Below, one piece after another: positions 1 to 64,000 of a stretch of DNA of 64,000 bases. The DNA comes from a virus. A program made the translations under genes and the position numbers. The stretch is from IMG/VR virus record IMGVR_UViG_3300046002_004036, positions 34,084 through 98,083 of that record; one strand, written 5' to 3'. The notes under the pieces were generated by a model that worked only from the letters and a program-made list of their open reading frames with translations, did not search any database and was not told where the DNA came from. The first letter of the stretch is position 1. Each line of letters starts with the position of its first letter.

Positions 1-433
1 CAATCTTGGTTTTAAAACCTTTAAAGAAAACGTTCTTAGCCTGTTGAGCATTAATGGCAACGTTAATAATGTCAATAGCATCTCCTGCAGGCTTACCAAA
101 ATATCTAGCAGGATCCTTCAAGCATAATAGTTTATATACTATGTATGCACACGCTACAGTTGATGTAAAGTCTTTTCCAGATCCCTTGCCAAGTTGCAGA
201 ATTACTTCATTCTTTGTATATTTTTTATAGTAACGGTGGCCTTCTTCTGCACCCAAAAGATCAACAAGGTCTTCTTCTCTGTATATTTGGCTCATTGCTT
301 CAACTATGTCGTATTGAACATCTGAAAGTGGTGGCTGATTTAAATATGCTTCACCCTCAACAAATGTTTTAGCATCTACTGGAAGTTCTTCAAAGTTATT
401 ATTTTTTAGTGCCTCAAAAAAATCATTGAACAT
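1..433 (-). CDS. terL: Terminase large subunit, N-terminal part (runs off window start)
   Basis: Hand translation from ATG at 433: MFNDFFEALKNNNFEELPVD...EVILQLGKGSGKDFTS...DIINVAINAQQAKNVFF. Has a terminase Walker A motif and an A-x-x-x-x-QA motif. Not in the ORF track. Confidence 0.9.
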   Translation of the reverse strand, partial: MFNDFFEALKNNNFEELPVDAKTFVEGEAYLNQPPLSDVQYDIVEAMSQIYREEDLVDLLGAEEGHRYYKKYTKNEVILQLGKGSGKDFTSTVACAYIVYKLLCLKDPARYFGKPAGDAIDIINVAINAQQAKNVFFKGFKTKI

Positions 434-959
434 TGTGGACAACGGTAATCACTTCCCCATCTTTTGCAACAGATGAAAGTCTGTACATAATTAGGTCTCT
501 AATGTCTGGATGAGTGGAAGCAATATCTCTAAGAATACCAACTAAAACTTCTTGTCTTTTTTCAATCTCAACTATTTCTTCTGCAAGTTCTTTGTTTTCA
601 AGAAGGCCTGCTTTTTGTAGCATATCAATTCTTGCTTTTTCAATATCAACAACTAGCTTAATTGCTTGTGTCTTTGCGCTAAGATTATTTACCATAGAGG
701 CTTCATCAATAACTTCATAAGACTTTGTAATTAATTTACTATAGTGAGCATCCATTGCGGCAAGTGCTTCCTTAGCACGAGCACGAATTGCATCATTAGC
801 GGAAGCCATGACTTTCCACTCATTTATAAGTTCTACAACACGAACTCTAGGAATTGCTAATTCTTTAGAAATTCTAGTTGGGTCAGTTCCTTTAAGATAC
901 TCTGAGACAACAGTATTTACCTGATCAAGATGTTTTACTAAATCTTCTTCAGTTGACAT
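423..959 (-). CDS. HTH-containing helical protein, probable terminase small subunit
   Basis: N-terminal HTH-like segment (PTRISKELAIPRVRV); overlaps the terL start. Confidence 0.6.
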   Translation of the reverse strand: MSTEEDLVKHLDQVNTVVSEYLKGTDPTRISKELAIPRVRVVELINEWKVMASANDAIRARAKEALAAMDAHYSKLITKSYEVIDEASMVNNLSAKTQAIKLVVDIEKARIDMLQKAGLLENKELAEEIVEIEKRQEVLVGILRDIASTHPDIRDLIMYRLSSVAKDGEVITVVHNVQ

Positions 960-1200
960 ATTTTCCCTCTAGCCTGTTAATTTCATCCTTGATATAAAAT
1001 ATTGCCTTTTCAAGATCTTGAATTGTTTTTGATTCATCTTTAAGACCTGCTCGCCAGAGATACTTAAAAGCATTACCAATATTAAAATTGCGATGGCGAG
1101 TAATATCTATACATTCTACGCCTGAAGGATCTGTTGTGTAATGTTGTGGATGATTGACTTGATCAACTGTAATGTTTAAATTATTACTCAATTGGCTCAT
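949..1200 (-). CDS. DUF3310 / SaV-like protein
   Basis: Signature DQVNHPQHY...ECID...GNAFKYLWRAGLK...DLEKAIFY. Confidence 0.85.
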   Translation of the reverse strand: MSQLSNNLNITVDQVNHPQHYTTDPSGVECIDITRHRNFNIGNAFKYLWRAGLKDESKTIQDLEKAIFYIKDEINRLEGKYVN

Positions 1201-1312
1201 CCTCTTCTAAATCAAATGCCTCTGGCAAAACTTTAAATATTGTAAGAATATAAGTTATTCCTACTGCTCCAGCAATACCAAGACCAATAATGGTTTTTTG
1301 TAACTTGTTCAT
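1184..1312 (-). CDS. Small membrane protein, 42 aa
   Basis: Hand translation MNKLQKTIIGLGIAGAVGITYILTIFKVLPEAFDLEEDEPIE; one hydrophobic helix; ATGA-coupled to the upstream gene. Confidence 0.7.
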   Translation of the reverse strand: MNKLQKTIIGLGIAGAVGITYILTIFKVLPEAFDLEEDEPIE

Positions 1313-1464
1313 CGTTTTGACTTCCTTAATCCAAACTTAGCAAGATAAACGTAGATAGTTTCTACGCTTGCTCCACACTCTTTGGCAATTTCTTCTGGGG
1401 TTTTTTTATCCATAAGATACCTCTTACGCATAAAAACCTCTGATGTATATAGTTTAGCAGCCAT
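1309..1464 (-). CDS. Small HTH DNA-binding protein, 51 aa
   Basis: KTPEEIAKECGASVETIYVYL is an HTH pattern; start moved to MAAKLY. Confidence 0.75.
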   Translation of the reverse strand: MAAKLYTSEVFMRKRYLMDKKTPEEIAKECGASVETIYVYLAKFGLRKSKR

Positions 1465-1468
1465 ATTA

Positions 1469-2113
1469 TTATTTGTCAACTTCCGTATTAATAACATCAT
1501 AGTTGTAGGCATTAGAGTCTTCAAGTATCCACTTATCGTAACTCTCAACATCCCATTTGTTTGTATTAATGAGTCTTTGTATTACTAGATCTTTCTTTGT
1601 TACAAATGATGGCTCCTTTAGCCTTACCCGATTATTTGGCTGTATTGCAAAATTTCCATCATCTCTTTGAATGACGTGACCACATTTATGCTGACCTGGA
1701 TTTTCAGAATACCCATCATCTAAAATGTTTGTTTCTGGGTTGTGCCAATCAAGTGTAAATAGGTATGTTCCAGGTACAGTTGTCTTAGATCTATCAAGAT
1801 AGGACATTCTCATGTTACTCAAGTTTTCAAACTTTGTAACTGAAACATATGGACTAAAAGAATTCCAAAGAACAAGATTATGAATTGGCTCTTCTGGTAC
1901 TCCTGGCTTAGTGCAAAAAGCATTAATTGGCATTCTCCACCAGATACCACCGTCTTCCATTAAAAAATGAAATAAGGGACTTCTACTTTTAATACTTGAT
2001 ACACCAAATATAACGCATGGAAAATATTGATCATGGCTATCTTCTTGGTCTCTTAAAAAATTACCACGGACGTAACACTCTATCGGTGGTATGTTTGCAT
2101 TTAACTCAGGCAT
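1469..2113 (-). CDS. Hypothetical protein
   Basis: 214-aa ORF tightly coupled within the operon. Confidence 0.7.
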   Translation of the reverse strand: MPELNANIPPIECYVRGNFLRDQEDSHDQYFPCVIFGVSSIKSRSPLFHFLMEDGGIWWRMPINAFCTKPGVPEEPIHNLVLWNSFSPYVSVTKFENLSNMRMSYLDRSKTTVPGTYLFTLDWHNPETNILDDGYSENPGQHKCGHVIQRDDGNFAIQPNNRVRLKEPSFVTKKDLVIQRLINTNKWDVESYDKWILEDSNAYNYDVINTEVDK

Positions 2114-2703
2114 TATTTATCAACTCCTATTGCTTTGTCCCAGTTTTTAATAGCCCAATGACCAATACCGCAAGCATCTGCAACATCATTGTCTGTAATT
2201 GTTCTATCATAAATAGTATTTATAAATTTAATTGTTCTTTGTTTTCGTAGTTCTCTTTCATGAGATTTATACCAAGAAACAGATTTGCCTGGATTTTGTG
2301 CACGGATCAAAAGCTGTTCTTCTTTAGAAATTTTTTTGTTTCCAATATAATTTTGCCATGTGATTGGGGACACCTTTCCAATAACTTTTGTTCCTGATTG
2401 ACCTGCTGCTCCTAAAATTGCCCCTTGAACTAAAGCAAGATCTGCAGCAGTCTTAGGACTGTTCATAAAAACAGTATGCTCAATTATAACTGCTTCAAAT
2501 CCATTATAAAAGTCAAGAAATGCTTTTACTTTTTTACCAGCATCCATTACTTTTTCGTATGTGTTATTTCCCTCAAAGTTAATTTTTCCAATTGCTCCAA
2601 GATTATCTTTAGTGTATAAGGCAAATGCAAGGCTGTTTGTGCTTGCATCAATTGCACATATTGTGTCTGGTTGTACTTGATACCCCCACTTATTCTTGCT
2701 CAT
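2113..2703 (-). CDS. ruvC: RuvC-like Holliday junction resolvase
   Basis: Catalytic pattern ICAIDAS...VIIEH...DNDVADACGIG. Confidence 0.85.
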   Translation of the reverse strand: MSKNKWGYQVQPDTICAIDASTNSLAFALYTKDNLGAIGKINFEGNNTYEKVMDAGKKVKAFLDFYNGFEAVIIEHTVFMNSPKTAADLALVQGAILGAAGQSGTKVIGKVSPITWQNYIGNKKISKEEQLLIRAQNPGKSVSWYKSHERELRKQRTIKFINTIYDRTITDNDVADACGIGHWAIKNWDKAIGVDK

Positions 2704-2980
2704 AATCAAAAAATCCTTTTATTTGTTTTAACATTTTATCAACTTCTTTTTTGCTTATATTACAATTAGAACAAAATCCAGAGTCGTTATAGATTGAAAG
2801 ATCAACACCACAACCGCCCAAACATTTTCTAATTCTTCCAATTCTTTTTTGTCTGCGAGTAATCTGATAGCGTTCTGCTATTTTTTCTTTTGTAGCGTCG
2901 TCTCTACAAGATTCACTACAGTAAATCTGATAAGAAACTTTTGGTGTGAAATATAAGTCACATCTGCTACAAAGTTTCAC
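2690..2980 (-). CDS. Cys-rich zinc-finger protein
   Basis: Four Cys pairs: CSRC, CSESC, CLGGC, CSNC. Confidence 0.7.
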   Translation of the reverse strand: MKLCSRCDLYFTPKVSYQIYCSESCRDDATKEKIAERYQITRRQKRIGRIRKCLGGCGVDLSIYNDSGFCSNCNISKKEVDKMLKQIKGFFDYEQE

Positions 2981-3800
2981 TCAATTCCTCCAAAGAAGCT
3001 ATCTTAATTATTCCATCGCCAGCTTCTGCACAAGCTGCTTTTACTGGACATGTCTTACAAATCTTAGAATTTCCACGATAGTTTTTAGTAGGAAGTGTTT
3101 GATCTTCCCAAGCTTTACGAACTTCACGCATCCAATTAAATGCATAGTCAATCCATTGACGATAACCATCATTTACTTCTACAGGAATAATCATTAAGTC
3201 ATGGTTATTTTTGTTTTCATAAACAAGTGCGCCCTTTGATTTTCCAAGTATCTTCATATAAATAAGTAATTGAATAAGGTGTGCACCTTTTGGTTTATTT
3301 GTTTTCTTTCGGTATTCAAATGCTTCACTCATCATTGTCTTAATTTCACCAACAATTTCTTCGCCTTCCCAATTAAACATTACGTCACCGTAACCAAAAA
3401 TTGGTGGATCATTTGCAATAACCTTAAACTCTGTTGTTTTTTCACCTTTATCATTAATATATGGAACTGCAACTCCAGAGGACAACATTGCTCCTTGAAT
3501 TCTTTCATGCCCCATAGTTCCAGCACTCATGTTAGCAACGCCATAGGCATCTGTATAGTCATCAAACACATTACCATTAAATGCTAAGTACCAATAACGT
3601 GGACATTGCCCATGCTGGTATGCAATAGTAGATGGAGCAAATGTTTTCTTTGTTGTCATCTTTGGACCACGAGATACCGTGTATCCAGATCTAATCTTTG
3701 TAATCATGTCTTCAGCATTAAAGATTATATTCTGCCTTGTGATGGCTTCTTTCTTATCTGCCTCTTTTAGCATAACCTGCTTTAGTAAACTTTTTGTCAT
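2967..3800 (-). CDS. Cas4-like PD-(D/E)xK exonuclease
   Basis: PS...CPR, GH, GYGD...EIKT, QLLIY and C-terminal CKTCPVKAAC Fe-S cysteines. Confidence 0.85.
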   Translation of the reverse strand: MTKSLLKQVMLKEADKKEAITRQNIIFNAEDMITKIRSGYTVSRGPKMTTKKTFAPSTIAYQHGQCPRYWYLAFNGNVFDDYTDAYGVANMSAGTMGHERIQGAMLSSGVAVPYINDKGEKTTEFKVIANDPPIFGYGDVMFNWEGEEIVGEIKTMMSEAFEYRKKTNKPKGAHLIQLLIYMKILGKSKGALVYENKNNHDLMIIPVEVNDGYRQWIDYAFNWMREVRKAWEDQTLPTKNYRGNSKICKTCPVKAACAEAGDGIIKIASLEELSETL

Positions 3801-3833
3801 TTTTATTCCCTTTGTTTATATAAGTATAGCAGG

Positions 3834-4151
3834 TTAGCGCATTATATACTTGAGTGCTGACACCAAGCTATTAATAGATTCCGCTGCAGTATAGTAAATA
3901 TTTTTCTTTGCTCTATCATTCTTATCAACATTTGCCATCCAAGTTGCTTTAAAAGCCATCTTTGCTGCAATTGCTTGTAACCTTACGATCTCAATACTTG
4001 CTACTTGCGTTGGAATATCTGGCTTAATAATTACCTTAGCAATAAATGTCAGAGCAGCAGTAAGCTCTTCATCTTGCATATAATCTGCAATTTCAGTCAA
4101 ACCGTTTACCATCTCTAGTGTTGTTTTTGCTGGTTCAATTTGTTCAGCCAT
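3834..4151 (-). CDS. Hypothetical protein
   Basis: Operon-coupled 105-aa ORF. Confidence 0.7.
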   Translation of the reverse strand: MAEQIEPAKTTLEMVNGLTEIADYMQDEELTAALTFIAKVIIKPDIPTQVASIEIVRLQAIAAKMAFKATWMANVDKNDRAKKNIYYTAAESINSLVSALKYIMR

Positions 4152-4437
4152 TGTCTTGCCCTTCTGTTAGTTGTTCTAATAATTCTACTTCTATTACTGC
4201 TAAACGAACCTTTGAATCTGCTTCCCCAAGTACAATAAAGATTGCTGGATCATTATGATTTTTGATTGCATCCGTTACTGCTTTTGCCCAGATATCTTTA
4301 TTGATTGTTATACCCTTTGGATATTCCTTAAAGTCAACTGTAAAGTTTCTCCATGTAGCATCACCTTTATGTGTACCACGTCCAGAATTCTTGTGCTGTT
4401 TGGCACCAATTCTTTTTGACTCACTTCTTTCGCTCAT
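4144..4437 (-). CDS. Small PD-(D/E)xK nuclease (Hjc-like)
   Basis: NSGRGTHKGD...VDFKE motif. Confidence 0.7.
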   Translation of the reverse strand: MSERSESKRIGAKQHKNSGRGTHKGDATWRNFTVDFKEYPKGITINKDIWAKAVTDAIKNHNDPAIFIVLGEADSKVRLAVIEVELLEQLTEGQDNG

Positions 4438-4600
4438 AGTCCTTCTTTGTCATAATTAATGGAACTTTTGAAATATGTTTTTTACTGCACATCCAAGTTA
4501 GTTCTGCTGTTTGAATCCACAAACGCAAAGACTTTACGTCTTCTTTACATATTTGGCAATTAAAATCACCATTAAATATTTTAAATCTTTCTTCAGGCAT
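4421..4600 (-). CDS. Zinc-ribbon microprotein, 59 aa
   Basis: Hand translation MPEERFKIFNGDFNCQICKEDV...WMCSKKH...; fills the gap between neighbours with overlaps at both ends. Confidence 0.7.
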   Translation of the reverse strand: MPEERFKIFNGDFNCQICKEDVKSLRLWIQTAELTWMCSKKHISKVPLIMTKKDYERKK

Positions 4601-5606
4601 TCATTAGCTTATTTCTAAGAGATTCCTGAAGATCAAGATCTTCTTTTACACGGTTGATAAAACCTTCACGACCTTGTACCTTTGTTCCATCTTCAAGTTT
4701 ATACCATGCTCCTGTGCGCTCTACAAGTCCCGCAAGTTCTGCGGTATCAACAAGATCTCCAATGCCATCAATACCAACATTATCACCACGAAAATAAAAG
4801 TCATACTCTCCAGACTGAAATCCAGGAGATGTCTTAGAGAATTGTAATTCCCATTTAATTTTGCGACCAATTTTTTCTTCAATAAGTTTATCTCCTACTT
4901 GAATCTTGCCCTTAATAGCTTGATTATCTGATTCAGAGGAAAATAACTTAATAACAACTGAGGAATAAAACTTAGTAGCCTGACCGCCAGAAGGCTGCTG
5001 ACTAGTATACATAGCACTAATATTATTACGAGACTGGCTAATAAGCACAAGCATAGTAGGCTTAACTTTATTATTAGCATAGTTAAGCATTTTCCATGCA
5101 TTGCTAAAGTCTCTAGATTCCGCTCCAATTTGTTTTGTATTTTCAAGTTGCTTAAGTTCATCTGTATCCTTTTCAAAATATATGGCAGGAAGCAAAGATG
5201 TAATACTATCTATAACAATAATATCAACTCCTGCATTCATTAGATTTGTTCCTACATCTACCATTTCATTAATTGTTCTTGCTTGTGAGTAGATTAATTT
5301 TGTTGAGTCTACCCCAAGTTTATCAGCCCATGCTGAATCGTATGACATTTCTGCATCAATCCATGCACAAACCTTTCCTTCTGCTTGCGCTAGAGCAATC
5401 ATCTGAAGGCACATAGAGGACTTTGCAGAAGACTTTGAGCCCCAAACCAGTACTTGTCTACCATAAGGAAGACCGCCCTTTAGAGCACGGTTTAAACCAA
5501 AACTAGGGGTTGCTGCATATTCAACTTTTTGACCAGTAGCGTCTCCTAAACGCTTGCGAATGCGTGGATCTAATTGTGCTAATACTTCTTCCATTGTTAC
5601 TGACAT
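4593..5606 (-). CDS. recA: RecA-like recombinase
   Basis: GGLPYGR, P-loop GSKSSAKS, WIDAE, IVIDSI, GGQATKFYSS, GAWY. Confidence 0.95.
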   Translation of the reverse strand: MSVTMEEVLAQLDPRIRKRLGDATGQKVEYAATPSFGLNRALKGGLPYGRQVLVWGSKSSAKSSMCLQMIALAQAEGKVCAWIDAEMSYDSAWADKLGVDSTKLIYSQARTINEMVDVGTNLMNAGVDIIVIDSITSLLPAIYFEKDTDELKQLENTKQIGAESRDFSNAWKMLNYANNKVKPTMLVLISQSRNNISAMYTSQQPSGGQATKFYSSVVIKLFSSESDNQAIKGKIQVGDKLIEEKIGRKIKWELQFSKTSPGFQSGEYDFYFRGDNVGIDGIGDLVDTAELAGLVERTGAWYKLEDGTKVQGREGFINRVKEDLDLQESLRNKLMNA

Positions 5607-5935
5607 TAAAATCGTACCCCGTGTTTTTCTGGTCTAGTTTTATTGAAGTCTACTTTTTCTCTCAATGCTTGATCAAGTGATAATCTAGTATACCCTGCTT
5701 CTACTGCTCCTGCATATAGATCTAGAGTACGTATAATAATATCTGCAAACTCTTTTGTTATTTCTTCTTCACCTTTATCTTTTCTAATTGCCTCCATAAC
5801 TTCTGTTACTTCAGAAACAATCATCATGCATTGCTTAGCAATAAAAATATCATCAACTTCTTCAGGCCAAAAACCTTTTTCAACTGCAACCTCATGCAAA
5901 TTAATTGCTAGATTATCAAATAAATTATCATACAT
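5606..5935 (-). CDS. MazG-like nucleotide pyrophosphohydrolase
   Basis: SEVTEVMEAIRK...EFADIIIRTLDL (ExxE...ExxD). Confidence 0.85.
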   Translation of the reverse strand: MYDNLFDNLAINLHEVAVEKGFWPEEVDDIFIAKQCMMIVSEVTEVMEAIRKDKGEEEITKEFADIIIRTLDLYAGAVEAGYTRLSLDQALREKVDFNKTRPEKHGVRF

Positions 5936-8900
5936 TTACTACATCCTCCAATATAACGGTTCCATCTTTAGTCTTACCCAAAGAAACTTTATATACATTT
6001 CCTTCTTCAATAGTCATATATGCTTTAGAAAATACTGTTGGAAATACAAGAATTGAATGAAGTTCTCTTGCTGCATCTGCTACAACAAGATTAGCCATTT
6101 TTTTACCAGCCTTGGTCATTCTTGGTTTGAATGAAACTACAAATTGTTCTTCACCTTTATACGGTAATTGTTTATAATTTAAAAACTTTACTAATGCATC
6201 TTTTGATTCTTTAATGCTATCAGCTGGTATAGCATTTACAATTCTGTTATCACTGACAAGAATTAAATATGTTCTACCAGTTTCAATTAATGTATTTTCA
6301 TCATCAAAAATTCCTACACTTCCAGTTTTATCAAGAAACTCAACTCTTGACCAACCCTTACCACGTTTAATTGATTTGATCATACCAAGCATAACAAAAG
6401 ATCCAGTCTCTTCATATTCTTCTGCTTCCTGAATATAAGCATAGTAATGTTGAGGCACCGTCATATTAAACTCAGGTAGGTTTAAGTATTCGTATAAATT
6501 TTCTTTGATTTCTTGATCATTGCGTTCACTGTCAGCAAACGTTGCTGCACCAATTACTCTTAGTGCTTGTAATGCACGAGAGTTTACTCCGTTACCTTTT
6601 GTGAATGTAAACTCTTCAAGTTCTTTGTATGAACTAAATGGTCGTGCTGCAATATATCTTTCTGCAATTTTATCAGAAATAAACTTGATAGAACTGAGTC
6701 CAAACCTAATGCCTTTACCTTCAATCTTAAAATCCATATCCGAATCGTTAATGTGAGGTAGCTTAACACTAATGCCCATTCTTTTTGCTTCAATAAGATA
6801 TTCAGTTCTTGCATCTTTATCCTTTTCATTCTTTAATAGTGAATACATAAACTCAAGTGGATAATGATATTTTAGCCAAGCTGTCCAGTATGACAGTGTT
6901 GAGTATGCTACTGCGTGTGACTTATTAAATGAATACCCTGCGTGGGCCTCAAAGTCATGCCATAAATCTAGTGCTTGATTTGGAGAAATGTATTGCGAAG
7001 CACCTTTAACAAACTGGTCTTTAAAAACATCAAATTCTTTAGCATCTTTTTTCTTACCAATAATCTTTCTAACTTTGTCTGCTTCAGACATTGACATACC
7101 ACCAAGTTGTACACATGCTTGCATAACTTGTTCCTGATAAAGAATACATCCATATGTTTCTTCTGTAAATGACTTTAAGATCTGATGCTTATAGTCTGGG
7201 TTTTGACGACCATGCTTGATAGCAATATAATCTTTGCCAATAGTATTCATAGCACCTGGGCGAACCAAAGCGTTTGATGCAGATAATTCTTCAAGATTCT
7301 TTACACGCATTTTAACTAAAAGGTTTGTGTATGGTGCTGCTTCACACTGAAACACACCTTTTGTATATCCATCAGAAAGCATAGTATATACATTAGCATC
7401 TTCCATATCAATCTTTAATGGATCAATTTTTGTTCCTTCACGCTCTTTAATAATATCAATACAATCTTTGAGTACCGTTAAAGTTTTAAGACCTAAAGCG
7501 TCAATCTTAATTAGGCCAATGTTTTCAGCCTCTCCCATATCTACAGCAACAACAGGAATGCGGTCATCGCTGCCAGCAACAGAACGTGTTTCCATTGGGG
7601 CATACCTAAATATAGGGTCCTTACTAGTAACAACACCTGCAGCGTGAATACCAGTGCCCTTAATTCTTCCACGTAATTGTTCACCATACACCTCTACTTC
7701 TGGATATTTATCTCTAAACCATTGTGCACTTTTTGACATGCAGTATTCATCCCAAGTATCAATTTGCTTATTTACTTTATTTGCATCAGCGAGTGGGATA
7801 TTTAAAACACGAGAAACATCTTTAACAATATTTTTATCTTTAAACTGCATGAATGTAGCAATAGATGCAACATGTCGGTATTGACGAACAAGATAATCTT
7901 TTACTTCATCACGGCGATTATCCTGAATATCTGAATCAATATCTGGAAAGTCATTACGGTCAGGGTTAATGAAGCGGAAGAACAAAAGACCGTGCTTAAT
8001 TGGATCAATGTCTGTAATACCTAAAGCATAACAAAGCAAAGATCCTGCTGCAGAACCACGACCTGGGCCAACCATAATGCCTTCTTTTTTTGCCCAGTTA
8101 AGCATGTTACGGACAACTAGAAAGTAAGGACCAAAATTCTTTTCACCAATAATTTTTAATTCTTCATCAAGACGATCAAGATATTCTTTATTATTTTCTA
8201 GACCACGTTGAGATAAACCTTCAATAGCAAAAGTTTTTAATTCCTGCATTGGTTTTTTATATTGAACTGGAAGTAAATCAAGTCCCGACTTAATATCATA
8301 TTCTTCAATTTTGTCTGCAATCTCTAAAGAACTTGTAAACATTTCTTCATCTGTATGACCTTGCTCTGCCATAGCAGATTTCATTTCTTCATAAGACAAA
8401 AGGTGAATGTCAAAAGTTCTAAATGACATTTTACGATCTTCGCCATATAAATAATCTAGACGCTCCATCATGTTGTTAATTTTCTTTGACTTGTCAAATG
8501 TTGATTCTTTTAATACTTTGCCATGCGTATTAAGCAGAAGCATCATTTCTTGAATTTCTTTTTGACTTGTATCTGCATGGTGACAATCGGGGGTAACTAC
8601 TACTTTTACATTAAATGCTTTGGCAAGTGCTACAAGTTCATCATTAATATTCTTTGGATTATGAGGCATCAATTCAATATAAAAGTCATCTTTAAAACGA
8701 TTCTTAAACCATTGAACCTTTTCTTTTGCAAATGCATACTCTTCATTCTCAATAGCTTTTGCAATAAGTCCACCCTGACATGCAGACAATACAATTAATC
8801 CATCTCCGTATTGATCTAATACTTCAAAATCAATTCTTGGTTTTCTATAAAAACCATCTGTCCATGCAATTTCATTTAGTTTATTAAGGTTTTCTAATCC

Positions 8901-9203
8901 TTGTTGATTCTTAGCAAGAAGGACTATATGGAAAAAATTAACATCAAGTGGACCTACCCTTTCGGACTTATCCCTTTTATCATGTCTATCTAATGCCAAA
9001 TAGCCTTCTATGCCAAGAATTGGCTTGATGCCCTTTGCTTTTGCAATTCGGTACAGTTCCCGATGCCCAGATAAGGTTCCGTGATCTGTGATAGCCAATG
9101 CTGGCATACCAAGTTCAACTGCTCGGTCAATATATTCTTCTGGAGTAGCAACACCATCCATTAAGGAATAGTGTGTATGGACATGCAAGCCTACATAATT
9201 CAC
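5928..9203 (-). CDS. dnaE: DNA polymerase III alpha subunit with PHP domain
   Basis: HVHTHYSLMDG, TDHG, GPGRGSAAGS, PDIDSD, GIHAAG, KIDALGL, YSFNKSH. Confidence 0.97.
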   Translation of the reverse strand: MNYVGLHVHTHYSLMDGVATPEEYIDRAVELGMPALAITDHGTLSGHRELYRIAKAKGIKPILGIEGYLALDRHDKRDKSERVGPLDVNFFHIVLLAKNQQGLENLNKLNEIAWTDGFYRKPRIDFEVLDQYGDGLIVLSACQGGLIAKAIENEEYAFAKEKVQWFKNRFKDDFYIELMPHNPKNINDELVALAKAFNVKVVVTPDCHHADTSQKEIQEMMLLLNTHGKVLKESTFDKSKKINNMMERLDYLYGEDRKMSFRTFDIHLLSYEEMKSAMAEQGHTDEEMFTSSLEIADKIEEYDIKSGLDLLPVQYKKPMQELKTFAIEGLSQRGLENNKEYLDRLDEELKIIGEKNFGPYFLVVRNMLNWAKKEGIMVGPGRGSAAGSLLCYALGITDIDPIKHGLLFFRFINPDRNDFPDIDSDIQDNRRDEVKDYLVRQYRHVASIATFMQFKDKNIVKDVSRVLNIPLADANKVNKQIDTWDEYCMSKSAQWFRDKYPEVEVYGEQLRGRIKGTGIHAAGVVTSKDPIFRYAPMETRSVAGSDDRIPVVAVDMGEAENIGLIKIDALGLKTLTVLKDCIDIIKEREGTKIDPLKIDMEDANVYTMLSDGYTKGVFQCEAAPYTNLLVKMRVKNLEELSASNALVRPGAMNTIGKDYIAIKHGRQNPDYKHQILKSFTEETYGCILYQEQVMQACVQLGGMSMSEADKVRKIIGKKKDAKEFDVFKDQFVKGASQYISPNQALDLWHDFEAHAGYSFNKSHAVAYSTLSYWTAWLKYHYPLEFMYSLLKNEKDKDARTEYLIEAKRMGISVKLPHINDSDMDFKIEGKGIRFGLSSIKFISDKIAERYIAARPFSSYKELEEFTFTKGNGVNSRALQALRVIGAATFADSERNDQEIKENLYEYLNLPEFNMTVPQHYYAYIQEAEEYEETGSFVMLGMIKSIKRGKGWSRVEFLDKTGSVGIFDDENTLIETGRTYLILVSDNRIVNAIPADSIKESKDALVKFLNYKQLPYKGEEQFVVSFKPRMTKAGKKMANLVVADAARELHSILVFPTVFSKAYMTIEEGNVYKVSLGKTKDGTVILEDVVNV

Positions 9204-9211
9204 CTAGTGTA

Positions 9212-9865
9212 TTACCAGTCCATGTTTGTGGATGTAGTACCTGGTGTATCAAAGCCTAGATAAAAGGCTTCTTGTTCAGCATAAGGAATTTTGTTGAGTG
9301 CCTTTTCTAGTGGAAATGGCTCTGTTGCTGCCCAATCAAATGGTTCCTTATCTGGACCACCTGGAATAAGTGTGTACGATGTTTCAGTTCCCTGACCATT
9401 GCGCTTTACTTTCCAAGTAAGATTTGAAATACTGCCTGTCTCCAGTGCGTATTCACGAATAGTGTTAAATGCAGATTGCTTGCTAACACCCATTGACCAA
9501 ATAGCCACATATGGTGCTTCAATACCGTCATCTACAAGTACGTTGCAATAAAAACGAAGACGTGCTCTCCAGCCTGCCTTCATGTCCTTGCGGTGCATCT
9601 CTTCTGCCCAGTCACGACCTTCTGTGTCCATTGTATCTACAGCCTTACGCTTATAGTCTTTTGGATTTGTGTGTTCTGAAACAACAAGTGCGAGACCACG
9701 AGCCTCATTGTAATTTGCTGAATCTTCATCAAGTTCTTCAATGAAGCGAATTTTTACTGCTTGTCCGTCAGCCAACTTAAGCCAACGAACTTTTGTTCCT
9801 GTACCTTCATACTTGGGCTTGTCTACCAATGCGTTGATATTTTTTAGTCCCTTTACAATAGCCAT
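9212..9865 (-). CDS. Single-stranded DNA-binding protein (probable)
   Basis: Lies between primase and DnaE; KRNGQGTETSYTL motif; short acidic/aromatic C-tail. Confidence 0.7.
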   Translation of the reverse strand: MAIVKGLKNINALVDKPKYEGTGTKVRWLKLADGQAVKIRFIEELDEDSANYNEARGLALVVSEHTNPKDYKRKAVDTMDTEGRDWAEEMHRKDMKAGWRARLRFYCNVLVDDGIEAPYVAIWSMGVSKQSAFNTIREYALETGSISNLTWKVKRNGQGTETSYTLIPGGPDKEPFDWAATEPFPLEKALNKIPYAEQEAFYLGFDTPGTTSTNMDW

Positions 9866-9896
9866 ATTATTTTTCTCCTATGTGTTTTGTTATGTT

Positions 9897-10823
9897 TTAT
9901 TTTAGCATAGAGATGATTGAATTGTCAAACTGGAATTCCAATTTTTTAATTGCATCATCATCCATATCGCCGATATCTTTATATTTTTTATCTAACTGTA
10001 TTACTGTAACAAGGTGACCTAGTTTTTCAACTAGTTTATCTTTCATGATAGAGCCAGCCTCATCATTATCTGCAACCAGTACAACATTATTGAAGTACTT
10101 TGCTAATAACTTAATCTGCGAAGCAGACACATTAGCACCCAGCGTTGCAACTGCTGGGAAACCTACTTGATCTAGTCTTATAGCATCAAATGATGATTCA
10201 ACTACATAGACTGTTGTTGATGTTTTAACCTTGTGCAAGTTAAACAAAATTTTACTTTTTGGTAGTCCAGGAGTATTTTTAAAATCTTTACCCTCAACTG
10301 TTCTAGCAACAAAACCAATACACATTCCATCAGGTGTTGCCATTGGAATAATTACTGAATCTTGCTTTTCAGAAAATCCTAGATTAAATTTTACCACAGA
10401 ATCTTTTGTAATGCTGCGACCTTCAAAATATCTCATTGCTCTTGGTGACTCAAGCGCTTGATTATTTAATCTTTTAATTAATACTTCGTCATACTGAACA
10501 AAATCAGCGGGTGCGTATAAAGCTTTATCAATTATTGATGAAAGGTTTGACTCTTGTTCTTTGCTTTTAATATATCTTGCTGCTTCAAAGTATGTTCTGT
10601 TTGACATAAACATAATTAACTCTGTTAAATTCTTAGTCACTTGACAGCCAAAACAAAAAAACAAACCAGACTCTTTGGATACTTCTCCTGCAGGTGTTCT
10701 GTTGTTATTGTGATAAGGACAGAATATAATAAAGTCAGATCCAAACTCTGCTTCAATATCAATTCCTGCCCCGTTAAGAACACGGCGGATTTGATCCTCT
10801 GTGTATATATCGTTACTTGCCAT
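9897..10823 (-). CDS. dnaG: DNA primase (zinc finger plus Toprim)
   Basis: CPYH...CFGC zinc finger; VVESSFDA and DNDEAG Toprim motifs; start moved to MASND. Confidence 0.92.
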   Translation of the reverse strand: MASNDIYTEDQIRRVLNGAGIDIEAEFGSDFIIFCPYHNNNRTPAGEVSKESGLFFCFGCQVTKNLTELIMFMSNRTYFEAARYIKSKEQESNLSSIIDKALYAPADFVQYDEVLIKRLNNQALESPRAMRYFEGRSITKDSVVKFNLGFSEKQDSVIIPMATPDGMCIGFVARTVEGKDFKNTPGLPKSKILFNLHKVKTSTTVYVVESSFDAIRLDQVGFPAVATLGANVSASQIKLLAKYFNNVVLVADNDEAGSIMKDKLVEKLGHLVTVIQLDKKYKDIGDMDDDAIKKLEFQFDNSIISMLK

Positions 10824-12036
10824 CTTCAAAATCCTTATAACGATAATAACCTTTGTCAAAGTCACACTGAACCAGAAAGTCTCCCATAAAACCATTACGG
10901 TTCTTTCTGAAAGCACATTCAATAATGTCGCTATTAGTTGCACGACCCATTGCTAAAACCCAGTCAGCATCATATGCAATCTGCCTAGACCATGCAGTCT
11001 GTGCAAGTGTTGGAACTGTAGATAGATCTTTTACATCGTCTGGTGTAGCAGATGAAATAGCAATAATAGGTACTTCTTCACCAATAGCCATTAGTTTAAG
11101 TTCTCGTGAAAGGTTTTTCATCTTTACCGTTTCATTATCAGCTTTTTGATTTGGATTCATTAGCTGGAGATAATCTACTACAACAAAATCAGGCTTGTAT
11201 TGATCTAGTTTTCCACGAATAATAGATGGTGTTACTTCACCACCTGAGTCATTTGAGATAATATGAAATGGTGGACGACCTTCAATTTTATCTGCATGCC
11301 ATTTTTTCATCATATCAAGTTCTACTTCACCGTTTGACAACTTGCGATGAGACCAAAGACCTTCACCCATAATTGTAAATGCACGATTACGTACTTCTGT
11401 TTCACTCATTTCAAGTGAGATTACAAGGGGTGTCTTACCCTGCTTCCAGGCCTGTACAGCAAAGTAGAGAGCCATCCAAGACTTTCCTATGCCTGGGTAT
11501 GCTAAGAAGACTCCTAGTTGACCTGGCATAATTCCAGAAGGTAGATAATTATCAAACCCTGGCAAACCTGTTTTGATTCCTCTATGACCTAGACGATGCT
11601 GCTCTTTAACTTGTTCAAAGTATGCAATTGCAGAATCAATATCTGTTGCATCAATATCTCTAATTGCTGCTGTATTCTTTTTTAACTGTGATGTTTTTGT
11701 AATTAATTCTTCAAGGGCTTGGCCTCCTTGCCCATTTTGTACTTCTCCTGCTGCAGATCGTAAAATATCTTTAAGGCTATCATTTAAATATTCTGATTGT
11801 AATTCTTCAAGGTGATGCTTTGTTGCACCTATACCCTGGACTGGTTGAAAGTCTCTAAACTTTTCAACTACCAAAGATGTTGGTGGAACAGTGCCATTAT
11901 TTTCTGCATACAATCTAATAAAATTCCACACGTCATTATGTGTGCGAAGCAATGTTTCTACATTTGCCTGTAGCAAAACGTGAAGTTGTTTATCTGCTAG
12001 GACTGCGGAGATTACTTTTGCTTCTGTATTATTCAC
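10813..12036 (-). CDS. dnaB: Replicative DNA helicase
   Basis: AYPGIGKS Walker A, SLEM, VVDYLQLM, KNRNG. Confidence 0.95.
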   Translation of the reverse strand: MNNTEAKVISAVLADKQLHVLLQANVETLLRTHNDVWNFIRLYAENNGTVPPTSLVVEKFRDFQPVQGIGATKHHLEELQSEYLNDSLKDILRSAAGEVQNGQGGQALEELITKTSQLKKNTAAIRDIDATDIDSAIAYFEQVKEQHRLGHRGIKTGLPGFDNYLPSGIMPGQLGVFLAYPGIGKSWMALYFAVQAWKQGKTPLVISLEMSETEVRNRAFTIMGEGLWSHRKLSNGEVELDMMKKWHADKIEGRPPFHIISNDSGGEVTPSIIRGKLDQYKPDFVVVDYLQLMNPNQKADNETVKMKNLSRELKLMAIGEEVPIIAISSATPDDVKDLSTVPTLAQTAWSRQIAYDADWVLAMGRATNSDIIECAFRKNRNGFMGDFLVQCDFDKGYYRYKDFEDGK

Positions 12037-12337
12037 TCAGCCACTCCTTTGCTTTTTTTCTTAGTTCTGCTCTTTGTTTAATATCTTGTTGTACTTCTAG
12101 TTTACCATTAAGAATTTTTTCTGCATTATATGCAAAGTAATTCCATGTAGGATCTTGTGCAATCTTAAAGTAATACTCTAATAAATCATAGCATTCAGAG
12201 ATACCATAGGATTCAATGAGACCATCTGCTGCCCACTGTTCAACATTTAAATTAATATTAGACTTACGCTCATACCTTTGGGTATAAAATTTGTTATAGC
12301 GACTGAGCAAAGCCATTCTGTCTTTGCGTTCAGCCAT
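12029..12337 (-). CDS. Hypothetical protein (possible helicase loader)
   Basis: Overlaps the dnaB start; function guessed from position only. Confidence 0.6.
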   Translation of the reverse strand: MAERKDRMALLSRYNKFYTQRYERKSNINLNVEQWAADGLIESYGISECYDLLEYYFKIAQDPTWNYFAYNAEKILNGKLEVQQDIKQRAELRKKAKEWLSE

Positions 12338-12546
12338 TATCCTTCAGATGCCTCTTCTTGTGCTTCCTTAATCTTTTCTGTAAGCTTGTCTTCAACAAAC
12401 TTATAAACACGATCAAAAGCCTGCTCTGTGGTTTCACCATCACGCTTATTGTCAATAACGCCAAGATCAAGTCTTAGTGATTGAAAATTTCCTAGATTAA
12501 GTGTATATCCTAATGTTACGTTTACTTTAGTTGAATCATTTTCCAT
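12337..12546 (-). CDS. Hypothetical protein
   Basis: GYTLNLGNFQSLRLD; preceded by a purine-rich RBS-like sequence. Confidence 0.7.
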   Translation of the reverse strand: MENDSTKVNVTLGYTLNLGNFQSLRLDLGVIDNKRDGETTEQAFDRVYKFVEDKLTEKIKEAQEEASEG

Positions 12547-12596
12547 TGTCCCACCCATTTTCTTTGTTTTAATAATTGTAGCACATAACCAAACCT

Positions 12597-13139
12597 TTAG
12601 ATACTTTCACTCCATGTAGGAATAAATCTACCGTCTTCTGTCTTTGTATATGTAAGTATACCGTCTCCCATGCGCCGTGTCAATTCTTGTGTTGTTGGAG
12701 TCATGTTATTAGTTATTAATTTATCTTTTCTTGGTTGCCCAATATGAATACTTGCTAGTATTGCACGTATCTCTCTTACTTGTGATTCAGAATAGTATGC
12801 TCTGACTTGCCATCCTGTTTCCCCTCCAAATTTTGATCCTGTTGGTTTTGGTATAGTTCCTGCTTTTATTAGCCTTGGCATATATTTACGATGCCTATTG
12901 ACAAGTATTGCTGTTTCTGCTATGGTATATGCTCGTTCTCTGTTCCGCCTGAAATCTGTACGTAGACAAGTTTCAAGTCTATCTTTTGTAATGTTATAAA
13001 AAGAAACCATTCCAGTAGATCTTGAGCTATGGTGAATTCTAACTAAATCATTATTTAAAAACCAAACTTTTTGATTTCCTTTTATTACAGATTCGTTATT
13101 GTATTCATCGCTCTGTATTTTTCGTTTAGCAGTAGCCAT
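12597..13139 (-). CDS. MerR/excisionase-like HTH DNA-binding protein
   Basis: AYTIAETAILVNRHRKYM...GTIPKP...RAYYSESQV. Confidence 0.7.
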   Translation of the reverse strand: MATAKRKIQSDEYNNESVIKGNQKVWFLNNDLVRIHHSSRSTGMVSFYNITKDRLETCLRTDFRRNRERAYTIAETAILVNRHRKYMPRLIKAGTIPKPTGSKFGGETGWQVRAYYSESQVREIRAILASIHIGQPRKDKLITNNMTPTTQELTRRMGDGILTYTKTEDGRFIPTWSESI

Positions 13140-13276
13140 CTGCCCTCCCGACTATCTTGCGGTGGATGATAAAATTTTCTTTCTCCACATCGGATACAAT
13201 AAGTTTCAAGATGCATCTGAGAAGTATATTGTCTATCAAGAAACACTCTGCCTTTGCATTTATTACAGCTTATCAA
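13085..13276 (-). CDS. Zinc-ribbon protein
   Basis: CNKC...CIRCG. Confidence 0.65.
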   Translation of the reverse strand: MISCNKCKGRVFLDRQYTSQMHLETYCIRCGERKFYHPPQDSREGRWLLLNEKYRAMNTITNL

Positions 13277-13469
13277 TTTTTTTATTTTCTAAAATAATTT
13301 TTTCTTTTAAGTCATCCGAGTATTCTTTTATTGTTTTTTCTTTTAATTTATTATCGTCTAGCATTTGAGTTATTTCTGCACGAAGAATTGCAATTTGTGT
13401 TTCATAATTTGATACTAACTCACCTATACGTTGCTGTAAGGCGGTAATAATTAATTCGGCTTTTTCCAT
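13263..13469 (-). CDS. Coiled-coil hypothetical protein
   Basis: Heptad pattern; operon-coupled. Confidence 0.65.
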   Translation of the reverse strand: MEKAELIITALQQRIGELVSNYETQIAILRAEITQMLDDNKLKEKTIKEYSDDLKEKIILENKKIDKL

Positions 13470-13477
13470 TTAATTTC

Positions 13478-13690
13478 CTATGCTTGTAGTGTAGCTAATT
13501 CAGATAATAGTGCTTCTTTTTTGGAAGTCTCATTATCAATCTGTTGATTTAAATTGTCTACGTTAGCCTGATTAATAGTCTCAACAGCTTGTTCTGCTAT
13601 TAGACTAACATAAAGGTTATAGATATTTGATACAACAGATTTAATATGCTGTGTTACTATATTTGATTTTTCTTCATTAGTTAGTTCCAT
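13478..13690 (-). CDS. Hypothetical helical protein
   Basis: 70-aa ORF in the operon. Confidence 0.65.
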   Translation of the reverse strand: MELTNEEKSNIVTQHIKSVVSNIYNLYVSLIAEQAVETINQANVDNLNQQIDNETSKKEALLSELATLQA

Positions 13691-13702
13691 TTTATTTCCA
13701 TT

Positions 13703-13975
13703 CTATATAAAGTCAGGGACATCTTGTACTGCGCCCCATTTTCCTAGTGGGCATTCAGCATGTGGAAGTTTTGCCTTTTGAGCCATAAAGCATCCACATT
13801 TTTTGCATTGTCCAGTAGACTTAAGAAATGACGGACATTTTTTGCATAGACTATATCTATCATTAAATGTTTCTTTATCTACGTTTTCAATTTTTGGATT
13901 TAATAGGTCCCACGGCCTTGCTGCATCCCCTGCGCTTTTTTCTTTCCAAAGTTGCCAAGCAGATTTTTCTGTCAT
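13703..13975 (-). CDS. Six-Cys metal-binding protein (paralog of 59800..59997)
   Basis: R..CKKC...CKKCGCFM..K..L..A.CP..KW. Confidence 0.75.
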   Translation of the reverse strand: MTEKSAWQLWKEKSAGDAARPWDLLNPKIENVDKETFNDRYSLCKKCPSFLKSTGQCKKCGCFMAQKAKLPHAECPLGKWGAVQDVPDFI

Positions 13976-14193
13976 TATAAGACCTCTGGTTCTGTAAATA
14001 TTCCAGTTTCGGAATCATATTTAGCACCTGTAGCAACTGATAATGGATCATCAATAAATCTTTGTGAAACATCTATAACAATTGGATTACTAGTAAAAAT
14101 AGCAGCTAGTCTTTCATCTGTATGCAAAACATCTGTAACTTCGCCATCTAAAATAAATGCTAACTTTATAGGTGTTTTATCTTGTTCTGTCAT
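13975..14193 (-). CDS. Small tail-fibre-assembly-like protein
   Basis: AFILDGEV...GAKYDSETGIFTEP resembles the small partner proteins at 53.8-56.1 kb; GGAG RBS. Confidence 0.6.
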   Translation of the reverse strand: MTEQDKTPIKLAFILDGEVTDVLHTDERLAAIFTSNPIVIDVSQRFIDDPLSVATGAKYDSETGIFTEPEVL

Positions 14194-14254
14194 TATTTTC
14201 TCCTTTCGCTTATCTTTTAATTATATCACAAACAACAAACACTTGACAACTAAA

Positions 14255-16825
14255 TTAATTAATTTGAAAATCATCAAATTGAGTTCCGCCACTGCCTGTT
14301 CCTGGCGGTGTTTTTATTATTCCAAAAGCGCTCTGGCCTACAAGCGAAGATTTTGTTGGGTTTGATGCGGTATAAGATTTTGTAGTTATTGTTGAACTTC
14401 TTGCCGTATTAGAATATAATGTTGTAGATATATTATTACCTGAAGTGGATACAGAAATTCCACCAATTGTTGATGGAGATTCTTCATTTGAAAAAATATT
14501 TTCTGTATTAACTGTAGAAACACTAGAACCATCCGCTTTTAATGTATCAAGTCTTGTATTATAAACAGTTACACTAGATGAGCTATTTGAACAATTTGTT
14601 GGTAGCGATCCTCCATATTGTGTATTTGGTCCAACAGTACATCCATAAACTGAAGCATCATATTCTGTTGTAGAAGCAGAACTGTCATAGACTGTTGTAT
14701 TTACGTATGCATCATATACAATAGTTGAACCTGGATAATCGTATACGGTTGTATTTGTAGAAACAGAACTGTCATAAACGGTTGTATTTACGTATGCATC
14801 ATATATAATAGTTGAACTTGTAGAGTCGTATATAGTTGTATTTACAGTTGCATCATATACAAGAAATCCATTTACGAATCTTGTTTTGCAGTTATTTCCA
14901 GCACTTCCTAGACCGTTATTTGGGCAACTACTTGAAGTTCTTGTTTTGCAATTGCTTCCAGCACTTCCCGATCCATTGTCTGGGCAGGAGCTTGTAGTTC
15001 TTGATTTACAGTTACTAAATAAGTTTCCTGATCCATTATTTGGGCAAGTACTTGAGGTTCTTGACTTACAGTTGCTTCCAGCACTTCCCGATCCATTGTC
15101 TGGGCAAGAAGTAGAACTCACAGTTCTTGACTTACAGTTGCTTCCAGCACTTCCCGATCCATTGTCTGGGCAAGTACCTACAGTTCTTTGTTTACAATAG
15201 CTCAATAAATTTCCTGAGCTATTGTCTGGGCAAGTACTTACAGTTCTTGTTTTGCAATTGCTTCCAGCACTTCCAGAGCTGTTATCTGGGCAACTGGTAA
15301 CAATTCTTGTTTTACAGTTAGTTCCTAAGCTTCCTGTATTGTTATCTGGGCAAGTAGGAATAGTTGCAGTTGTATAATATACATATTTAGTTACAGCAGA
15401 TGAAGTTTTATTAACTCTTGAAGCCCACCAAGACCCAGCATCTGTTGACCAAAATGTTAGTCCAAGGCCTTCCGAGCCAGAAGGAAAACTAGCAGAAACA
15501 ACTGCATCGGTAGTTCCATCTAAAATAACTGATTGTTGCGGATATGTAGTTGGAGTTGATCCCGAAACAGTACTTGTAATAGATGCTACAGAACCGTTAA
15601 CGCTCCAAAGAGAACCGTTAGAGCTAAGGCTATATATATAGGAATTTGGACTCATAGCAGAATTAATAATTGGAGTCATTGTACCTAATCCCCCAGATAC
15701 CGTTCTTGTATAATTATCTATTACTTGACCAATTTTTGCATCAATTGATGAACTGTAGTAGTAGTAAAATGTTGTTCCATCAAGTGCAAGAACTTCGTCA
15801 ATATAGTAAAAATAATATTTTGGGGCAGTAGCATCATTTTGATTTACATTATATGGAGAAGAACCTGCATTAGATATAGATGAACTGGTTAATCCACTTG
15901 TTAGTGGGGTAGAAAAAATTGTTCTTCCAATGTATGAAGTTTTAGATTGAAATGTTCCAGATTGATAAGTACCAGATGTTCCAGTTATTGCTGCAAATGC
16001 GTACCCAGTTCCACTAATAGATGGGGAAGTTAATTGAGTTGGAACAGGTGAGGCATTTGTAGTAATTGTTAAAGTATTTGAATCATTACCTTGATAGCCT
16101 CTATATGTAGCATTTATACCAGTAATTGGAATTACTTTAAAATCATAAGATGTGCTGGATAAAAGACTAGATATTGTTGCTGTAGTTCCAGATTCTACTG
16201 AAGAAAATGAAAAAGTGGCATCTGAAGATAATTTGTAATAAACTAAATAATTAGCAGCATTTGCCGCGGCGGTAGAAGTCCAATTAATACTAACTGAGTT
16301 ATATGTGTGGCTTGTTTCTACAATTGTTATATTTTCTGGCCCATATATAGTTGTATTGCCAGAAGTTGATGATGCGGAGGTGGAATAAGTTGAATTAGTA
16401 GCAGTTACAACATACCTATATATATTAGTAGCATTTGGAGATACGTCAGTTAAATTATTTTGTAATAAATATGTATTTGTATTACTTGATCCAGAAGATG
16501 GATTAGTTGCGGATCCAGATGCTATTTGTGTCCAATTTGTTCCGCTATCTGTACTTTTATCAAATCTATATGTCATTCCAGTTGAATTAATCCAATAATA
16601 GTTTGTTCCAGTTAATGTTTTAGCATATGTTATTCCATCAGTAGATTGTGATATTGTTACCGTATTTTGAATTGATGGGGTTAAAGAAGAAGAAAATATT
16701 AATTTCCAAGATCCCGAAACTTTTAAATATGCAGAAGAAAGATTTTTCCAGACATCAGAATTTTTTAAATATACAGATGCTACATTTCTCCAGTCCCCAT
16801 CACTCCCCTTTAGTTTTATTGTCAT
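14255..16825 (-). CDS. Tail or tail-tip protein with FN3 domain and Cys/YD repeat insert
   Basis: FN3 pattern (SINW...YLVYY...LLSSTSYDFKV); S/T-rich; internal repeats. Confidence 0.75.
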   Translation of the reverse strand: MTIKLKGSDGDWRNVASVYLKNSDVWKNLSSAYLKVSGSWKLIFSSSLTPSIQNTVTISQSTDGITYAKTLTGTNYYWINSTGMTYRFDKSTDSGTNWTQIASGSATNPSSGSSNTNTYLLQNNLTDVSPNATNIYRYVVTATNSTYSTSASSTSGNTTIYGPENITIVETSHTYNSVSINWTSTAAANAANYLVYYKLSSDATFSFSSVESGTTATISSLLSSTSYDFKVIPITGINATYRGYQGNDSNTLTITTNASPVPTQLTSPSISGTGYAFAAITGTSGTYQSGTFQSKTSYIGRTIFSTPLTSGLTSSSISNAGSSPYNVNQNDATAPKYYFYYIDEVLALDGTTFYYYYSSSIDAKIGQVIDNYTRTVSGGLGTMTPIINSAMSPNSYIYSLSSNGSLWSVNGSVASITSTVSGSTPTTYPQQSVILDGTTDAVVSASFPSGSEGLGLTFWSTDAGSWWASRVNKTSSAVTKYVYYTTATIPTCPDNNTGSLGTNCKTRIVTSCPDNSSGSAGSNCKTRTVSTCPDNSSGNLLSYCKQRTVGTCPDNGSGSAGSNCKSRTVSSTSCPDNGSGSAGSNCKSRTSSTCPNNGSGNLFSNCKSRTTSSCPDNGSGSAGSNCKTRTSSSCPNNGLGSAGNNCKTRFVNGFLVYDATVNTTIYDSTSSTIIYDAYVNTTVYDSSVSTNTTVYDYPGSTIVYDAYVNTTVYDSSASTTEYDASVYGCTVGPNTQYGGSLPTNCSNSSSSVTVYNTRLDTLKADGSSVSTVNTENIFSNEESPSTIGGISVSTSGNNISTTLYSNTARSSTITTKSYTASNPTKSSLVGQSAFGIIKTPPGTGSGGTQFDDFQIN
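14645..14866 (-). repeat. 8 tandem ~27-bp repeats encoding TTVYDxxxx
   Basis: Counted in the translation: unit lengths 9,9,9,11,9,9,9,9 aa. Confidence 0.9.
14867..15355 (-). repeat. 8 tandem ~60-bp repeats encoding (T/S)CP(D/N)NxxGxxxxxCKxRxxx
   Basis: Counted in the translation: unit lengths 20,20,20,22,20,20,20,21 aa. Confidence 0.95.
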
Positions 16826-16834
16826 ATTATTACC

Positions 16835-19231
16835 TTAAGGGGTATACACCAATAAGACTGAGCCATTGCCTGCATCTGGAAAAGCCGTAGGATTGCTTCC
16901 AAATGCAGATGTTGTAATAGTGTACATATTTCTTAATCCACCTGATCTATAGTCTTCAGCACTACCACTATATGATCCAGATATTTGTGCATTTTTTGCA
17001 ATTTCAACTTGGCGACCTTCTTGCCCTAAAGAAAGTCTATAGATAAACGTTGATCCAGTTGCTGACTCATCACCTGCAATATCATATCTTTTAAAATCTG
17101 TATACATTAGGTATTGCGAAAGGTTATCATCATAGATTAAAAAGTCAGATCCTGTGTTACTTTGAATTGAATAGTTTCCTACTTTTATTCTTCCAGTGCC
17201 AGTTGAAATAATTCCTGCTTCATCAATAGTCCAACCATTTGTAAGGGTTCCTAGATAACCACCTCCTGCTTTTATATCTCCAGTAATCTCTGCATCTGTT
17301 GCAAATACTTTACCTGCTACTGTTACTCTAAACTTGTTTGCTGTATCATTTGGGCCTGTTCCGTTACCCGCCCAAAATACAGAATGAGTTACATCATTTC
17401 CTGGGCTATTAATGCCAGCCTTGTATGTGCTAATAGATGAATTTGAAACTGCAATGTATCCATTAGTTGAGTCTATTTCTATATTACCTTTTCCAGATAT
17501 TGACGTTTTAAAAATACTACTTGATGATACGTCCCAGCCTCCGATATTTGCAGAGGCGGTAGTTAGTTTTCCATTGCTTGCATCAATTGTTGTAATACCT
17601 GATACAGAAGATGAGTTAAATGTTAAACCTGAAGAGTTTAATATGTACCCAGCACCTGAAAGGCTGCCCGAAACTATAGTTCCTGAATATAAAGATCCTC
17701 CAGAAATTATTCCAACATTGCCAGCAAAGTATCCACTTCTTGCAGTTATGTCTCCATCAATTGTAAATGTAGATCCATCCCAAGAAATATAGTTTGTCGT
17801 GCTTCCGCCTACTTTTAATGATGCTGATTGTGCTGAGTCTATATACCAATAGTTATGTGTATTAAATACTAAACCTCTTTTACCAGTATCTACTCCATAT
17901 CCAAATTTAAATGTTCCAGTATCGGTTCCACTTACTCCTGCTTGAAAATATCCTGTAGTTGATACATTTGTTCCTATAAACGGTGTTCCGCTAATTGCAA
18001 CATTTGAGCCAGCAATGTAAGAAGTAGAATCGTTATTGTATTCATCGTATGTAGCAACTGCAAATTCATATGTTAGTCCTACTCCTAAACCAGATAACCT
18101 GTATGCCGTTCCAGTACCTGGTGAGTCGGCATATGAGTAGGATGATACAGGACTTGTTACTGGTCTATATCTTATTCTGTATCCACGAATACCGCCAGTT
18201 GTGACGGCAGCCCAAGAAATATCTGCATAACCATTAAACCCAATTGTTCCAGTAGTATCTAATCCGCCTGTTGTTGTAACTGTTGCTACATCTGCTGGTC
18301 CTGTTGTATCTGCTACAACTGGGTTTGTTGGAGTAATTTTGTATGCAGTTGAAAATGGTGTTGCAAGTCCCGCATCTGAATAAAACCTTGCCTTAACCCA
18401 ACGTGCATTAAAGTTTGAAGTAATAATATTTGCGGGATTAACTGTTCCAAAATATGATCTAAGATAAGTAACTCCTGTTGGAGCAGTAGAACTTGTTGAC
18501 TCATATTCTACAATTTCAATTGAGTTATATCGTGCTTCAGTTGGTGTGGTATAGGCAACGCTATAACCAGCATTGATTGCTGTTACAGTAATTGTTGGGG
18601 TTGGTAGGTCTAAGGTATAGGTAGGAATAGATGCAACACACGCTGTGCTACTTTTATTATAAAATGGATCTATTGATAAAACGCAGATGGCTGTAAATAC
18701 TGTTCTTTGGATTCCAAACATTGATTCGTTTAGTGCTTTTGTTACTGTAAGGGTTTGTGCGGTTTGAGTTCTATTTACTAAAAATGATTGAAGGGGTGTT
18801 TGCTTTGTTACTCCATCTGCGGTTAGTTCAACTATAAATTCAGATACCGTTGAATTTAATGAGTCCAAATAATCCCAGTTAAAACCAATTACTAGATCAT
18901 CTCCAGACCAAGATGCAGTAACACTTGATACTGCAGTTGGCGTAACTGCTCCATAACCAGTTTTATAACCTGGATTTCCATTAGATGGTGGAACATACTG
19001 TTTTTCTTTTGTTCCCGAAGGGTTTGCAGATCCTTTTACTCCTGTAGGATTAGAAGTGTTGGTTCCCCCAGAAGCTATCAGCTTTCCGTCAAAACCAACA
19101 ATATCAATTTCTGCACCTTGACGTGATTTTGTTTGTGAAACTTTATTCCAAGCAACTCTAGGGTCATCAGCACTTATTGGTACCGTGGGATTTTTTGCAA
19201 CGCTTTTGCCACTTTTATATTTTGAGTTCAT
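16835..19231 (-). CDS. Minor tail protein with FN3 domains
   Basis: ISWAAV...GYRIRYR...YEFAVATYD FN3 pattern; beta-repeat C-terminus; lies in the tail module. Confidence 0.8.
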   Translation of the reverse strand: MNSKYKSGKSVAKNPTVPISADDPRVAWNKVSQTKSRQGAEIDIVGFDGKLIASGGTNTSNPTGVKGSANPSGTKEKQYVPPSNGNPGYKTGYGAVTPTAVSSVTASWSGDDLVIGFNWDYLDSLNSTVSEFIVELTADGVTKQTPLQSFLVNRTQTAQTLTVTKALNESMFGIQRTVFTAICVLSIDPFYNKSSTACVASIPTYTLDLPTPTITVTAINAGYSVAYTTPTEARYNSIEIVEYESTSSTAPTGVTYLRSYFGTVNPANIITSNFNARWVKARFYSDAGLATPFSTAYKITPTNPVVADTTGPADVATVTTTGGLDTTGTIGFNGYADISWAAVTTGGIRGYRIRYRPVTSPVSSYSYADSPGTGTAYRLSGLGVGLTYEFAVATYDEYNNDSTSYIAGSNVAISGTPFIGTNVSTTGYFQAGVSGTDTGTFKFGYGVDTGKRGLVFNTHNYWYIDSAQSASLKVGGSTTNYISWDGSTFTIDGDITARSGYFAGNVGIISGGSLYSGTIVSGSLSGAGYILNSSGLTFNSSSVSGITTIDASNGKLTTASANIGGWDVSSSSIFKTSISGKGNIEIDSTNGYIAVSNSSISTYKAGINSPGNDVTHSVFWAGNGTGPNDTANKFRVTVAGKVFATDAEITGDIKAGGGYLGTLTNGWTIDEAGIISTGTGRIKVGNYSIQSNTGSDFLIYDDNLSQYLMYTDFKRYDIAGDESATGSTFIYRLSLGQEGRQVEIAKNAQISGSYSGSAEDYRSGGLRNMYTITTSAFGSNPTAFPDAGNGSVLLVYTP

Positions 19232-19243
19232 GGCTGTTCCTAA

Positions 19244-19762
19244 TTATTTTGGACCTGTTGCTTGCCAATTTAAATAAAAATATCCAGTCAAAGGATCAGG
19301 ATCTTCGCTTGTGCTAGTTGCCCTTGTTACTCTAAAACTAAACTGTGAATCAGTTACGTGAAAAATATTAAAAATAATATTATGATTTGTATCGTCAAGT
19401 GCTCCAAATGATGAATGTCCAAATCGCATTGTTCCAGTTACAATAGGTTTGGCACTAAAGGCTGTTGTTCCAGATACTGCGTCTATAAAAGATATGTCTC
19501 CATAAAATATTTGATCTCCTGTGTTGCTAGATGCAGTTGTGGTATCAATTTTAGTTGTGCCATAAAGCATTTTTTGTGGTCCTGGATTATATTCATGAAC
19601 TACATCATTATCGCCATTCCAGTCTACGGTACCCGAACCCTGCACACCAAAATTATTTGTAATAGAGCTAATACTATCGCTATGCTGATTAACAACATTA
19701 ATGACTTGCTGCCATGCACCAAGGTCTATAATATTTGGATCTGATATTTTTACATAAGGCAT
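19244..19762 (-). CDS. Minor tail protein
   Basis: FSAKPIV...NWQATG fibre-domain-like pattern; tail module position. Confidence 0.6.
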   Translation of the reverse strand: MPYVKISDPNIIDLGAWQQVINVVNQHSDSISSITNNFGVQGSGTVDWNGDNDVVHEYNPGPQKMLYGTTKIDTTTASSNTGDQIFYGDISFIDAVSGTTAFSAKPIVTGTMRFGHSSFGALDDTNHNIIFNIFHVTDSQFSFRVTRATSTSEDPDPLTGYFYLNWQATGPK

Positions 19763-19809
19763 TCTTGTTCTCCTATTTTATCAATTATACCATAGCAGAA
19801 TGTTGTCAT

Positions 19810-22800
19810 TTATTGTATCCTTTTAAGTCCCAGCCTTGTTTCAAGGCCTTGATTAAATGAGTGAGATACAGAATGAACAAAATATTTTTGCTGGCTTATA
19901 CCATTTAGAGAATAAGTAAGAGTAATTATGTCTCCAACTTGGATTAAAGGATTACCAAATATACTAAGGTTGGCATCTTTTGAAAAACCTTCAATTCCCA
20001 TTTGTACCAGCTTAAGCATTCTTTGTGCTGCTTGCTTTGACTGTATCCATTCTGAGTCTAGTTGTGCTACTTCTGAGCTATTAGATTGATCAATCAATAC
20101 CTCCAAAATTTCAGGGTCAGAAGGAGCAACAATTTCATGTGTCCAGAGATTTAAGTTAATTGTAAATTGATCAAGGTCATCTGCCTCTTTATGTAAAAAT
20201 ACCATGTTTGATGAATTATTAGCAATTACCATCTTTGCTCTAAATCCTGTGTTAATTGGGGTTGAGTAAGAAAGTGAATATTCATCAATTAACTTTTTTT
20301 GATAATTAGTCTGATCTTCTTTTTCATTTCCTGGAAAATAATACCACATATATTCAACTGGTAACACATCTACTGAAACTGCTGCAGGAGTTGTATATTG
20401 AACATCGTAATAGTTAATTCCAGCTACTTCAGGGCTTGTCTGCATTAAATAAGTAATTGAATTTGAGTATAGTGGTTGACCTTGGACTAAACCATTTAAA
20501 AATTCTCTATCTTGGTAAAAATAACTAACGCTTCTTTCTGTTAATGCTTTTTCTGTTGCATGAATTTCTCTAAGGGCGGCAGGAGAAACTCTTGTTCCCT
20601 GATCAAAATATTCAGGTTCTGGGTGTAGATCTGGAACCATTGTAGGATACATTGATGCATGAAAGCCAAACTTAGTTCCTGTTTGAATGTCATCATCAAA
20701 GTATGGTTTTTGTCTCATACCAGTTAAACCATTTACTTCAGTTGATTTCCAGCCAGAACCTCCAGGATTTGTTGTTACATCATAATCATCTGTTTTAGAT
20801 TCTTGCCATCCAACTATTTCTACGTTGTTTAAAAATATTGATAAAATTATTTTGTTGTTTCCTACGGTACCGCTTTCTCCATCTGAACCATCTGAAGAAG
20901 TTATTGCAACTTTTAAATTAAATGGGTTATCTGTTACATAAGAGTATTCATATTCTTTACCAACCAAAGTTTTTTTAATTATCTTTGAAAAATTATTTAC
21001 GATACTGTTACACTCTCCAGTAACCTCTGACCAAAACATTACACCAGTTGTTACATTTTTTGCTAATAATACATACTTGTATTTTGGTGGATCGTAAAGA
21101 TCTCCTGGTGATTTTGGATTTTCTTGGTTATACCTTACAAGCTCAATAAAATAAGCTTCTGCAGAAGATGTTGTACTTGCCATGTTAAAGAATAGACCAG
21201 CAGAAGCCACAGACTGATCTGGCATATCAAACTTTACAGAATAGGTGTGATAACCTATATCTGTTTCAGTTGTTGGATATATGAGAAGTTTATTATTTAT
21301 ACCAATATCATATATGGTTTCACTAACGTTTATTTTTGAAATGCTTGGCAAAGTACTTTCATTATCATTGTCATCTATTATTGATGTATATCCTGAAGAT
21401 GTTGCTAATGCAAGGGTTGAATCATTAAATCGTTTTTCAGAAAGACTCTTGCTGGCTAAAGTAGTAATTCTTGTATGTGCTGCTGGCACTGTTCCATATA
21501 GTCCACGCTGAACATTTGTAATATTTCCAGTAGGAGTTACTATAACTTCATAGTCAAACGGAACTGTTGCCTCTCCGCCAGAGACATAAGTGCCTGCTGC
21601 TGGATCAATAATTGAAAAAGAAGTATTTGTTCTGCTAGAAATAATTCCATTTATGTTATATGTTTTAGGATTAACTGCAGTGACAATCACTTTTTGTCCT
21701 ACCTTAAAAGTATTTGCTGCCGTATAAACTACTGCGCTTCCGCTTCTAGCAACATTTGTAACAGTTGCATAAGAAGTTTTTAGCCCAACATTATTTTGTT
21801 TAATAAAATTGTTTATTTCCGATTGAAGTTCCGTATCATTTTTTATTGAAACTGTAATTGGACTTTCTCCAAACTTTCCAATCTCATATTCTTTATAAAG
21901 AAATGAAACAATTTCATTTTCAATAAAAGCATAACCACTTGCATCACGATTAAAAGTATGAAAAATGTCTTGAAGATCATTAACATTTATGTTAAACATA
22001 TTTGAATTTTTTTCCATGTTGCTATTTATATAGTTAAACCCAACAGAGTCTATGCTTTGTTGCTGCCATACAACATCATTAGATGTTGCATAAACAAAAG
22101 ATGGAGAATTTTTAACCATTGGGTTTGTAACATTTTGTAAAGAAGGAGATTGTTTAACTTTAGGAATTTGATATCTTAAAGAAATTTTTCCTGGCTTTGC
22201 TTTATTAGAGATAGAAAATCCACCTTGTTTAATGTTAAAGTCTGAGACTGTTAGATTAGATGTGCTTGAAGATAAAATATTATGCAAACTTAAAAATTTC
22301 ATAATTCCATATTCATCAATATATGCTCCAATTTGATAAGCAACAAATATCTTATTAAGTGTGTCTACAATAGTTGAGTCTTTTGAGTTGCAGTAAAAGT
22401 ATGCTAGATCCATTGGATTAGCTTTATTGTTACAAACGTTGTAAAGAGAGTCATAGTCGTAATCTGTAAAACCAGCCAAATCAAGAATATTAGTGATTAC
22501 ATCAAATACGTTTTTTAAGTTAACTACATAATCAGGAACTGGGGTTGATTGGAGATATCTTGAGATATCAAAAGACTGAATAGAAACTGTATCTATATCT
22601 GATTCATCCCAAGAGTCTGAATAAAATACCCCTGCTGGAACATAGGCTGTTGTAGATGTTACGGTATTTGTAGATAAATCAGAGTACTCAAAAAGATTAA
22701 AATTAACATAAAACTTAATATTTTTTCTAAGAATACTTGAAAGCAATGTAGAGGCACTATCGCTTTGACTAGAAAAAACATTAACTATTTCATTATTATA

Positions 22801-24165
22801 TAAAAGTGGTATTGCTGAAAGTGTTATGTTACAACTGTTTGTGTTCATTGAGGAAATAGGCAATAGATTATTTTGTCCGTCTAAGGATTTATCTATTGAT
22901 ATATTTTCAACAAAACTTGATAAATCTACTTCAAGTCTTGGAGAAACCTCAACAAGTTGCATCTTGACTAAATCACTAGTTAAATTAGCATTGTCATAAG
23001 AAGAAAATTCGGATCTGGTTGTTTTTGATATTTGTGATACAGATAATGATGTTAATGACATTGTTTGGCTTATAGACCCAGAACTTGTAAAACTAGGCAT
23101 AGAAGACCACTTTGTTTTTGTCCATTCCGAGCCTGTGTAGTATAGAGTCAATAGACCTGTGGTAAAACTATCTGCGTTAGCTGGCATAGATATGGTTTCA
23201 CTGCCGTCAACACTAATAAAAGAATTATTTACTTTTATTTTTATTGAAGGTATTGTTACTAGTGTATTAAACTTAACAATAATTTTGTTAGTAAGAATAC
23301 CCTTTTCATATTTTGCCGTTATCATATTACTTGTACCATCTGAAACAAAATATTTATAAGCAGAAATGTCTGTTGGTAAAGCACTCTTTAGTGCTGGTAC
23401 TGGGGAAGATGCTAGAAAAAATGACGGCATTTGCGTTATAGAACTTATTGGAGAATATACAGCAGATGTATAACCAGTTATTGTAGGTGAGGTAATTTTT
23501 CTATAATTAGAAGGAAATAAACAATTTATATTTCCAGATGGTACGTATGACTCACCTGGTCTAAAGTATGAGAAAACGCTATCGGTTGGCCAAAAAGATC
23601 CATACTTATAGTCCTCATAAGAGGTTTTGTATACTTCTGGTACCGTAAAATATACTATTGGATTATCAGTTATACCACTTAAAACATTAAAATTAACTCT
23701 ATAAGTAAATGAAGATATAGTATCTCCTGATGCTTGCGATGTTCCAATGTATGTGGTAATTTTAGTCCACCCAAGAGAACTAACTTCTTCTTGGGTTGAT
23801 CCGTATTGACTACTTGTTCCTTCGGCAAAAGCAGTAGCCATAATTGGCATAGAGTTATTTGTTTTTACATAGGTAATTATTTTATATGCTTTACCGCCAT
23901 TAGCAGTAACAGAATATTGTAAAAAACCTTGTCCACTTGACATTGTAAATTTTTTAGTTGTAAAGTTAGGTTTTGATTCACCTGTGGTTGCAGAAGCTAG
24001 GGTACCCGTAGAAGAAGGCGATGTTAAGCTCATTGCTGTAATATCACCTGCAATAGTTACATAAGGTGGATTAAATAAGTTATGATTCCACTCAGCAGAA
24101 ACTACGGGGACTAAACCAATTGAATCAGAATCATTAAAGATTGCAGAGTTAATGTTATCTAACAC
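19810..24165 (-). CDS. Large minor tail / tail-tip protein
   Basis: 1451 aa, two genes downstream of the tape measure; C-terminal GNPLIQVGDII motif. Confidence 0.8.
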   Translation of the reverse strand: MLDNINSAIFNDSDSIGLVPVVSAEWNHNLFNPPYVTIAGDITAMSLTSPSSTGTLASATTGESKPNFTTKKFTMSSGQGFLQYSVTANGGKAYKIITYVKTNNSMPIMATAFAEGTSSQYGSTQEEVSSLGWTKITTYIGTSQASGDTISSFTYRVNFNVLSGITDNPIVYFTVPEVYKTSYEDYKYGSFWPTDSVFSYFRPGESYVPSGNINCLFPSNYRKITSPTITGYTSAVYSPISSITQMPSFFLASSPVPALKSALPTDISAYKYFVSDGTSNMITAKYEKGILTNKIIVKFNTLVTIPSIKIKVNNSFISVDGSETISMPANADSFTTGLLTLYYTGSEWTKTKWSSMPSFTSSGSISQTMSLTSLSVSQISKTTRSEFSSYDNANLTSDLVKMQLVEVSPRLEVDLSSFVENISIDKSLDGQNNLLPISSMNTNSCNITLSAIPLLYNNEIVNVFSSQSDSASTLLSSILRKNIKFYVNFNLFEYSDLSTNTVTSTTAYVPAGVFYSDSWDESDIDTVSIQSFDISRYLQSTPVPDYVVNLKNVFDVITNILDLAGFTDYDYDSLYNVCNNKANPMDLAYFYCNSKDSTIVDTLNKIFVAYQIGAYIDEYGIMKFLSLHNILSSSTSNLTVSDFNIKQGGFSISNKAKPGKISLRYQIPKVKQSPSLQNVTNPMVKNSPSFVYATSNDVVWQQQSIDSVGFNYINSNMEKNSNMFNINVNDLQDIFHTFNRDASGYAFIENEIVSFLYKEYEIGKFGESPITVSIKNDTELQSEINNFIKQNNVGLKTSYATVTNVARSGSAVVYTAANTFKVGQKVIVTAVNPKTYNINGIISSRTNTSFSIIDPAAGTYVSGGEATVPFDYEVIVTPTGNITNVQRGLYGTVPAAHTRITTLASKSLSEKRFNDSTLALATSSGYTSIIDDNDNESTLPSISKINVSETIYDIGINNKLLIYPTTETDIGYHTYSVKFDMPDQSVASAGLFFNMASTTSSAEAYFIELVRYNQENPKSPGDLYDPPKYKYVLLAKNVTTGVMFWSEVTGECNSIVNNFSKIIKKTLVGKEYEYSYVTDNPFNLKVAITSSDGSDGESGTVGNNKIILSIFLNNVEIVGWQESKTDDYDVTTNPGGSGWKSTEVNGLTGMRQKPYFDDDIQTGTKFGFHASMYPTMVPDLHPEPEYFDQGTRVSPAALREIHATEKALTERSVSYFYQDREFLNGLVQGQPLYSNSITYLMQTSPEVAGINYYDVQYTTPAAVSVDVLPVEYMWYYFPGNEKEDQTNYQKKLIDEYSLSYSTPINTGFRAKMVIANNSSNMVFLHKEADDLDQFTINLNLWTHEIVAPSDPEILEVLIDQSNSSEVAQLDSEWIQSKQAAQRMLKLVQMGIEGFSKDANLSIFGNPLIQVGDIITLTYSLNGISQQKYFVHSVSHSFNQGLETRLGLKRIQ

Positions 24166-24671
24166 TAGATCTCCGTAAATTCAATACTTATATCTACATA
24201 GTCTGCTACTGAGGTTCTTTTTGAAAGAGTCTTTGAAAATGAGGTTATAAAAACACTATATGTTCTAGATCCCGTTGCATTTGTCGTAGATGTTTCTGTG
24301 TACGCCGTTTTAAAATTAGTGCCAGATTCGTCTGGAATTGCACCTAGAGCAGGGTCTGCATTAAGTTTAGATTCAATAACCTTAACATATATTGGGATCC
24401 CAGCGTTAGCATTATAAAATGATTCCATCCAAGCAGCGCCTTTATTGCCGTCTGCTGTCTCTGCTGTCTTTGTAGGCAAAAATGTCCAAGAAGTTGAAAT
24501 GTTATGTTTTTTAGCAACTACATATTTTCTCATAGCACCATTGGCCATACGAGATGATGACTCAATTAGATCCACGTCTATCTGGATAGGTTCTCTATTA
24601 TGGTCTGTTAGTTTGTACCAAGTTGATCCATTTAAGGATACCTGTATACCTGCTTGAATTTTATATACCAT
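24165..24671 (-). CDS. Distal tail protein-like
   Basis: Immediately follows the tape measure; RMANGAMRKY; ends with EFTEI. Confidence 0.7.
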   Translation of the reverse strand: MVYKIQAGIQVSLNGSTWYKLTDHNREPIQIDVDLIESSSRMANGAMRKYVVAKKHNISTSWTFLPTKTAETADGNKGAAWMESFYNANAGIPIYVKVIESKLNADPALGAIPDESGTNFKTAYTETSTTNATGSRTYSVFITSFSKTLSKRTSVADYVDISIEFTEI

Positions 24672-27600
24672 TACATCATCACCGCATTTGATTTATTATT
24701 TTTTGAGGTTTCAAGTTTAAGTTTTCTAATTACTTGGTTTGCTATTTCACTTGGATTTGAACTTCCACCATTTATAGTCATATCAATATTATACACTGCT
24801 CCACCCATTGAAGTGCTTGAATTTGATGTACCAACCTTTTGATTGTTAATTGCATCCATAAATCCAACACCATAGTTTTTAACTGAATCTGCTTTTACTA
24901 TATATTCTCCATTAGATACACGAAGTTGTGGTAGTCCACCACTTGCAAATCTAGCAGCGATTGAGTCTGATGTTCCCGTGCCTGGACCTTTAATAAGACC
25001 ACCCATGTAGTTGCCTTTTGCTTTTGCTTTATTTAATGCTGTTTCTGCATTAGTAACTCTTGCTCCAGCAGTTAATTCTGAGATTCTATTTTCTAGATCT
25101 GTTATTTTTTTATCAAGTGCAATAGATGCTGTTTCTTTATTAAATTCTGCTCTTTGGAATGATTTTTGTTGATCAATTATTGCAGCACCAATATAGTTAC
25201 CTGAAATTTTTGCTTGAACTGCCTCTTGTTGCAATTGCATTAATTTTTGTTGATACTCATATTCACGTTTTACTTCGTCGGCAGATTCTTTAGATGCATC
25301 TCTAATTTTCTTTTTTTGCACAAGCTCTTGTTGAAGTCTAGCAATTGTAAGCTTTGCTTGTTTAGAAAGCACATCAGTATTTGTTCCACCAGCGCTGCCG
25401 CCGTCTTCAATACCGCCAAACATCTCTGCTAAAGTTTTTTGAGTTTGATCATACAATTCTTTAAAATCTTTTGATTTTGCGTATGCTTCAATTTGTTTAG
25501 CTAGGCTAGTTTTTCTCATTAAATTGTTTTTTTCAGCAAATGATCTAACTGCTGGAATACGAATATTGCCTTTTTCGTCACGCTCTATAGGTGTTGTTTG
25601 CATTACAGCATTTGCTAACATTATTTGTCCAGCACTTAATTTTGCCGCTAGTCCTGCAGATTTGTAGACTTCTTTAATTTGATTAAGTCTATCAATAGCA
25701 TCTTTATTTCCACTATTATTTATTGCAGTACTAAGTGCAATAACTCCAATTTTTGCATTAAGCGAAGAAGCATTTACTCCGTCTATTCTTTGTTTCATTT
25801 GATCAAAAGTAAGTGATCCATTACTAGTAATACTAAATATATTTAACAATTGATCTGCAAATGCTTTTTGTACTGCAGTTAATTCTTTATATGATTTTGC
25901 AAATTCTCCTGCAACATTTACATTATATAAAAATGAATCACCATTTTTTTGAATTAAAGTATCAAGTTTGTTTAAACTTTTAGTTGTAGCTGTTTGAGCA
26001 TCAACAACATCTTTAGAAACAGACTGCCAAACCGCTCCAAAATCTTTTGTTCTGTTCGCAGCGGCAAGTAAAACTTGTACATATTGTTGTGCATTTTTTG
26101 GATCAAGTCCACCAGTTGCAATTGCTGAAGTAACTTGTGATCTAATTGAACCTGTAACACTTTGTAGATCAGACTTATTAGATGATATATTTTTAATAAA
26201 TTTTGATATTGGGTCATCTTCTGGAAGTGCTTTAATAGAAGCAACCATATTTTGAATTTCTGGAGAAAGAAAACCTAAAGAATCTTTAAGGGTTTTTGAA
26301 GAATCGGTAATACTAGTTATTTTTAAACTAGTGTCTAAAGCAGTATCGCCAAACATTTTAATAACTTCTGTACTTGCTGTAAAAGTTGCTTTTACTGTAG
26401 CATCATGTTCTTTTTCTTTTGATATAAGTGTAACTAGTGCAGAAGAAACTAATCCTATTGCAGCCCCTGCTGCAGTACCCCAGGGACCAAAAAGCATACC
26501 CATATTAGCACCAGTCATGGTAGATTGAATAACTCCTTTACCAGCAAAGTCTGGCATGGATCCAAGTGCCATGTTTGCACCAAGGAGGCCAAGACCTCCA
26601 CCAAGTCCTCCAACCCTACCCATTCCTCCACGCATTCTTCCTGCTACTGAAGTGTTTTGTGCTTGTGGTCTAGGGATTACTGATAATTCTTGTGTTCCCG
26701 CAGGAATTATAGGACCAATTGGGGCAGGGCCTTGTCCTCTTGTTGCACGTCGTGCTCCAGTTCTGGTTCCATTTACTGCTGTTGAACTTAATTGTTCTGC
26801 TTGTGTCTTAACATTCTTTTTACGCTTTTTCATTCCAACTTCAAGGCCACGAGCAATGTCTTCACCAATTGGAATTGTTTTTTTAGAAGGAGATGCAGTA
26901 CCTGCTGCTTTAGCTGCAGATTTAATTGCGCCATTTGAAATTTCTGCTGCTTGCCCGTTCATAACTTGTGCAGCTTTTGATACAGATCCTGAAGCCATTG
27001 GATTAGCTTGCAAAGATGCAATGTCTGTCATCTGTGGTTTAAATACGTGACCCATCTGTAAATCTGCTGCAGAGTTTCCAGTCATTCTTTCATATAGAGT
27101 TTTAACTCCAGGTCTGATTGCTGTGTAAGACCTTGTTCCAAATAGTTTAGTTTGAAAAGCTCCTCTTCTTCCACGAGATGGGTTTGTTTCTCCAGGTTTT
27201 CTTGCCTCTGTAGGAATTGTTCCATATACATCTGGATCTAATCCAAAAGTTTTTCTTACAACTCCTCGTTCTGCCTCAGATGCTATCTGGTTAACTTCTT
27301 TTTCTACCGTTTGTCCTGCATTTGTCCAAGCGCTAGCAAATCTTTCATTACTATCTTTTATGTCTTTATATGTTGTATCAAGATCTAAGTTTAATTTATC
27401 AACAAAAGACTTAGTAAGGTTTTCGTATTCTTTTGCAATAGGATCAAATTTTCCTACACGTATATTTGATTGTGTTGGAGCAATTCCTCTTGACTCACCA
27501 ATTCTTGCTATTAGGTTTGATAAAACAGAAGGGACGTCTGTTGCTCCTGCTTTTTGTTTCATATTTTCTGTTTTGTTTTGTAGTCTCATTGCAAATTCTG

Positions 27601-29767
27601 GAAATATTGGAATTTTTCCATTTGCAAAACCTGGAATATTTCCAGCAACTAGTCCTGCAACCATTCCTGGATATTTTTTTACACTTGCTGCTGGTATTAC
27701 TGCTTCACCATTTGAAACCATTGCTGGAATAGAATCTGAAGTACCATTTCCTGGACCAGTGATAATTCCACCATTTGCAAGTTTTCTTGGAATTCTCATC
27801 ATTCCAGGATTGATCGCTGCAAACCTTGCTCCTGCTGCTGCTGCTGATTGATATGCAGCAATAAGTTTATTTAATTCTGCAGTCTCAACTGTAAATTGTT
27901 GTGTGAGTCTTGCATGTGACTGATTAAGTGAATGTGCTGCGGCAGCTGCTTCTAGTTGCTCGGTTGTCATGTACTGTGTTTGTTCACCAAGATTTTTTGA
28001 TTGCCCTGTTAAATTTTGATAACCAGTACGAAGTGTTAAGAATAATTTCATTATATTTGCAACACCGTTTGCAAGTAAACCAAAAGTCATAAGTAGTATT
28101 GGTCCAAGACCACCAATAACAGTTACCATTACGGTAATTGCTTTTTTAGTTCCATCGGAAAGATCTGCAAATCTGCTTGCAATTTTTGAAACAAAGTCAA
28201 GAACAGGAGTTACTGCTTCTAGAAATGCTTGTCCTACTGGAATTATTGCAGCCTTAAGATCTTCAACAGATTTTTTAAATTTATTCATTGATGAATTGGC
28301 TGTAATGCCTAATTCTTTATTTGATAAAGATGCAAGTTCTTGTACCGATGATCCTGCTAAATCTAAAACTCTAGAAGCTTGTGTTCCATCTTTAGTTACG
28401 TTTTGAAATAATGTAGACAAACGAGCAAACTGAAATTTACCAAACATCTGTTCAATGGCTCTGGCCCTCTGTAAAGGTGCAAGAGTATCAAGTGCTTGAG
28501 CAAAACCAATTACAGTAGCTTTTAGATCGCCTTTGTTATTTTCTACAATACCATTAATATCAATGCCCAGTCCCTGAAACATTGCTCTTGCTTTTGTACT
28601 TGGATTAATTAATGATGCAAGGCCAGACTTAAGTGCGTTAGCTCCTTCTGATGCATTTACTCCGCCTTCTTTCATAGCAGTGAGGAAGAATGCTAAATCT
28701 TTTACATCTCCACCAAGTTGCTGAATAATTGGTGCAACTTTTGGAATTGCAATTGTTACGTCGTCAAGAGATAAAACAGTCTGGTTTTCTACTGCGTTAA
28801 GAAAATCAATGCTATTGGCAAGATTGGCACTTGAAGTTCCAAATGCATTTTGTAAAGAAATTGTAGTTTGAAGAGCCTGTTGATTATCAATTTGTCCAAG
28901 GACCGATAGTCTTGTTGCTTCTGTTGTCTGGCGTTGTAGATCTAGCCCTTTAAAGCCTGCTGCAGCCGCATCAGCGGCCAAACCAACAGTATCTGCAACT
29001 GCTATACCATATTTAGTAAACTCGCTTGCAAGGGCCTGTACGTCTGCTAGAGCTTGTTGTGTTTCTTCTTGTGGAGTAAATAAATCTCCATATACCTTTT
29101 TAAATTTAAGTGCTTGTGCTTCCATCTTCATAAAGGCTTGGGATGCAGCAGAGCCAACAGCCATAAGTGGCAGGGTAAAACCAACCATTAACTGACGTCC
29201 AGCCCACTGTGTATTTTTACCAAAGTTTAATAGATTAGTTGAACCTTGCTTCATTAGCTGATTAAACAGTGCTTGTTTCTGTGCAGCAATTTGAGTCTGT
29301 GTTGCAAAGTTACCCATATCTAACTGATTAGGAATAATAGCAATAGCTTTCATTACTCCAGAAGCATCTCTGCCCATCTTAATGTATTGGGTTTGAAGTT
29401 TCTTTACCCGATCTTCTGCTACCTTGCCAATTGTGTCATACTCTGATTTAAATAATCTACCAAATGTTTTTGTAGATGCTCCAGCATAACGGAAATATTC
29501 TCGCATTGAGAACTTGTTCTTTTCAAGAGAGCTAGTAAAAGACTCTGATGTTGTTTTTACATTGCGGAGTTCTGCAGAAAAAGATCCAATAGCATTTACG
29601 CTACTAAGAAAATTTCTCTGCAGATCCCTTTGTGCAAGTGCTGCTGCTGAACTTGATTTAGCTATTGAAGAGTGAAACTGAGATATCTGACGTTGTAGGT
29701 CCTTAAGTTGGCCCAATGCTTTGGACGTGTCAATATTTACGCCAATATTAGCATTTACATCAGCCAT
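24671..29767 (-). CDS. Tape measure protein
   Basis: 1698 aa, Ala-rich and helical; TP901-like core; hydrophobic Gly-rich segments; two GPGxGTSDSI motifs. Confidence 0.95.
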   Translation of the reverse strand: MADVNANIGVNIDTSKALGQLKDLQRQISQFHSSIAKSSSAAALAQRDLQRNFLSSVNAIGSFSAELRNVKTTSESFTSSLEKNKFSMREYFRYAGASTKTFGRLFKSEYDTIGKVAEDRVKKLQTQYIKMGRDASGVMKAIAIIPNQLDMGNFATQTQIAAQKQALFNQLMKQGSTNLLNFGKNTQWAGRQLMVGFTLPLMAVGSAASQAFMKMEAQALKFKKVYGDLFTPQEETQQALADVQALASEFTKYGIAVADTVGLAADAAAAGFKGLDLQRQTTEATRLSVLGQIDNQQALQTTISLQNAFGTSSANLANSIDFLNAVENQTVLSLDDVTIAIPKVAPIIQQLGGDVKDLAFFLTAMKEGGVNASEGANALKSGLASLINPSTKARAMFQGLGIDINGIVENNKGDLKATVIGFAQALDTLAPLQRARAIEQMFGKFQFARLSTLFQNVTKDGTQASRVLDLAGSSVQELASLSNKELGITANSSMNKFKKSVEDLKAAIIPVGQAFLEAVTPVLDFVSKIASRFADLSDGTKKAITVMVTVIGGLGPILLMTFGLLANGVANIMKLFLTLRTGYQNLTGQSKNLGEQTQYMTTEQLEAAAAAHSLNQSHARLTQQFTVETAELNKLIAAYQSAAAAGARFAAINPGMMRIPRKLANGGIITGPGNGTSDSIPAMVSNGEAVIPAASVKKYPGMVAGLVAGNIPGFANGKIPIFPEFAMRLQNKTENMKQKAGATDVPSVLSNLIARIGESRGIAPTQSNIRVGKFDPIAKEYENLTKSFVDKLNLDLDTTYKDIKDSNERFASAWTNAGQTVEKEVNQIASEAERGVVRKTFGLDPDVYGTIPTEARKPGETNPSRGRRGAFQTKLFGTRSYTAIRPGVKTLYERMTGNSAADLQMGHVFKPQMTDIASLQANPMASGSVSKAAQVMNGQAAEISNGAIKSAAKAAGTASPSKKTIPIGEDIARGLEVGMKKRKKNVKTQAEQLSSTAVNGTRTGARRATRGQGPAPIGPIIPAGTQELSVIPRPQAQNTSVAGRMRGGMGRVGGLGGGLGLLGANMALGSMPDFAGKGVIQSTMTGANMGMLFGPWGTAAGAAIGLVSSALVTLISKEKEHDATVKATFTASTEVIKMFGDTALDTSLKITSITDSSKTLKDSLGFLSPEIQNMVASIKALPEDDPISKFIKNISSNKSDLQSVTGSIRSQVTSAIATGGLDPKNAQQYVQVLLAAANRTKDFGAVWQSVSKDVVDAQTATTKSLNKLDTLIQKNGDSFLYNVNVAGEFAKSYKELTAVQKAFADQLLNIFSITSNGSLTFDQMKQRIDGVNASSLNAKIGVIALSTAINNSGNKDAIDRLNQIKEVYKSAGLAAKLSAGQIMLANAVMQTTPIERDEKGNIRIPAVRSFAEKNNLMRKTSLAKQIEAYAKSKDFKELYDQTQKTLAEMFGGIEDGGSAGGTNTDVLSKQAKLTIARLQQELVQKKKIRDASKESADEVKREYEYQQKLMQLQQEAVQAKISGNYIGAAIIDQQKSFQRAEFNKETASIALDKKITDLENRISELTAGARVTNAETALNKAKAKGNYMGGLIKGPGTGTSDSIAARFASGGLPQLRVSNGEYIVKADSVKNYGVGFMDAINNQKVGTSNSSTSMGGAVYNIDMTINGGSSNPSEIANQVIRKLKLETSKNNKSNAVMM

Positions 29768-29789
29768 GCATCACCTCTTTTAAGTTTTA

Positions 29790-30110
29790 TTATTCAAATG
29801 CAAGAGTGTTTGCTACAGATCCAAGTTCAATTCCTGATGCTGCTTCAACAATCTTATAGACCGTAGGAAGATCAAGAATTTCTTCAAGTGCTTCCAAGTC
29901 TTTTGCCAATTCTGGCTTGTACTGCTGCATAGCAATTTGAACACACTCAACAAGAAGAGTCATTGACTTTTCATTGTTATCCGCCACCGCTGCTACTCCT
30001 TCAAACTTCTTCATGAACGGGCGAAGCAAAGAAATTTTAAGAGGTCTAACCTCAATCTTTGTCCCATCAATGAGAGTAAGTTCGTTCCCCTCGTGTACTT
30101 TTGTTGCCAT
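29790..30110 (-). CDS. Tail assembly chaperone, short (G-like)
   Basis: Between major tail and tape measure genes; GGAGG RBS and its own TGCTATAAT promoter. Confidence 0.8.
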   Translation of the reverse strand: MATKVHEGNELTLIDGTKIEVRPLKISLLRPFMKKFEGVAAVADNNEKSMTLLVECVQIAMQQYKPELAKDLEALEEILDLPTVYKIVEAASGIELGSVANTLAFE

Positions 30111-30137
30111 TCGTTCCTCCTATGTAGGCTTAGTCAA

Positions 30138-30842
30138 TTATAGCATAACGGAGGGGTCTCTAGCGTCTTCATAATCAAGACCCATGTTAATTCCAAAACC
30201 TGCAGATGATGCTTTAGGTCCTTGAAAAGATAGAATATCATTTGAATCATTTGTTTGACCTTGGCTAAATACTCTAGCCTTCATGTCTTCCCATTGCTTT
30301 TGTCCTTTATCTTGTTCTCCTTCAAGGTCAACTCCTTGAATGGCTGCCAAGAATTTCTTTTCCTCATAATCTAATTCTCTTTTGCTTTCTATGGTTGCCA
30401 GTAGTTCGGGCATAGAAAGAGATATTTCTAGTTCACGATAGTCTTTCCATATGCCCAATAAAAAAACTTCGGACTCTAATTTAGCAAGATCAAATGTATC
30501 CCAAGTTACTCCATTTTCTACTGCTTGATCTTTTACTGCTTCTTCTGATTTATTGTTTATTTTTATACCGCCTGCAATATCTAAAACCTCATATATGTTT
30601 GGAAGGTCAAGGTTGTCCTCAAGGTCTTCAGTACTTCTAGATATAGAAGGATAATATTGTTTCATGGCTATTCTTGCACATTCTGCTAATAAGCCAATTG
30701 CTTCATCATCATTTTTAGCAGTACGAACTAACTGAAAAGCATCCATAAACTCACGAAGGTATTTTATCTTTAAAGGCATTGCCTCAATTTCTCTACCATC
30801 AATGAGTTTAATTATTTTGTTATTATATATTTTTGTAGCCAT
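30138..30842 (-). CDS. Tail assembly chaperone, long (GT-like)
   Basis: N-terminal half is paralogous to 29790..30110 and is followed by an in-frame C-terminal extension; start moved to MATKIY. Confidence 0.8.
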   Translation of the reverse strand: MATKIYNNKIIKLIDGREIEAMPLKIKYLREFMDAFQLVRTAKNDDEAIGLLAECARIAMKQYYPSISRSTEDLEDNLDLPNIYEVLDIAGGIKINNKSEEAVKDQAVENGVTWDTFDLAKLESEVFLLGIWKDYRELEISLSMPELLATIESKRELDYEEKKFLAAIQGVDLEGEQDKGQKQWEDMKARVFSQGQTNDSNDILSFQGPKASSAGFGINMGLDYEDARDPSVML

Positions 30843-30867
30843 AGAATTCAATTTTATCATATAGAAA

Positions 30868-30896
30868 CAACAAAACCCACTATTTTCATAGTGGGC
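30868..30896 (-). terminator. Intrinsic terminator after major tail gene
   Basis: GCCCACTAT-GAAA-ATAGTGGGT followed by TTTGTT. Confidence 0.8.
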
Positions 30897-30919
30897 TAAG
30901 TCGTATAATTTATGTTAAA

Positions 30920-31561
30920 TTATGATGCTGGTGTCCAGGTACGATCTACGATCTTACCATATGAACCAGAAACATCTTCTGGAAGTAGACGGAATGAAAC
31001 TTCAAACATTGAAGCCTCATCACGCTTTGCAGATACTGTAACATTTTCAATTGAAAGTGCACGGTATGCAACATAGACTCGCTCTACATAAGCAGAGTTA
31101 TCGCAATCGCCTGTGCCAGGACCAACAGCAACAATTCCACGCTCTACTGGACATTCGCCAATAGTGCCTGCAGAAAGGTTGAGAGTACGGCCAGCTGATT
31201 GTGACTTTGTGCCTGAAAGATTTGAGTCTGAGTATGCCAAAGACAATAGAAGATTTTCTAGTGTAGCTTCAGCAAAAGCAGTAGCTAGATTAACTTGCAT
31301 TCCCTGCTTGTAAAGTTTTGCAACGTCAAGAACCTGATCTACTGCAACCTCACCAAAATCTGGTTGGAATTGTAGCTCAAGACCATTCATTGTGTATCCG
31401 ACATTTGTGTAATCTGCATCATCTGAGAGGGTAGTCTTATATGATTCTGATCCTACAAGTGGGGTATCTGTAAATACGTCTGCGTCAAGTGTTGTATCTG
31501 CTATAAAAAGAGCAGCTGCACCAACGATAATGTTGGTAGATGTACCACGACTATATGCCAT
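30920..31561 (-). CDS. Major tail protein
   Basis: NIIVGAA...VGYTMNGLEL...EATLENL; position; GAGGTG RBS. Confidence 0.9.
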   Translation of the reverse strand: MAYSRGTSTNIIVGAAALFIADTTLDADVFTDTPLVGSESYKTTLSDDADYTNVGYTMNGLELQFQPDFGEVAVDQVLDVAKLYKQGMQVNLATAFAEATLENLLLSLAYSDSNLSGTKSQSAGRTLNLSAGTIGECPVERGIVAVGPGTGDCDNSAYVERVYVAYRALSIENVTVSAKRDEASMFEVSFRLLPEDVSGSYGKIVDRTWTPAS

Positions 31562-31639
31562 ATTTTCACCTCTTTTTTCTAAATAGGTTTATTAAGTTGT
31601 TTGGCGCTTGTTTCCTCAAAATTAATTATAACAGCATTT

Positions 31640-32173
31640 TTAAGTATATAGGGAATCTTTTGTATGATAATCATACTCAATAATTAGTTTACCCCGCCAG
31701 TTAAACTTGACAGATCCTAGCTCAACTAGGTCCCTAGTCTCATCTACTTGGAAAACCTTAAAACGATGAAAAAATACATTTATAGGAGGTATTTTATCGG
31801 GATTTTGAATAAGCCATAGATTAACATCTTCTGCGGCTGCATCTTCTCTATCTAGGGCTTCTGCAATTATTCTTGCTATATTGAATCCCTGAGCATCATC
31901 CGAAGAGTGAATGGTATAAACCAATTGCTCTCTTTTATGTCTATACATTGTGTCTTGTCTATATCTAGCTAATCTATCATATGCTATTAAAAATGCATCT
32001 CCAGTTACAGTGATTTCTCCAAATAGGTCATCTAGGTTGGTGGACTGTACTGGAACTATTGGATCTATTCCCTCAATACCCGTAACTATTCCAAAATCTT
32101 TTAACTGAGCAATAATATATTTATTGATAAAAAGAGGTGGAAACCCTGTTTCAGTGGCTGCGTTAAAAGTCAT
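31640..32173 (-). CDS. Tail terminator-like protein
   Basis: Position immediately upstream of the major tail gene; 177 aa. Confidence 0.6.
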   Translation of the reverse strand: MTFNAATETGFPPLFINKYIIAQLKDFGIVTGIEGIDPIVPVQSTNLDDLFGEITVTGDAFLIAYDRLARYRQDTMYRHKREQLVYTIHSSDDAQGFNIARIIAEALDREDAAAEDVNLWLIQNPDKIPPINVFFHRFKVFQVDETRDLVELGSVKFNWRGKLIIEYDYHTKDSLYT

Positions 32174-32177
32174 GGTT

Positions 32178-32855
32178 CTATTCTACTCCCATATGTGCAT
32201 TTGCTATCCATTTAAATCCAGTGTTAACTCCAACAGCCTTACCAGACTTTGATCCTTTTTTAATGTTTTGTTTATAAAGAATTGGATTATTTATGTAAGA
32301 CTTTAATCCCGATGATGCTAAAAATGATTGTCTAAAATAAACGTTAAAAAATTCATCAACGGCACGTTCAAAGGATCCTGAAACGTAGTCTCCTCCAGGA
32401 TTGTCAATAGTAATATCATTGCTTGTAAAAACGGTTTCTCCGTTAGATTCAAATACTAAAACTTTTGATTTCTTGGGAGATATTTTTACTGGTATACCAT
32501 CTTCCATTATTTTTGCTTTATTATAAAAAGGTGTTGATGATCCCTGAGACAAGGAACTTGACTGTTTAAATGTTGACATAAAGGATAATCCTAAATTGCT
32601 TACAGTATAATCAAAGTCAAAAAGTCTAGCATTAGGACTTCCAGTTTTATACCATTCATAAATATGATGAAGTGCTTTTGGGTTTGATCTTGCTTCAGCA
32701 TCAACGTATTGTTTTAATACTAAAATTGTGCTTTTACCAAGATTTTTTAAAAAAACACTTTTGCCCTTTTGAGCACCATCTAAAAACCCAATAGAATAAT
32801 TTGCTATATTTAAAATAGATTTTTCAAATTCTTTAGCATTAAGAGAAACTCTCAT
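32178..32855 (-). CDS. Neck / tail completion protein
   Basis: Position in the head-tail joining module. Confidence 0.55.
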   Translation of the reverse strand: MRVSLNAKEFEKSILNIANYSIGFLDGAQKGKSVFLKNLGKSTILVLKQYVDAEARSNPKALHHIYEWYKTGSPNARLFDFDYTVSNLGLSFMSTFKQSSSLSQGSSTPFYNKAKIMEDGIPVKISPKKSKVLVFESNGETVFTSNDITIDNPGGDYVSGSFERAVDEFFNVYFRQSFLASSGLKSYINNPILYKQNIKKGSKSGKAVGVNTGFKWIANAHMGVE

Positions 32856-33304
32856 TAGTCACCAACTGTCTGATTTTCTGATCTACGCCACATCATGTAA
32901 TAGTATTCAATGCTTTGTAAGCCACCAATAAAAGGTTCTATTGTGGCGAGTTCATAGATTGTTCCTCTGCCATTTCTTGGTCCCGCAGTTTCTCTATATA
33001 CAAGGTTATCTTGTGGAAGCCTTATATTTGTTATTAATACGTTTGTTATAGCATTATTATCATTTTTAGAAGAAGTTCTAATATCAGTTTTAGATCTTGC
33101 TACTAATTTTCCATCCGTCTGAAGAAATATTGCAGGACTCATTTCTTCCTGAGTTCTTTTTGTAATTGGCTGGGCATTGCATGTAATTGTTTTATCAAAT
33201 ACCCAATCTTTTATTGCCTTGCCATATTCATTTTGTTTAATTATTGCATAATAAACATCAGCAAGCATTGGGTACATAAAGTCTGGTTTATCACAATTCA
33301 TCAC
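32855..33304 (-). CDS. Head-to-tail stopper-like protein
   Basis: Position; beta-rich with QNEYG motif. Confidence 0.6.
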   Translation of the reverse strand: MMNCDKPDFMYPMLADVYYAIIKQNEYGKAIKDWVFDKTITCNAQPITKRTQEEMSPAIFLQTDGKLVARSKTDIRTSSKNDNNAITNVLITNIRLPQDNLVYRETAGPRNGRGTIYELATIEPFIGGLQSIEYYYMMWRRSENQTVGD

Positions 33305-34278
33305 AGCATCCCAGGTGTACGCAAATTTGTAATGTATTTATCAAGAATAATATCAACTAGAATGTTTCCAGTTCCAAAGAACTTAGATGAGTCATATTTT
33401 AGTTTAAATTGATCTGTTTCATATTCACTAACATAAGATTTGTAGTGATCCATTCTTCCGCACTTAAGGTCATCAATCATCATTCCTACTGCATCACGTA
33501 CATCATTTGGAATAACTTTATACCCTGAATCATAATCAATTATATAATCAAAACCTTCTGGAAATGAAACTGCTGTATTTTTTGTGTTTGTCCACATGTT
33601 GTCATAATTTTCATATGGTGCATATGTATAAAATGAGTCTGACCCTGCATCTCTATACTTAAGTGGTTTTCTTTCTGCACGATCTTTTGATTCATAGTAA
33701 GATGAGTCTGTAGGAATTTTAACAATTGCAGTTCTATCTTTTGTAACTGCATAATCAAATCCATTTAGAGCTGGTCCATCTACTGTATCTGTAATGTCAT
33801 ACACAAGTTGCCCATTTTCATAAACTTGATTAATCTTATAAATTGTTCCCCAAACAGGGATATAATCAGTTCCTTGACCAACAACCTCAAGAATTTTCTT
33901 TTCAAATGTAAAGCCTCGGTTAATTAATGAATCAACAATTGCTCTAGCAATACGTTCATTATATGTTGCTTCTGCAATTTCTGTTGCAGTTGTGCCTAGT
34001 GTATTTGGATCAACATATGGTCTAATAATACTAAGAATGTCTTGAACAAGAATATCTTCTTCGGAATCTTCAAATATTTGTACCGAGTAATCGTGATCAT
34101 AAGTAATAAAATCACCCGTCAAAGTAAAAGTAATCTGAGAGTTTGCATCAGATGTGATTGTTTCAGATACCTCAATTGTTTTAGGGGCATTTTCAATAGT
34201 AAACAGGTAGTCTGTATCTGGTAAAGGAACGTCATACTTAATCTCAATAGGGTATGGTGGGAGTCTTAGAATTATCAT
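33301..34278 (-). CDS. Head-to-tail adaptor-like protein
   Basis: YDSGYKVIPNDVRDAV...ILDKY adaptor-like motif. Confidence 0.7.
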   Translation of the reverse strand: MIILRLPPYPIEIKYDVPLPDTDYLFTIENAPKTIEVSETITSDANSQITFTLTGDFITYDHDYSVQIFEDSEEDILVQDILSIIRPYVDPNTLGTTATEIAEATYNERIARAIVDSLINRGFTFEKKILEVVGQGTDYIPVWGTIYKINQVYENGQLVYDITDTVDGPALNGFDYAVTKDRTAIVKIPTDSSYYESKDRAERKPLKYRDAGSDSFYTYAPYENYDNMWTNTKNTAVSFPEGFDYIIDYDSGYKVIPNDVRDAVGMMIDDLKCGRMDHYKSYVSEYETDQFKLKYDSSKFFGTGNILVDIILDKYITNLRTPGML

Positions 34279-34280
34279 AA

Positions 34281-34622
34281 TTATTTACCGTAGTACTTTG
34301 CCACTTCTTGAGGTGTCGCTGTGCGAACCTTGTTGTGGGTAAGCCACTTTTCGGAAACCTCCTTGGTTACAATGTTATAGCCTTTTATGATTTCTCCAAC
34401 ACCATTCCAGAAAATATTACGTTCTGAAAAGAGTGCTACTTTTTCATTAATTAGCTTTTCTGCTTTTGGGTTTACTGTTGACTCTTGTTTTGGAGTCCAA
34501 CTAGAAATTACTTCAAGCATGTGAACTTTTGTTGTTACCCCAAACAAATCAATGTTATTTTTCTTTGCATAAGACTTTATTTCCATAACAGTCTTTTTAG
34601 ATAAATCTTCAATAATAGACAT
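34281..34622 (-). CDS. Hypothetical protein with N-terminal HeH/Rho-N-like motif
   Basis: LSKKTVMEIKSYAKKNNI; GGAGG RBS. Confidence 0.65.
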   Translation of the reverse strand: MSIIEDLSKKTVMEIKSYAKKNNIDLFGVTTKVHMLEVISSWTPKQESTVNPKAEKLINEKVALFSERNIFWNGVGEIIKGYNIVTKEVSEKWLTHNKVRTATPQEVAKYYGK

Positions 34623-34650
34623 TAATTCCTCCTATGTTATTATACCAGAA

Positions 34651-34887
34651 TTAGCGTCGTCTTCCTCTACCAAAATTATTTTGCATTGGTAAACGAATTC
34701 CATTTGGTGTTCCCGATGGATTTACAGCATTAGGTCCCGATGTTTCTCCAAGAGTTGCTCCTGAAGCTCCAAGTGTATTAACTTGTAGACCACTAGATCC
34801 CATAATAATAACACCTGGATTTCCTAATGTAACAATTGCTCCTTCGCCATTGTGACTATGATCAATTGGTTCACCTGGATAAGACAT
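34651..34887 (-). CDS. 78-aa protein homologous to the capsid N-terminal arm
   Basis: Shares YPG, HxHxGxGA and NAVNPxGTPxGIxLPxQ with the MCP N-terminus; AGGGAG RBS. Confidence 0.75.
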   Translation of the reverse strand: MSYPGEPIDHSHNGEGAIVTLGNPGVIIMGSSGLQVNTLGASGATLGETSGPNAVNPSGTPNGIRLPMQNNFGRGRRR

Positions 34888-34912
34888 TTTATTCTCCCTA
34901 TAAATGACTGAA

Positions 34913-34936
34913 GGGAACGGCTTTTACACCGTTCCC
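34913..34936 (-). terminator. Hairpin after capsid gene (terminator-like, weak U-tract)
   Basis: GGGAACGG-8nt-CCGTTCCC. Confidence 0.65.
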
Positions 34937-34956
34937 CAAGTCAATCGTTTTAGCGA

Positions 34957-36069
34957 TTATGAGTTATTTGCTGCTGTTGCGTATGCAACTGCGTCAAGTT
35001 CTTCCCATTGTAGACCAAAGCGGACGAATACTGTGTATTCAATTGTGTCCTTCTTTGGTTGGTAGAAACGGTTTACAGTGATATCACGTTGGAATCCCCA
35101 TACACGGTTCTGTGGGAATGTAAGATCTACATATCCTGCAGGGTAGTAAGGAACTTCTTGGACTTCAACACCGAGAACACGAGTTGTACGTGCTCCACCA
35201 AATGTCTGAGCATTGCCATCAAGGTATGCTTGACGGTTTGCAGGTGTACCTGCTGGCTTACCAGCAAATGCTTCTGCGATTGCATCAGCCAATGTACCAT
35301 TATTTTTAATGATACCCTGGAATGCGTCTGTACCAGCATAGAACTTAAGATTGTTCTTGATTGCACGATACTTACGTGGCATTGCGAGGATAATGTTTTG
35401 CATAACCTCTGTTGTCCATGCGTTGTCAGCAACAGTTACCATTGACTCGTGTGAGTCTCCGCCCTGTACTTTTTCAACAAAGCCTTCCATGATTGAAAGG
35501 AATGATCCTGTTGCACCGTCACCGTTGATCGCAAGATCTTCAATGTCGTTTGCAAAAGCATTTGTCATCAAACGTACGAGATGGTCTTCAAGAGCGCCGC
35601 CTTCTACGTTATCTTCTAGTGCTTCTGTTGATACTTCCCAGTCAAGACGAATCTTCTTTGTAGTCAATTCAACCTTTGAGAAAGTTGCGCCTGCATTTGT
35701 AAATGTAGGGTCTGCTTGTGCTGCTGCACGAATTACACGCTCACCAACGTTAACTTTTTCAAGTTCCATTGTATTTGCTCGCATTGTAACTCTACGTCCA
35801 TCTTTAGCGAGAACTGTAGCATCCCACACATAATCAATGAAGCGACGTGCTTGTTCAGGCAATAGGATTCCACCTGGTGTGCCGACAGGGTTAACTGCGT
35901 TTGCACCTGATGTTCCGTAATTTGCTCCAGCAATATTTCCTAGAATGCCTTCACGACCACTTACGATGGTTGCGGGAGCACCGTCTGAACCTGATGCTAC
36001 TGCACCTGATCCATCATGACCATGACTAGTTGTAGTTCCTGGATAGTTTTTTACGATATCTTCTGACAT
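34957..36069 (-). CDS. Major capsid protein (HK97 fold)
   Basis: GGILLPEQARRFID...EALEDNVEG...EDLAINGD; GGAGGTG RBS; follows the protease gene. Confidence 0.93.
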   Translation of the reverse strand: MSEDIVKNYPGTTTSHGHDGSGAVASGSDGAPATIVSGREGILGNIAGANYGTSGANAVNPVGTPGGILLPEQARRFIDYVWDATVLAKDGRRVTMRANTMELEKVNVGERVIRAAAQADPTFTNAGATFSKVELTTKKIRLDWEVSTEALEDNVEGGALEDHLVRLMTNAFANDIEDLAINGDGATGSFLSIMEGFVEKVQGGDSHESMVTVADNAWTTEVMQNIILAMPRKYRAIKNNLKFYAGTDAFQGIIKNNGTLADAIAEAFAGKPAGTPANRQAYLDGNAQTFGGARTTRVLGVEVQEVPYYPAGYVDLTFPQNRVWGFQRDITVNRFYQPKKDTIEYTVFVRFGLQWEELDAVAYATAANNS

Positions 36070-36097
36070 ATTGTTCACCTCCTAGTGATTTTTTATG

Positions 36098-37408
36098 TTA
36101 GTTATATAGGTCGGAGAATTTGAGGAAACGTCCGCCCCATAGGGATTTTTGAATTGGACTTTCATCCATTTCCTGCACGATCTCGCCAAGATCGCCAGAC
36201 TTGCGGAAAGCGGTGTCCTTTTCTACGGAATCAACTCTCTTTCCAATTTCGTTAAAAGTACCCTTGATCTGATTTACATCAGTTGTTGTGGCATCAAGAG
36301 ACTTCTTTATATTAGCAACTTCATCACTAAGTGACTTAAGTGTTGCTGTTAGATCGCCAAAGGCATTAGTAACAGATTCCTTGATGTCTGTAATTGCATC
36401 AGCAATTACTTGATCAGCCTTTGCAGCATCTTCTGCTGCTGGTGCTTCTGGATTCTGAATTGCATCTTCTACTGAAGATGTAGCACTATCATCAGCAATT
36501 GAGTCAGACTTTTCTGCTTCAGCAACTGGTGCTTCTGCTTCTGTGACTGCTTCTACTGCTTCTATTGGTTGTGCCTCTGGAGTGACCTCTACTGATACTG
36601 CTTCTGCTTCTGCAACTGGTGCATCCACTGTTAGTGTATCTTCTGACATAGGGTTTACCTCCTTTGTAATCTTAGATGTATTAATGCCTTTAGCACTATC
36701 AACTAAGAACTTTATCATGTTTGCTTTATCTGAGTCATTTTTTTCTACAAAACCAATGTTTTTCATTTCGTTACCGTTTACTGGGCTAACGTATGTCTCT
36801 TCATCAGAAGTTAGAACAATGCCTGTTTCTTCATCATAAAAAACATTTTCTACAACTACATCGGCAAACTCACCTTTAATAACATCTACACCGTCAACTT
36901 TTTCAACTGACATAATACTTGCAAATTGATTTGCTGGTGAATCTACTAAAGATAGTTCTACTAGATCATAGTCTTTAATAATTCTAATTGCTTTATCAAG
37001 TTCTTCATTATATGCATCATCCCACTTATTCATTCGTCCCCCGATTGAAAAACCAGTGTATGTTCCATCAAGAACTTTTTCCCATGCGTCCTGTGCACCT
37101 TTGGAAATGTATGTAGAAACATAAACTCCCTTATAAAATTTCTTTGTTTCTGGATCAAAATATTTTTCTTCTTTAAAGTTAAGCATTTTTCCAACTGCTG
37201 AGGGCTGATGCATTTCACGTATGTTTCCACGGAATTTTGCAAAAGCACTCATAGATGCTTCTGTTGTAACAATGTCATATTGTTTATCAACATTGTCAAG
37301 AGATGCAAAACCAGAGACAATTCTTTTCTCAATGTCTACTTTTCCAAAGGGCATTGAAAGGCGAAGGCTGTCGCCGTCAGTGGTCCAAAAAGCTTTATTT
37401 ATGTCCAT
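36098..37408 (-). CDS. Prohead protease fused to scaffolding domain
   Basis: VSGFAS, REMH, GFSIGG, ELSLVDSPAN, then an acidic Ala/Glu linker and coiled coil. Confidence 0.92.
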   Translation of the reverse strand: MDINKAFWTTDGDSLRLSMPFGKVDIEKRIVSGFASLDNVDKQYDIVTTEASMSAFAKFRGNIREMHQPSAVGKMLNFKEEKYFDPETKKFYKGVYVSTYISKGAQDAWEKVLDGTYTGFSIGGRMNKWDDAYNEELDKAIRIIKDYDLVELSLVDSPANQFASIMSVEKVDGVDVIKGEFADVVVENVFYDEETGIVLTSDEETYVSPVNGNEMKNIGFVEKNDSDKANMIKFLVDSAKGINTSKITKEVNPMSEDTLTVDAPVAEAEAVSVEVTPEAQPIEAVEAVTEAEAPVAEAEKSDSIADDSATSSVEDAIQNPEAPAAEDAAKADQVIADAITDIKESVTNAFGDLTATLKSLSDEVANIKKSLDATTTDVNQIKGTFNEIGKRVDSVEKDTAFRKSGDLGEIVQEMDESPIQKSLWGGRFLKFSDLYN

Positions 37409-37449
37409 ATCGTATTCCATTATACCAAATATTTATAGAGTTTTCTCAA

Positions 37450-39084
37450 TTATTGAGATGCTCTACCTTCACCCTTCGGATTGCGTCCAGATACAGTTGC
37501 AGAGCTATCAGATTGGTTATTTGTTCGTTCAGAATCTCTAGAACGATTCCCATTTGCTCTTGAATCTGCAGCCTGTCTTGGACTAAGTTCAAGTGGAGTA
37601 TCACCGTGATCTGCTTGAGGAAGGTCTAAGATTTCACGTGCTTCATTAGGAAGCATAATTTGATTCTTTACATAACGCTCAAGAATTTGTGACTGTGCAA
37701 TCTCATCTGTAAGTGTAAGTTCATTAAACTTAAACTGAAGAATGTCTGTTTTTTCTTTAATAATTTTGCTAATTACTTTTTCAAGATGCTGTTGTTCTGG
37801 ACGAGAAACCTGCTCTTTAAATGTACGATCTTGAGCAAGAGCTGCAGCAATAGCACCTGAGTCTGAACCACCAAGTTTAGAAATTGGAACTTGATGAGCA
37901 ATTAAAATATCGTCACGATTTTGCTTTCGGTACTCTTTAAATGAACCATCCTGAATACCATTTTCAATTGGCTTCATTTCAAACTCAACTTTAGAATGAT
38001 CAGTATCTCCAGGAAGAGGAATGTAAAGTGTTCTATGTGATTGTGACTTCATTCCTGTTTGCAAGAATCTAAACATTTTATCTTCAGCGTCTGCAGATAA
38101 CTTTGCACCCTTAAGAGTTATAACATATCTTGGTACCGCTTTATTTTCAAAATAATCAATATTATATTGTGATGCAAGCTGATCACCAATTAATGATGGA
38201 AGGGCTGCAATAATATCAGGTACACCGTAATAAGTATTTAAAGGTGAATAATCTTTAAAGTGAATAATTTCATTTGGACGATTATCTTCTGTTAGTGGGT
38301 TTTGATTATTTGCAGCAAAGTTACGGAAGTAAACAACTTTTGGTCCAATGATTTGAACAAAACCATCACGAAGGCGACGGACACGAACTGTTGTTGAAGG
38401 AATATGTCCAACATATCCAATCTCTCCAGTTATGGTTCTTCCAATTTCCATGTAACCATTTCCAGTTGCTTGAAGATCTGTATAAATTTTTTCCATTGTT
38501 CGTGTAAAACTATCATCATCGTTTAATGATTCAAGCCAATCACGTATTTCTAATTTAGCTCTTTCAATACGATTACGAGCACGAAGAGTTGCACCTGTAT
38601 CTGAATTGTTTTCAAGACTCATCATTGTTCTATCTGTGACATCAAAACGATATCCAAGACCAACAACATTTTCTACCTTTGCGTCAATTGCGGCATGATT
38701 AGCAAAAGATGTATCATAAAAATTAGCAAGTTCATACATATTATAAGGCGGAGTAATTACATCAAATAAGCCATAGCCATTGCGGTAAACCAAACCAGGA
38801 TTAATTGCTTTAGATCCAGAATCTTTGATGCCTTTTGGATCAGCATTTGCTGAACTCAAATATGAATCACTAAGCAAATTAATATTTGCATTTGTAGCAA
38901 GATAACCTTCTTGGGTTACTGCTTTATTTACTTGTCTTGTAACACGGCGTTTAAAGTTTTCTTCAATTCCCGTCAAAGATTTTAATTCGTCCCAAGATTT
39001 ATTAAATGGATCACTATTTTTAAACTGACTTTCTGGTTTATCTGTTGTTCCAAGTCTTGCTTCTAGGTAATCACTGTTACTCAT
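37450..39084 (-). CDS. Portal protein
   Basis: TGNGY, NEIIHFK, YYGVP, YFENKAVP, PNEARE; start moved to MSNSDY. Confidence 0.93.
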   Translation of the reverse strand: MSNSDYLEARLGTTDKPESQFKNSDPFNKSWDELKSLTGIEENFKRRVTRQVNKAVTQEGYLATNANINLLSDSYLSSANADPKGIKDSGSKAINPGLVYRNGYGLFDVITPPYNMYELANFYDTSFANHAAIDAKVENVVGLGYRFDVTDRTMMSLENNSDTGATLRARNRIERAKLEIRDWLESLNDDDSFTRTMEKIYTDLQATGNGYMEIGRTITGEIGYVGHIPSTTVRVRRLRDGFVQIIGPKVVYFRNFAANNQNPLTEDNRPNEIIHFKDYSPLNTYYGVPDIIAALPSLIGDQLASQYNIDYFENKAVPRYVITLKGAKLSADAEDKMFRFLQTGMKSQSHRTLYIPLPGDTDHSKVEFEMKPIENGIQDGSFKEYRKQNRDDILIAHQVPISKLGGSDSGAIAAALAQDRTFKEQVSRPEQQHLEKVISKIIKEKTDILQFKFNELTLTDEIAQSQILERYVKNQIMLPNEAREILDLPQADHGDTPLELSPRQAADSRANGNRSRDSERTNNQSDSSATVSGRNPKGEGRASQ

Positions 39085-39472
39085 CAAATGCACCCTTTCC
39101 TGCTTTATTAAGAGTTTGCTGGGCTGCATGCCACGCACCTAAATCGTTCATTGAAGGGATTAGTCCAGACTTCATACGATCTATTTGTTCAGAGTGTTCC
39201 TCTTCTGAAATACGAGTAAGGCCTGGAACAAATACTGCTTCTCCATCGCCTTCATCTCCATAGTGCTTTGCTGCTGCTTTAAGTTCTGCAATTTTTGCTA
39301 TATCATTACGCATTGACTCAATGTTGAGTACGTTGCCTTCTCCGTCAGTAAACCATTTTCCAGTTGACTTTTTATACACATATAGACCCCAGTTATATTT
39401 TTTTTCTATAACCTGTCTGCGTACATTTTTGACAATTGGTTGGCCAGTTTCGGGGTTGATTAAAGAATCCAT
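39077..39472 (-). CDS. Hypothetical protein upstream of portal
   Basis: Overlaps the portal start; leaderless-type promoter 7 nt upstream. Confidence 0.7.
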   Translation of the reverse strand: MDSLINPETGQPIVKNVRRQVIEKKYNWGLYVYKKSTGKWFTDGEGNVLNIESMRNDIAKIAELKAAAKHYGDEGDGEAVFVPGLTRISEEEHSEQIDRMKSGLIPSMNDLGAWHAAQQTLNKAGKGAFDE

Positions 39473-39524
39473 AACCATCAGTATACCATATTCCTAAGAG
39501 ATAAGTACTTAAATAACCAGTATT

Positions 39525-41558
39525 TTAGTACAACTTGATTTCACAAGCATCTGTAGAACAATATTTCTCAGACTCAGCATCAAGGTTATCTTTACCATCA
39601 TAAATAGCAGACCAGTCAATTTTGCCAATTGTTCCTACATATGCATTATATTGTTCTCTTGTAATCTCCGTATATGGTTGCTGTGGATAGGTTTTATTCC
39701 CCATTGGAAGGAATGAAACAGCCTTTAGCTGGCCCTCATACATATTAAGGGCTGGAGCAATAAATTTTGTTTCTTCTTCTTTGTCAAATGAAAGTGTCAC
39801 AGAGACACCATTATCTGACCAGTACTTCTGAGCAGTTGCTGCCAAACCAATTTTCTCAAACAAACTAACCTGCTTTTCTGCACGTTTGTGTCCAGATGCA
39901 ACTGGGAAATATACTACCTGTGTATTTGCTGATACAAGGTCTGGTTCAACTTTATACCCCGCTGCTTTGAATAGGTGAAGCATTGGATCTTGGTCTCCAA
40001 AGCGAATAGCTCTAAGATAGAACTCTCCACCAGGACCCCAGTGAACTCCAGGGGTAGCACCAGAGAGAAGTGAAACAGATCCTGATGGCTTAACTGTAGT
40101 TACACGAACTGACTCACGAACACACAACCATTCTGAATATGAATGATCATATTTACGGATTGTATTATATCCTTCATCCATCCATTCACGAATAACAGGA
40201 AGACCATATTCATCAGCAAAAGAAGCAATGCCTGTAAGAGATGTGCCAATACGACGATTGCGTTGCATAATACCATTTGTCTGTTGCCAATGTGTAGGCA
40301 TTAAAGTTACAGTTTTTCCATAAAGATAAGCAAACTTTAATGTCTTTAAAAAGTCTTCTTTAGATTCATGGCGATTAAGATGAACTTCAACCAATGTACA
40401 TAGTTCATAACTTTCTAGTGGCTGTTCAGCACAAGGATTAAAACCCATGATTCTAGAATCTTTATAGTCTGGTGCATCTGCAAGACGACCATAACTACGT
40501 GCAACATCTAACCAAATAAAACCTGGTTCTCCATTATCTGCAATTAAATCTACATAGTCTTCATACTTTGTTCCAACTTCAGCAGCAATAGAGTTATTAC
40601 TCATCCATGCCCACCCTGGTTTCTTTGGATCATATGAATTTCTTTCTGCAAATACCTCGGGATTTTTAAGATTAATAAAATCTTGATCTTCTGGTGTACC
40701 AAGTGCAAGGGTAGCAGAACGACGAACATTTCCAGAAACAACACATGTACCAATAAGATTTACAATATCTACAATAGCACGGCTATCAAAGGCATCCCCT
40801 GCTCTAGAACCGATTACATTACGAATACGTGTATGGAGATCAATAAGTGGTGCTGGACCGCTTGCTACCCCGCCAAAGCCCTTAATAGGGGCACCTAGAG
40901 GACGAATGAGGTCATAGGTAAACTCTTGAATAGACTGGTTTGCACGAAGGAATGAATTAATAAGTAATCTAACAGACTCAACCCATCCTTCACGAGTATC
41001 TGGGATTTCATAAATAGATGCTGGCTCTGTTGGAGCATAGATAGACATTTGCTTGTCTTGACCAAGGGTATCAAACCCTACACCAATACCTAACATTAAT
41101 GCATCCATTACCCAAGCAAAAAGAGCACCTGGATCATTACGATCAATGTCACGAGTAGAGACCATTGCACAATTTTGAAGGGATGCTGAGTTACGCTTCT
41201 CCATAGTCATAGGAGTTCCAAATGCCCAGAGACCACGGCCTGGAGGAGTCCACTTTAATTCAAACATTCTTTGAAAGGCTTCTTGGGCAGACTTCTGTGC
41301 CTTGTTATCATTCCAAGGTAGGCGATTATCTTTAGCATGGTTTTTTTGAACTGAATACATACCCTCAATTACACGACGACATACTTCATGCCAGCGTTCT
41401 TTTGTCCCGTCTTCTTTAACACGAGAATATGTACGAATAAATGTTACCTCTCCCAGAGAGTTAGATCCTGCATCTGAGAATCCAAATGGCGCTGGGATGG
41501 TTTGATATTTATTTACAAATTCTTCTGATAGACGAAAAGAGAATACGCTTTCTGACAT
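39525..41558 (-). CDS. nrdJ: Class II (adenosylcobalamin-dependent) ribonucleoside-triphosphate reductase
   Basis: RTYSR, PPGRGLW, LQNC, GNVRRSA, NPCAEQ, TTVKPSG and C-terminal CSTDAC. Confidence 0.93.
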   Translation of the reverse strand: MSESVFSFRLSEEFVNKYQTIPAPFGFSDAGSNSLGEVTFIRTYSRVKEDGTKERWHEVCRRVIEGMYSVQKNHAKDNRLPWNDNKAQKSAQEAFQRMFELKWTPPGRGLWAFGTPMTMEKRNSASLQNCAMVSTRDIDRNDPGALFAWVMDALMLGIGVGFDTLGQDKQMSIYAPTEPASIYEIPDTREGWVESVRLLINSFLRANQSIQEFTYDLIRPLGAPIKGFGGVASGPAPLIDLHTRIRNVIGSRAGDAFDSRAIVDIVNLIGTCVVSGNVRRSATLALGTPEDQDFINLKNPEVFAERNSYDPKKPGWAWMSNNSIAAEVGTKYEDYVDLIADNGEPGFIWLDVARSYGRLADAPDYKDSRIMGFNPCAEQPLESYELCTLVEVHLNRHESKEDFLKTLKFAYLYGKTVTLMPTHWQQTNGIMQRNRRIGTSLTGIASFADEYGLPVIREWMDEGYNTIRKYDHSYSEWLCVRESVRVTTVKPSGSVSLLSGATPGVHWGPGGEFYLRAIRFGDQDPMLHLFKAAGYKVEPDLVSANTQVVYFPVASGHKRAEKQVSLFEKIGLAATAQKYWSDNGVSVTLSFDKEEETKFIAPALNMYEGQLKAVSFLPMGNKTYPQQPYTEITREQYNAYVGTIGKIDWSAIYDGKDNLDAESEKYCSTDACEIKLY

Positions 41559-41632
41559 TTATATACCTTTCAAAGTAAAATTAGACGAGTACTTCATGTT
41601 TTCTGAAGTAGTACCTAAGTATAACACAGTTT

Positions 41633-41663
41633 AAAAAGAAAAACACGCTCACTAAGAGCGTGT
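41633..41663 (-). terminator. Intrinsic terminator
   Basis: ACACGCTC-TTAGT-GAGCGTGT followed by TTTTCTTTT. Confidence 0.8.
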
Positions 41664-41716
41664 AAATCTTTACTTTAGAGTTAGTACTTTTTGTAAATTA
41701 AAGTGCTACTAACTAT

Positions 41717-42283
41717 TTATACATAACGAATTGCGCGAACTGGGAAAGCACCAGTTCCTTTATCAGAGTAGTCCTGAGTGCCATCTACCATACTTTGTAT
41801 ATGAGCATCTGACGTAAATTGCTCACTAGATGCCCAATAATAGGTTTGAGCAGCGGTTCCGCTTGTTGGAAAACCACCGACAACTGTTTTTTGTAAGTAA
41901 AGTTGAGCAAGTTCTAATCTTGAAGGTAAGAACCAATCCGTTTTACCGCCACCAGTATAGGAGCGGCATCTAGTTGCGGCTTTATTGGCGGTACTGTTCT
42001 GCGCCACTATCGCAATTGAGTTGGTCAATCCTGCACCGATAGCGGTGGAAGTGCCTACAAGAGTATTTCCATTTCCAGACCAATTGAGTTGTTGTGTAAG
42101 ATTAAATGCTGGGGAAGTAGAAGAATTTGCTGCTTCCATATATCTTCCCCAGGATAAAGTGCTTCCAGCATCATAGAATATTTTACCTCCGCCAGGACCA
42201 GTATCGCCTATAGAATAAACAATAGGGGCAGATAAAGATCCTGCACCTGAAAAAGATCCGACTCCGCTGAACGTATTTGGCAT
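41717..42283 (-). CDS. DUF1566/Lcl-type C-lectin-fold protein
   Basis: DWFLPSRLEL...YYWASSE...VRAIR. Confidence 0.8.
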   Translation of the reverse strand: MPNTFSGVGSFSGAGSLSAPIVYSIGDTGPGGGKIFYDAGSTLSWGRYMEAANSSTSPAFNLTQQLNWSGNGNTLVGTSTAIGAGLTNSIAIVAQNSTANKAATRCRSYTGGGKTDWFLPSRLELAQLYLQKTVVGGFPTSGTAAQTYYWASSEQFTSDAHIQSMVDGTQDYSDKGTGAFPVRAIRYV

Positions 42284-42284
42284 A

Positions 42285-42590
42285 TTATTCTACTAGTTCT
42301 TGCCAATTAAGATCTTCTTCTACCCACATATACATTTTACCATCTGTTGGATATGAAGTAGGTGGTTCATATGATGCAGTTTCTAAATTTAATGTCCAAG
42401 ATGGGAATTGCTGAACTCCATAGCACTCTAAGGTTTGTCTTGCAATTAATTCTGATTCCGCCCAAATCCATCCTTCAACGGGATAAGAGTAGGTATCCTT
42501 TTGATCTATCCATAATTCAAAGTTATCATTGATAACTCTATCGGCTGACCAAATTAGAAAGCCGTTGTCATTTTTATAAAATCCTTGCAT
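42285..42590 (-). CDS. Trp-rich fibre-associated small protein
   Basis: FPSWTLN...EPPTSYPTDGKMYMWVE. Confidence 0.6.
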   Translation of the reverse strand: MQGFYKNDNGFLIWSADRVINDNFELWIDQKDTYSYPVEGWIWAESELIARQTLECYGVQQFPSWTLNLETASYEPPTSYPTDGKMYMWVEEDLNWQELVE

Positions 42591-42602
42591 TATATTTCTC
42601 CC

Positions 42603-43148
42603 TTATTCTACGTAACGAATTGGTCTAATATACCAGGTTCCACTTTTTGCAGTAGAAGCTTCGCCGCTGCTATAGCGACCATAAGCATTTGTTGCACTGC
42701 TCTCAGTTGAGGACCAATAGTATGCATTACCAGCCACTGGTGAATACGAAGCCCTATTAGCAATAAATGGAGTTAATTCATCTCTTGATGGTAAGAACCA
42801 ATCAGTAAATCCATTAACCTCATATGCGTCACAATATGTTCCTGCTTTACTTGCTGTATTGTTTTGTGCAACTATGGCTAAAGTATTTGTATATCCTGTG
42901 CCAATTGCTGAAGATGTTCCAACTAAAGTATTAGTGTTACCTGACCATGTTCCTGTTGTATCACTAAAATTTGAAGCACCAGCAGGAGCTGGAGCACATT
43001 CTAAATACTGACCCCAAGATAGTGTGCTTCCAGCGTCATAAAAAATCTTTCCTCCTGCAGGACCAGTTTGACCAATAGTATAAACTGCTTTATTTTTTAA
43101 ACTACCGACACCTGAGAAAGATCCTTGACCACTATAAGTACTTGGCAT
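42603..43148 (-). CDS. DUF1566/Lcl-type C-lectin-fold protein (paralog of 41717..42283)
   Basis: DWFLPSRDEL...YYWSSTE...IRPIR; shares GGKIFYDAGSTLSWG with its paralog. Confidence 0.8.
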   Translation of the reverse strand: MPSTYSGQGSFSGVGSLKNKAVYTIGQTGPAGGKIFYDAGSTLSWGQYLECAPAPAGASNFSDTTGTWSGNTNTLVGTSSAIGTGYTNTLAIVAQNNTASKAGTYCDAYEVNGFTDWFLPSRDELTPFIANRASYSPVAGNAYYWSSTESSATNAYGRYSSGEASTAKSGTWYIRPIRYVE

Positions 43149-43154
43149 GTTGCA

Positions 43155-44903
43155 TTACCAGGCACTCATTATATTCATAAGAGAAATATCTTGTTCATAT
43201 CCACTTGCATCAAGTGATGCATGTATTGGTGATGTAATTTTTGTTGCAGATGCTACTCCAAGTGTAGGAGCAGTCATTGTTGGGCTAGTTAAAGTTTTAT
43301 TTGTAAGAGTCTGTGTATTTCCAGCAGTTGTAATTATATTATCTGCAGACAAAGTTCCAACATATGCGTTACTGCCTCCAGCTGGAACAATTCTAACGTT
43401 TGTGTCTCCACTTACTAAGAAATCACCAGTTCCGCTAATTGTGGATGTTCCTGAAAGTGTTGCACCTGATAATGTTAGTCCCGCAATTGTTGTGACGGTA
43501 GCTCCTGAAGCAATTGATGTTGATCCAAGTGTTGGTGCTGAATATCCTGATACTGTACCCCAAGAAGTTGAAGTTCCATCTGTAGTAAGGTACTTACCTG
43601 AGTTGCTAGTTTGTGAAGCAACTAAATCAGTTCCGTTATATTTTAATGTCTTACCTGAAGCAAGATTAATATGCTCTGATGAAGTCCAAGCATCTGTAGC
43701 GTCTACCCAGTTAAAAGTTTTATCAGTTGCCCCCTTGAGTGTGAGGCCACCACCGTCGGCAGTTGTATCAGTTGGGGTATCAACATCACCAAGGATAATA
43801 TTCTTATCATCCACTGCAAGAGTAGTAGAGTTAATTGTTGTGGTTGTGCCATTAATTGTTAGGTCCCCTGAAAGTGTAAGGGATGTACCAGTTGCAGCAC
43901 CAATGTTTGGTGTTACAAGTGTTGGGGTATCAGCAAAAACAAGTGTTCCACTACCATTGTGATCAGAGATTACTGATTGAAGTTCTGATGAAGAAGTTGC
44001 TGCAAAAGCATCCAACTTATTGTTTGTAAGAGCAACAGTACCTGTAGCATCTGGGAAAGTTACTGTACGGTCACCAGTTGGATCTGCAACTGTAAGTGTT
44101 GTCTCAAATTCATTTGCTGTTGTACCTTCAAGAACGATTGAACCATCTGAAAGCGTAAGTCCTGAAACTACTGGACTTGTCAAAGTTTTGTTTGTTAAAG
44201 TTTCTGTTTTGCTTTCAGTTGATTTGGCATCTAATTGAGTTTGTATTGCTGAAGTAACACCATTAAGGTATCCGATTTCTGTATCTGTAACATCTGTAAC
44301 ACGAGCCTGAATTGTTGTAGTATCTACATCAAATTTACTTGTTCCAGCATTCCAGCTAATTCCATTACCTGCAAGTGTAGACTGATCTACTTCTGCTCCA
44401 CCAATTTCTGAATCTACATATTCTTGTGTTGCTACTGTTCCTGTTTCATCAGGAAATGTTATAGTACGATCTGCTGTGGGTTCTCCTGCTGAAAGGGTAA
44501 GTTCGTGAGCATCTGCTGTTGAACCTTCCATTACGATTGTTGAAGTAAATATACCAATGTCTGTAATGTCTGAAAGGTTTCCTGTTGTAATAACAGTTCC
44601 TGTAACATTTGGAATAGTAATTGTACGATCTGCTGTAGGATCTGTTATTTGAAGTGTTGTTTCAAATCCATCTGCCGTTGCACCCTCAAATGTAATACTT
44701 GAGCCAAAGGCAGGGTTTACTGTTGAATTAGCATCAATAAAGTAATCAAGGGTTAGCCAGTGATTTGTGCCATCACCAATTTTAAACTTGTTTGTATCGG
44801 TCTCATATCCAATTTCGCCAGGTTCAAGAATGGGGCCATTTCCTGAATTTGTTGAAATCCATTGAGCCGCAGTACCTCTGCGCTGTTGCATTCTTGTTGC
44901 CAT
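43155..44903 (-). CDS. Fibre protein with Mtd/hyaluronidase-type N-terminal domain
   Basis: QRRGTAAQW...GEIGYETDTNKFKIGDG; three EGxTAxxxExTLxxxxPTxDRTxTxP repeats; two TLTNKTLTSP. Confidence 0.8.
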   Translation of the reverse strand: MATRMQQRRGTAAQWISTNSGNGPILEPGEIGYETDTNKFKIGDGTNHWLTLDYFIDANSTVNPAFGSSITFEGATADGFETTLQITDPTADRTITIPNVTGTVITTGNLSDITDIGIFTSTIVMEGSTADAHELTLSAGEPTADRTITFPDETGTVATQEYVDSEIGGAEVDQSTLAGNGISWNAGTSKFDVDTTTIQARVTDVTDTEIGYLNGVTSAIQTQLDAKSTESKTETLTNKTLTSPVVSGLTLSDGSIVLEGTTANEFETTLTVADPTGDRTVTFPDATGTVALTNNKLDAFAATSSSELQSVISDHNGSGTLVFADTPTLVTPNIGAATGTSLTLSGDLTINGTTTTINSTTLAVDDKNIILGDVDTPTDTTADGGGLTLKGATDKTFNWVDATDAWTSSEHINLASGKTLKYNGTDLVASQTSNSGKYLTTDGTSTSWGTVSGYSAPTLGSTSIASGATVTTIAGLTLSGATLSGTSTISGTGDFLVSGDTNVRIVPAGGSNAYVGTLSADNIITTAGNTQTLTNKTLTSPTMTAPTLGVASATKITSPIHASLDASGYEQDISLMNIMSAW

Positions 44904-44944
44904 TTATAGCCTCCTGTGGTGTATGTTAATATTATATCAGATAA

Positions 44945-45406
44945 TTAGTTGAAATTATCTAATGGACTTCCGCCATCATAGCTGTTTGTCCAGTACTCTG
45001 AATCATAGAATCCTGCAATTTCAGCTGATGTAAAAATTGAATCATAGAAGCCTGCATCTTGGAATACTGAAACAATAAGTCCAGTTCCGTCAATTGCAGT
45101 ATCGTGAATGTGTTGTCTAAGATCGGCGGTATCGGAGAAAGTAGCAATCATAATCCATTCAGCAGCATCTGTTGAATAAATAGATAAATGTTGTGTTACA
45201 GTGTCAAACCATAATTGACCATCTACTGGACTTACTGGCTCTGTTGACTCTGTTGGTACGATTGGAGCTTTAGTGTCTACATATAGCTTTGTAGCGGCAT
45301 GTGTATTTTCAGTAGGTGTATCTACTGTTACAGTACCGCCAAAAGATCCACCAAGGGCAACGATTAACCCATTTTTTACTTTAAAATCTTTATCAGTCGT
45401 TGCCAC
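44945..45406 (-). CDS. Virion fibre-like protein
   Basis: KDFKVKNGL, AATKLYVD, PVDGQLWFD. Confidence 0.65.
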   Translation of the reverse strand: MATTDKDFKVKNGLIVALGGSFGGTVTVDTPTENTHAATKLYVDTKAPIVPTESTEPVSPVDGQLWFDTVTQHLSIYSTDAAEWIMIATFSDTADLRQHIHDTAIDGTGLIVSVFQDAGFYDSIFTSAEIAGFYDSEYWTNSYDGGSPLDNFN

Positions 45407-45421
45407 TTGGTTTCTCCTTTA

Positions 45422-47107
45422 TTAGTAGTTTGAACTATTAAGTAGTGTTGCTACTGTAACAACTTCACATGCTACTGCTGCTGTTGCAATTAGTTGATAA
45501 GTATTATCAACATAGTCTGCAGAGAATGAAGCAAGATTGTTTGCATGTGTGCAAATTGTTCCATATTCAGTAATTGCAATATTATTGTTTCCATCTGTTG
45601 TAAGAAGAATTTCTGTAATTTGTGAATGTTTAGTTCCAGAAACAGGTCCAGCTACAGTAACAATATATTTTGCTGAATCATAGTTACTAAAGGAATGAAC
45701 ATTTGCAGTTGAAGCAGTTCCAAATACTGTAAAGTTTGCTTCTTCTTGACGGACACCATTAAGTAAAATAGAGACTGTTGTAACACTTGCTGGGTAAATA
45801 ACTTCATCTTGAATTGCACTAGTTGCACGAACATTTGAGAAGTAAAGATTTGTGCTTCCTTCTGTTAAGTCATCTGTGTCAAGACCTGCTACAACCGCAT
45901 CGGTTGCACGAGCATTTGAGAAGTAAAGGTTAGTGCTTCCTTCAGATAGATCATCTGTATCAAGACCTGCTACAACTGCGTCAGTTGCACGAACATTTGA
46001 GAAGTAAAGATTTGTACCTTCGGCAATATCATCTGTATCAAGACCTGCAAGTGCTGTTGCAATTGAGTTTGCTGCCTCATAGTTATTAGCAAGTCCATCT
46101 GCATAATTTTGTGCATTTGTTTGTGCAGTTGCAGCAGAACCATTAGCATCATACCAACCGTCTACTGTAGTGCGATCAACAGAAATATCATCAGAGCCAT
46201 CAAATGCAAGACCTGAACCAAGTGTTGCTGCAATGGTGTCTGCAGTAATATCAATACCTTGACCTACAGTTAATGTATTTTGCTTCTGTGAAAGGCTATT
46301 TGCCATATCAGTTGCATAGTTTGGATTTTCTGCAATTGCATTAGCTAATTCAGCAAGAGTATTAAGAAGTTCAGGTGCTGAATCAACAAGTGCTGCCACA
46401 GAGTTATCTGTGTATTCACTAGCATATGCTTGAGTTGCAAGTATATCTGATCCCCAGAAAATGTATTCACCTGCACCTGGTGTAATAACAACGTTACCAT
46501 CACCATTAATTTCAAAGTCGCCTGCACCAGTGAAGGTAATTGCATCGCTAAATGATTTGTTTGAAAGTGTTTGTGTATCTGATGTTCCAACTACGTTACC
46601 AGTTACTCCGTGAATATTTGAAGTAAGGCCTTCGTGTGTTGAAAGGTCTGCTGCTACATCTCCTGCTGCACCAAGTACATCATATGATCCTGCGGTTGCA
46701 TCCTGTGCACGAACATTTGAGAAGTAAAGATTTGTGCTTCCTTCAGTCAAATCATCTGTATCAAGACCTGCTACAACTGCGTCAGTTGCACGAGCATTTG
46801 AGAAATAGAGATTTGTAGTTCCTTCAGCTAGATCATCTGTATCGTGGTTTGAAATATCTGATACTTGACCAGTTACATCACCAATTAAGTCTGCTGTAAT
46901 TACGTTAGCAGCAAAACTTGCATTTGTATCACGAAGAACTACTGCATTTGCGTTTGCTTCTGGTGTTGCTGATCCACCAATAAGACTAATGATGTAATCT
47001 TGGTCTGCCTGTACTTTAGTAAGAATGTCGTAGCCATTAACGGTAGCTGTTGAACCTTCAACTACAAGTCCATTCTTAATTCTGAAGTTTTTATTTACTG
47101 TTGCCAT
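45422..47107 (-). CDS. Fibre protein with 27-aa repeats
   Basis: Five DTDD(L/I)xEGxxNLYFSNxRA units; APELLNTLAELANAI fibre motif. Confidence 0.75.
   Translation of the reverse strand: MATVNKNFRIKNGLVVEGSTATVNGYDILTKVQADQDYIISLIGGSATPEANANAVVLRDTNASFAANVITADLIGDVTGQVSDISNHDTDDLAEGTTNLYFSNARATDAVVAGLDTDDLTEGSTNLYFSNVRAQDATAGSYDVLGAAGDVAADLSTHEGLTSNIHGVTGNVVGTSDTQTLSNKSFSDAITFTGAGDFEINGDGNVVITPGAGEYIFWGSDILATQAYASEYTDNSVAALVDSAPELLNTLAELANAIAENPNYATDMANSLSQKQNTLTVGQGIDITADTIAATLGSGLAFDGSDDISVDRTTVDGWYDANGSAATAQTNAQNYADGLANNYEAANSIATALAGLDTDDIAEGTNLYFSNVRATDAVVAGLDTDDLSEGSTNLYFSNARATDAVVAGLDTDDLTEGSTNLYFSNVRATSAIQDEVIYPASVTTVSILLNGVRQEEANFTVFGTASTANVHSFSNYDSAKYIVTVAGPVSGTKHSQITEILLTTDGNNNIAITEYGTICTHANNLASFSADYVDNTYQLIATAAVACEVVTVATLLNSSNY
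45826..46845 (-). repeat. ~81-bp coding repeats in two blocks (3 + 2 copies)
   Basis: Repeated catttgagaa(g/a)ta...tcatctgt(a/g)tc at ~45826-46048 and ~46705-46845. Confidence 0.85.
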
Positions 47108-47122
47108 TTTTTATCTCCTTAG

Positions 47123-47569
47123 TTATGCCTTCAAACCAATACGTGCATAACGTACGGTTATAGGTGTTATTCCTGGTGCTGGTGTAACAGTTATAGCAAC
47201 TGTATTTCCAGCTCTGGAGACGCTAATGGTGCCAATATTCCCATCGTTGTCTATTATTCCATATTCACTAACTGATACGTCTGTACCGTCATTTAATATG
47301 TTTAATTCTGTAGCGTAATATTTATTATCGCCACCAGAAGTCTTTGATATTGAAATTAAGTACTTTACTAAGCGCCATTCAGTAGCATTATAATTATTTA
47401 TAACGGTTGCACTTTCAATTCCATCAATTGTACTTTCATTATTGCCTGCTGTACCAAGATCTGTACTTTGTGCAGAAAGGGTATCAATTAAGTCTTCATA
47501 ATTTGCCTGTGAAGGACGATCTCCCGTTTGGAATAAGGCCTTTACGCTTGAAAGTGATATTTTCGCCAT
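47123..47569 (-). CDS. Virion protein sharing its C-terminal domain with 45422..47107
   Basis: LFQTGDRPSQANYEDLIDT; KY(L/I)...TE...DG...EYG shared with the neighbour. Confidence 0.65.
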   Translation of the reverse strand: MAKISLSSVKALFQTGDRPSQANYEDLIDTLSAQSTDLGTAGNNESTIDGIESATVINNYNATEWRLVKYLISISKTSGGDNKYYATELNILNDGTDVSVSEYGIIDNDGNIGTISVSRAGNTVAITVTPAPGITPITVRYARIGLKA

Positions 47570-47628
47570 AGTTGTATTATATCATACGTTTATATTAGTA
47601 CTGATTGGCATACCCTAAAGATAACTTT

Positions 47629-48942
47629 TTAATCAGTCTTTTCTGTCTTAGGTATTGCCAAATGATTTCCATTGCCATCTATACATGATATTGTGTATCC
47701 AAAATCTTCTAAGTCTTTAAAAATGTCTGAAATCTTGGTCGCATCAAATATTTTTAATGTTTCAACAGGAGGTTTTTGTGAGTTGTGCTTAAACATAATA
47801 GATGGCTTAAACTTTTCAATAGTTTCTTTTGCACCTTTAATTACTAGGTGTTCTTTACCTTCTAGGTCAATTTTGATATAATCGCAGGACTCTAGGTTTA
47901 GACTATCTATGGCTATTTCTTGTTCCGATTCCCCAAAAGAATTACCATAAAGAGTGATATCCGATAAATTGTTTGCTAACACGTTTTTACTAAGCAATTC
48001 AAATAATTTTTCCTGGGGTTCAAAACAGTGAATTTTTACATTTGAGTTAATACTCTTATAAACAACGGTGTGCGAGCCAGCGTGGGCTCCAATATCTAAA
48101 ATAGTTGAAGAATTTTTTATAATGTCTGATAGGTGGTTTTCAATTAGATCTTGTTCATATATTTTATTAATAGATAAAAACTTAGTAAAGTCTAGATCGT
48201 TTTTATGGTAAGAGATGTATCCACAATCTGTTGTTTTTTCTTGTACCTCTGAGTTTTTAGATTTCCAAAACTCTGTTATTTGATTATAAGATCTTGTGTG
48301 GCTTTGTAAAATGTGGTCTTGATTTATTGATGAGTTTAATTTTAGGTTAGTAACAAATAATGGCGTAGAGTATGTTTTTGCTGTATAATAAATAAGAAAG
48401 TCTGCGACAGATTTTTTATCTAAATAAAAATTAAACTTATCATCTGGATAGTGTTTCTTAATTAATTTTTCAGCATACTCTCTTTTGATTAAATATGCAC
48501 CTGCAGACCAATCATTAATTTCTTTTAAATGAGTATTTGTGTTTATATTTATGTTATGTATTATACACATTTGTAATATATCGTATTTTTTATTTATATT
48601 TTTTAAAAACTCAGACCAATTAAAGTCCCAATATTGAACAGTTTCAAAACTTACATCATCTTCCATAATTATTGCATAGTCAGAATCAGAAGTTTCAAGC
48701 CAAGTTTTTATTGCTGTCAGGTGGGACATGGCTGCACCGAGTTCTGGCTTTGTTAATGTTAATGCATCAAACTTAATTACATCTGATTCCATGTTATGGG
48801 TGTTACCATCAATTGCATCAATAAATGTAAAATCTTTTATGCCGTGACTTTTAAATTGTTTTAGCATAAAATCTTTACGATCTTTACGATCTTTAAGGTT
48901 GATTACGTATATTGGTCCAAAGGACTCTAATTTATTATTCAA
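47629..48942 (-). CDS. GT25 glycosyltransferase fused to FkbM-family methyltransferase
   Basis: YVINL..R.DR, DAIDG, SH, IMEDD (GT25); LDIGAHAG, FEP, IKIDLEG (FkbM). Confidence 0.88.
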   Translation of the reverse strand: MNNKLESFGPIYVINLKDRKDRKDFMLKQFKSHGIKDFTFIDAIDGNTHNMESDVIKFDALTLTKPELGAAMSHLTAIKTWLETSDSDYAIIMEDDVSFETVQYWDFNWSEFLKNINKKYDILQMCIIHNININTNTHLKEINDWSAGAYLIKREYAEKLIKKHYPDDKFNFYLDKKSVADFLIYYTAKTYSTPLFVTNLKLNSSINQDHILQSHTRSYNQITEFWKSKNSEVQEKTTDCGYISYHKNDLDFTKFLSINKIYEQDLIENHLSDIIKNSSTILDIGAHAGSHTVVYKSINSNVKIHCFEPQEKLFELLSKNVLANNLSDITLYGNSFGESEQEIAIDSLNLESCDYIKIDLEGKEHLVIKGAKETIEKFKPSIMFKHNSQKPPVETLKIFDATKISDIFKDLEDFGYTISCIDGNGNHLAIPKTEKTD

Positions 48943-49648
48943 ACCAATATGTCCCAGCGTGGGTTACTTTTACATAAGGGGCTAAATAGATTGTGCCGCC
49001 AAAATTCTTCCATAACTGACAAAACTGATAATCTTCAGATAATAGTCTTTCAGACTCTGGGTTAATTCCAGTGTTCCAAAAATCGTAAACTGGATCTCCT
49101 TTTTGAATGGATCCCATTCCAGATTGATCAACTCTATATTGACCAACATGTGGTTTTAAAAAATCAAAAACTTTTCTTTTAATTGCAACAAGTCCAGTTC
49201 CAACATAAACAACCTCTACTTTGTTATTTGGATTTTTTGCAAGAATTTGTTTTTGTTCTTTACTTATGTTTACATTATATATTGAGGAATGTTTTGCTAA
49301 GTTTGTTTTTCCATCTACCGCTGCTTGTGCAACTTTTTCCCAATTAATACCTTTCATGGGAACTGCAGCACCAATAATGTCAACTTCTTCTTCCACCATT
49401 TTACACACGCCTTTTGGATCAAAACCTTCGTCGGCATCAATAAAAATAAGATATTCAGAGTTAGTTCTTAAAAATATTTCAGTCAAAGTATTTCTTGCTC
49501 GTGTAATTAATGATTCATTATATAGGTCATGGTATAAAACCTCATGTCCGCGGGACCTAAGCAAATTTATTAACTCCATCATACTTTTCATAAAAATACC
49601 ATGGCAGACACCACCATACATAGGAGTTGCTATACTAATTCTAGCCAA
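48935..49648 (-). CDS. GT-A fold glycosyltransferase
   Basis: IATPMYGG, ESLITRARN, FIDAD, GTG, SEDYQFC, H.G. Confidence 0.8.
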   Translation of the reverse strand: MARISIATPMYGGVCHGIFMKSMMELINLLRSRGHEVLYHDLYNESLITRARNTLTEIFLRTNSEYLIFIDADEGFDPKGVCKMVEEEVDIIGAAVPMKGINWEKVAQAAVDGKTNLAKHSSIYNVNISKEQKQILAKNPNNKVEVVYVGTGLVAIKRKVFDFLKPHVGQYRVDQSGMGSIQKGDPVYDFWNTGINPESERLLSEDYQFCQLWKNFGGTIYLAPYVKVTHAGTYWFE

Positions 49649-50377
49649 TTAGATTACCCCCTTTATGTTATCTAGATTTTTAAAAGACTCAACTTTATTA
49701 TACCACTTCAAAGAATTTGTTTTTATTAACATTGGCATATATTTGTCCCACAATTCTTTTCTTTCAACATATGGGCTAGTTTTAAATCTAGAGTAGTCTG
49801 ATCCAGTAGTCTTTGTGTGTTTCATAATAAGTTTATCTATTACAGCTATTTTATTTTTTGGTGCCCCTAACAAAGCGTTCCATACGTGTTCCATCCCCCA
49901 CATAGACTCTGTTGCTCCAAAAGTATGAGACAAATATAACATAACTTCTTTTTTAAATGATGGCGCCATGACTTCAACAAAATTAGTAAACCTTATATCT
50001 GAATCTGGTTTATTTGCAGTAATTGGAAGATTTACATTATTTACAACTGATGGCTGTGCTATCCATAAATCATATTTTTCCATTATTAAAAACATCTCTT
50101 CTATATCTTTTATATCAATGTCTAAATCATCGTCGGGTAGCCAAATGTATCCATACTGCTGTATTTTTTCAAAATTGTCTGTTATTATTTCTTTTAGAAA
50201 TTCATATTTTGATTTTGTTTTAATGTTAAGAAAATAAGTTGATTGTGATTTATATTTTTTTAAATTTGTTTCATTGTTTCCATAATATATTAAAAATAAA
50301 TCAACACTGTCAGACCCAACCCATTTTTCATGTAATGAATTATCTCCAACTGCAGATATAATTAAGTTTTTATTCAT
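49649..50377 (-). CDS. DUF707-like putative glycosyltransferase
   Basis: YGYIWLPDDD, AQPS, FVEVMAPSF, WG. Confidence 0.75.
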   Translation of the reverse strand: MNKNLIISAVGDNSLHEKWVGSDSVDLFLIYYGNNETNLKKYKSQSTYFLNIKTKSKYEFLKEIITDNFEKIQQYGYIWLPDDDLDIDIKDIEEMFLIMEKYDLWIAQPSVVNNVNLPITANKPDSDIRFTNFVEVMAPSFKKEVMLYLSHTFGATESMWGMEHVWNALLGAPKNKIAVIDKLIMKHTKTTGSDYSRFKTSPYVERKELWDKYMPMLIKTNSLKWYNKVESFKNLDNIKGVI

Positions 50378-51470
50378 TCTTAGTATCAAAACTTTCCGTA
50401 AAATTTAATGCACTTTCTATTACTTGGTGCATATCGTAATATTTGTATTCGGCAAGTCTTCCACCAAAATAAACATTTGTCTCAAGTTTTGAAAGTTCTA
50501 AGTATTTATTGTAAAGATCTTGATTTTGTTTATCATTAATTGGATAATAAGGTTCATCTCCTTTATTCCATTCAACGGGGTATTCTTTTGTTATAATTGT
50601 TTTATTAGAATTATTTTTATAAAAATGTTTATGTTCTATAATTCTTGTGTATGGCACACTTTCTTCTGTATAGTTAACAACAGAATGACCTTGATAGTTA
50701 TCTATGTCTAAAGTCTCATGCTCAAATTCTAATGGACGATATTCCAAGTCGCCAAACTTGTAATCATAAAATTTATCTATCTGCCCTGTAAATATAATAT
50801 TTTGTGCAAGGCTTTTTAAAGATTCTTTATTCTCAAAAAAATCTGTATTAAGTTTTATGTCTATTCCATCAAGCATCTTTTCAAATATTTTTGTAAAACC
50901 CTCAGTTGGCATTCCTTGATAATCATCAAAAAAGTAATTATTGTCATATGTGTATCTTACTGGAAGTCGTTTAATAATACTAGAAGGTAAATCTTTAGGG
51001 TCTTTTAACCATTGTTTTTTTGTATATCCCTTGATTAATTTTTCATAAATTTCTTCTCCTATATTTGCAATTGCTTGCTCTTCAAGGTTTTGAGGCTCTC
51101 CAATAAATTTTTGAGAATCAATAATATCTTTTGCTTCTTTTGGAGTATTAACGCCCCAGAGTTTGTTAAAAGTCCACATATTAAAAGGTAAAGAATATAG
51201 TTCATCCTGATATTTAGCAATTACATGATGCCTATAGTTATTAAATGTTGTGAATCTATTAATGTATTCCCAGACTTTTTTATTAGAGGTATGAAAAATA
51301 TGAGCTCCATATTTACTTACATGTATTCCTTCAATTTCTTCTGTATAACAATTGCCACCAATATGATCTCTTTTTTCTACAACTAAGCATTTATATCCTT
51401 TATCTGTAAGTTCTCTAGCACATACAGAACCATAAAAGCCTGCTCCAATAATTAAAAAATCATATTTCAT
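50370..51470 (-). CDS. glf: UDP-galactopyranose mutase
   Basis: GAGFYG, HIGGNCY, YGAHIFHT, GYTKKQW, TRIIEHKHF, EPYYP, GRLAEYKYYDM. Confidence 0.96.
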   Translation of the reverse strand: MKYDFLIIGAGFYGSVCARELTDKGYKCLVVEKRDHIGGNCYTEEIEGIHVSKYGAHIFHTSNKKVWEYINRFTTFNNYRHHVIAKYQDELYSLPFNMWTFNKLWGVNTPKEAKDIIDSQKFIGEPQNLEEQAIANIGEEIYEKLIKGYTKKQWLKDPKDLPSSIIKRLPVRYTYDNNYFFDDYQGMPTEGFTKIFEKMLDGIDIKLNTDFFENKESLKSLAQNIIFTGQIDKFYDYKFGDLEYRPLEFEHETLDIDNYQGHSVVNYTEESVPYTRIIEHKHFYKNNSNKTIITKEYPVEWNKGDEPYYPINDKQNQDLYNKYLELSKLETNVYFGGRLAEYKYYDMHQVIESALNFTESFDTKNE

Positions 51471-51471
51471 A

Positions 51472-52065
51472 TTAACTCTTTCTTGTTACTTTAAACGCAA
51501 CTTGCTCATTATGGATCTGATTATTATTGCTAGAGTATGCTATAGGCTCATATTCCCAGGAGTACGTATCTAAAAATTCTGAAAAAGCTTTAAACTCATG
51601 ATCCTGCCATGTTTCATAATTAAAAAATTCATCAAACAAAAAAACACAAGTCTCTCCTAGGTAAGGCTCTATAGAGTCTAAAACATATTTTGTAGATGAA
51701 TACAGGTCTGCATCAAAATGAACAAAAGATATATTTAACTCCTCATTTAAAAAATCTAACAGTGTTTCTTGAAATAATCCAACTATGATTGTTGCCTTAT
51801 CTATTTTTGGAATTTTATTTGTAGCAAAAAGTCCTTTTTCAAAATTTGGTCGCCAGTCTTCTGGAAGCCCAAGAAAACTATCAAACCCATACGATTTATC
51901 TGGAAAATGTTTTGAAATTATACCCAATGTTCTTCCTGAAAAAACCCCAAACTCTAAAGCAATACCATCTTTTTTTGCTTTATCTAAAGCACATTTTAAA
52001 GTATTATCTTTATGGTTTGTTTTTTCTGCTTTAAAATAAACACTATCTATAATTTCATTGTTCAT
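51472..52065 (-). CDS. Class I SAM-dependent (TylF/MycF-like) O-methyltransferase
   Basis: LEFGVFSG, GFDSFLGLPEDW, HFDADLYSST, FDE. Confidence 0.85.
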   Translation of the reverse strand: MNNEIIDSVYFKAEKTNHKDNTLKCALDKAKKDGIALEFGVFSGRTLGIISKHFPDKSYGFDSFLGLPEDWRPNFEKGLFATNKIPKIDKATIIVGLFQETLLDFLNEELNISFVHFDADLYSSTKYVLDSIEPYLGETCVFLFDEFFNYETWQDHEFKAFSEFLDTYSWEYEPIAYSSNNNQIHNEQVAFKVTRKS

Positions 52066-52073
52066 TTTTTCCC

Positions 52074-52298
52074 CTAAATAATATAATTTGAAAAACCAAT
52101 AATCTGAATGCCAATTCCTGGGGGATTTGAAGCAGAATATCCTTCAATTCCTATAGTAGTAAATCTAACTCTAAATGGAAGTATTGAATTAATTACCGTC
52201 AAAGGAGCAGAATAACTTATTTGTGTTATTGGATGATTTATGGCTTTAGGAACAGTAGTTCTATTTCTGTAATCATCAATAATTACAGCAGTTGCCAT
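52074..52298 (-). CDS. Hypothetical protein
   Basis: TAATG-coupled 74-aa ORF. Confidence 0.6.
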   Translation of the reverse strand: MATAVIIDDYRNRTTVPKAINHPITQISYSAPLTVINSILPFRVRFTTIGIEGYSASNPPGIGIQIIGFSNYII

Positions 52299-52702
52299 TA
52301 GTCAGTTACATCCTCAATAATTATCATTTTACCCTGGCAAACTGTCCAGACTCTATCCATGTCGCTTAGTTCAACATCAAATACGTCTCCAGTTTGTAGT
52401 TGTTCTGTTTGTACAGAAGTTAAAGAAACTGTAAACTCACCAACTTCATCATTCTCTGTTGCTACGGGAACAATTGTAAAAATAGTTCCAGCAGAATCTT
52501 GTGTAAAATCTCCTGCTGTATCTGGGCGGCGGAATTCACAAAGAATATCCCAATCGGCAATTACAAGAGGATCTTTATTATCATCTGTTGTATAAACTCT
52601 AAATGCAGCAGTATCGCCTCTAACTACCGTCCAACTAACAATTGGTGGTCTTAAACCAACATCATACGCATCTTTTATTTCTTGCCCTCTATAATTAGCC
52701 AT
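52298..52702 (-). CDS. Beta-sandwich virion-type protein (paralog of 58031..58426)
   Basis: WTVVRGD...FD...WT...G shared with its paralog. Confidence 0.65.
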   Translation of the reverse strand: MANYRGQEIKDAYDVGLRPPIVSWTVVRGDTAAFRVYTTDDNKDPLVIADWDILCEFRRPDTAGDFTQDSAGTIFTIVPVATENDEVGEFTVSLTSVQTEQLQTGDVFDVELSDMDRVWTVCQGKMIIIEDVTD

Positions 52703-52785
52703 AGTTCTTTTATTATATCATATATGTAGTCATTTATTTTGTTATCAAAAAGTTATAAATATAACGGACAAAACGGACATTAATG

Positions 52786-52814
52786 TTGTACTGGATAGTA
52801 GATTGTGTTATACT
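52786..52814 (+). promoter_or_regulatory. sigmaA/sigma70-type promoter
   Basis: TTGTAC-17 bp-TATACT with extended TG; followed by hairpin 52820-52840 and AGGAGG RBS. Confidence 0.8.
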
Positions 52815-52863
52815 AGATTATGAGACCAATTAGGTCTCATTCGTTTCTTAGGAGGTAAAAACT

Positions 52864-53409
52864 ATGAGAGAAACAAAAGTGTGGTTTGGGGTATTGTTAT
52901 TGGTGTTTACATCTGCTATTTTTTCAAATAATGCAAATGCTACTACCAAGAATAATTTACTAAATGAAGTAGCCTTGAAGCAATCTACCGCCCCTAAAGC
53001 GGTTTTTTTAGTTTCTAGGGTAAAAATGTTAAAGAAGTATGAAAATGCAGCAACTCTTTCAGACAAAGATTTGGTGCTAGTTTTAAAGGCAGTAGGGTTT
53101 AAAGGACTGGACTTGCAAGAGGCCTGGGCTATAGCAAAAAAGGAATCTAATGGACAACCTATTAGATTTAATGGCAATACAAAAACAGGAGATAGTTCTT
53201 ATGGGCTATTTCAAATTAATATGATTAGTGATCTAGGTCCAGAGCGTCGTGATAAGTTTAACCTTAAAACAAATTCTGATTTATTGAATCCCGTCATAAA
53301 CGCAAAAATTGCATACCATATGAGCGATGGTGGTAAGAACTGGTCTGCTTGGAAAGGCATAACAGCCAAAACCAAGATGTGGATGAAGAAGTTCCCACAC
53401 AACATTTAA
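52864..53409 (+). CDS. Secreted lytic transglycosylase (SLT/lysozyme-like)
   Basis: Signal peptide ending near ANA; AIAKKESNG catalytic Glu; SYGLFQIN; NWSAW. Confidence 0.88.
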   Translation: MRETKVWFGVLLLVFTSAIFSNNANATTKNNLLNEVALKQSTAPKAVFLVSRVKMLKKYENAATLSDKDLVLVLKAVGFKGLDLQEAWAIAKKESNGQPIRFNGNTKTGDSSYGLFQINMISDLGPERRDKFNLKTNSDLLNPVINAKIAYHMSDGGKNWSAWKGITAKTKMWMKKFPHNI

Positions 53410-53411
53410 AC

Positions 53412-53457
53412 AAAATAAAACCCCCCTTGGCTATATGCCTTGGGGGGTATTTTTTTA
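53412..53457. terminator. Bidirectional intrinsic terminator
   Basis: A-tract, CCCCCC-TT-GGC-TATAT-GCC-TT-GGGGGG, then T-tract, between convergent genes. Confidence 0.8.
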
Positions 53458-53467
53458 TCTATGAAGA

Positions 53468-53770
53468 TTATGCGATTTCAACACCTGAGATGTGAAATGA
53501 TACTGTTACTGCTGATGCAAAACCAGCAATAATCTTAGTTGTAGCAAGTACCTGCTTTAGGTCAAAAAATGCTGTTGTATTTGCTGCAATTGCAACTGTC
53601 TTTAGCATATCAACACCGTCAAGTGTAATAGTAAATGTTGCTGCTGTTGCTGCTGAGTTTGCAACTACAATGTTTGTAACAACTGTAGTAGTTGATGATG
53701 GTACTGTGTATAGTGTTGCTGATGATGTTGCTGCTGCTGTACGAGCAAGAGCCTTAGTTGTTGTAGCCAT
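53468..53770 (-). CDS. Small beta-sandwich virion-type protein
   Basis: TLYTVP...NIVVAN...HISGVEI. Confidence 0.65.
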   Translation of the reverse strand: MATTTKALARTAAATSSATLYTVPSSTTTVVTNIVVANSAATAATFTITLDGVDMLKTVAIAANTTAFFDLKQVLATTKIIAGFASAVTVSFHISGVEIA

Positions 53771-53844
53771 TTATTTCTACTTTCTTTTAATAGTCGCGTC
53801 CCCGCTTTTATCGTGGATCACCTATAGTGCAATTATACAGTATT

Positions 53845-54036
53845 TTATTCTTCTGTTGGTGTTATATCTGGTGCTATGAAATTAGTGCCGTCATAGGACC
53901 AGCCAATGCCTGCGGGGTTTTCATCTGTATATTCAATAACGTTATAAATATTTATCTCATTAAAAATTTCAACTGAACTTGCAACTATAATGTTTGTTAC
54001 TTTATTGTCTGAATCAATCATTGCATATTTTTTCAT
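53845..54036 (-). CDS. Small partner protein, copy 3
   Basis: YA...V.NIIV...EYTDENPAGIGWSYDGTNF. Confidence 0.75.
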   Translation of the reverse strand: MKKYAMIDSDNKVTNIIVASSVEIFNEINIYNVIEYTDENPAGIGWSYDGTNFIAPDITPTEE

Positions 54037-54045
54037 TTTTAACTC

Positions 54046-54933
54046 CTAGTAATAAAGGTAGAGAATACCTGCGCCACCAGAACCAGCCGTCACTCCACTA
54101 TATCCACCGCCGCCGCCACCGCCACCTAATCCACCTGTTCTTCCACTTGCAATTGCTGCATAACCACCGCCGCCAGCGCCATTGACTCCAGTTGCTCCAG
54201 CAAATTTGCCTGTGCCACCAACGGTTCCAGCATATCCAGCACCACCACCAATCCATTGTCCATTTCCACCATTGCCATGAGAACCACCGCCACCACCAAC
54301 AAGACCAGTTCCTCCAAGACCATTGCTCACGTTGTAAGCATTTCCATTTGAAGCTGTAAGGTATCCATATCCAGCTCCTCCGCCTCCAGTCCAAGCACCG
54401 TTGTTAGGTGCGCCTGATCCAGAGGAAGAACCTTCTGGAATAGAAGTAATATAAAACCCTAAAGAAGCACCTCCTGCTCCACCGCCCTGTCCTCCAGACC
54501 AGTTAGTTCCTTGACCTCCGCCTCCGCCTGCGGCAGTTCCAGTTGAACTTGGAGCACTGCCTGCTGCACCGCTAGCAGTACCAGAATTTATCCCGCCTCG
54601 TCCCCCAGCGCCACCGCCTCTAGCAACAAGACTACTAAAAATGCTATTTCCTCCGTTAGAAGTTGCAGTTCCACCTGCGCCGATGACTACATAGGCAGAA
54701 GGAAATACAAGACCTTGAACTAAAGAAGCACCTCCACCGCCACCTCCTGATGTAACGCCAGCACCTGAATCATAACCTTGGCCACCTCCACCGCCACCGC
54801 CGACAAGAATAGCGTAAACTTGTGTAATATTTGAAGGAATAGTAACTACTCCAGTAGACGTAATTGTTTGTTGAAGAGTTAATTGAGTTGGATTAAATCC
54901 AGAGGATGCTTCAGGGAATACTGATTGACCCAT
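54046..54933 (-). CDS. Gly-rich domain virion protein, copy 3
   Basis: LVGGGGGGG...VIGAGG...GSGGAGILYLYY. Confidence 0.8.
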   Translation of the reverse strand: MGQSVFPEASSGFNPTQLTLQQTITSTGVVTIPSNITQVYAILVGGGGGGGQGYDSGAGVTSGGGGGGASLVQGLVFPSAYVVIGAGGTATSNGGNSIFSSLVARGGGAGGRGGINSGTASGAAGSAPSSTGTAAGGGGGQGTNWSGGQGGGAGGASLGFYITSIPEGSSSGSGAPNNGAWTGGGGAGYGYLTASNGNAYNVSNGLGGTGLVGGGGGSHGNGGNGQWIGGGAGYAGTVGGTGKFAGATGVNGAGGGGYAAIASGRTGGLGGGGGGGGYSGVTAGSGGAGILYLYY

Positions 54934-55118
54934 TATTTATTCTCCTCTATTGTAGGTGGTATAAAATTAGTACCGTCATAGGTGTAACCAATGTATGCTG
55001 GATTTTCGTCTGTATATTCAACACAGGTTTGCCTTGTTGCTTCTTGTGCTATTTCTAAATTATTGCAAACAATAACATTAATTACTGTATCTCCATTAAG
55101 AACTGCAAAGTATGCCAT
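54933..55118 (-). CDS. Small partner protein, copy 2
   Basis: EYTDENPAYIGYTYDGTNFIPPTIEE. Confidence 0.75.
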   Translation of the reverse strand: MAYFAVLNGDTVINVIVCNNLEIAQEATRQTCVEYTDENPAYIGYTYDGTNFIPPTIEENK

Positions 55119-55133
55119 TTATATTTTCCTTTC

Positions 55134-55946
55134 TTACCAGTAAACAAGCACACAGCCGTTACCGCCTGAGCCACCTGTTTCAGAATCAGCACGGACTACA
55201 CCTGCACCACCAGCACCGATTGTTACTGATGTAAAAGTTGCTGGAACCCAACCCATAATAATGGCACCTGCGCCACCACCGTGACCGCCACCGCCGTTGT
55301 TTGGCACTAAAGCAGTACTCCAAGTTCCCGCACCACCACCGCCACCACCAGAACCGCCGTTAATTCCAGTAGATAGTGCAAGTATTCCTGAACCGCCTCT
55401 GCCAGTACTTGTGTAAGTTGTACCATTGAAAAATGCAGCACCGCCAGTGCCTGCTCCAAGGTTTCCAGCGCTGTTATTTCCACCGCTTGTACCTGCGCCT
55501 CCACCTGGACCATATTGACCAGCGCCACCATTTTTGCCTGCAGTGGTAGCATTACCTCCACCGCCACCGCCTCCAGATGTGCCAAATGAAGAACCAGCAA
55601 CATTTGCGCCGCCTCCACCCGCGCCAAATGCATATAAATATTGAGAAGCAGTTGTGCTACTGCCATTATTACCAGAACCTAAAAGACCGCCTCCACCTTG
55701 AGCAAATAAACCAGCAGCGTAAGTCATTCCCCCAAAACTAGTTGGTGTTGTTGAGTTGTAAGTTCCACCACCTTGTCCTCCGCCTACAAGAACAACAAAT
55801 ACATTACTTACAGGAAATGTAATTCCTGTTGTAGTAGATGTATAAGTACGTTGCAAAGTTACGCCAGAAGGCACTTGCGTAGGCAATTGTGCGCCACTGC
55901 TTGCACTTGTTGCACTTGTTGCTTCAGGAAATACTGATTGACCCAT
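55134..55946 (-). CDS. Gly-rich domain virion protein, copy 2
   Basis: MGQSVFPEA start; ends GSGGNGCVLVYW. Confidence 0.8.
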   Translation of the reverse strand: MGQSVFPEATSATSASSGAQLPTQVPSGVTLQRTYTSTTTGITFPVSNVFVVLVGGGQGGGTYNSTTPTSFGGMTYAAGLFAQGGGGLLGSGNNGSSTTASQYLYAFGAGGGGANVAGSSFGTSGGGGGGGNATTAGKNGGAGQYGPGGGAGTSGGNNSAGNLGAGTGGAAFFNGTTYTSTGRGGSGILALSTGINGGSGGGGGGAGTWSTALVPNNGGGGHGGGAGAIIMGWVPATFTSVTIGAGGAGVVRADSETGGSGGNGCVLVYW

Positions 55947-55948
55947 GA

Positions 55949-56128
55949 TTATTTCTCCTCTATTGTAGGTGGTATAAAATTAGTGCCGTCATAAGTGTAG
56001 CCAATACCAGCGGGGTTTTCATCTGTATATTCAACACAGGTTAGTCCAGTTACTTCTTGAGCAATTGTTTGTGTTTCAGCAAGAATGGTATTGATTACTA
56101 TTCCATTTTCAATTACTGCATAATTCAT
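55949..56128 (-). CDS. Small partner protein, copy 1 (59 aa, not in ORF track)
   Basis: Hand translation MNYAVIENGIVINTILAETQTIAQEVTGLTCVEYTDENPAGIGYTYDGTNFIPPTIEEK; AGGAG RBS. Confidence 0.85.
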   Translation of the reverse strand: MNYAVIENGIVINTILAETQTIAQEVTGLTCVEYTDENPAGIGYTYDGTNFIPPTIEEK

Positions 56129-56137
56129 TTTATCTCC

Positions 56138-57082
56138 TTAGAATCGTAATACATAAACAACACCAGCGGTACCATTTCCGCCTGCGTTGCTACCAGATTG
56201 ACTAGCATTTGCACCTTGTCCGCCTCTACCTGCTCCACCTGCAAAACCAGAAGTTACAGAAGCACCAGCACTTGCTCCACGTGTGCCACCACCGCCTCCA
56301 CCAGTAGTTGCATTTATTACCCAAGGAGCAGTCAATGTATTAGCAATACCAGGTCCTCCACTTGCAGATCCAGATGCACCGCCTCCACCTTGTCCTCCTG
56401 TAGTGTTAATTGTTCCTCCAGTAGCAGTTCCACCCGTGTAAGTAGCACCGCCACCCGCACTTAAAGAACCAAATGTAGTAGTTCCTCCTGAAGTTCCGTT
56501 GCTGCCGCCATTGTTTCCAAAGTTAGGTGCTCCTGCTCCACCTGTTCCAAAAGATCCAATAGTTACAGAAATTGATCCCGTTAGTTGTACAAGTCCGTAA
56601 CAAATAGAACCACCACCTCCACCATTACCTCCACTTGCAAAAGTAGTATTGTTCCACCCGCCTCCGCCGCCACCGCCTCCGCCGCCAACACACACAACAT
56701 AACCAATTCCAGTTCCTGTATAAGTACCTGATGATGTAATTATATCAAGAGTTCCAGTAACTGAAGATACGGGGTTTCCAGTAAGTGTTGCAGAAATTAC
56801 AATAGACGAACCAGTATTAACATAATAGCCAATTCTTGTTGCTGCAGTTGCAAGATTGAAAGTAACTGTTCCAGATGCTGTTGTTGCACTTCCAATATAA
56901 GTTGTTCCATTCCAAAAATCAACAACCGCAATTGATCCAGACGCACAAGTAATTGTATAGGTACCTGCTGCAAAGGCATTCGTTCCATTGTACATAGTGT
57001 TTGCACTTGTTGCGGTAAAGGTTTGTGCAATTGTTGAAGCCGCTGCTGCACTAGCAGCTATTGGGAAGACTGTATTTGCCAT
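56138..57082 (-). CDS. Gly-rich domain virion protein, copy 1
   Basis: CVGGGGGGG...VTIG...GGNGTAGVVYVLRF. Confidence 0.8.
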   Translation of the reverse strand: MANTVFPIAASAAAASTIAQTFTATSANTMYNGTNAFAAGTYTITCASGSIAVVDFWNGTTYIGSATTASGTVTFNLATAATRIGYYVNTGSSIVISATLTGNPVSSVTGTLDIITSSGTYTGTGIGYVVCVGGGGGGGGGGWNNTTFASGGNGGGGGSICYGLVQLTGSISVTIGSFGTGGAGAPNFGNNGGSNGTSGGTTTFGSLSAGGGATYTGGTATGGTINTTGGQGGGGASGSASGGPGIANTLTAPWVINATTGGGGGGTRGASAGASVTSGFAGGAGRGGQGANASQSGSNAGGNGTAGVVYVLRF

Positions 57083-57093
57083 TGTTATTTCTC

Positions 57094-57159
57094 CTATATT
57101 GTTGGATATTTGAATATGTCAAGGTCAGCTGCTTCCACTGGAAAATCTCTGCGACCCAT
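57094..57159 (-). pseudogene. 21-codon remnant or mini-ORF heading the Gly-rich array
   Basis: MGRRDFPVEAADLDIFKYPTI*EK*; its 3' end matches the array junction with GAG changed to TAG. Confidence 0.5.
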
Positions 57160-57215
57160 TAGTTAGTCCTTTGTTAAAATAAAGCGGTAGCCTTATAAAC
57201 ACATTATAACATATA

Positions 57216-57944
57216 TTAAGATACAGAGATATAGACAGATTTAATCATTGCTTCACATGGATTATCTGTTCTTATTTGTGGTATTGCTCCAAAAGATTGT
57301 ATTTTTTGATCCTCAACAAAAACGGTCTGCTCAATAGAAAAATCATAGTCATACTGGTATTTTAAGTTTCCTACATAGGACAATGGAGATATAGAATCAT
57401 TGTCTAAAAATGTTTTAAACCAAACCTCAGTATTTGTTGTATATGTGGTCAAGGATACGTTATAACGAATTGTTACTATTGCTCCAACATTTAAGGTTTT
57501 AAAGTTTAACTTCTGTGTAGATTTGTTCCATAAAGAAACATTGCCTTTAGGTAAATAAGCCTCTTGTGTATTACTTGATGTGCTATTTAGTAAAAGGTTA
57601 ACCCAACCATCTTCACCTTCATTAATTCCAGTTCTTTCTTGTTTAGGATATTTATTTTCATAATATCCCCAACCAATCATCTGTTCAGAAGGAGATGCTA
57701 AACTTTTACCATTAATTCCATTTTTACCATCTTTGCCATCTATACCTGGATCGCCTTTATCGCCTTTTAATCCTTGTATACCCTGTAAACCTTGTGGGCC
57801 TATTTCTCCTTTAGGACCTCGCTCACCTGTGGGCCCAGGTACTGGAAGAAATAAAAATTGACCATCACTGTCTTGAGACTGTTCTACTTTAGTAGCGTAT
57901 GTAGATTTTTTAATTGGCGAGTCCATACTTTTGGATACAGCCAT
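57216..57944 (-). CDS. Collagen-repeat protein
   Basis: G-x-y run [11 protein letters not shown]...GKNGING. Confidence 0.85.
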
Positions 57945-57950
57945 AAGGTG

Positions 57951-58034
57951 TTACTTCTTTACTTTAAATATTGTCCCGTTTATCTTAATGATAGGTGGGA
58001 GTTTAATGTTTGTGTCATTAATTTTAATTATCAT
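57951..58034 (-). CDS. 27-aa basic microprotein
   Basis: MIIKINDTNIKLPPIIKINGTIFKVKK; ATGA-coupled and fills the gap. Confidence 0.55.
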   Translation of the reverse strand: MIIKINDTNIKLPPIIKINGTIFKVKK

Positions 58035-58426
58035 AAAACACTCACAGGTGTAATATCTCCAAGAACACAAATTGTTCCAATTACTGGAGTCCAAGTTATT
58101 GTTGTATTTCCGTCTGGAACTGTTGCTTGTAAATCAAAAGAAAGTTCTGATACTACTGATTTATATTTTGTTCCCCAATTTGCTGTAGTTTCTGCTGGAG
58201 CTGTAACTGTCACAACGCTATTAGCTACTGTTACTGGAAGGTCATCTAAAACGTCTGATGTTGGATCATAAGCTGTTGCAGAGTATGTCCAGCCATCTGT
58301 ATCAAATTCTGTAACTTCGTCATTTTCAAGAAGGGATACTGTAAATGAGGCAGAATCACCACGAACCACAGTCCATTGTATATTTGCTGGGGTGGCCCCA
58401 AATTTTTCTATTGTAGGTGAGCACAT
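58031..58426 (-). CDS. Beta-sandwich virion-type protein (paralog of 52298..52702)
   Basis: WTVVRGDSASF. Confidence 0.65.
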   Translation of the reverse strand: MCSPTIEKFGATPANIQWTVVRGDSASFTVSLLENDEVTEFDTDGWTYSATAYDPTSDVLDDLPVTVANSVVTVTAPAETTANWGTKYKSVVSELSFDLQATVPDGNTTITWTPVIGTICVLGDITPVSVL

Positions 58427-58454
58427 ATCATTGATTATACCATAATAAATAGGA

Positions 58455-58502
58455 TTGACTCCTAGGGGCAGTGGGGTGGGTAGAGAGCAACCTAGGAGCC
58501 AA
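58455..58502 (-). ncRNA. Putative small hairpin RNA with C-rich loop
   Basis: 12-bp stem TTGGCTCCTAGG/CCTAGGAGTCAA with a G-U pair on the minus strand; TGTTATAAT immediately upstream. Confidence 0.4.
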
Positions 58503-58705
58503 CCATTATGATTATAACATTATATTATAAATTAACCAGGGTATATGAATTTTAATTGTTATCAAATTGTTATATTAGTAATAGTACCAAATGTCCACTT
58601 TATACCAATAGGCCAGAGTATTGATAGTGTATACTTAAAATATATAAAGAAAAGAATAACTAACTAGTAAGGTTTTTAAGATATCTTATATATTATATAT
58701 AGTAG

Positions 58706-58990
58706 TTATTTAGAGCGAGAAACATATTCAAGCAATATCTCATACATATGATCTAGTTTATCACTAGTTGCTTTTCTCAATTGCTTTGCTTCTTCTTGTT
58801 CCGCTTTAATTGCCCTAATTTCATCACGCATGCTGGTTCCGCCGTTAGTTTTGGTTTCGGCACGAATATCGCAAACCGCTTCGTGTATAGGCTTGATCTG
58901 GACTTTAATATACCAACGAATTCCGCTAAGTAAAATTCCCCCGATTGAGAGTAATGTAAGGACAAATCCTGCCCATTCGGTTGCGGTCAT
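58706..58990 (-). CDS. Membrane protein (holin-like or lysis accessory)
   Basis: N-terminal TM helix, NGGTSMRD motif, coiled coil. Confidence 0.6.
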   Translation of the reverse strand: MTATEWAGFVLTLLSIGGILLSGIRWYIKVQIKPIHEAVCDIRAETKTNGGTSMRDEIRAIKAEQEEAKQLRKATSDKLDHMYEILLEYVSRSK

Positions 58991-59179
58991 AATAAGATAA
59001 TTATATCATTATATAATATTAAAAAATACAAGTTCGCACGATATAAGTCTTCGCCAATTTTTAAATTCGCCGAAATAGAGGGTATTAAACCACCTATGTA
59101 CAAACCCTGCATTACACATGCAAATATGTACAATATACGGTGTATGGACATATAAACCTTTCTACGCTACAATTGGATA

Positions 59180-59800
59180 ATGGTAGATAGCATCAAAGAT
59201 ATTCTGAAAATATTTTTAATTGAGAAGTTACGGCTTCATCACATGTTATACCGACTGCCTGCGATATCTGAATTCCTGGAAGAATTAATTGCTGAGGTTT
59301 TGCAGGAAAACGGATACCCAAATGACTGGAAGCCAAATCGCTCACATACTGTATCTAAAGACCTCACGTTGCTCGGTTCAAAAGACCTAACGCTAAATGA
59401 GGGAAAGTCTTTTTCAATTAAGTCTGGTATTTATGATCCAAAAAAGAAAACCCTAAAATTTTCGGGGAGTAGATTAGGAAAACACGACACAATAGAATCT
59501 ATGGTAGAAGCAATAGAAGATACTCATGCAGATTTCTACATATGCCTTGCAAAAGCCCCAGAAGACTGGTCTAATATACCAGGAAAGGCAGATCCTAAGT
59601 GTTATTACCTATTTGTATTTGAAGCCTCTAAATTAGACTATAATGGCCAATGGGGTGTGAAAGAATCTAAGAAAGGTGGTTTTAAATACGTGATAGATAA
59701 ACCAGGCTTTCATGCTAAAATATCTGCGTCAATGTCATATCAACTCTGGACTACCGTGGATTGTTCTATTATAGGCGATCCAGAGAGAATTGTTGTTTAA
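59180..59800 (+). CDS. Putative PD-(D/E)xK restriction-like endonuclease
   Basis: EFLEE...KDL...FSIKSG fits an E...D...SxK catalytic pattern. Confidence 0.5.
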   Translation: MVDSIKDILKIFLIEKLRLHHMLYRLPAISEFLEELIAEVLQENGYPNDWKPNRSHTVSKDLTLLGSKDLTLNEGKSFSIKSGIYDPKKKTLKFSGSRLGKHDTIESMVEAIEDTHADFYICLAKAPEDWSNIPGKADPKCYYLFVFEASKLDYNGQWGVKESKKGGFKYVIDKPGFHAKISASMSYQLWTTVDCSIIGDPERIVV

Positions 59801-59997
59801 TGTCAGATGATGTTTCTTTTGGTGATTGGTTAAAACCTTCTACGCCTAGAGCTAGTGAGGAATTGTCTCAATACCGTTTGAAAATATGTCAAAGCTGTGA
59901 ATTTTTTTCTAAGTCATCCCGCTGCAAAAAGTGTAAATGCTTTATGAAACTTAAAACCGAGCTAGCCGATGCTAGATGTCCTATCCATAAATGGTAA
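59800..59997 (+). CDS. Six-Cys metal-binding protein (paralog of 13703..13975)
   Basis: RLKICQSC...CKKCKCFMKLKTELADARCPIHKW; TAATG-coupled start. Confidence 0.75.
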   Translation: MSDDVSFGDWLKPSTPRASEELSQYRLKICQSCEFFSKSSRCKKCKCFMKLKTELADARCPIHKW

Positions 59998-60012
59998 ATA
60001 ACTTTTTGTTAT

Positions 60013-60162
60013 TTAACAGTTACAAACCTCATCGCCACAAACACAGCTAGATTCTATAGGGGTTTTACATGTACAGCTATCTCCACATGTATCAGATAGT
60101 AGTTTAAGTTCTAGGTTTTCTTGATCTGTACCCTGCATTTTATTAAATTCTGATATATCCAT
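60013..60162 (-). CDS. Metallothionein-like Cys-rich microprotein, 49 aa
   Basis: Hand translation MDISEFNKMQGTDQENLELKLLSDTCGDSCTCKTPIESSCVCGDEVCNC; TATACT 6 nt upstream of the ATG. Confidence 0.65.
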   Translation of the reverse strand: MDISEFNKMQGTDQENLELKLLSDTCGDSCTCKTPIESSCVCGDEVCNC

Positions 60163-60347
60163 GGTTTTAGTATACCGCAAAATCTGAAGCAAACTCGCTT
60201 TGCTCGTTTTCTGAAAAATTATTTAAAATAGGGTTTTGGGGTTTGGGGAAATAGGTTTGACAGAAATCTGAATATTTTTATCAGATGTACGATACATGAT
60301 TTATAATATAAATACTATAAATAATAGTGAGCACACATAGGATCTAC

Positions 60348-60521
60348 CTATGCCTCACCTTGTAACCACCCGTCAATGCCTAATATATCGCATGTAACAC
60401 GCACACGTAACGATTTATCTATGTGCTTGGGATATAGTGCAATGAAATCATGCACCTCATCTGTAGTGTTTAGATTGAGTAGGCTTGTTGTGCCTGACAT
60501 GCTTGTTAGTAATACTTTCAT
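60348..60521 (-). CDS. Small protein, 57 aa (paralog of 62343..62519)
   Basis: MKVLLTSMSG...RVTCDILGIDGWLQGEA; ATGA coupling and AAGGT RBS. Confidence 0.75.
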   Translation of the reverse strand: MKVLLTSMSGTTSLLNLNTTDEVHDFIALYPKHIDKSLRVRVTCDILGIDGWLQGEA

Positions 60522-60670
60522 TTAGTATCTACCTTTCTAATATGGTAAGTAAATCCCTTACCTAGTTTTTCTAATTCTTTCATAACGCTAAGGATTTCCT
60601 CTGCGTTGTTAGCAGTACTGTCTACAGATAGCAATTCGCTACCCTGCCATATTGAGTAAGTAATAATCAT
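60518..60670 (-). CDS. Small protein, 50 aa
   Basis: MIITYSIWQGSELLSVD...; ATGA-coupled on both sides. Confidence 0.7.
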   Translation of the reverse strand: MIITYSIWQGSELLSVDSTANNAEEILSVMKELEKLGKGFTYHIRKVDTK

Positions 60671-60846
60671 TTAGAGATACTCCAATCTGACCACCAAGAC
60701 AATCTGTCTGGGTCTTCTATCCAAAATCTTTCAATATTGTTTTCACATGTCTCGCAGAATGTATATTCTACATCTGCTACCTCTGAGATAGAGGCTAGGT
60801 GAGGTGCATGCTCTTTGCATGCTGTGATTGTAGTTAGTGTAGTCAT
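60667..60846 (-). CDS. Small Cys/His protein
   Basis: CKEH...CETC; GAAAGGTGG RBS. Confidence 0.7.
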   Translation of the reverse strand: MTTLTTITACKEHAPHLASISEVADVEYTFCETCENNIERFWIEDPDRLSWWSDWSISK

Positions 60847-60896
60847 ATTGACCACCTTTCGTTTATTCGTTACCCTTGTGGTAACTATTTCCTTGA

Positions 60897-60932
60897 CCTA
60901 GGTTATTTGCCTACTTAGTAGGGCTCACTAGG
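60897..60932 (-). ncRNA. UGAGC/CRAAUAA structured-RNA module, leader 1 (one copy)
   Basis: CCTAG-TGAGC-CCTAC TAA GTAGG-CAAATAA-C-CTAGG. Confidence 0.55.
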
Positions 60933-60958
60933 ATTTCTTATTTAGTTGTTATAGTAGA

Positions 60959-61024
60959 ATACTACCATAGATACCCTGAAAAGTCAAGGCGACACGCCGT
61001 TGGCGTGGTGTGATTCTAGTCACA
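60959..61024 (-). promoter_or_regulatory. Promoter TTGACT-17-TAGTAT with ACGGCGTGTCG box and CRP-like site
   Basis: -35 at 60982-60987, -10 at 60959-60964, TGTGA-N6-TCACA at 61009-61024. Confidence 0.8.
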
Positions 61025-61111
61025 TACCTTCTTGGATAGTAGGGATATTGCTAGGTCTAGGCTAGCCTTGCGCTGAGCCTCTACCATACTCTTGTATTCT
61101 TCAAGTGTCAT
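61016..61111 (-). CDS. Small protein, 31 aa
   Basis: MTLEEYKSMVEAQRKASLDLAISLLSKKVCD; GAAAGGT RBS. Confidence 0.65.
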   Translation of the reverse strand: MTLEEYKSMVEAQRKASLDLAISLLSKKVCD

Positions 61112-61161
61112 TGTATGACCTTTCTTTATTGATAACCTTTATCAATTTTTCTTATACTGCA

Positions 61162-61227
61162 AGTATAGCATAGAGATTGCTAAAAGTCAAGTCCTGAGAC
61201 GGCGTGTCGTGTGTGATATACACCACA
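61162..61227 (-). promoter_or_regulatory. Promoter TTGACT-17-TATACT with CRP-like site
   Basis: -35 at 61185-61190, -10 at 61162-61167, TGTGA-N6-CCACA at 61212-61227. Confidence 0.8.
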
Positions 61228-61238
61228 TGGCCCGGCAG

Positions 61239-61302
61239 TTATCCACATGATACACATCACACTAACAATTGAGCGTGAGTTATCCACATGATGTACCTCA
61301 CA
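61239..61302 (+). promoter_or_regulatory. Two perfect DnaA boxes, each overlapping a CRP-like site
   Basis: TTATCCACA at 61239 and 61280; CATGA-N6-TCACA at 61246 and 61287. Confidence 0.6.
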
Positions 61303-61341
61303 TTGTAAAATGTCCATATTGACCTACTTACTGGGTAGTAG

Positions 61342-61364
61342 ATGTCAGACCCCCCTGTTATACT
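61342..61364 (+). promoter_or_regulatory. Promoter with ATGTCAG box and extended -10
   Basis: ATGTCAG-10 bp-TATACT-TACAGTATAA; same layout at 62092-62114. Confidence 0.7.
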
Positions 61365-61396
61365 TACAGTATAAGAAAAAGTAAATAAAGAAAAAT

Positions 61397-61470
61397 CTTA
61401 GTTGAGCCTATTGAGCCTAGCAAATAATCCGAAAGGTGAGCCTAGCAAATAAATAGCAAATAATACTAAG
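61397..61470 (+). ncRNA. UGAGC/CRAAUAA structured-RNA module, leader 2 (three nested copies)
   Basis: CTTAGT-TGAGC-CTAT-[motif-T-CC GAAA GG-motif]-ATAG-CAAATAA-T-ACTAAG. Confidence 0.6.
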
Positions 61471-61506
61471 CAAGGAAAAAGAATATCTCTTGAAAGGAGA
61501 ATATAA

Positions 61507-61716
61507 ATGTCAATAGAAATTTTTGAAATGAATGAAAATGGTGCTGGTTGGGTATCATTAGAAAATGCTACATCTTCAACCAAAATTGATTTAGAGTGGG
61601 CAATTGCAAACAATGCAGATGTTCAAATGCAATGTTTCAAATGTCATACACCAATCCCAAAAGGTAATGTATGCATAAATCACAAGAATGTAAAAGGAGG
61701 AATTTACTTTGACTAA
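61507..61716 (+). CDS. Small zinc-binding protein
   Basis: CFKC...CINH; GAAAGGAG RBS. Confidence 0.75.
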   Translation: MSIEIFEMNENGAGWVSLENATSSTKIDLEWAIANNADVQMQCFKCHTPIPKGNVCINHKNVKGGIYFD

Positions 61717-61855
61717 AAAAAATGTAATAATTAGTTTTGTTACTGAAGCAGATACAGATCTGCAAGCAGTATTCAATCTAAATAAAATTTTGAATAAACT
61801 TTCTGATAATGAATTAGAAAAGTTCAATGCGTTTGAAGTTTTAGATGTAGAGTAA
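61709..61855 (+). CDS. Small protein, 48 aa (TTG start)
   Basis: MTKKNVIISFVTEADTDLQAVFNLNK...; AGGAGG RBS. Confidence 0.65.
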   Translation: MTKKNVIISFVTEADTDLQAVFNLNKILNKLSDNELEKFNAFEVLDVE

Positions 61856-61882
61856 TCTCTACACTAAGACCGCCCGGCGCGG

Positions 61883-61948
61883 CGTGATGCATATCACATA
61901 AAATATACGGCGTGTCGTCTTGACTTTTTGATATTTCTATGTTATACT
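61883..61948 (+). promoter_or_regulatory. Promoter TTGACT-17-TATACT with ACGGCGTGTCG box and CRP-like site
   Basis: CGTGA-N6-TCACA at 61883-61898; -35 at 61920-61925; -10 at 61943-61948. Confidence 0.8.
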
Positions 61949-61987
61949 TCTCGTATAAAGAAAATTGAATAGTGACAAAAAGAAGCA

Positions 61988-62045
61988 GGTCATGAGCCTA
62001 GCGAATAAGCCTCTACCAGAGGATGAGCCTAGCAAATAAGTGACC
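61988..62045 (+). ncRNA. UGAGC/CRAAUAA structured-RNA module, leader 3 (two copies)
   Basis: GGTCA-motif-G-CCTCT ACC AGAGG-A-motif-G-TGACC. Confidence 0.6.
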
Positions 62046-62114
62046 AATATCACAAAGAAAGTTTCTCAACACACCCCTAAAAGGGGTCAATATGTCAGTG
62101 GTCTATGTTAGACT
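62039..62114 (+). promoter_or_regulatory. CRP-like site plus ATGTCAG-type promoter
   Basis: AGTGA-N6-TCACA at 62039-62054; ATGTCAG at 62092; TAGACT at 62109. Confidence 0.7.
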
Positions 62115-62145
62115 TACAGTATAAACAAAAAGAAAGGAGTCACTA

Positions 62146-62343
62146 ATGACTCACTATAAAGAAATCCGAAAGGATATAGCCCTAGAGTATGGGCTAGCGA
62201 GTGCAGGATATGCACCTCGTAAATATGCATTGACAGTTCGCCAATGTCAAATACTCAATAATAAATACGGCTATGAAAAAGCCTCAATGATAGTAAAACG
62301 CTATCGCTCAATGTTTCTAACTAAGAAAGTTGGTACTAACTAA
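62146..62343 (+). CDS. Small basic protein
   Basis: GAAAGGAG RBS. Confidence 0.75.
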   Translation: MTHYKEIRKDIALEYGLASAGYAPRKYALTVRQCQILNNKYGYEKASMIVKRYRSMFLTKKVGTN

Positions 62344-62519
62344 TGGTACAAGTAAAACTAACCTCATTCAATGGTAATGTGAAACGCTTAGAGTTTCTCA
62401 CTTCATACCTTGCAAATAATTACATAAAGGCGCTACCTAATGCGCTACCTAAAACAGTAACGCTTCAAGTAGAATGCGACGCTCTAACACTTTCAGGTTT
62501 CGTGAGAGGAACAAAATAA
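62343..62519 (+). CDS. Small protein, 58 aa (paralog of 60348..60521)
   Basis: MVQVKLTSFNG...QVECDALTLSGFVRGTK; TAATG-coupled. Confidence 0.75.
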   Translation: MVQVKLTSFNGNVKRLEFLTSYLANNYIKALPNALPKTVTLQVECDALTLSGFVRGTK

Positions 62520-62680
62520 TGAAAACTAACTTTGAACTAATTGCAGAGATTCAATCTCTAGCAGAAAAGCACTATGGAAAAAACGATAGTGCATTCCTAT
62601 GGGGTTGCTCATCTCCACTTCTAACAATTCATAACCTTGAACTAATTCTCTCAATTCTAAAAGATAAGGAAACTAACTAA
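62519..62680 (+). CDS. Small protein
   Basis: Start moved to MKTNFEL; GAGG RBS and TAATG coupling. Confidence 0.7.
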   Translation: MKTNFELIAEIQSLAEKHYGKNDSAFLWGCSSPLLTIHNLELILSILKDKETN

Positions 62681-62922
62681 TGAATAAACAACAACAAATT
62701 GACGAGGCTATTGCTTCCGCTGAATCACTATTCAACACTCCTGAATCCATAGAGTTTGCAAAGCGCATGGAATTTGAGGACTATCTCAATGACTCATATG
62801 GACGCATTGAAATATGTGGACAGATATTCTTCCCTTCCGATGTTCTGCGAGAATGTGACCCTGTTGCGTTTCGTGTTTATCAAAGCGATTTTGAATCAAT
62901 GAATGAGGAAAACAATGAATAA
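62680..62922 (+). CDS. Small acidic protein
   Basis: PSDVLRECDPVAFR; TAATG-coupled. Confidence 0.75.
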   Translation: MNKQQQIDEAIASAESLFNTPESIEFAKRMEFEDYLNDSYGRIEICGQIFFPSDVLRECDPVAFRVYQSDFESMNEENNE

Positions 62923-63016
62923 TTTTTATCAAACATTTTTTGTAAGTGGTAATGCACTTTTTTGGTTCTCAATGATTTGTTTTATTTCTGGATTTTATTT
63001 ACACACTAAAGAATGA
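62915..63016 (+). CDS. Small membrane protein, 33 aa
   Basis: MNNFYQTFFVSGNALFWFSMICFISGFYLHTKE; GAGG RBS. Confidence 0.6.
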   Translation: MNNFYQTFFVSGNALFWFSMICFISGFYLHTKE

Positions 63017-63050
63017 TCACGTGGGGCCCGGCGCTCTCGGGCGTGTCGCA

Positions 63051-63126
63051 TGTGATAAGAAACACATAAATAATTTCCCCAATTACGGCGTGTTGATTTG
63101 ATTTCCTGGGATTTATGTGGTAAGAT
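63051..63126 (+). promoter_or_regulatory. Promoter TTGATT-17-TAAGAT with ACGGCGTGTTG box and CRP-like site
   Basis: TGTGA-N6-ACACA at 63051-63066; -35 at 63098-63103; -10 at 63121-63126. Confidence 0.7.
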
Positions 63127-63159
63127 TATCTTATACAATTGAATAAATAGTAAAAATGA

Positions 63160-63245
63160 TGTGACTAACCTCACACTCGTTGAGCGTCTCAAAGGTTGAG
63201 ATTTTATCGCTAGGATTTGATTTCTAGCCCTAAAAATGCTAAAAT
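63160..63245 (+). promoter_or_regulatory. Promoter TTGATT-17-TAAAAT with CRP-like site
   Basis: TGTGA-N6-TCACA at 63160-63175; -35 at 63217-63222; -10 at 63240-63245. Confidence 0.75.
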
Positions 63246-63279
63246 AGTAATATAAACAAAAAGAAAAGAAGGTGACAAA

Positions 63280-63495
63280 ATGTCAGCCAATGTCTACAAT
63301 GTCCAATCCCTACTAATAGGAAAACAATATATCTCTCGCACCTTGCGTGGAGAAATTGTATCAGCAGAGGTACACCCTAAAGCCGTATGGTATGAGGGTT
63401 GCGAAACTTATCTCGTAGAGGTTGCACCTAATAGCGGTTACAATAATTTCGGTAGCCGTACTTATCGCACCGTTGCAGTAAAGACAGGTCAATAA
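63280..63495 (+). CDS. Small protein
   Basis: AAGGTG RBS. Confidence 0.75.
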   Translation: MSANVYNVQSLLIGKQYISRTLRGEIVSAEVHPKAVWYEGCETYLVEVAPNSGYNNFGSRTYRTVAVKTGQ

Positions 63496-63578
63496 TGAGT
63501 AAGTGTGTTAGGTGTTATAGGTACTACCTAAAAAATAATTTCGCCCTATGTAATAAGTGTTTAGATAAGGATAACTAA
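63495..63578 (+). CDS. 27-aa zinc-finger microprotein
   Basis: MSKCVRC...LCNKCLDKDN; TAATG-coupled. Confidence 0.6.
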   Translation: MSKCVRCYRYYLKNNFALCNKCLDKDN

Positions 63579-63580
63579 TA

Positions 63581-63733
63581 ATGGGAAATCTATTTGATGA
63601 AATTGGTGAAGTTGCTGGCATGTGGATTTGCGATGAGTGCGATACTATCGCCTATGTGTCAGTGGGCACTGATACAATAAATGTAACACAATGTCAATGC
63701 GTACAACTATTCAGAACACCTGAAAACAACTAA
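63581..63733 (+). CDS. 50-aa Cys-containing protein
   Basis: CDEC...CQC; AAGGA RBS. Confidence 0.65.
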   Translation: MGNLFDEIGEVAGMWICDECDTIAYVSVGTDTINVTQCQCVQLFRTPENN

Positions 63734-63750
63734 CAGAAAAGGAACAGAAA

Positions 63751-63957
63751 ATGGTAAAAGTAGAACACAATCTAAAATTCATAACAGAGGTTGATGAGAA
63801 TCACCCTATTGGAATTCGCTTACTCTCACTACCTGATGAAATGCAAATCGTAATGCTTGAAGGTATGCTAAAAGAATTGCTTGCACCACGCATTCAGCCA
63901 ATAATTGATGAAATCAATGAAAACGGCTCTTATGCAATTCTAAAGGTTGCCGACTAA
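63751..63957 (+). CDS. Small protein
   Basis: AAGGA RBS. Confidence 0.7.
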   Translation: MVKVEHNLKFITEVDENHPIGIRLLSLPDEMQIVMLEGMLKELLAPRIQPIIDEINENGSYAILKVAD

Positions 63958-64000
63958 TGATGACACGCAAAGACTATGTAGCCGTTGCAGAGATTCTTTC
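63957..64000 (+). CDS. Small protein, partial (MMTRKDYVAVAEIL...)
   Basis: TAATG-coupled; runs off the window end. Confidence 0.6.
   Translation, partial: MMTRKDYVAVAEIL

Follow-up and report, generated by a model that had tools for sequence, protein, structure and literature searches.

Gene and tail-module setting

The protein considered here is encoded in a window of 64,000 nucleotides of viral DNA (the whole stretch analysed, positions 34,084 to 98,083 of IMG/VR record IMGVR_UViG_3300046002_004036), and all nucleotide coordinates are those of this window. The source phage is a freshwater phage of actinobacterial type, and the gene is carried by its siphovirus tail module:

14255..16825, minus strand: whole gene (856 aa, from the list of open reading frames), terminal gene of the tail module
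16835-19231, same strand: FN3 fibre gene, adjoining the stalk-protein gene upstream
19810-24165, same strand: minor tail protein gene
24165-24671, same strand: 168-aa gene in the slot usual for the siphovirus distal tail protein, with phrog_1194 (unknown function) as its sole match
24671-29767, same strand: tape measure gene

The gene shares its strand with the tape measure and minor tail genes and lies downstream of both, the position that defines a member of a siphovirus tail module. With the whole 856-aa protein as query, Pfam (E ≤ 1) and the PHROGs (E ≤ 0.001) yielded no family, and the only match among GenBank phage records (38% identity, low-complexity) is in an inovirus. The protein is probably a peripheral receptor-binding or baseplate-decorating component of the tail.

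N-terminal domains and the split beta-sandwich

Four segments of the protein, all on the minus strand, surround the repeat arrays that are the main subject of this analysis:

16691..16825, minus strand: N-terminal short beta repeats (aa 1-45), with three W-K/R-N...YLK motifs read from the sequence
15728..16690, minus strand: three tandem FN3-like domains (aa about 46-366)
15353..15727, minus strand: N-terminal half of a ConA-like/CBM sandwich (aa 367-491), whose long final strand enters the stalk
14258..14635, minus strand: C-terminal half of the ConA-like/CBM sandwich (aa 731-856)

The first 45 residues are modelled by AF2 as short strands (pLDDT about 70-77), and their motif recurs in the distant relatives L001, L004 and L007. 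The FN3-like region is predicted with pLDDT mostly 70-93 (block means 69-93). Structural comparison (VIA) matches aa 45-366 to FN3 tandems (8bnq_B, Z 12.5, 269 aligned; 3teu_A, Z 13.4, rmsd 2.2) and aa about 160-260 to FN3 with Z 12-14 and rmsd 1.5-2.7 over 81-103 residues, and the family profile matches FN3 chains in the PDB with E down to 1.7e-10. Fold and profile similarity both support FN3 membership, which is limited to these N-terminal domains.

The preliminary description placed a hairpin inside a C-terminal beta domain, and the AF2 prediction of aa 367-856 (27-sequence alignment, model ma2c5c7931dc4) bears this out. The two flanks of the insert, aa 367-491 and 731-856, are confidently assigned on this model to a single beta-sandwich of ConA-like, carbohydrate-binding type, with long strands running into and out of the insert. 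In the N-terminal half, 10-residue block means are 64-93 and mostly >75 over model residues 1-120 (including strand 99-120) and 51 at 121-130. The C-terminal half reaches pLDDT 63-96 over model residues 361-490 and 81-96 from residue 381, and the two flanks together lie mostly at 76-96. The sandwich is split by an insert of 237 aa comprising eight Cys-loop units, an NG turn and eight YD units.

The best structural match of the sandwich (VIA) is the C-terminal receptor-binding domain (RBD) of TM4 gp23 (9n6a_A, Z 15.9, rmsd 2.9 over 173 residues), followed by CBM66 (4b1m_A, Z 15.4) and the CBM of Douge BppU (8zdo_a, Z 14.2). Foldseek returned legume lectins and the CBM2 of the J-1 Dit, weakly (E 0.04-0.5). 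In the predicted model the domain has the two-sheet jelly-roll that characterizes ConA-like lectins and CBMs, while membership by curated sequence profile is not met at the Pfam and PHROG thresholds given above.

Anatomy of the two repeat arrays

Translation of 14255-16825 on the minus strand gives eight Cys units, the turn FVNGF and eight YD units, as first described. The cysteine spacing had been given as C-x12-C and is in fact C-x11-C (Cys 492/504 and so on). The span originally marked out, 14645-15355, covers aa 491-727. The arrays and their landmarks are:

14867..15352, minus strand: outgoing arm (aa 492-653), eight units of a C-x11-C loop plus a 7-aa linker
15107..15112, minus strand: +2 marker closing unit 4 of the outgoing arm (two residues, aa 572-573)
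14864..14878, minus strand: turn FVNGF (aa 650-654)
14642..14863, minus strand: returning arm (aa 655-728), eight nine-residue x-x-Y-D-x5 units, unit 4 being 11 aa
14750..14755, minus strand: +2 marker closing unit 4 of the returning arm (two residues, aa 691-692)
14591..14641, minus strand: basal Cys pair where the stalk meets its foot, C729...C745 (C-x15-C)
14936..15293, no strand assigned: super-repeat in the DNA of the outgoing arm, 1.9 copies of a 186-nt period (3 units + 2 aa) with 80-81% identity
14668..14843, no strand assigned: super-repeat in the DNA of the returning arm, 2.0 copies of an 87-nt period (3 units + 2 aa) with 88-89% identity

The Cys units begin at aa 492, 512, 532, 552, 574, 594, 614 and 634 and measure 20 aa each, except unit 4 (22 aa). 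The irregularities of the two arrays match, as had been noticed at the outset: units 3 and 6 are variants in both (GNLLSY and GNLFSN among the Cys units, (I)YDAYVNT in both YD units), and two extra residues end unit 4 in both. Across 93 standard layers, C1, N4, G7 and C13 are invariant in the outgoing units and Y3 and D4 in the returning ones. For the turn, blocks 281-300 of model ma2c5c7931dc4 show a strand-turn-strand element of low confidence (pLDDT about 44-55). FVNGF gives way at this place to a cap motif with a Cys pair in 12 of the 14 array-bearing proteins, and the basal Cys pair is kept in all 14.

Tandem Repeats Finder picks up both arrays in the DNA, with a 60-nt period in 7.2 copies. 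Given these DNA-level repeats and the same layout in 13 homologs, the two-array pattern is not due to chance.

Equal counts and matched length changes

That the two repeat counts should always be equal was the refutation test proposed with the original description, and the family passes it: no unequal pair occurs among the 14 array-bearing homologs, in which the Cys and YD counts are 8/8 (two proteins), 9/9 (ten proteins), 10/10 and 12/12. On a tree built from flanking sequences, at least three independent length changes are found, each matched on both arms, namely P0001 and P0002 to 8, P0008 at 12 versus 9 in its sister P0014, and P0004 at 10 versus 9 in its sister P0009. P0008 and P0014 differ by three layers in each arm, located mid-arm and not at the tip. 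This agrees with the earlier suggestion that a length change needs coordinated events at two DNA sites, as does the three-layer duplication present on each arm of the protein studied here. The sisters P0001 and P0002 differ in the type of three layers on both arms simultaneously: STSSN loops in P0002 stand against SAGSN/SAGNN in P0001, and the return units are NYV(Y/S)T versus SS(A/V)ST or ATVNT.

Only 14 homologs have this array type, and the ten 9/9 proteins share their state by descent. Further searches did not enlarge the set: IMG/VR yielded only distant relatives with other insert types, JGI metagenomes one locus that was already known, the representative library 18 matches that were mostly repeat look-alikes, and a search among shorter proteins one mis-called fragment. 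IMG/VR held no match to a degenerate DNA pattern written for the motif of the basal Cys pair. The bacterial proteins P0028 and P0030 carry weakly similar 20-aa C-x11-C arrays (CPDGS...C, E about 1e-4) without a YD return array, so the Cys unit may be able to fold without a partner.

These bacterial arrays and the shared descent of ten of the 14 counts lend some support to a reading in which the two arrays fold independently (e.g. as a solenoid braced by cysteines beside a distinct YD sheet), their equal counts reflecting a shared span or joint inheritance; it is also true that no model shows contacts between them. Such independence would nevertheless leave unexplained the simultaneous change of three layers on both arms between P0001 and P0002, together with the three regularities described below: the mirrored two-residue insertions, the in-register pairing of unit types and the constant partners of the GGG loops. 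It is accordingly judged improbable.

Antiparallel register and pairing code

From one sequence, antiparallel and parallel pairing could not be separated in the preliminary description; the homologs favour the antiparallel arrangement. With N units per arm and the +2 marker placed after unit m on the way out and after unit n on the way back, n = N-m in all 14 array-bearing proteins, and the parallel expectation n = m is satisfied among them by the 856-aa protein alone. Mutual information between loop and return unit, computed over 114 non-identical layers, peaks at antiparallel shift 0 (21.1 bits versus 9.7 in the null, z = 24); the other registers give z values of 2-15, with 13-15 at shifts of +/-1 and 6.5 at parallel shift 0. 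These z-scores are inflated by relatedness and are meaningful solely as a comparison between registers. Per-layer correlated divergence between pairs of homologs failed to set the correct register apart, with r = 0.30 at shift 0 versus 0.27 at shifts -3 and +1.

The strongest coupling between residues (Z 10-13.5) links loop positions 6, 9, 10 and 11 to positions 5 and 6 of the return unit, and V18 of the linker couples with V2 of the return unit (Z 7.6). A weak coupling, expected for an antiparallel ribbon, joins the end of the linker (positions 19-20) to positions 6-9 of the adjacent return unit. The result can be read as a pairing code: STSSN loops go with NY(V/Q/A) units, SSG(N/T)N with (V/A)AG(T/S) and NL(L/F)xx with A(Y/F)xNT, and the short C-x8-C GGG loops always stand opposite SD units rather than YD units. 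Loop length varies from 8 to 12 across layers, with the return length unchanged; the linker has 7 residues in regular layers and 9 at the marker only. The linker and its two cysteines amount to 9 aa, always equal to the 9-aa return unit.

Equal counts in antiparallel order would follow automatically if the two arrays were partly reverse-complementary and formed a hairpin in DNA or RNA. A few inverted matches of 18-21 nt (76-83% complementarity) do join return units 4 and 7 to outgoing linkers, but the unit lengths differ (60 versus 27 nt), the best complementarity in 18-nt windows on the antiparallel diagonal is 10.1/18, against a mean of 10.2 over all pairs and 10.06 in shuffled controls, and the few higher values show no preference for a register. 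With complementarity on the diagonal equal to these reference levels, a nucleic-acid origin of the mirrored pattern was rejected and retains hardly any credibility.

Cysteines

The preliminary description allowed disulfides or metal binding for the Cys pairs. The number of cysteines is even in 27 of 27 family members, with all of them inside the insert, and inspection of aa 492-728 found no histidine. These sequence features favour disulfides, which remain inferred, over metal. As the host cytoplasm is reducing, such disulfides would have to arise once the cell has lysed, or else along some route that is unknown.

Structure prediction and oligomeric state

Prediction fails on the stalk itself. 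AF2 of the whole protein (14-sequence alignment) gave pLDDT 23-37 in the stalk and values below 50 over aa 367-856, and AF2 of aa 367-856 gave 30-55 in the stalk, without a usable 3D model. A homotrimer prediction of aa 478-750 scored 0.00 with an uncertain fold and has no bearing on trimerization either way. Among look-alikes of the stalk in the ESM Atlas no feature match was found, and structure matches belong to unrelated families (TM 0.24-0.33); a PDB sequence search with the stalk returned nothing at E ≤ 10. No like architecture was found in the literature, the PDB or fold searches.

The oligomeric state is likewise a matter of inference. The same out-and-back stalk could belong to an intertwined oligomer in which three (or two) chains build a six-stranded needle like the T4 gp37 tip, where three out-and-back chains form a six-stranded antiparallel needle (PMC9659904, PMC7291167). 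Many phage fibres are trimeric, intertwined fibres typically defeat AlphaFold monomer runs, as the stalk does here, and the recurring three-layer quantum could reflect a helical repeat. Yet the remainder of the protein, an FN3-like chain with a lectin-type sandwich, is confidently modelled as a monomer, the stalk has neither histidine nor HxH motifs, the counts of 8, 9, 10 and 12 are not confined to multiples of three, and the baseplate protein closest in structure, Douge BppU, forms a homodimer rather than a trimeric fibre (PMC13033339). An intertwined oligomer is for these reasons considered unlikely, although it keeps a real place among the possibilities.

Proposed architecture of the stalk

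Every part of the preliminary interpretation that lent itself to a check held up. The reading with by far the best support, and one held to be likely, is a two-armed stalk of eight two-piece layers that runs out and back on the lectin-type sandwich of a distal tail protein. The chain would leave between two long strands of the sandwich, make eight repeats outwards, turn, and make eight repeats back. Each layer would consist of two pieces distant in sequence, outgoing unit i pairing with returning unit N+1-i in antiparallel fashion; the contacts themselves are inferred. The outgoing piece is taken to be a disulfide-closed C-x11-C loop with its 7-residue linker, and the returning piece the 9-residue x-x-Y-D-x5. 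The loop tip (positions 6 and 9-11) may pack on the two residues that follow YD. From the second Cys through the 7-residue linker to the first Cys of the next unit there would be nine in-line residues, matching the nine-residue return unit, so that the loops would branch off sideways with no constraint on their length. The stalk could lengthen or shorten only if both arms change equally at mirrored heights, and such changes often come three layers at a time. If the geometry is that of an extended ribbon, which is again an inference, each layer would span about 3 nm and the stalk about 24 nm when fully extended. The stalk may help to recognize the surface of the host cell or to reach through its envelope, which is inferred as well. 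What the data do show is the anatomy of the arrays, their equal counts, the antiparallel register, the split host domain with its fold class and the even numbers of cysteines.

Repeat proteins are normally built of contiguous units and one recombination step can change their length, whereas here the two units of a layer lie roughly 100-700 nt apart. Because each layer needs two distant units, a viable length change needs two matched events. With at least three matched changes in nature, the family offers a natural system for studying the co-evolution of coupled repeat arrays and a residue-level pairing code from sequence alone. The stalk represents a fold on which current structure predictors fail. 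It also marks the distal lectin-type domain of an abundant uncultured group of freshwater phages as the bearer of a hypervariable and probably disulfide-stapled probe, a candidate determinant of host range.

We lean, with some reserve, towards a broader view: that this is an undescribed 'zipper' architecture, with layers built from two distant repeats, a readable pairing code and paired, often three-layer, duplications, and that a wider family, whose lectin-type RBD bears at this site stalks that are quite different but again two-armed and rich in Cys, constitutes a general, evolvable host-reaching probe of freshwater actinophages.

Comparison with known systems

RHS/YD-repeat proteins (Pfam RHS_repeat) share the YD dipeptide in short beta-rich repeats. 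The RHS repeat measures roughly 20 aa with a consensus of the R-Y-x-Y-D / G-R-L type; the stalk has a period of 9 aa and no Pfam match at E ≤ 1, membership is not met, and the likeness is confined to the dipeptide. The Tenebrio antifreeze protein is a disulfide-braced beta-solenoid of contiguous repeats, each coil being one stretch of chain. Like the stalk as proposed here, it stacks short Ser/Thr/Asn-rich repeats with one internal disulfide each into a rod, but as a solenoid it differs from out-and-back layers that each need a second, sequence-distant repeat. The arms of SMC and Rad50, cytoplasmic ATPases, are alpha-helical antiparallel coiled coils. They are a conceptual analogue only, with out-and-back arms encoded far apart and kept matched in length, and they are helical where the stalk would be of a beta/loop disulfide type in a virion protein.

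At the receptor-binding tip of T4 gp37 the chain runs out and comes back antiparallel, which makes an elongated beta needle (PMC9659904, PMC7291167). Repeated motifs on outgoing and returning strands are common to needle and stalk, and the comparison of homologs supports an out-and-back antiparallel course for the stalk too. The needle is an intertwined trimer with iron on histidines, whereas the stalk has no His and a C-x11-C pair in each outgoing unit. Bartual et al. 2010 reportedly found an HxH motif with seven iron ions in gp37; the absence of His from aa 492-728 rules out a metal motif of that type. No sequence or profile similarity to gp37 was detectable, and, unlike gp37, the stalk has as its host domain a lectin-type sandwich on an FN3 chain.

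For that host domain the closest parallels are the TM4 gp23 RBD (PDB 9n6a) and Douge BppU-CBM (PDB 8zdo; PMC13033339), which share the ConA-like fold of the flanking domain with a sequence identity of only 7-10%. Douge BppU-CBM binds mycobacterial cell-wall glycans (PMC13033339), and it is solely by analogy with it, without binding data, that the sandwich may be supposed to bind carbohydrate. Both domains, like the sandwich described here, form the distal end of a tail protein in a siphophage of actinobacteria type.

Gene context and repeat arrays

The source record is a 98-kb virus genome with a G+C content of ~35%; its portal shares 45% identity with those of large Streptomyces phages. Upstream of the stalk gene, on the same strand, are the genes for portal, protease and a tape measure of 1698 aa. 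The tape measure is followed by a 168-aa gene at the usual position of a siphovirus distal tail protein (it matches only one PHROG, whose function is unknown), a minor tail protein of 1451 aa, a 172-aa protein, a 798-aa FN3-containing fibre and the stalk gene. From this order (portal, tape measure, minor tail, FN3 fibre, stalk gene), the latter is the final gene of the siphovirus tail module.

14255–16825, minus strand: stalk gene, 856 aa
16835–19231, minus strand: adjoining 798-aa gene, FN3 domain and weak phrog_19846 match
13703–13975, minus strand: 90-aa Cys-rich protein, downstream of the stalk gene with one 72-aa ORF between them

A homolog of the 798-aa FN3 gene is found directly upstream of a lectin-domain gene in the distant relatives L001–L003, so the two genes stay together. 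The 90-aa protein, of unknown function, has a DUF6171 match (E 8e-7, above the Pfam cut-off) and bears no sign of a thiol oxidoreductase.

All 18 cysteines of the 856-aa protein fall within aa 492–745. The outgoing array comprises eight units of 20 aa (first residues aa 492, 512, 532, 552, 574, 594, 614 and 634), each with two Cys separated by 11 residues (C-x11-C) and a Ser/Thr-rich linker of 7 residues after the Cys loop, extended to 9 residues in unit 4. After the turn FVNGF come eight return units x-x-Y-D-x5 of 9 residues each (aa 655–728), the fourth having 11 residues. Hydrophobic GNL(L/F)S variants occupy Cys units 3 and 6, and YDAYVNT variants YD units 3 and 6. The translated ORF thus bears out the arrays and coordinates (14645–15355) of the preliminary description, except for the Cys spacing, which had been given as C-x12-C. 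Both arrays are also detected at the DNA level by Tandem Repeats Finder, as super-repeats of three units plus two residues: 186 nt, 1.9 copies and 80% identity for the Cys array, and 87 nt, 2.0 copies and 88–89% for the YD array. Mirrored counts would arise for free if the two DNA segments formed a nucleic-acid hairpin; this explanation is rejected, complementarity along the antiparallel diagonal being 10.1 of 18, equal to background (10.2) and to shuffled controls (10.06).

Equality of the two arrays in homologs

All Cys pairs and return units were parsed in 13 full-length homologs with both arrays and in the stalk protein itself, only 14 array-bearing sequences being available. Regular outgoing units and return units are equally numerous in 14/14: 8/8 in the stalk protein and P0002, 9/9 in ten proteins, 10/10 in P0004 and 12/12 in P0008. 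The equality proposed from the single sequence, which unequal homologs would have refuted, therefore holds. In most homologs the turn bears a cap, made of a Cys pair and, after it, an aromatic-Pro motif; in the stalk protein and P0004 the turn is a plain NG without cap.

On a tree built from flanking sequences only, the commonest state is nine layers, a layer being outgoing unit i with return unit N + 1 − i, where N is the number of units per arm. Other states have at least three independent origins (the P0001 + P0002 clade, P0008 versus its sister P0014, and P0004 versus its sister P0009), in every case with matching changes on the two arms. Compared with P0014, P0008 has three additional layers, located mid-arm on each arm and not at the tip, which excludes a single indel spanning the turn, so that two separate DNA changes are needed, as the preliminary description had anticipated.

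Register of the two arms

The stalk protein alone cannot decide between antiparallel and parallel pairing because its pattern is symmetric, a limit already recognized before homologs were collected. The homologs provide a marker, two extra residues after outgoing unit m and return unit n, which obeys n = N − m in 14/14 proteins (for example m = 7, n = 1, N = 8 in P0002; m = 8, n = 2, N = 10 in P0004; m = 11, n = 1, N = 12 in P0008); n = m, as parallel pairing would require, is found only in the stalk protein (1/14). For 114 non-identical layers taken together, mutual information was computed between return positions 3–9 and the six final residues of the loop: the antiparallel in-register alignment gives 21.1 bits, compared with a mean of 9.7 after shuffling (z = 24). 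With a shift of ±1, antiparallel alignments give z of 13–15; other shifts give 4–8 and parallel alignments 2–11. Because all these values are raised by relatedness, they are informative only when registers are compared; the difference is clear and favours antiparallel in-register pairing, as first proposed, an inference from covariation without a structure of the contacts.

A pairing code is directly legible in the parsed layers. Loops with STSSN face NY(V/Q/A) units; short C-x8-C loops with a GGG end face SD units, with Ser in place of Tyr; SSG(N/T)N loops face (V/A)AG(T/S); DQV(T/N)K faces (G/R)xVD; and NL(L/F)xx faces A(Y/F)xNT. In the sisters P0001 and P0002, layers 2, 5 and 8 change type on both arms together. 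Independent folding of the two arrays would leave both the mirrored indels and this register-specific code unexplained.

Domain architecture

AlphaFold2 applied to the whole protein with 14 sequences gave pLDDT of 69–93 (10-residue blocks) over aa 1–366 and modelled nothing beyond. This region consists of a short N-terminal beta repeat and three FN3-like domains (VIA Z 12–14), with three-domain FN3 tandems aligning over aa 45–366. At the N-terminus (aa 1–45; 16691–16825, minus strand), three short W-(K/R)-N...Y-L-K repeats are seen, a motif kept even in the distant relatives L001, L004 and L007, which may be a baseplate-docking part.

A second run (aa 367–856, 27 sequences including distant relatives) brought aa 367–491 and 731–856 together as a single domain, with block means of 64–93 for the first half (51 in the block entering the stalk) and 63–96 for the second. 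The modelled domain is a ConA-like beta-sandwich of carbohydrate-binding type, carbohydrate binding itself being inferred. Its top structural match is the C-terminal receptor-binding domain of mycobacteriophage TM4 gp23 (Z 15.9, rmsd 2.9 Å, 173 residues), followed by CBM66 (Z 15.4) and the CBM of the Douge baseplate protein BppU (Z 14.2), a mycobacterial glycan binder (PMC13033339); Foldseek independently lists lectins and a phage Dit CBM, weakly. The model also has matches in BFVD, to six uncharacterised proteins from uncultured Caudovirales (E 1e-14 to 5e-8). One modelled strand, of 22 residues, runs up to the insert and another, of 20 residues, runs away from it; the stalk model is not usable (pLDDT 30–55, aa 494–727). 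A needle of three intertwined chains, as at the tip of T4 gp37, is still possible; such a needle accords poorly with an FN3-plus-lectin architecture that is well modelled as a single chain, and with the closest baseplate protein, since Douge BppU is a homodimer (PMC13033339).

Inserts of the wider family and their cysteines

Relatives sharing the flanking sandwich carry different inserts at the same site. Six close homologs (P0015, P0016, P0017, P0019, P0035 and P0036) have the same N- and C-terminal parts and a non-repetitive 14-Cys insert instead of the two arrays, the cap motif being retained in P0019 and P0036. Non-repeat inserts are nested within repeat-bearing clades of the flank tree, a pattern that suggests exchange of inserts between lineages by recombination. 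Distant relatives have the lectin-type flanking domain in common and differ in their two-armed Cys-rich inserts (coordinates of their own loci):

L005, 2902–3756, plus strand: five CYQT units out, cap Cys pair, five NPY(N/S)C units back; 6 + 2 + 6 Cys
L007, 298–1959, plus strand: units of ~33 aa with 3 Cys out, CYTSTR units with 1 Cys back
L001, 2833–5244, plus strand: 36-Cys array, then Tyr-rich Y.Y..RQ return units

Separately, P0018, a 166-aa fragment from another lineage, has a return arm ending in TVYDTYGC without the degenerate YSGNV unit; it points to further stalk variants, although the sequence is incomplete and its units cannot be counted. Three secreted-looking bacterial proteins (P0024, P0028 and P0030) match weakly (E ~1e-4 to 1e-5) and have 20-aa CPDGS...C repeats with C-x10/11-C spacing; the retrieved sequences lack a YD return array, and the repeats may be the same loop unit used alone or a convergence.

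The Cys pairs had been left as disulfides or metal ligands. Cysteines are restricted to the insert and even in number in 27/27 family members despite very different inserts; the stalk contains no histidine; and the layout in L005 (285 aa), with six Cys outward, a cap pair and six on the return, suggests a disulfide ladder between arms. Disulfides are therefore the better reading and metal the less favoured one, in the absence of any chemical test.

Inferred geometry of the stalk

Across 93 standard layers, outgoing units are invariant at C1, N4, G7 and C13, and return units at Y3 and D4. Coupling is strongest between return positions 5 and 6 and loop positions 6, 9, 10 and 11 (Z 10–13.5), and between linker V18 and return V2 (Z 7.6); the linker end is weakly coupled to positions 6–9 of the neighbouring return unit. 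Loop length varies from 8 to 12 residues without affecting the return unit. Linkers of regular layers have 7 residues; only the marker linker has 9, and at the mirrored height the return arm is longer by two residues as well. Counted in line, each layer comprises the second Cys, the linker and the first Cys of the following unit, 9 residues in all, as many as in a return unit. In its simplest reading, the stalk would be an antiparallel two-stranded ribbon; in each layer, one disulfide-closed loop would interrupt the outgoing strand and fold onto the return strand. Its inferred length is ~3 nm per layer, or ~24 nm for eight layers, if fully extended; more compact packing is not excluded.

Comparison with known systems

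The stalk has no relative in Pfam, PHROG, PDB sequences or the Atlas, and no such architecture was found described in the open-access literature. No structure has been obtained; the stalk stands a fair chance of being a new fold. The host sandwich domain and the role class of the gene are of known kinds; the two-armed, pairwise-coded stalk, with its inferred disulfide loops, is new as far as can be told.

Follow-up and report, generated by a model that had tools for sequence, protein, structure and literature searches.

Why do three promoter-proximal leaders of one phage genome carry the same short RNA motif, and what might it do there? The question is raised by a window of 64,000 nucleotides of viral DNA (positions 34,084 to 98,083 of IMG/VR record IMGVR_UViG_3300046002_004036), in which an earlier sequence-only reading had described six copies of a core, UGAGC and CRAAUAA around a hairpin, as a self-nesting structured RNA module.

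Architecture of the element

Sequence reading and a regular-expression scan of the whole 98,083-bp genome found exactly six cores where that reading had placed them: one at 60903-60927 on the minus strand, three within 61403-61463 and two within 61993-62039, both on the plus strand. The scan added no other true core, and an extra match at 57272-57333 is a chance one with an unpaired spacer of 50 nt. The full 16-mer occurs four times against 0.09 expected. The seven stems listed earlier were all found, each of them complementary, and the cores lie in three hairpins:

60897-60932, minus strand: one-loop hairpin of the leftward leader (sequence, regular expression, fold)
60932-60928 / 60901-60897, minus strand: its outer stem
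60927-60923, minus strand: its 5' loop strand, UGAGC
60922-60910, minus strand: its inner 5-bp hairpin
60909-60903, minus strand: its 3' loop strand, CAAAUAA, plus C at 60902
61397-61470, plus strand: three-loop hairpin (sequence, regular expression; the MFE fold draws its stems)
61397-61402 / 61465-61470, plus strand: its outer stem
61403-61407 / 61457-61464, plus strand: its loop A
61408-61411 / 61453-61456, plus strand: its stem CUAU/AUAG
61412-61416 / 61446-61452, plus strand: its loop B
61417-61420 / 61442-61445, plus strand: its stem CUAG/CUAG
61421-61428 / 61437-61441, plus strand: its loop C, reversed
61429-61436, plus strand: its apical CC-GAAA-GG
61988-62045, plus strand: two-loop hairpin (sequence; fold z = -2.0)
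61988-61992 / 62041-62045, plus strand: its stem GGUCA/UGACC
61993-61997 / 62033-62040, plus strand: its loop
61998-62001 / 62029-62032, plus strand: its stem CUAG/CUAG
62002-62009 / 62023-62028, plus strand: its reversed loop
62010-62022, plus strand: its apical hairpin

The element is a single rod-like hairpin of 40-75 nt in which one kind of asymmetric internal loop, 5'-(R)UGAGC-3' opposite 5'-CAAAUAA(R/Y)-3' with a flanking C-G pair, is present one to three times. Loops occur in either orientation, with helices of 3-5 bp of free sequence between them, and in the two-loop form a two-fold rotation about the central CUAG/CUAG helix carries one loop onto the other. The repeated cores of the sequence-only reading are real, but the repeat unit is the internal loop and not a 16-nt module with a middle slot that nests within itself: the two CUAG tetramers of two-module units pair intramolecularly, so that the second loop is the same motif seen from the opposite side. 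Since the two CUAGs already pair within one molecule, the intermolecular dimerisation through CUAG that had been suggested is not needed to account for the sequence.

The two-loop form is the commonest architecture, with 97 unique sequences, and the three-loop homologues comprise 14 unique sequences whose stems covary. The homologous leftward leader has the one-loop form in contigs L020 and L027 and the three-loop form, with the outer stem unchanged, in L057, L068, L007, L078, and L110. Tandem hairpins are found in L031, L040, L049, and G007. The apical loops are variable and include GAAA, GCAA, ACC, and CCAGUA. A first covariance model, R1, in which RNAalifold had put the central helix in a shifted register, was replaced by R2, whose hand-drawn structure is justified by the nested and hairpin forms. 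R2, trained on other contigs only, matches the two-loop hairpin with an E of 2.6e-16, the inner unit of the three-loop hairpin with 1.1e-11, and the one-loop hairpin with 0.18, a weak score because R2 describes two loops.

RNA fold, loop conservation and distribution

In an alignment of relatives, shuffling lowers the share of paired cells from 92.9% to 63.3% and the covariation score from 0.641 to 0.134, and none of 500 shuffles scored as high as the alignment itself. When the partner columns were slid, at most 42.5% paired. The covariation is present in all three helices. A stem test, in which units were chosen by loop sequence alone and partners were permuted as the control, determined that the outer stem has at least 4 bp in 75 of 85 units (permuted mean 10.8, maximum 20) and the apical stem at least 3 bp in 48 of 52 (15.8 permuted). 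The central helix is CUAG/CUAG in 93 units and the compensatory CUAC/GUAG in 10; the mixed pair never occurs, and one unit features a 5-bp variant, CUAAU/AUUAG.

The near-invariance noted for the core also holds among the relatives: over 222 loops, 9 of the 12 loop bases are fixed, U1 changes once, A11 is replaced by G 34 times and A13 varies 8 times, counts that carry an ascertainment bias from the exact 16-mer with which the relatives were gathered. A pair-like position adjoins each loop and is filled by G.A, A.G or A.A or else by one bulged pyrimidine, on either side of the unit. The apical tetraloops are of the GNRA type in 26 of 35 cases on the sense strand and in none on the other strand. 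The counts of G.U and A.C pairs (6 vs 3) are too few for a strand test, and the strand is therefore assigned from the GNRA loops and the promoter orientation. The covarying helices, the CUAC/GUAG swap, the co-oriented promoters and the one-strand GNRA loops bear out the earlier choice of an RNA fold and rule out a duplex-DNA operator, and the element is almost certainly a structured RNA on the sense strand.

Searching related phages, as had been proposed, recovered homologues with covarying helices. The same RNA is found in at least 120 IMG/VR contigs of related phages of ~100 kb with terminal repeats, and the portal proteins among element-bearing phages are 62-77% identical. The carriers are uncultivated lake phages, probably of actinobacteria. 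No unit was found in five further relatives that are 56-87% complete, from which the early region may be missing. Megablast and blastn searches of GenBank phages with the region and the element returned chance matches only, and Streptomyces phage Comrade, the closest cultured relative (portal 46% identical), does not have the element (best E 1.8). Cultured phage and cellular genomes are without it, and among MAGs it is limited to 4 tiny contigs. Rfam 15 has no match at the gathering score in the whole window and none even at E up to 10 on slices of 86 and 96 nt, and a 3-kb scan gave chance matches only, all outside the element. The Rfam search thus agrees with the first impression that this is not a named family, and the 16-mer is absent from published papers in a full-text search. 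At the least, the element is a well-supported new RNA family missing from RNA databases.

Actinobacteria of fresh water rank among the commonest bacteria of lakes, and to our knowledge almost nothing has been learned about the control of early expression by their phages. The element would offer a testable handle on this subject: the hairpin is 40-75 nt long, covaries strongly and has twelve loop bases that are defined, and its natural one-, two-, and three-loop versions are built-in valency controls.

Promoters and gene context

Each of the three hairpins follows a predicted promoter on its own strand, and a fourth promoter lies downstream:

60959-60987, minus strand: sigma-70-type promoter TTGACT-17-TAGTAT of the leftward leader, followed by a conserved A/U-rich initial transcribed sequence
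61343-61364, plus strand: promoter of a second class, TGTCAG-N10-TATACT, of the three-loop leader (sequence reading)
61920-61948, plus strand: promoter TTGACT-17-TATACT (with TG) of the two-loop RNA, with no ORF before the next promoter
62093-62114 (-10 at 62109-62114), plus strand: promoter of the TGTCAG class without an element, for the gene at 62146, in tandem with 61920-61948

With the predicted start taken ~7 nt after the -10 box, the first stems lie at about +21, +27, and +34 on the transcribed strand, in line with the 20-35 nt first estimated. The copy at 61988 was also correctly described as having no ORF of its own, as none lies between 62045 and the TGTCAG promoter at 62093. The promoter-leader layout seen at 60959-60987 occurs in 129 of 143 unit contexts, and the TGTCAG class recurs in 54. 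About 90% of the copies lie on the transcribed strand 16-53 nt after a sigma-70-type -10 box; a promoter-like match is found upstream of 127 of 141 units in sense compared with 3 of 141 in antisense, and at 6.5% of random positions. The median distance from the end of the -10 box to the first loop is 37 or 30 nt, depending on the promoter class. Complete genomes hold 1-3 units each, and loci with elements on both strands are divergent in 15 of 15 cases. DnaA boxes are located at 61240-61289, and the orientation of the elements diverges around this region. Among the relatives, 33 of 137 units directly precede a promoter of the TGTCRG class with no gene between, and copies such as those in L104, L109, and L121 lie between genes or after a gene, with ~4 intercistronic copies.

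The divergence around the DnaA boxes would also be expected of lagging-strand signals, such as single-stranded DNA hairpins that flank an origin. A second DNA-level role would be that of a recombination-mediating promoter cassette like the PeSLs of T4-type phages, in which a terminator stem-loop is followed by an early promoter and the unit is conserved as DNA (PMC2839356, PMC4122927). The likeness is that both place a conserved cassette of promoter and hairpin in a plastic part of the genome, ahead of numerous small early ORFs that are unrelated to each other. The first downstream ORFs of the element belong to 36 unrelated families. However, the order is reversed here, with the hairpin after the promoter and without a U-tract, and the hairpin features RNA-type covariation and invariant loops. 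Stems that vary freely around fixed loops are the opposite of recombinational homogenisation, the GNRA loops are confined to one strand, and the one-sided coupling to a promoter 16-53 nt upstream holds even 1-2.5 kb from the divergence point and in tandem copies. The PeSL cassette was rejected on its order and U-tract, and a DNA-level role of either kind is scarcely credible.

The distance to the gene might instead suggest a translational operator or enhancer of the first gene in each early operon. The last loop lies a median of 39 nt from the start codon, and the spacer is conserved and A/C-rich with a GAAAGGA-type ribosome binding site. This reading is nevertheless very unlikely: the 33 of 137 units with no gene before the next promoter include 61988-62045, the downstream genes belong to unrelated families, and the element was not seen to pair with the ribosome binding site. 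A type III antitoxin RNA was also rejected, because the pair of 16-mers forms the opposite strands of a single hairpin and not ToxI-like tandem direct repeats beside a gene for a ToxN-type endoribonuclease, and because the neighbouring ORFs, small and of the same 36 families, have no toxin domain.

A U-rich tract follows the element in only 11 of 140 units, and an intrinsic terminator was rejected on this count. Terminator-like sites downstream of 125 units number 44 on the sense strand compared with 101 on the antisense strand, a balance that weighs neither for nor against antitermination. The scarcity of U-tracts also bears on a ligand-sensing RNA, in which a small molecule, for instance a nucleotide second messenger, would be recognised by each loop or by the symmetric pair of loops, with the RNA as a switch or a sponge. 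Invariant loop bases between free helices are typical of an aptamer, and the pseudo-two-fold loop pair recalls the riboswitches for symmetric dinucleotides. Against this, no expression platform was seen, either as a U-tract or as a competing helix that would involve the ribosome binding site. Homologous leaders have one, two, or three loops interchangeably, which is unusual for an aptamer, and the element is not gene-specific. Ligand sensing is therefore considered highly improbable.

The element regions are represented in lake-water metatranscriptomes by contigs that are 90-99% identical over them (4 runs, one study), contigs from which strand, ends and transcription cannot be read. The same contigs leave ~61149-61331, between the divergent promoters, largely uncovered.

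Candidate functions and known systems

The functions first listed for the motif (protein binding or decoy, put-like, ligand) remain the right list, and any of them may apply. The element is probably a binding platform for a macromolecule. On this reading a conserved partner would bind at the loops, and the hairpin would offer it several sites at once; the simplest candidates are a protein that forms dimers or oligomers and RNA polymerase itself. The nascent RNA would then mark the early transcription complex or the transcript in cis, in the fashion of lambda nut or HK022 put, and the marked polymerase or message would behave unlike unmarked ones. Such marking in cis from a promoter-proximal platform is the best overall explanation, put forward tentatively, and is preferred because there are few copies per genome and these are at the heads of divergent early operons.

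The lambda nut site (boxA/boxB) and HK022 put are cis-acting antitermination signals in nascent early transcripts. The element resembles them in its few copies, with one heading each of the divergent early operons, either close to the promoter or behind a small first gene, and in being an RNA on the transcribed strand that is not specific to the downstream gene. The lambda-type nut site features a boxA consensus (GCUCUU[UA]A) beside the boxB hairpin and a cognate arginine-rich N-type protein. The element does not fit a nut site of this type, as none of 140 units has a boxA-like sequence within 60 nt and the apical loops vary. No N-like protein was recognised, and neither the downstream ORFs nor the conserved early proteins have an assigned function in Pfam or PHROGs; N proteins are short and difficult to detect. 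HK022 put is a pair of neighbouring stem-loops with a defined sequence; it binds RNA polymerase and needs no protein to act. The element has no likeness in sequence or structure to nut, and its architecture appears to differ from that of put: it conserves an internal loop repeated one to three times in one rod, in contrast to the hairpin loop of boxB and the two bulged stem-loops of put. The early operons are also short (0.4-1.1 kb) and end in strong terminators followed by separate promoters, which leaves no evident need for antitermination, and antitermination specifically is possible but doubtful. If true, this could be the first processive-antitermination RNA described for actinobacterial phages. 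A broader and more speculative suggestion is a new class of phage take-over RNA in which the loop is a stackable binding unit that serves antitermination or the capture of a host protein or immune nucleotide. If the latter were true, the RNA would be made within seconds of infection and would trap its target, a conserved protein of the host or a nucleotide of immune signalling, while no phage protein yet exists.

A few copies lie between cistrons or behind a gene, and a third lie between tandem promoters without a gene of their own, which counts against marking in cis. A trans-acting decoy or sponge explains these positions equally well. This multivalent RNA from early promoters would titrate a host protein that is conserved (for example a ribonuclease, a nuclease of host defence or a global regulator that binds RNA), and its position in a transcript would matter little. 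The loop valency with its tandem hairpins, the flexible position, the consensus-strength promoters, and the invariance of the loops across phages with diverged portals, which fits a conserved host target, are all consistent with a decoy. However, the narrow promoter distance of 90% of the copies is not required of a pure decoy, there is no candidate target, and the 4 tiny MAG contigs are the only cellular sequences with a similar motif to mimic. A decoy is thus judged unlikely.

The same intercistronic and 3' copies are also expected of a processing or stability element, a site that a ribonuclease cuts or is blocked by (RNase III, E or J of the host, or a phage nuclease that escaped recognition) and that would define or protect the ends of early mRNAs. 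RNase III sites play this part in T7 early RNA. The T7 sites are likewise early-RNA hairpins with two helices around an internal loop that recur within the genome, and the rod of ~25 stacked layers with internal loops and two-fold symmetry has the geometry read by dimeric RNase III. Additionally, the hairpin lies ~30 nt before the ribosome binding site in 70 of 137 cases. The T7 sites, however, are found between most of the early cistrons and do not keep an invariant sequence from one distant phage to another, whereas the element is at operon heads with 9 of 12 loop bases fixed; T7-type repetition between cistrons was rejected on the 1-3 units per complete genome, ~90% of them promoter-proximal. 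The twelve sequence-invariant loop bases exceed the usual needs of RNase III recognition, and since a single-stranded 5' leader of 18-30 nt precedes the hairpin, it is not a classical 5'-terminal stabiliser. No RNase III or dsRBD was recognisable in five complete element-bearing genomes. A processing role is accordingly regarded as distinctly improbable.

A precedent for a symmetric reader of paired internal loops is the LicT CAT dimer on its RAT hairpin (PMC3105407). This short hairpin lies in a leader, and symmetry-related parts of the dimer read its two internal loops, which are asymmetric and a few bp apart. The RAT loops are unlike each other and the RAT overlaps an intrinsic terminator, whereas the loops of the element are identical, number one to three, and overlap no terminator. 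A BglG/LicT/SacY RAT antiterminator was rejected on the U-tract count and on the lack of the CAT domain (PF03123) in the same five genomes; control genomes gave matches. None of the early proteins that accompany the element has an RNA-binding domain in Pfam, the ten flanking ORFs gave nothing useful in Pfam and PHROGs, and the functions that Pfam assigns among 50 other ORFs of the genome are limited to glycans, methyltransferases and lysis. Of the early protein families located with the element, the most frequent (63280-63495 in the window) is predicted to be a small SH3-like barrel of 71 aa (pLDDT 82), but its best PDB similarities (E 0.5, Z 4.5; KOW, Tudor, EF-P domain I, Hfq-like) are too generic to propose it as the partner. 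Once found, a partner would reveal how such phages mark or protect their first transcripts, and would extend the small set of boxB, put, RAT, MS2-type hairpins and kink-turns by a further unit of recognition between RNA and protein or RNA polymerase, one that is compact and repeatable.

The loop itself is not a kink-turn, which calls for sheared G.A and A.G pairs in tandem beside a bulge of 3 nt; the second G.A pair is precluded because the 7-nt strand CAAAUAA has no G. It does carry the sequence signature of the UAA/GAN internal-loop motif of rRNA, RNase P, and group I and II introns, a motif whose three-dimensional form is marked by a cross-strand adenine stack and characteristic non-Watson-Crick pairs. 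The UAA at the end of CAAAUAA lies beside a helix and opposite the GAG inside UGAGC, and both are invariant in all 222 loops, a likeness at the level of the sequence signature to a motif that names a shape and not a function.

Three hairpins in the window

The window is the final 64 kb of a 98,083-bp IMG/VR virus record. A regex scan of this whole genome revealed six UGAGC...CRAAUAA cores, and the core stands in a paired context at no other place. The positions of the six cores and all of the stems listed in the sequence-only reading were found in the sequence. The cores lie on three hairpins, each preceded on the same strand by a sigma-70-type promoter, and the complete 16-mer was observed 4 times versus 0.09 expected.

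Hairpins (sequence and regex scan) and one promoter (read from the sequence) in the window
60897-60932, minus strand: hairpin with one core
61343-61364, plus strand: promoter TGTCAG-N10-TATACT
61397-61470, plus strand: hairpin with three nested cores
61988-62045, plus strand: hairpin with two cores

The first stems start ~21, 27, and 34 nt past the likely transcription start, in agreement with the 20-35 nt estimated earlier, and the 61988 copy indeed has no ORF of its own between 62045 and the next promoter (62093-62114).

One internal loop repeated on a rod

Scanning IMG/VR with the 16-mer matched at least 120 contigs and, among the matches listed, nearly all have two 16-mers 9-18 nt apart. 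Alignment of the units, a unit being one hairpin that carries one to three loops, revealed that the flanks pair, that the spacer is a hairpin without exception, and that both 16-mers are invariant. In 10 unique units CUAC replaces CUAG in the first 16-mer and GUAG appears in the second every time, with no mixed pairs; because they always swap together, the two tetramers pair with each other within one molecule. One unit features a 5-bp version of this central helix, CUAAU/AUUAG. The nested and hairpin forms fill the same position with pairing sequences (CUAU...AUAG, CUC...GAG, or a 5-bp hairpin), which fixes the helix register. The family unit is an asymmetric internal loop with UGAGC opposite CAAAUAA, bordered on the inner side by a C-G pair and on the outer side by either two opposed purines (G.A, A.G, or A.A) or one bulged pyrimidine.

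Forms of the rod
One loop: a few cases, including 60897-60932
Two loops, mirror orientation: 97 unique sequences
Three loops: 14
Two loops, same orientation: 2
Two rods in tandem: 3

Between phages, homologous leaders differ in having one loop or three, with the outer stem unchanged, which is what the sequence-only reading saw as self-nesting; the real unit is an internal loop repeated along a rod, with the tetramers pairing intramolecularly. Over 222 loops variation is confined to three positions, U1 (once), A11 to G (34 times), and A13 (eight times), and the remaining nine never change. Outer stems, by contrast, come in 67 different versions and apical hairpins in 52.

In a 50-sequence alignment with an author-drawn structure, 92.9% of the cells are paired versus 63.3% in shuffles, the covariation score is 0.641 versus 0.134 (0 of 500 shuffles equally high), and both sides change in 11 of 14 pairs; sliding the partner columns out of register leaves at most 42.5% paired. 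The alignment was selected on two apical pairs and the four innermost pairs of the outer stem; a second test was therefore run in which every unit was picked by loop sequence alone. Among these loop-selected units, 75 of 85 have an outer stem ≥4 bp long, versus 10.8 (maximum 20) with 3' flanks swapped between units, and 48 of 52 have an apical stem ≥3 bp long, versus 15.8. The covariation noted earlier therefore extends to the homologues, whose helices covary above shuffles and whose flanks keep their pairing. A covariance model built without the window sequence independently recovers both multi-loop units of the window (E 2.6e-16 and 1.1e-11).

Strand, promoters, and distribution

Of 141 contexts, 127 have a promoter-like match no more than 130 nt upstream; in the reverse direction 3 of 141 do, and among random positions 6.5%. 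The median distance from the end of the -10 box to the first loop is 37 nt for the TTGACT class and 30 nt for the TGTCAG class. GNRA accounts for 26 of 35 apical tetraloops on the element strand and for none on the other. A duplex-DNA site was rejected, as it gives no account of a variable 16-mer spacing with an ever self-complementary spacer, and a DNA-level role is ranked last among the alternatives. Promoter orientation, tetraloops, and spacer thus uphold the earlier view of an RNA fold on the transcribed strand rather than a DNA operator. G.U versus A.C counts across units (6 versus 3) are too small to add to the choice of strand. Close relatives of the element regions are present in lake-water metatranscriptome assemblies, although a contig does not by itself establish transcription.

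The promoter classes in the window (60959-62114) and upstream of units at loci L005-L124 on related contigs have in common one conserved A/U-rich initial transcribed sequence, (U/C)AUAA(C/G)...UAAAUAAG. One class has the consensus TTGACT-17-TAnnnT; the other lacks a -35, features a conserved TGTC(A/G)G box 9-12 nt ahead of the -10, and may be activator-dependent. A -10-like TATAAC/G lies in the leader exactly at the start site, and the leader also has a single-stranded RAAUAA reminiscent of the long strand of the loop. With its 3' strand the outer stem frequently supplies the first half of a CRP/GlxR-like TGTGA-N6-TCACA-type palindrome (GTGACC...TCACA; window 62040-62054 and many loci, directly past the element), so that the RNA stem overlaps a DNA site belonging to the next promoter.

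In 70 of 137 cases the unit is succeeded by an A/C-rich spacer and a GAAAGGA-type ribosome site, and the start codon is a median 39 nt away. A TGTCRG-class second promoter directly follows the unit in 33 of 137, including 61988-62045, and in these the RNA is therefore only on transcripts from the upstream promoter. The first downstream ORFs (36-98 aa) belong to 36 unrelated families, and a few units are intergenic or just past a small gene (L104, L109, L121).

Complete records with the element measure 100-110 kb, have direct terminal repeats, contain one to three units each, and encode portal proteins 62-77% identical to that of the window; such portals are encoded by >590 IMG/VR contigs. Where a locus has units on both strands, these are divergent (15 of 15) and 0.5-2.5 kb apart. 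The closest cultured phages are Streptomyces phages of Stanwilliamsviridae (portal ~46% identical), of which Comrade was searched and lacks the loop RNA. Across 185,579 species genomes the loop RNA occurs on just four tiny MAG contigs, so it belongs to phages and not to a host. The lake-water RNA source and the Streptomyces-phage affinity fit freshwater actinobacterial phages.

Possible partner and role

Rfam 15 gave no match at any threshold tried, in line with the earlier failure to recognise a named family, and the loop RNA sequence was not found in the literature. By sequence, the loop carries the signature of a UAA/GAN motif; a kink-turn was ruled out, there being no G in the long loop strand. 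T7 has many intercistronic RNase III sites, whereas the loop RNA is few per genome and at operon heads. It resembles lambda nutL/nutR and HK022 putL/putR in having few copies at divergent early operon heads, RAT in its geometry, and the PeSL cassettes in the role it has in the genome; however, defining features of nut, RAT, and PeSL that were looked for are absent, and the single rod with repeated loops differs in build from put. We class the element among the leader RNA signals, with a modular construction that is new.

The loop bases are invariant and the helices free, the loops vary in number and can face either way, and the default form has two-fold symmetry; together these features point to the loops as putative binding sites along a scaffold. 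For the two-loop form the simplest partner would be a dimeric reader, and the LicT CAT dimer on RAT's two internal loops is a solved precedent (PMC3105407). The fixed loops across otherwise widely diverged phages suggest a very conserved partner, namely a host protein, RNA polymerase, or a core phage protein. The search for a partner found none: RNase III, dsRBD, and CAT domains are absent from the five genomes searched, and the conserved early proteins contain no RNA-binding Pfam domain. The commonest neighbour is an early protein family of ~65-71 aa (window 63280-63495), with 72 members in 61 of 120 loci among the matches listed, often two paralogues per locus and usually on the element's strand ~1 kb further downstream. 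Its AlphaFold model (pLDDT 82) is a small generic SH3-like barrel with weak best matches (Z 4.5; KOW, Tudor, EF-P domain I, Hfq-like); the family is a possible candidate partner.

By analogy, the reading ranked first is that the hairpin would be a cis-acting mark on early transcription complexes, since few copies at divergent early operon heads resemble nut/put more than T7 sites. Short early operons ending in strong terminators, past which lies a different conserved promoter region, give no evident need for such a mark. No boxA-like sequence occurs near the 140 units checked, and a U-tract follows only 11 of 140. A trans-acting decoy RNA, ranked second, would account for the positional exceptions and stand-alone copies just as well as the cis-acting mark. 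A processing or stabilisation element is ranked next, followed by translation control and then ligand sensing.

A second leftward promoter (TTGACT-17-TATACT, 61190-61162, minus) has the same leader start as the element promoters, and in its leader (61113-61162, minus) a simple hairpin, UUGAUAA-AGG-UUAUCAA, replaces the loop RNA ahead of a 31-aa ORF (61111-61016). The conserved region past the early-operon terminator features AAAATATTCAGATTT-type repeats (window 60195-60300, minus; L007, L021, L064, L067, L070) and is a third regulatory region type common to the phage group. In the window it leads to a -10 box just 6 nt ahead of the ATG of a Cys-rich microprotein, whose transcript is therefore probably leaderless. 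Several tiny first genes (36-56 aa; L016, L024, L117, and others) encode a CxxCxGxG...CxC pattern resembling the DnaJ zinc-finger motif. Perfect DnaA boxes (TTATCCACA) lie near early promoters, at 61240-61289 in the window and 100-140 nt upstream of units in L065, L100, and L104. GC content is 47.5% at 54001-56000 versus 31-40% elsewhere, with strongly negative GC skew there.
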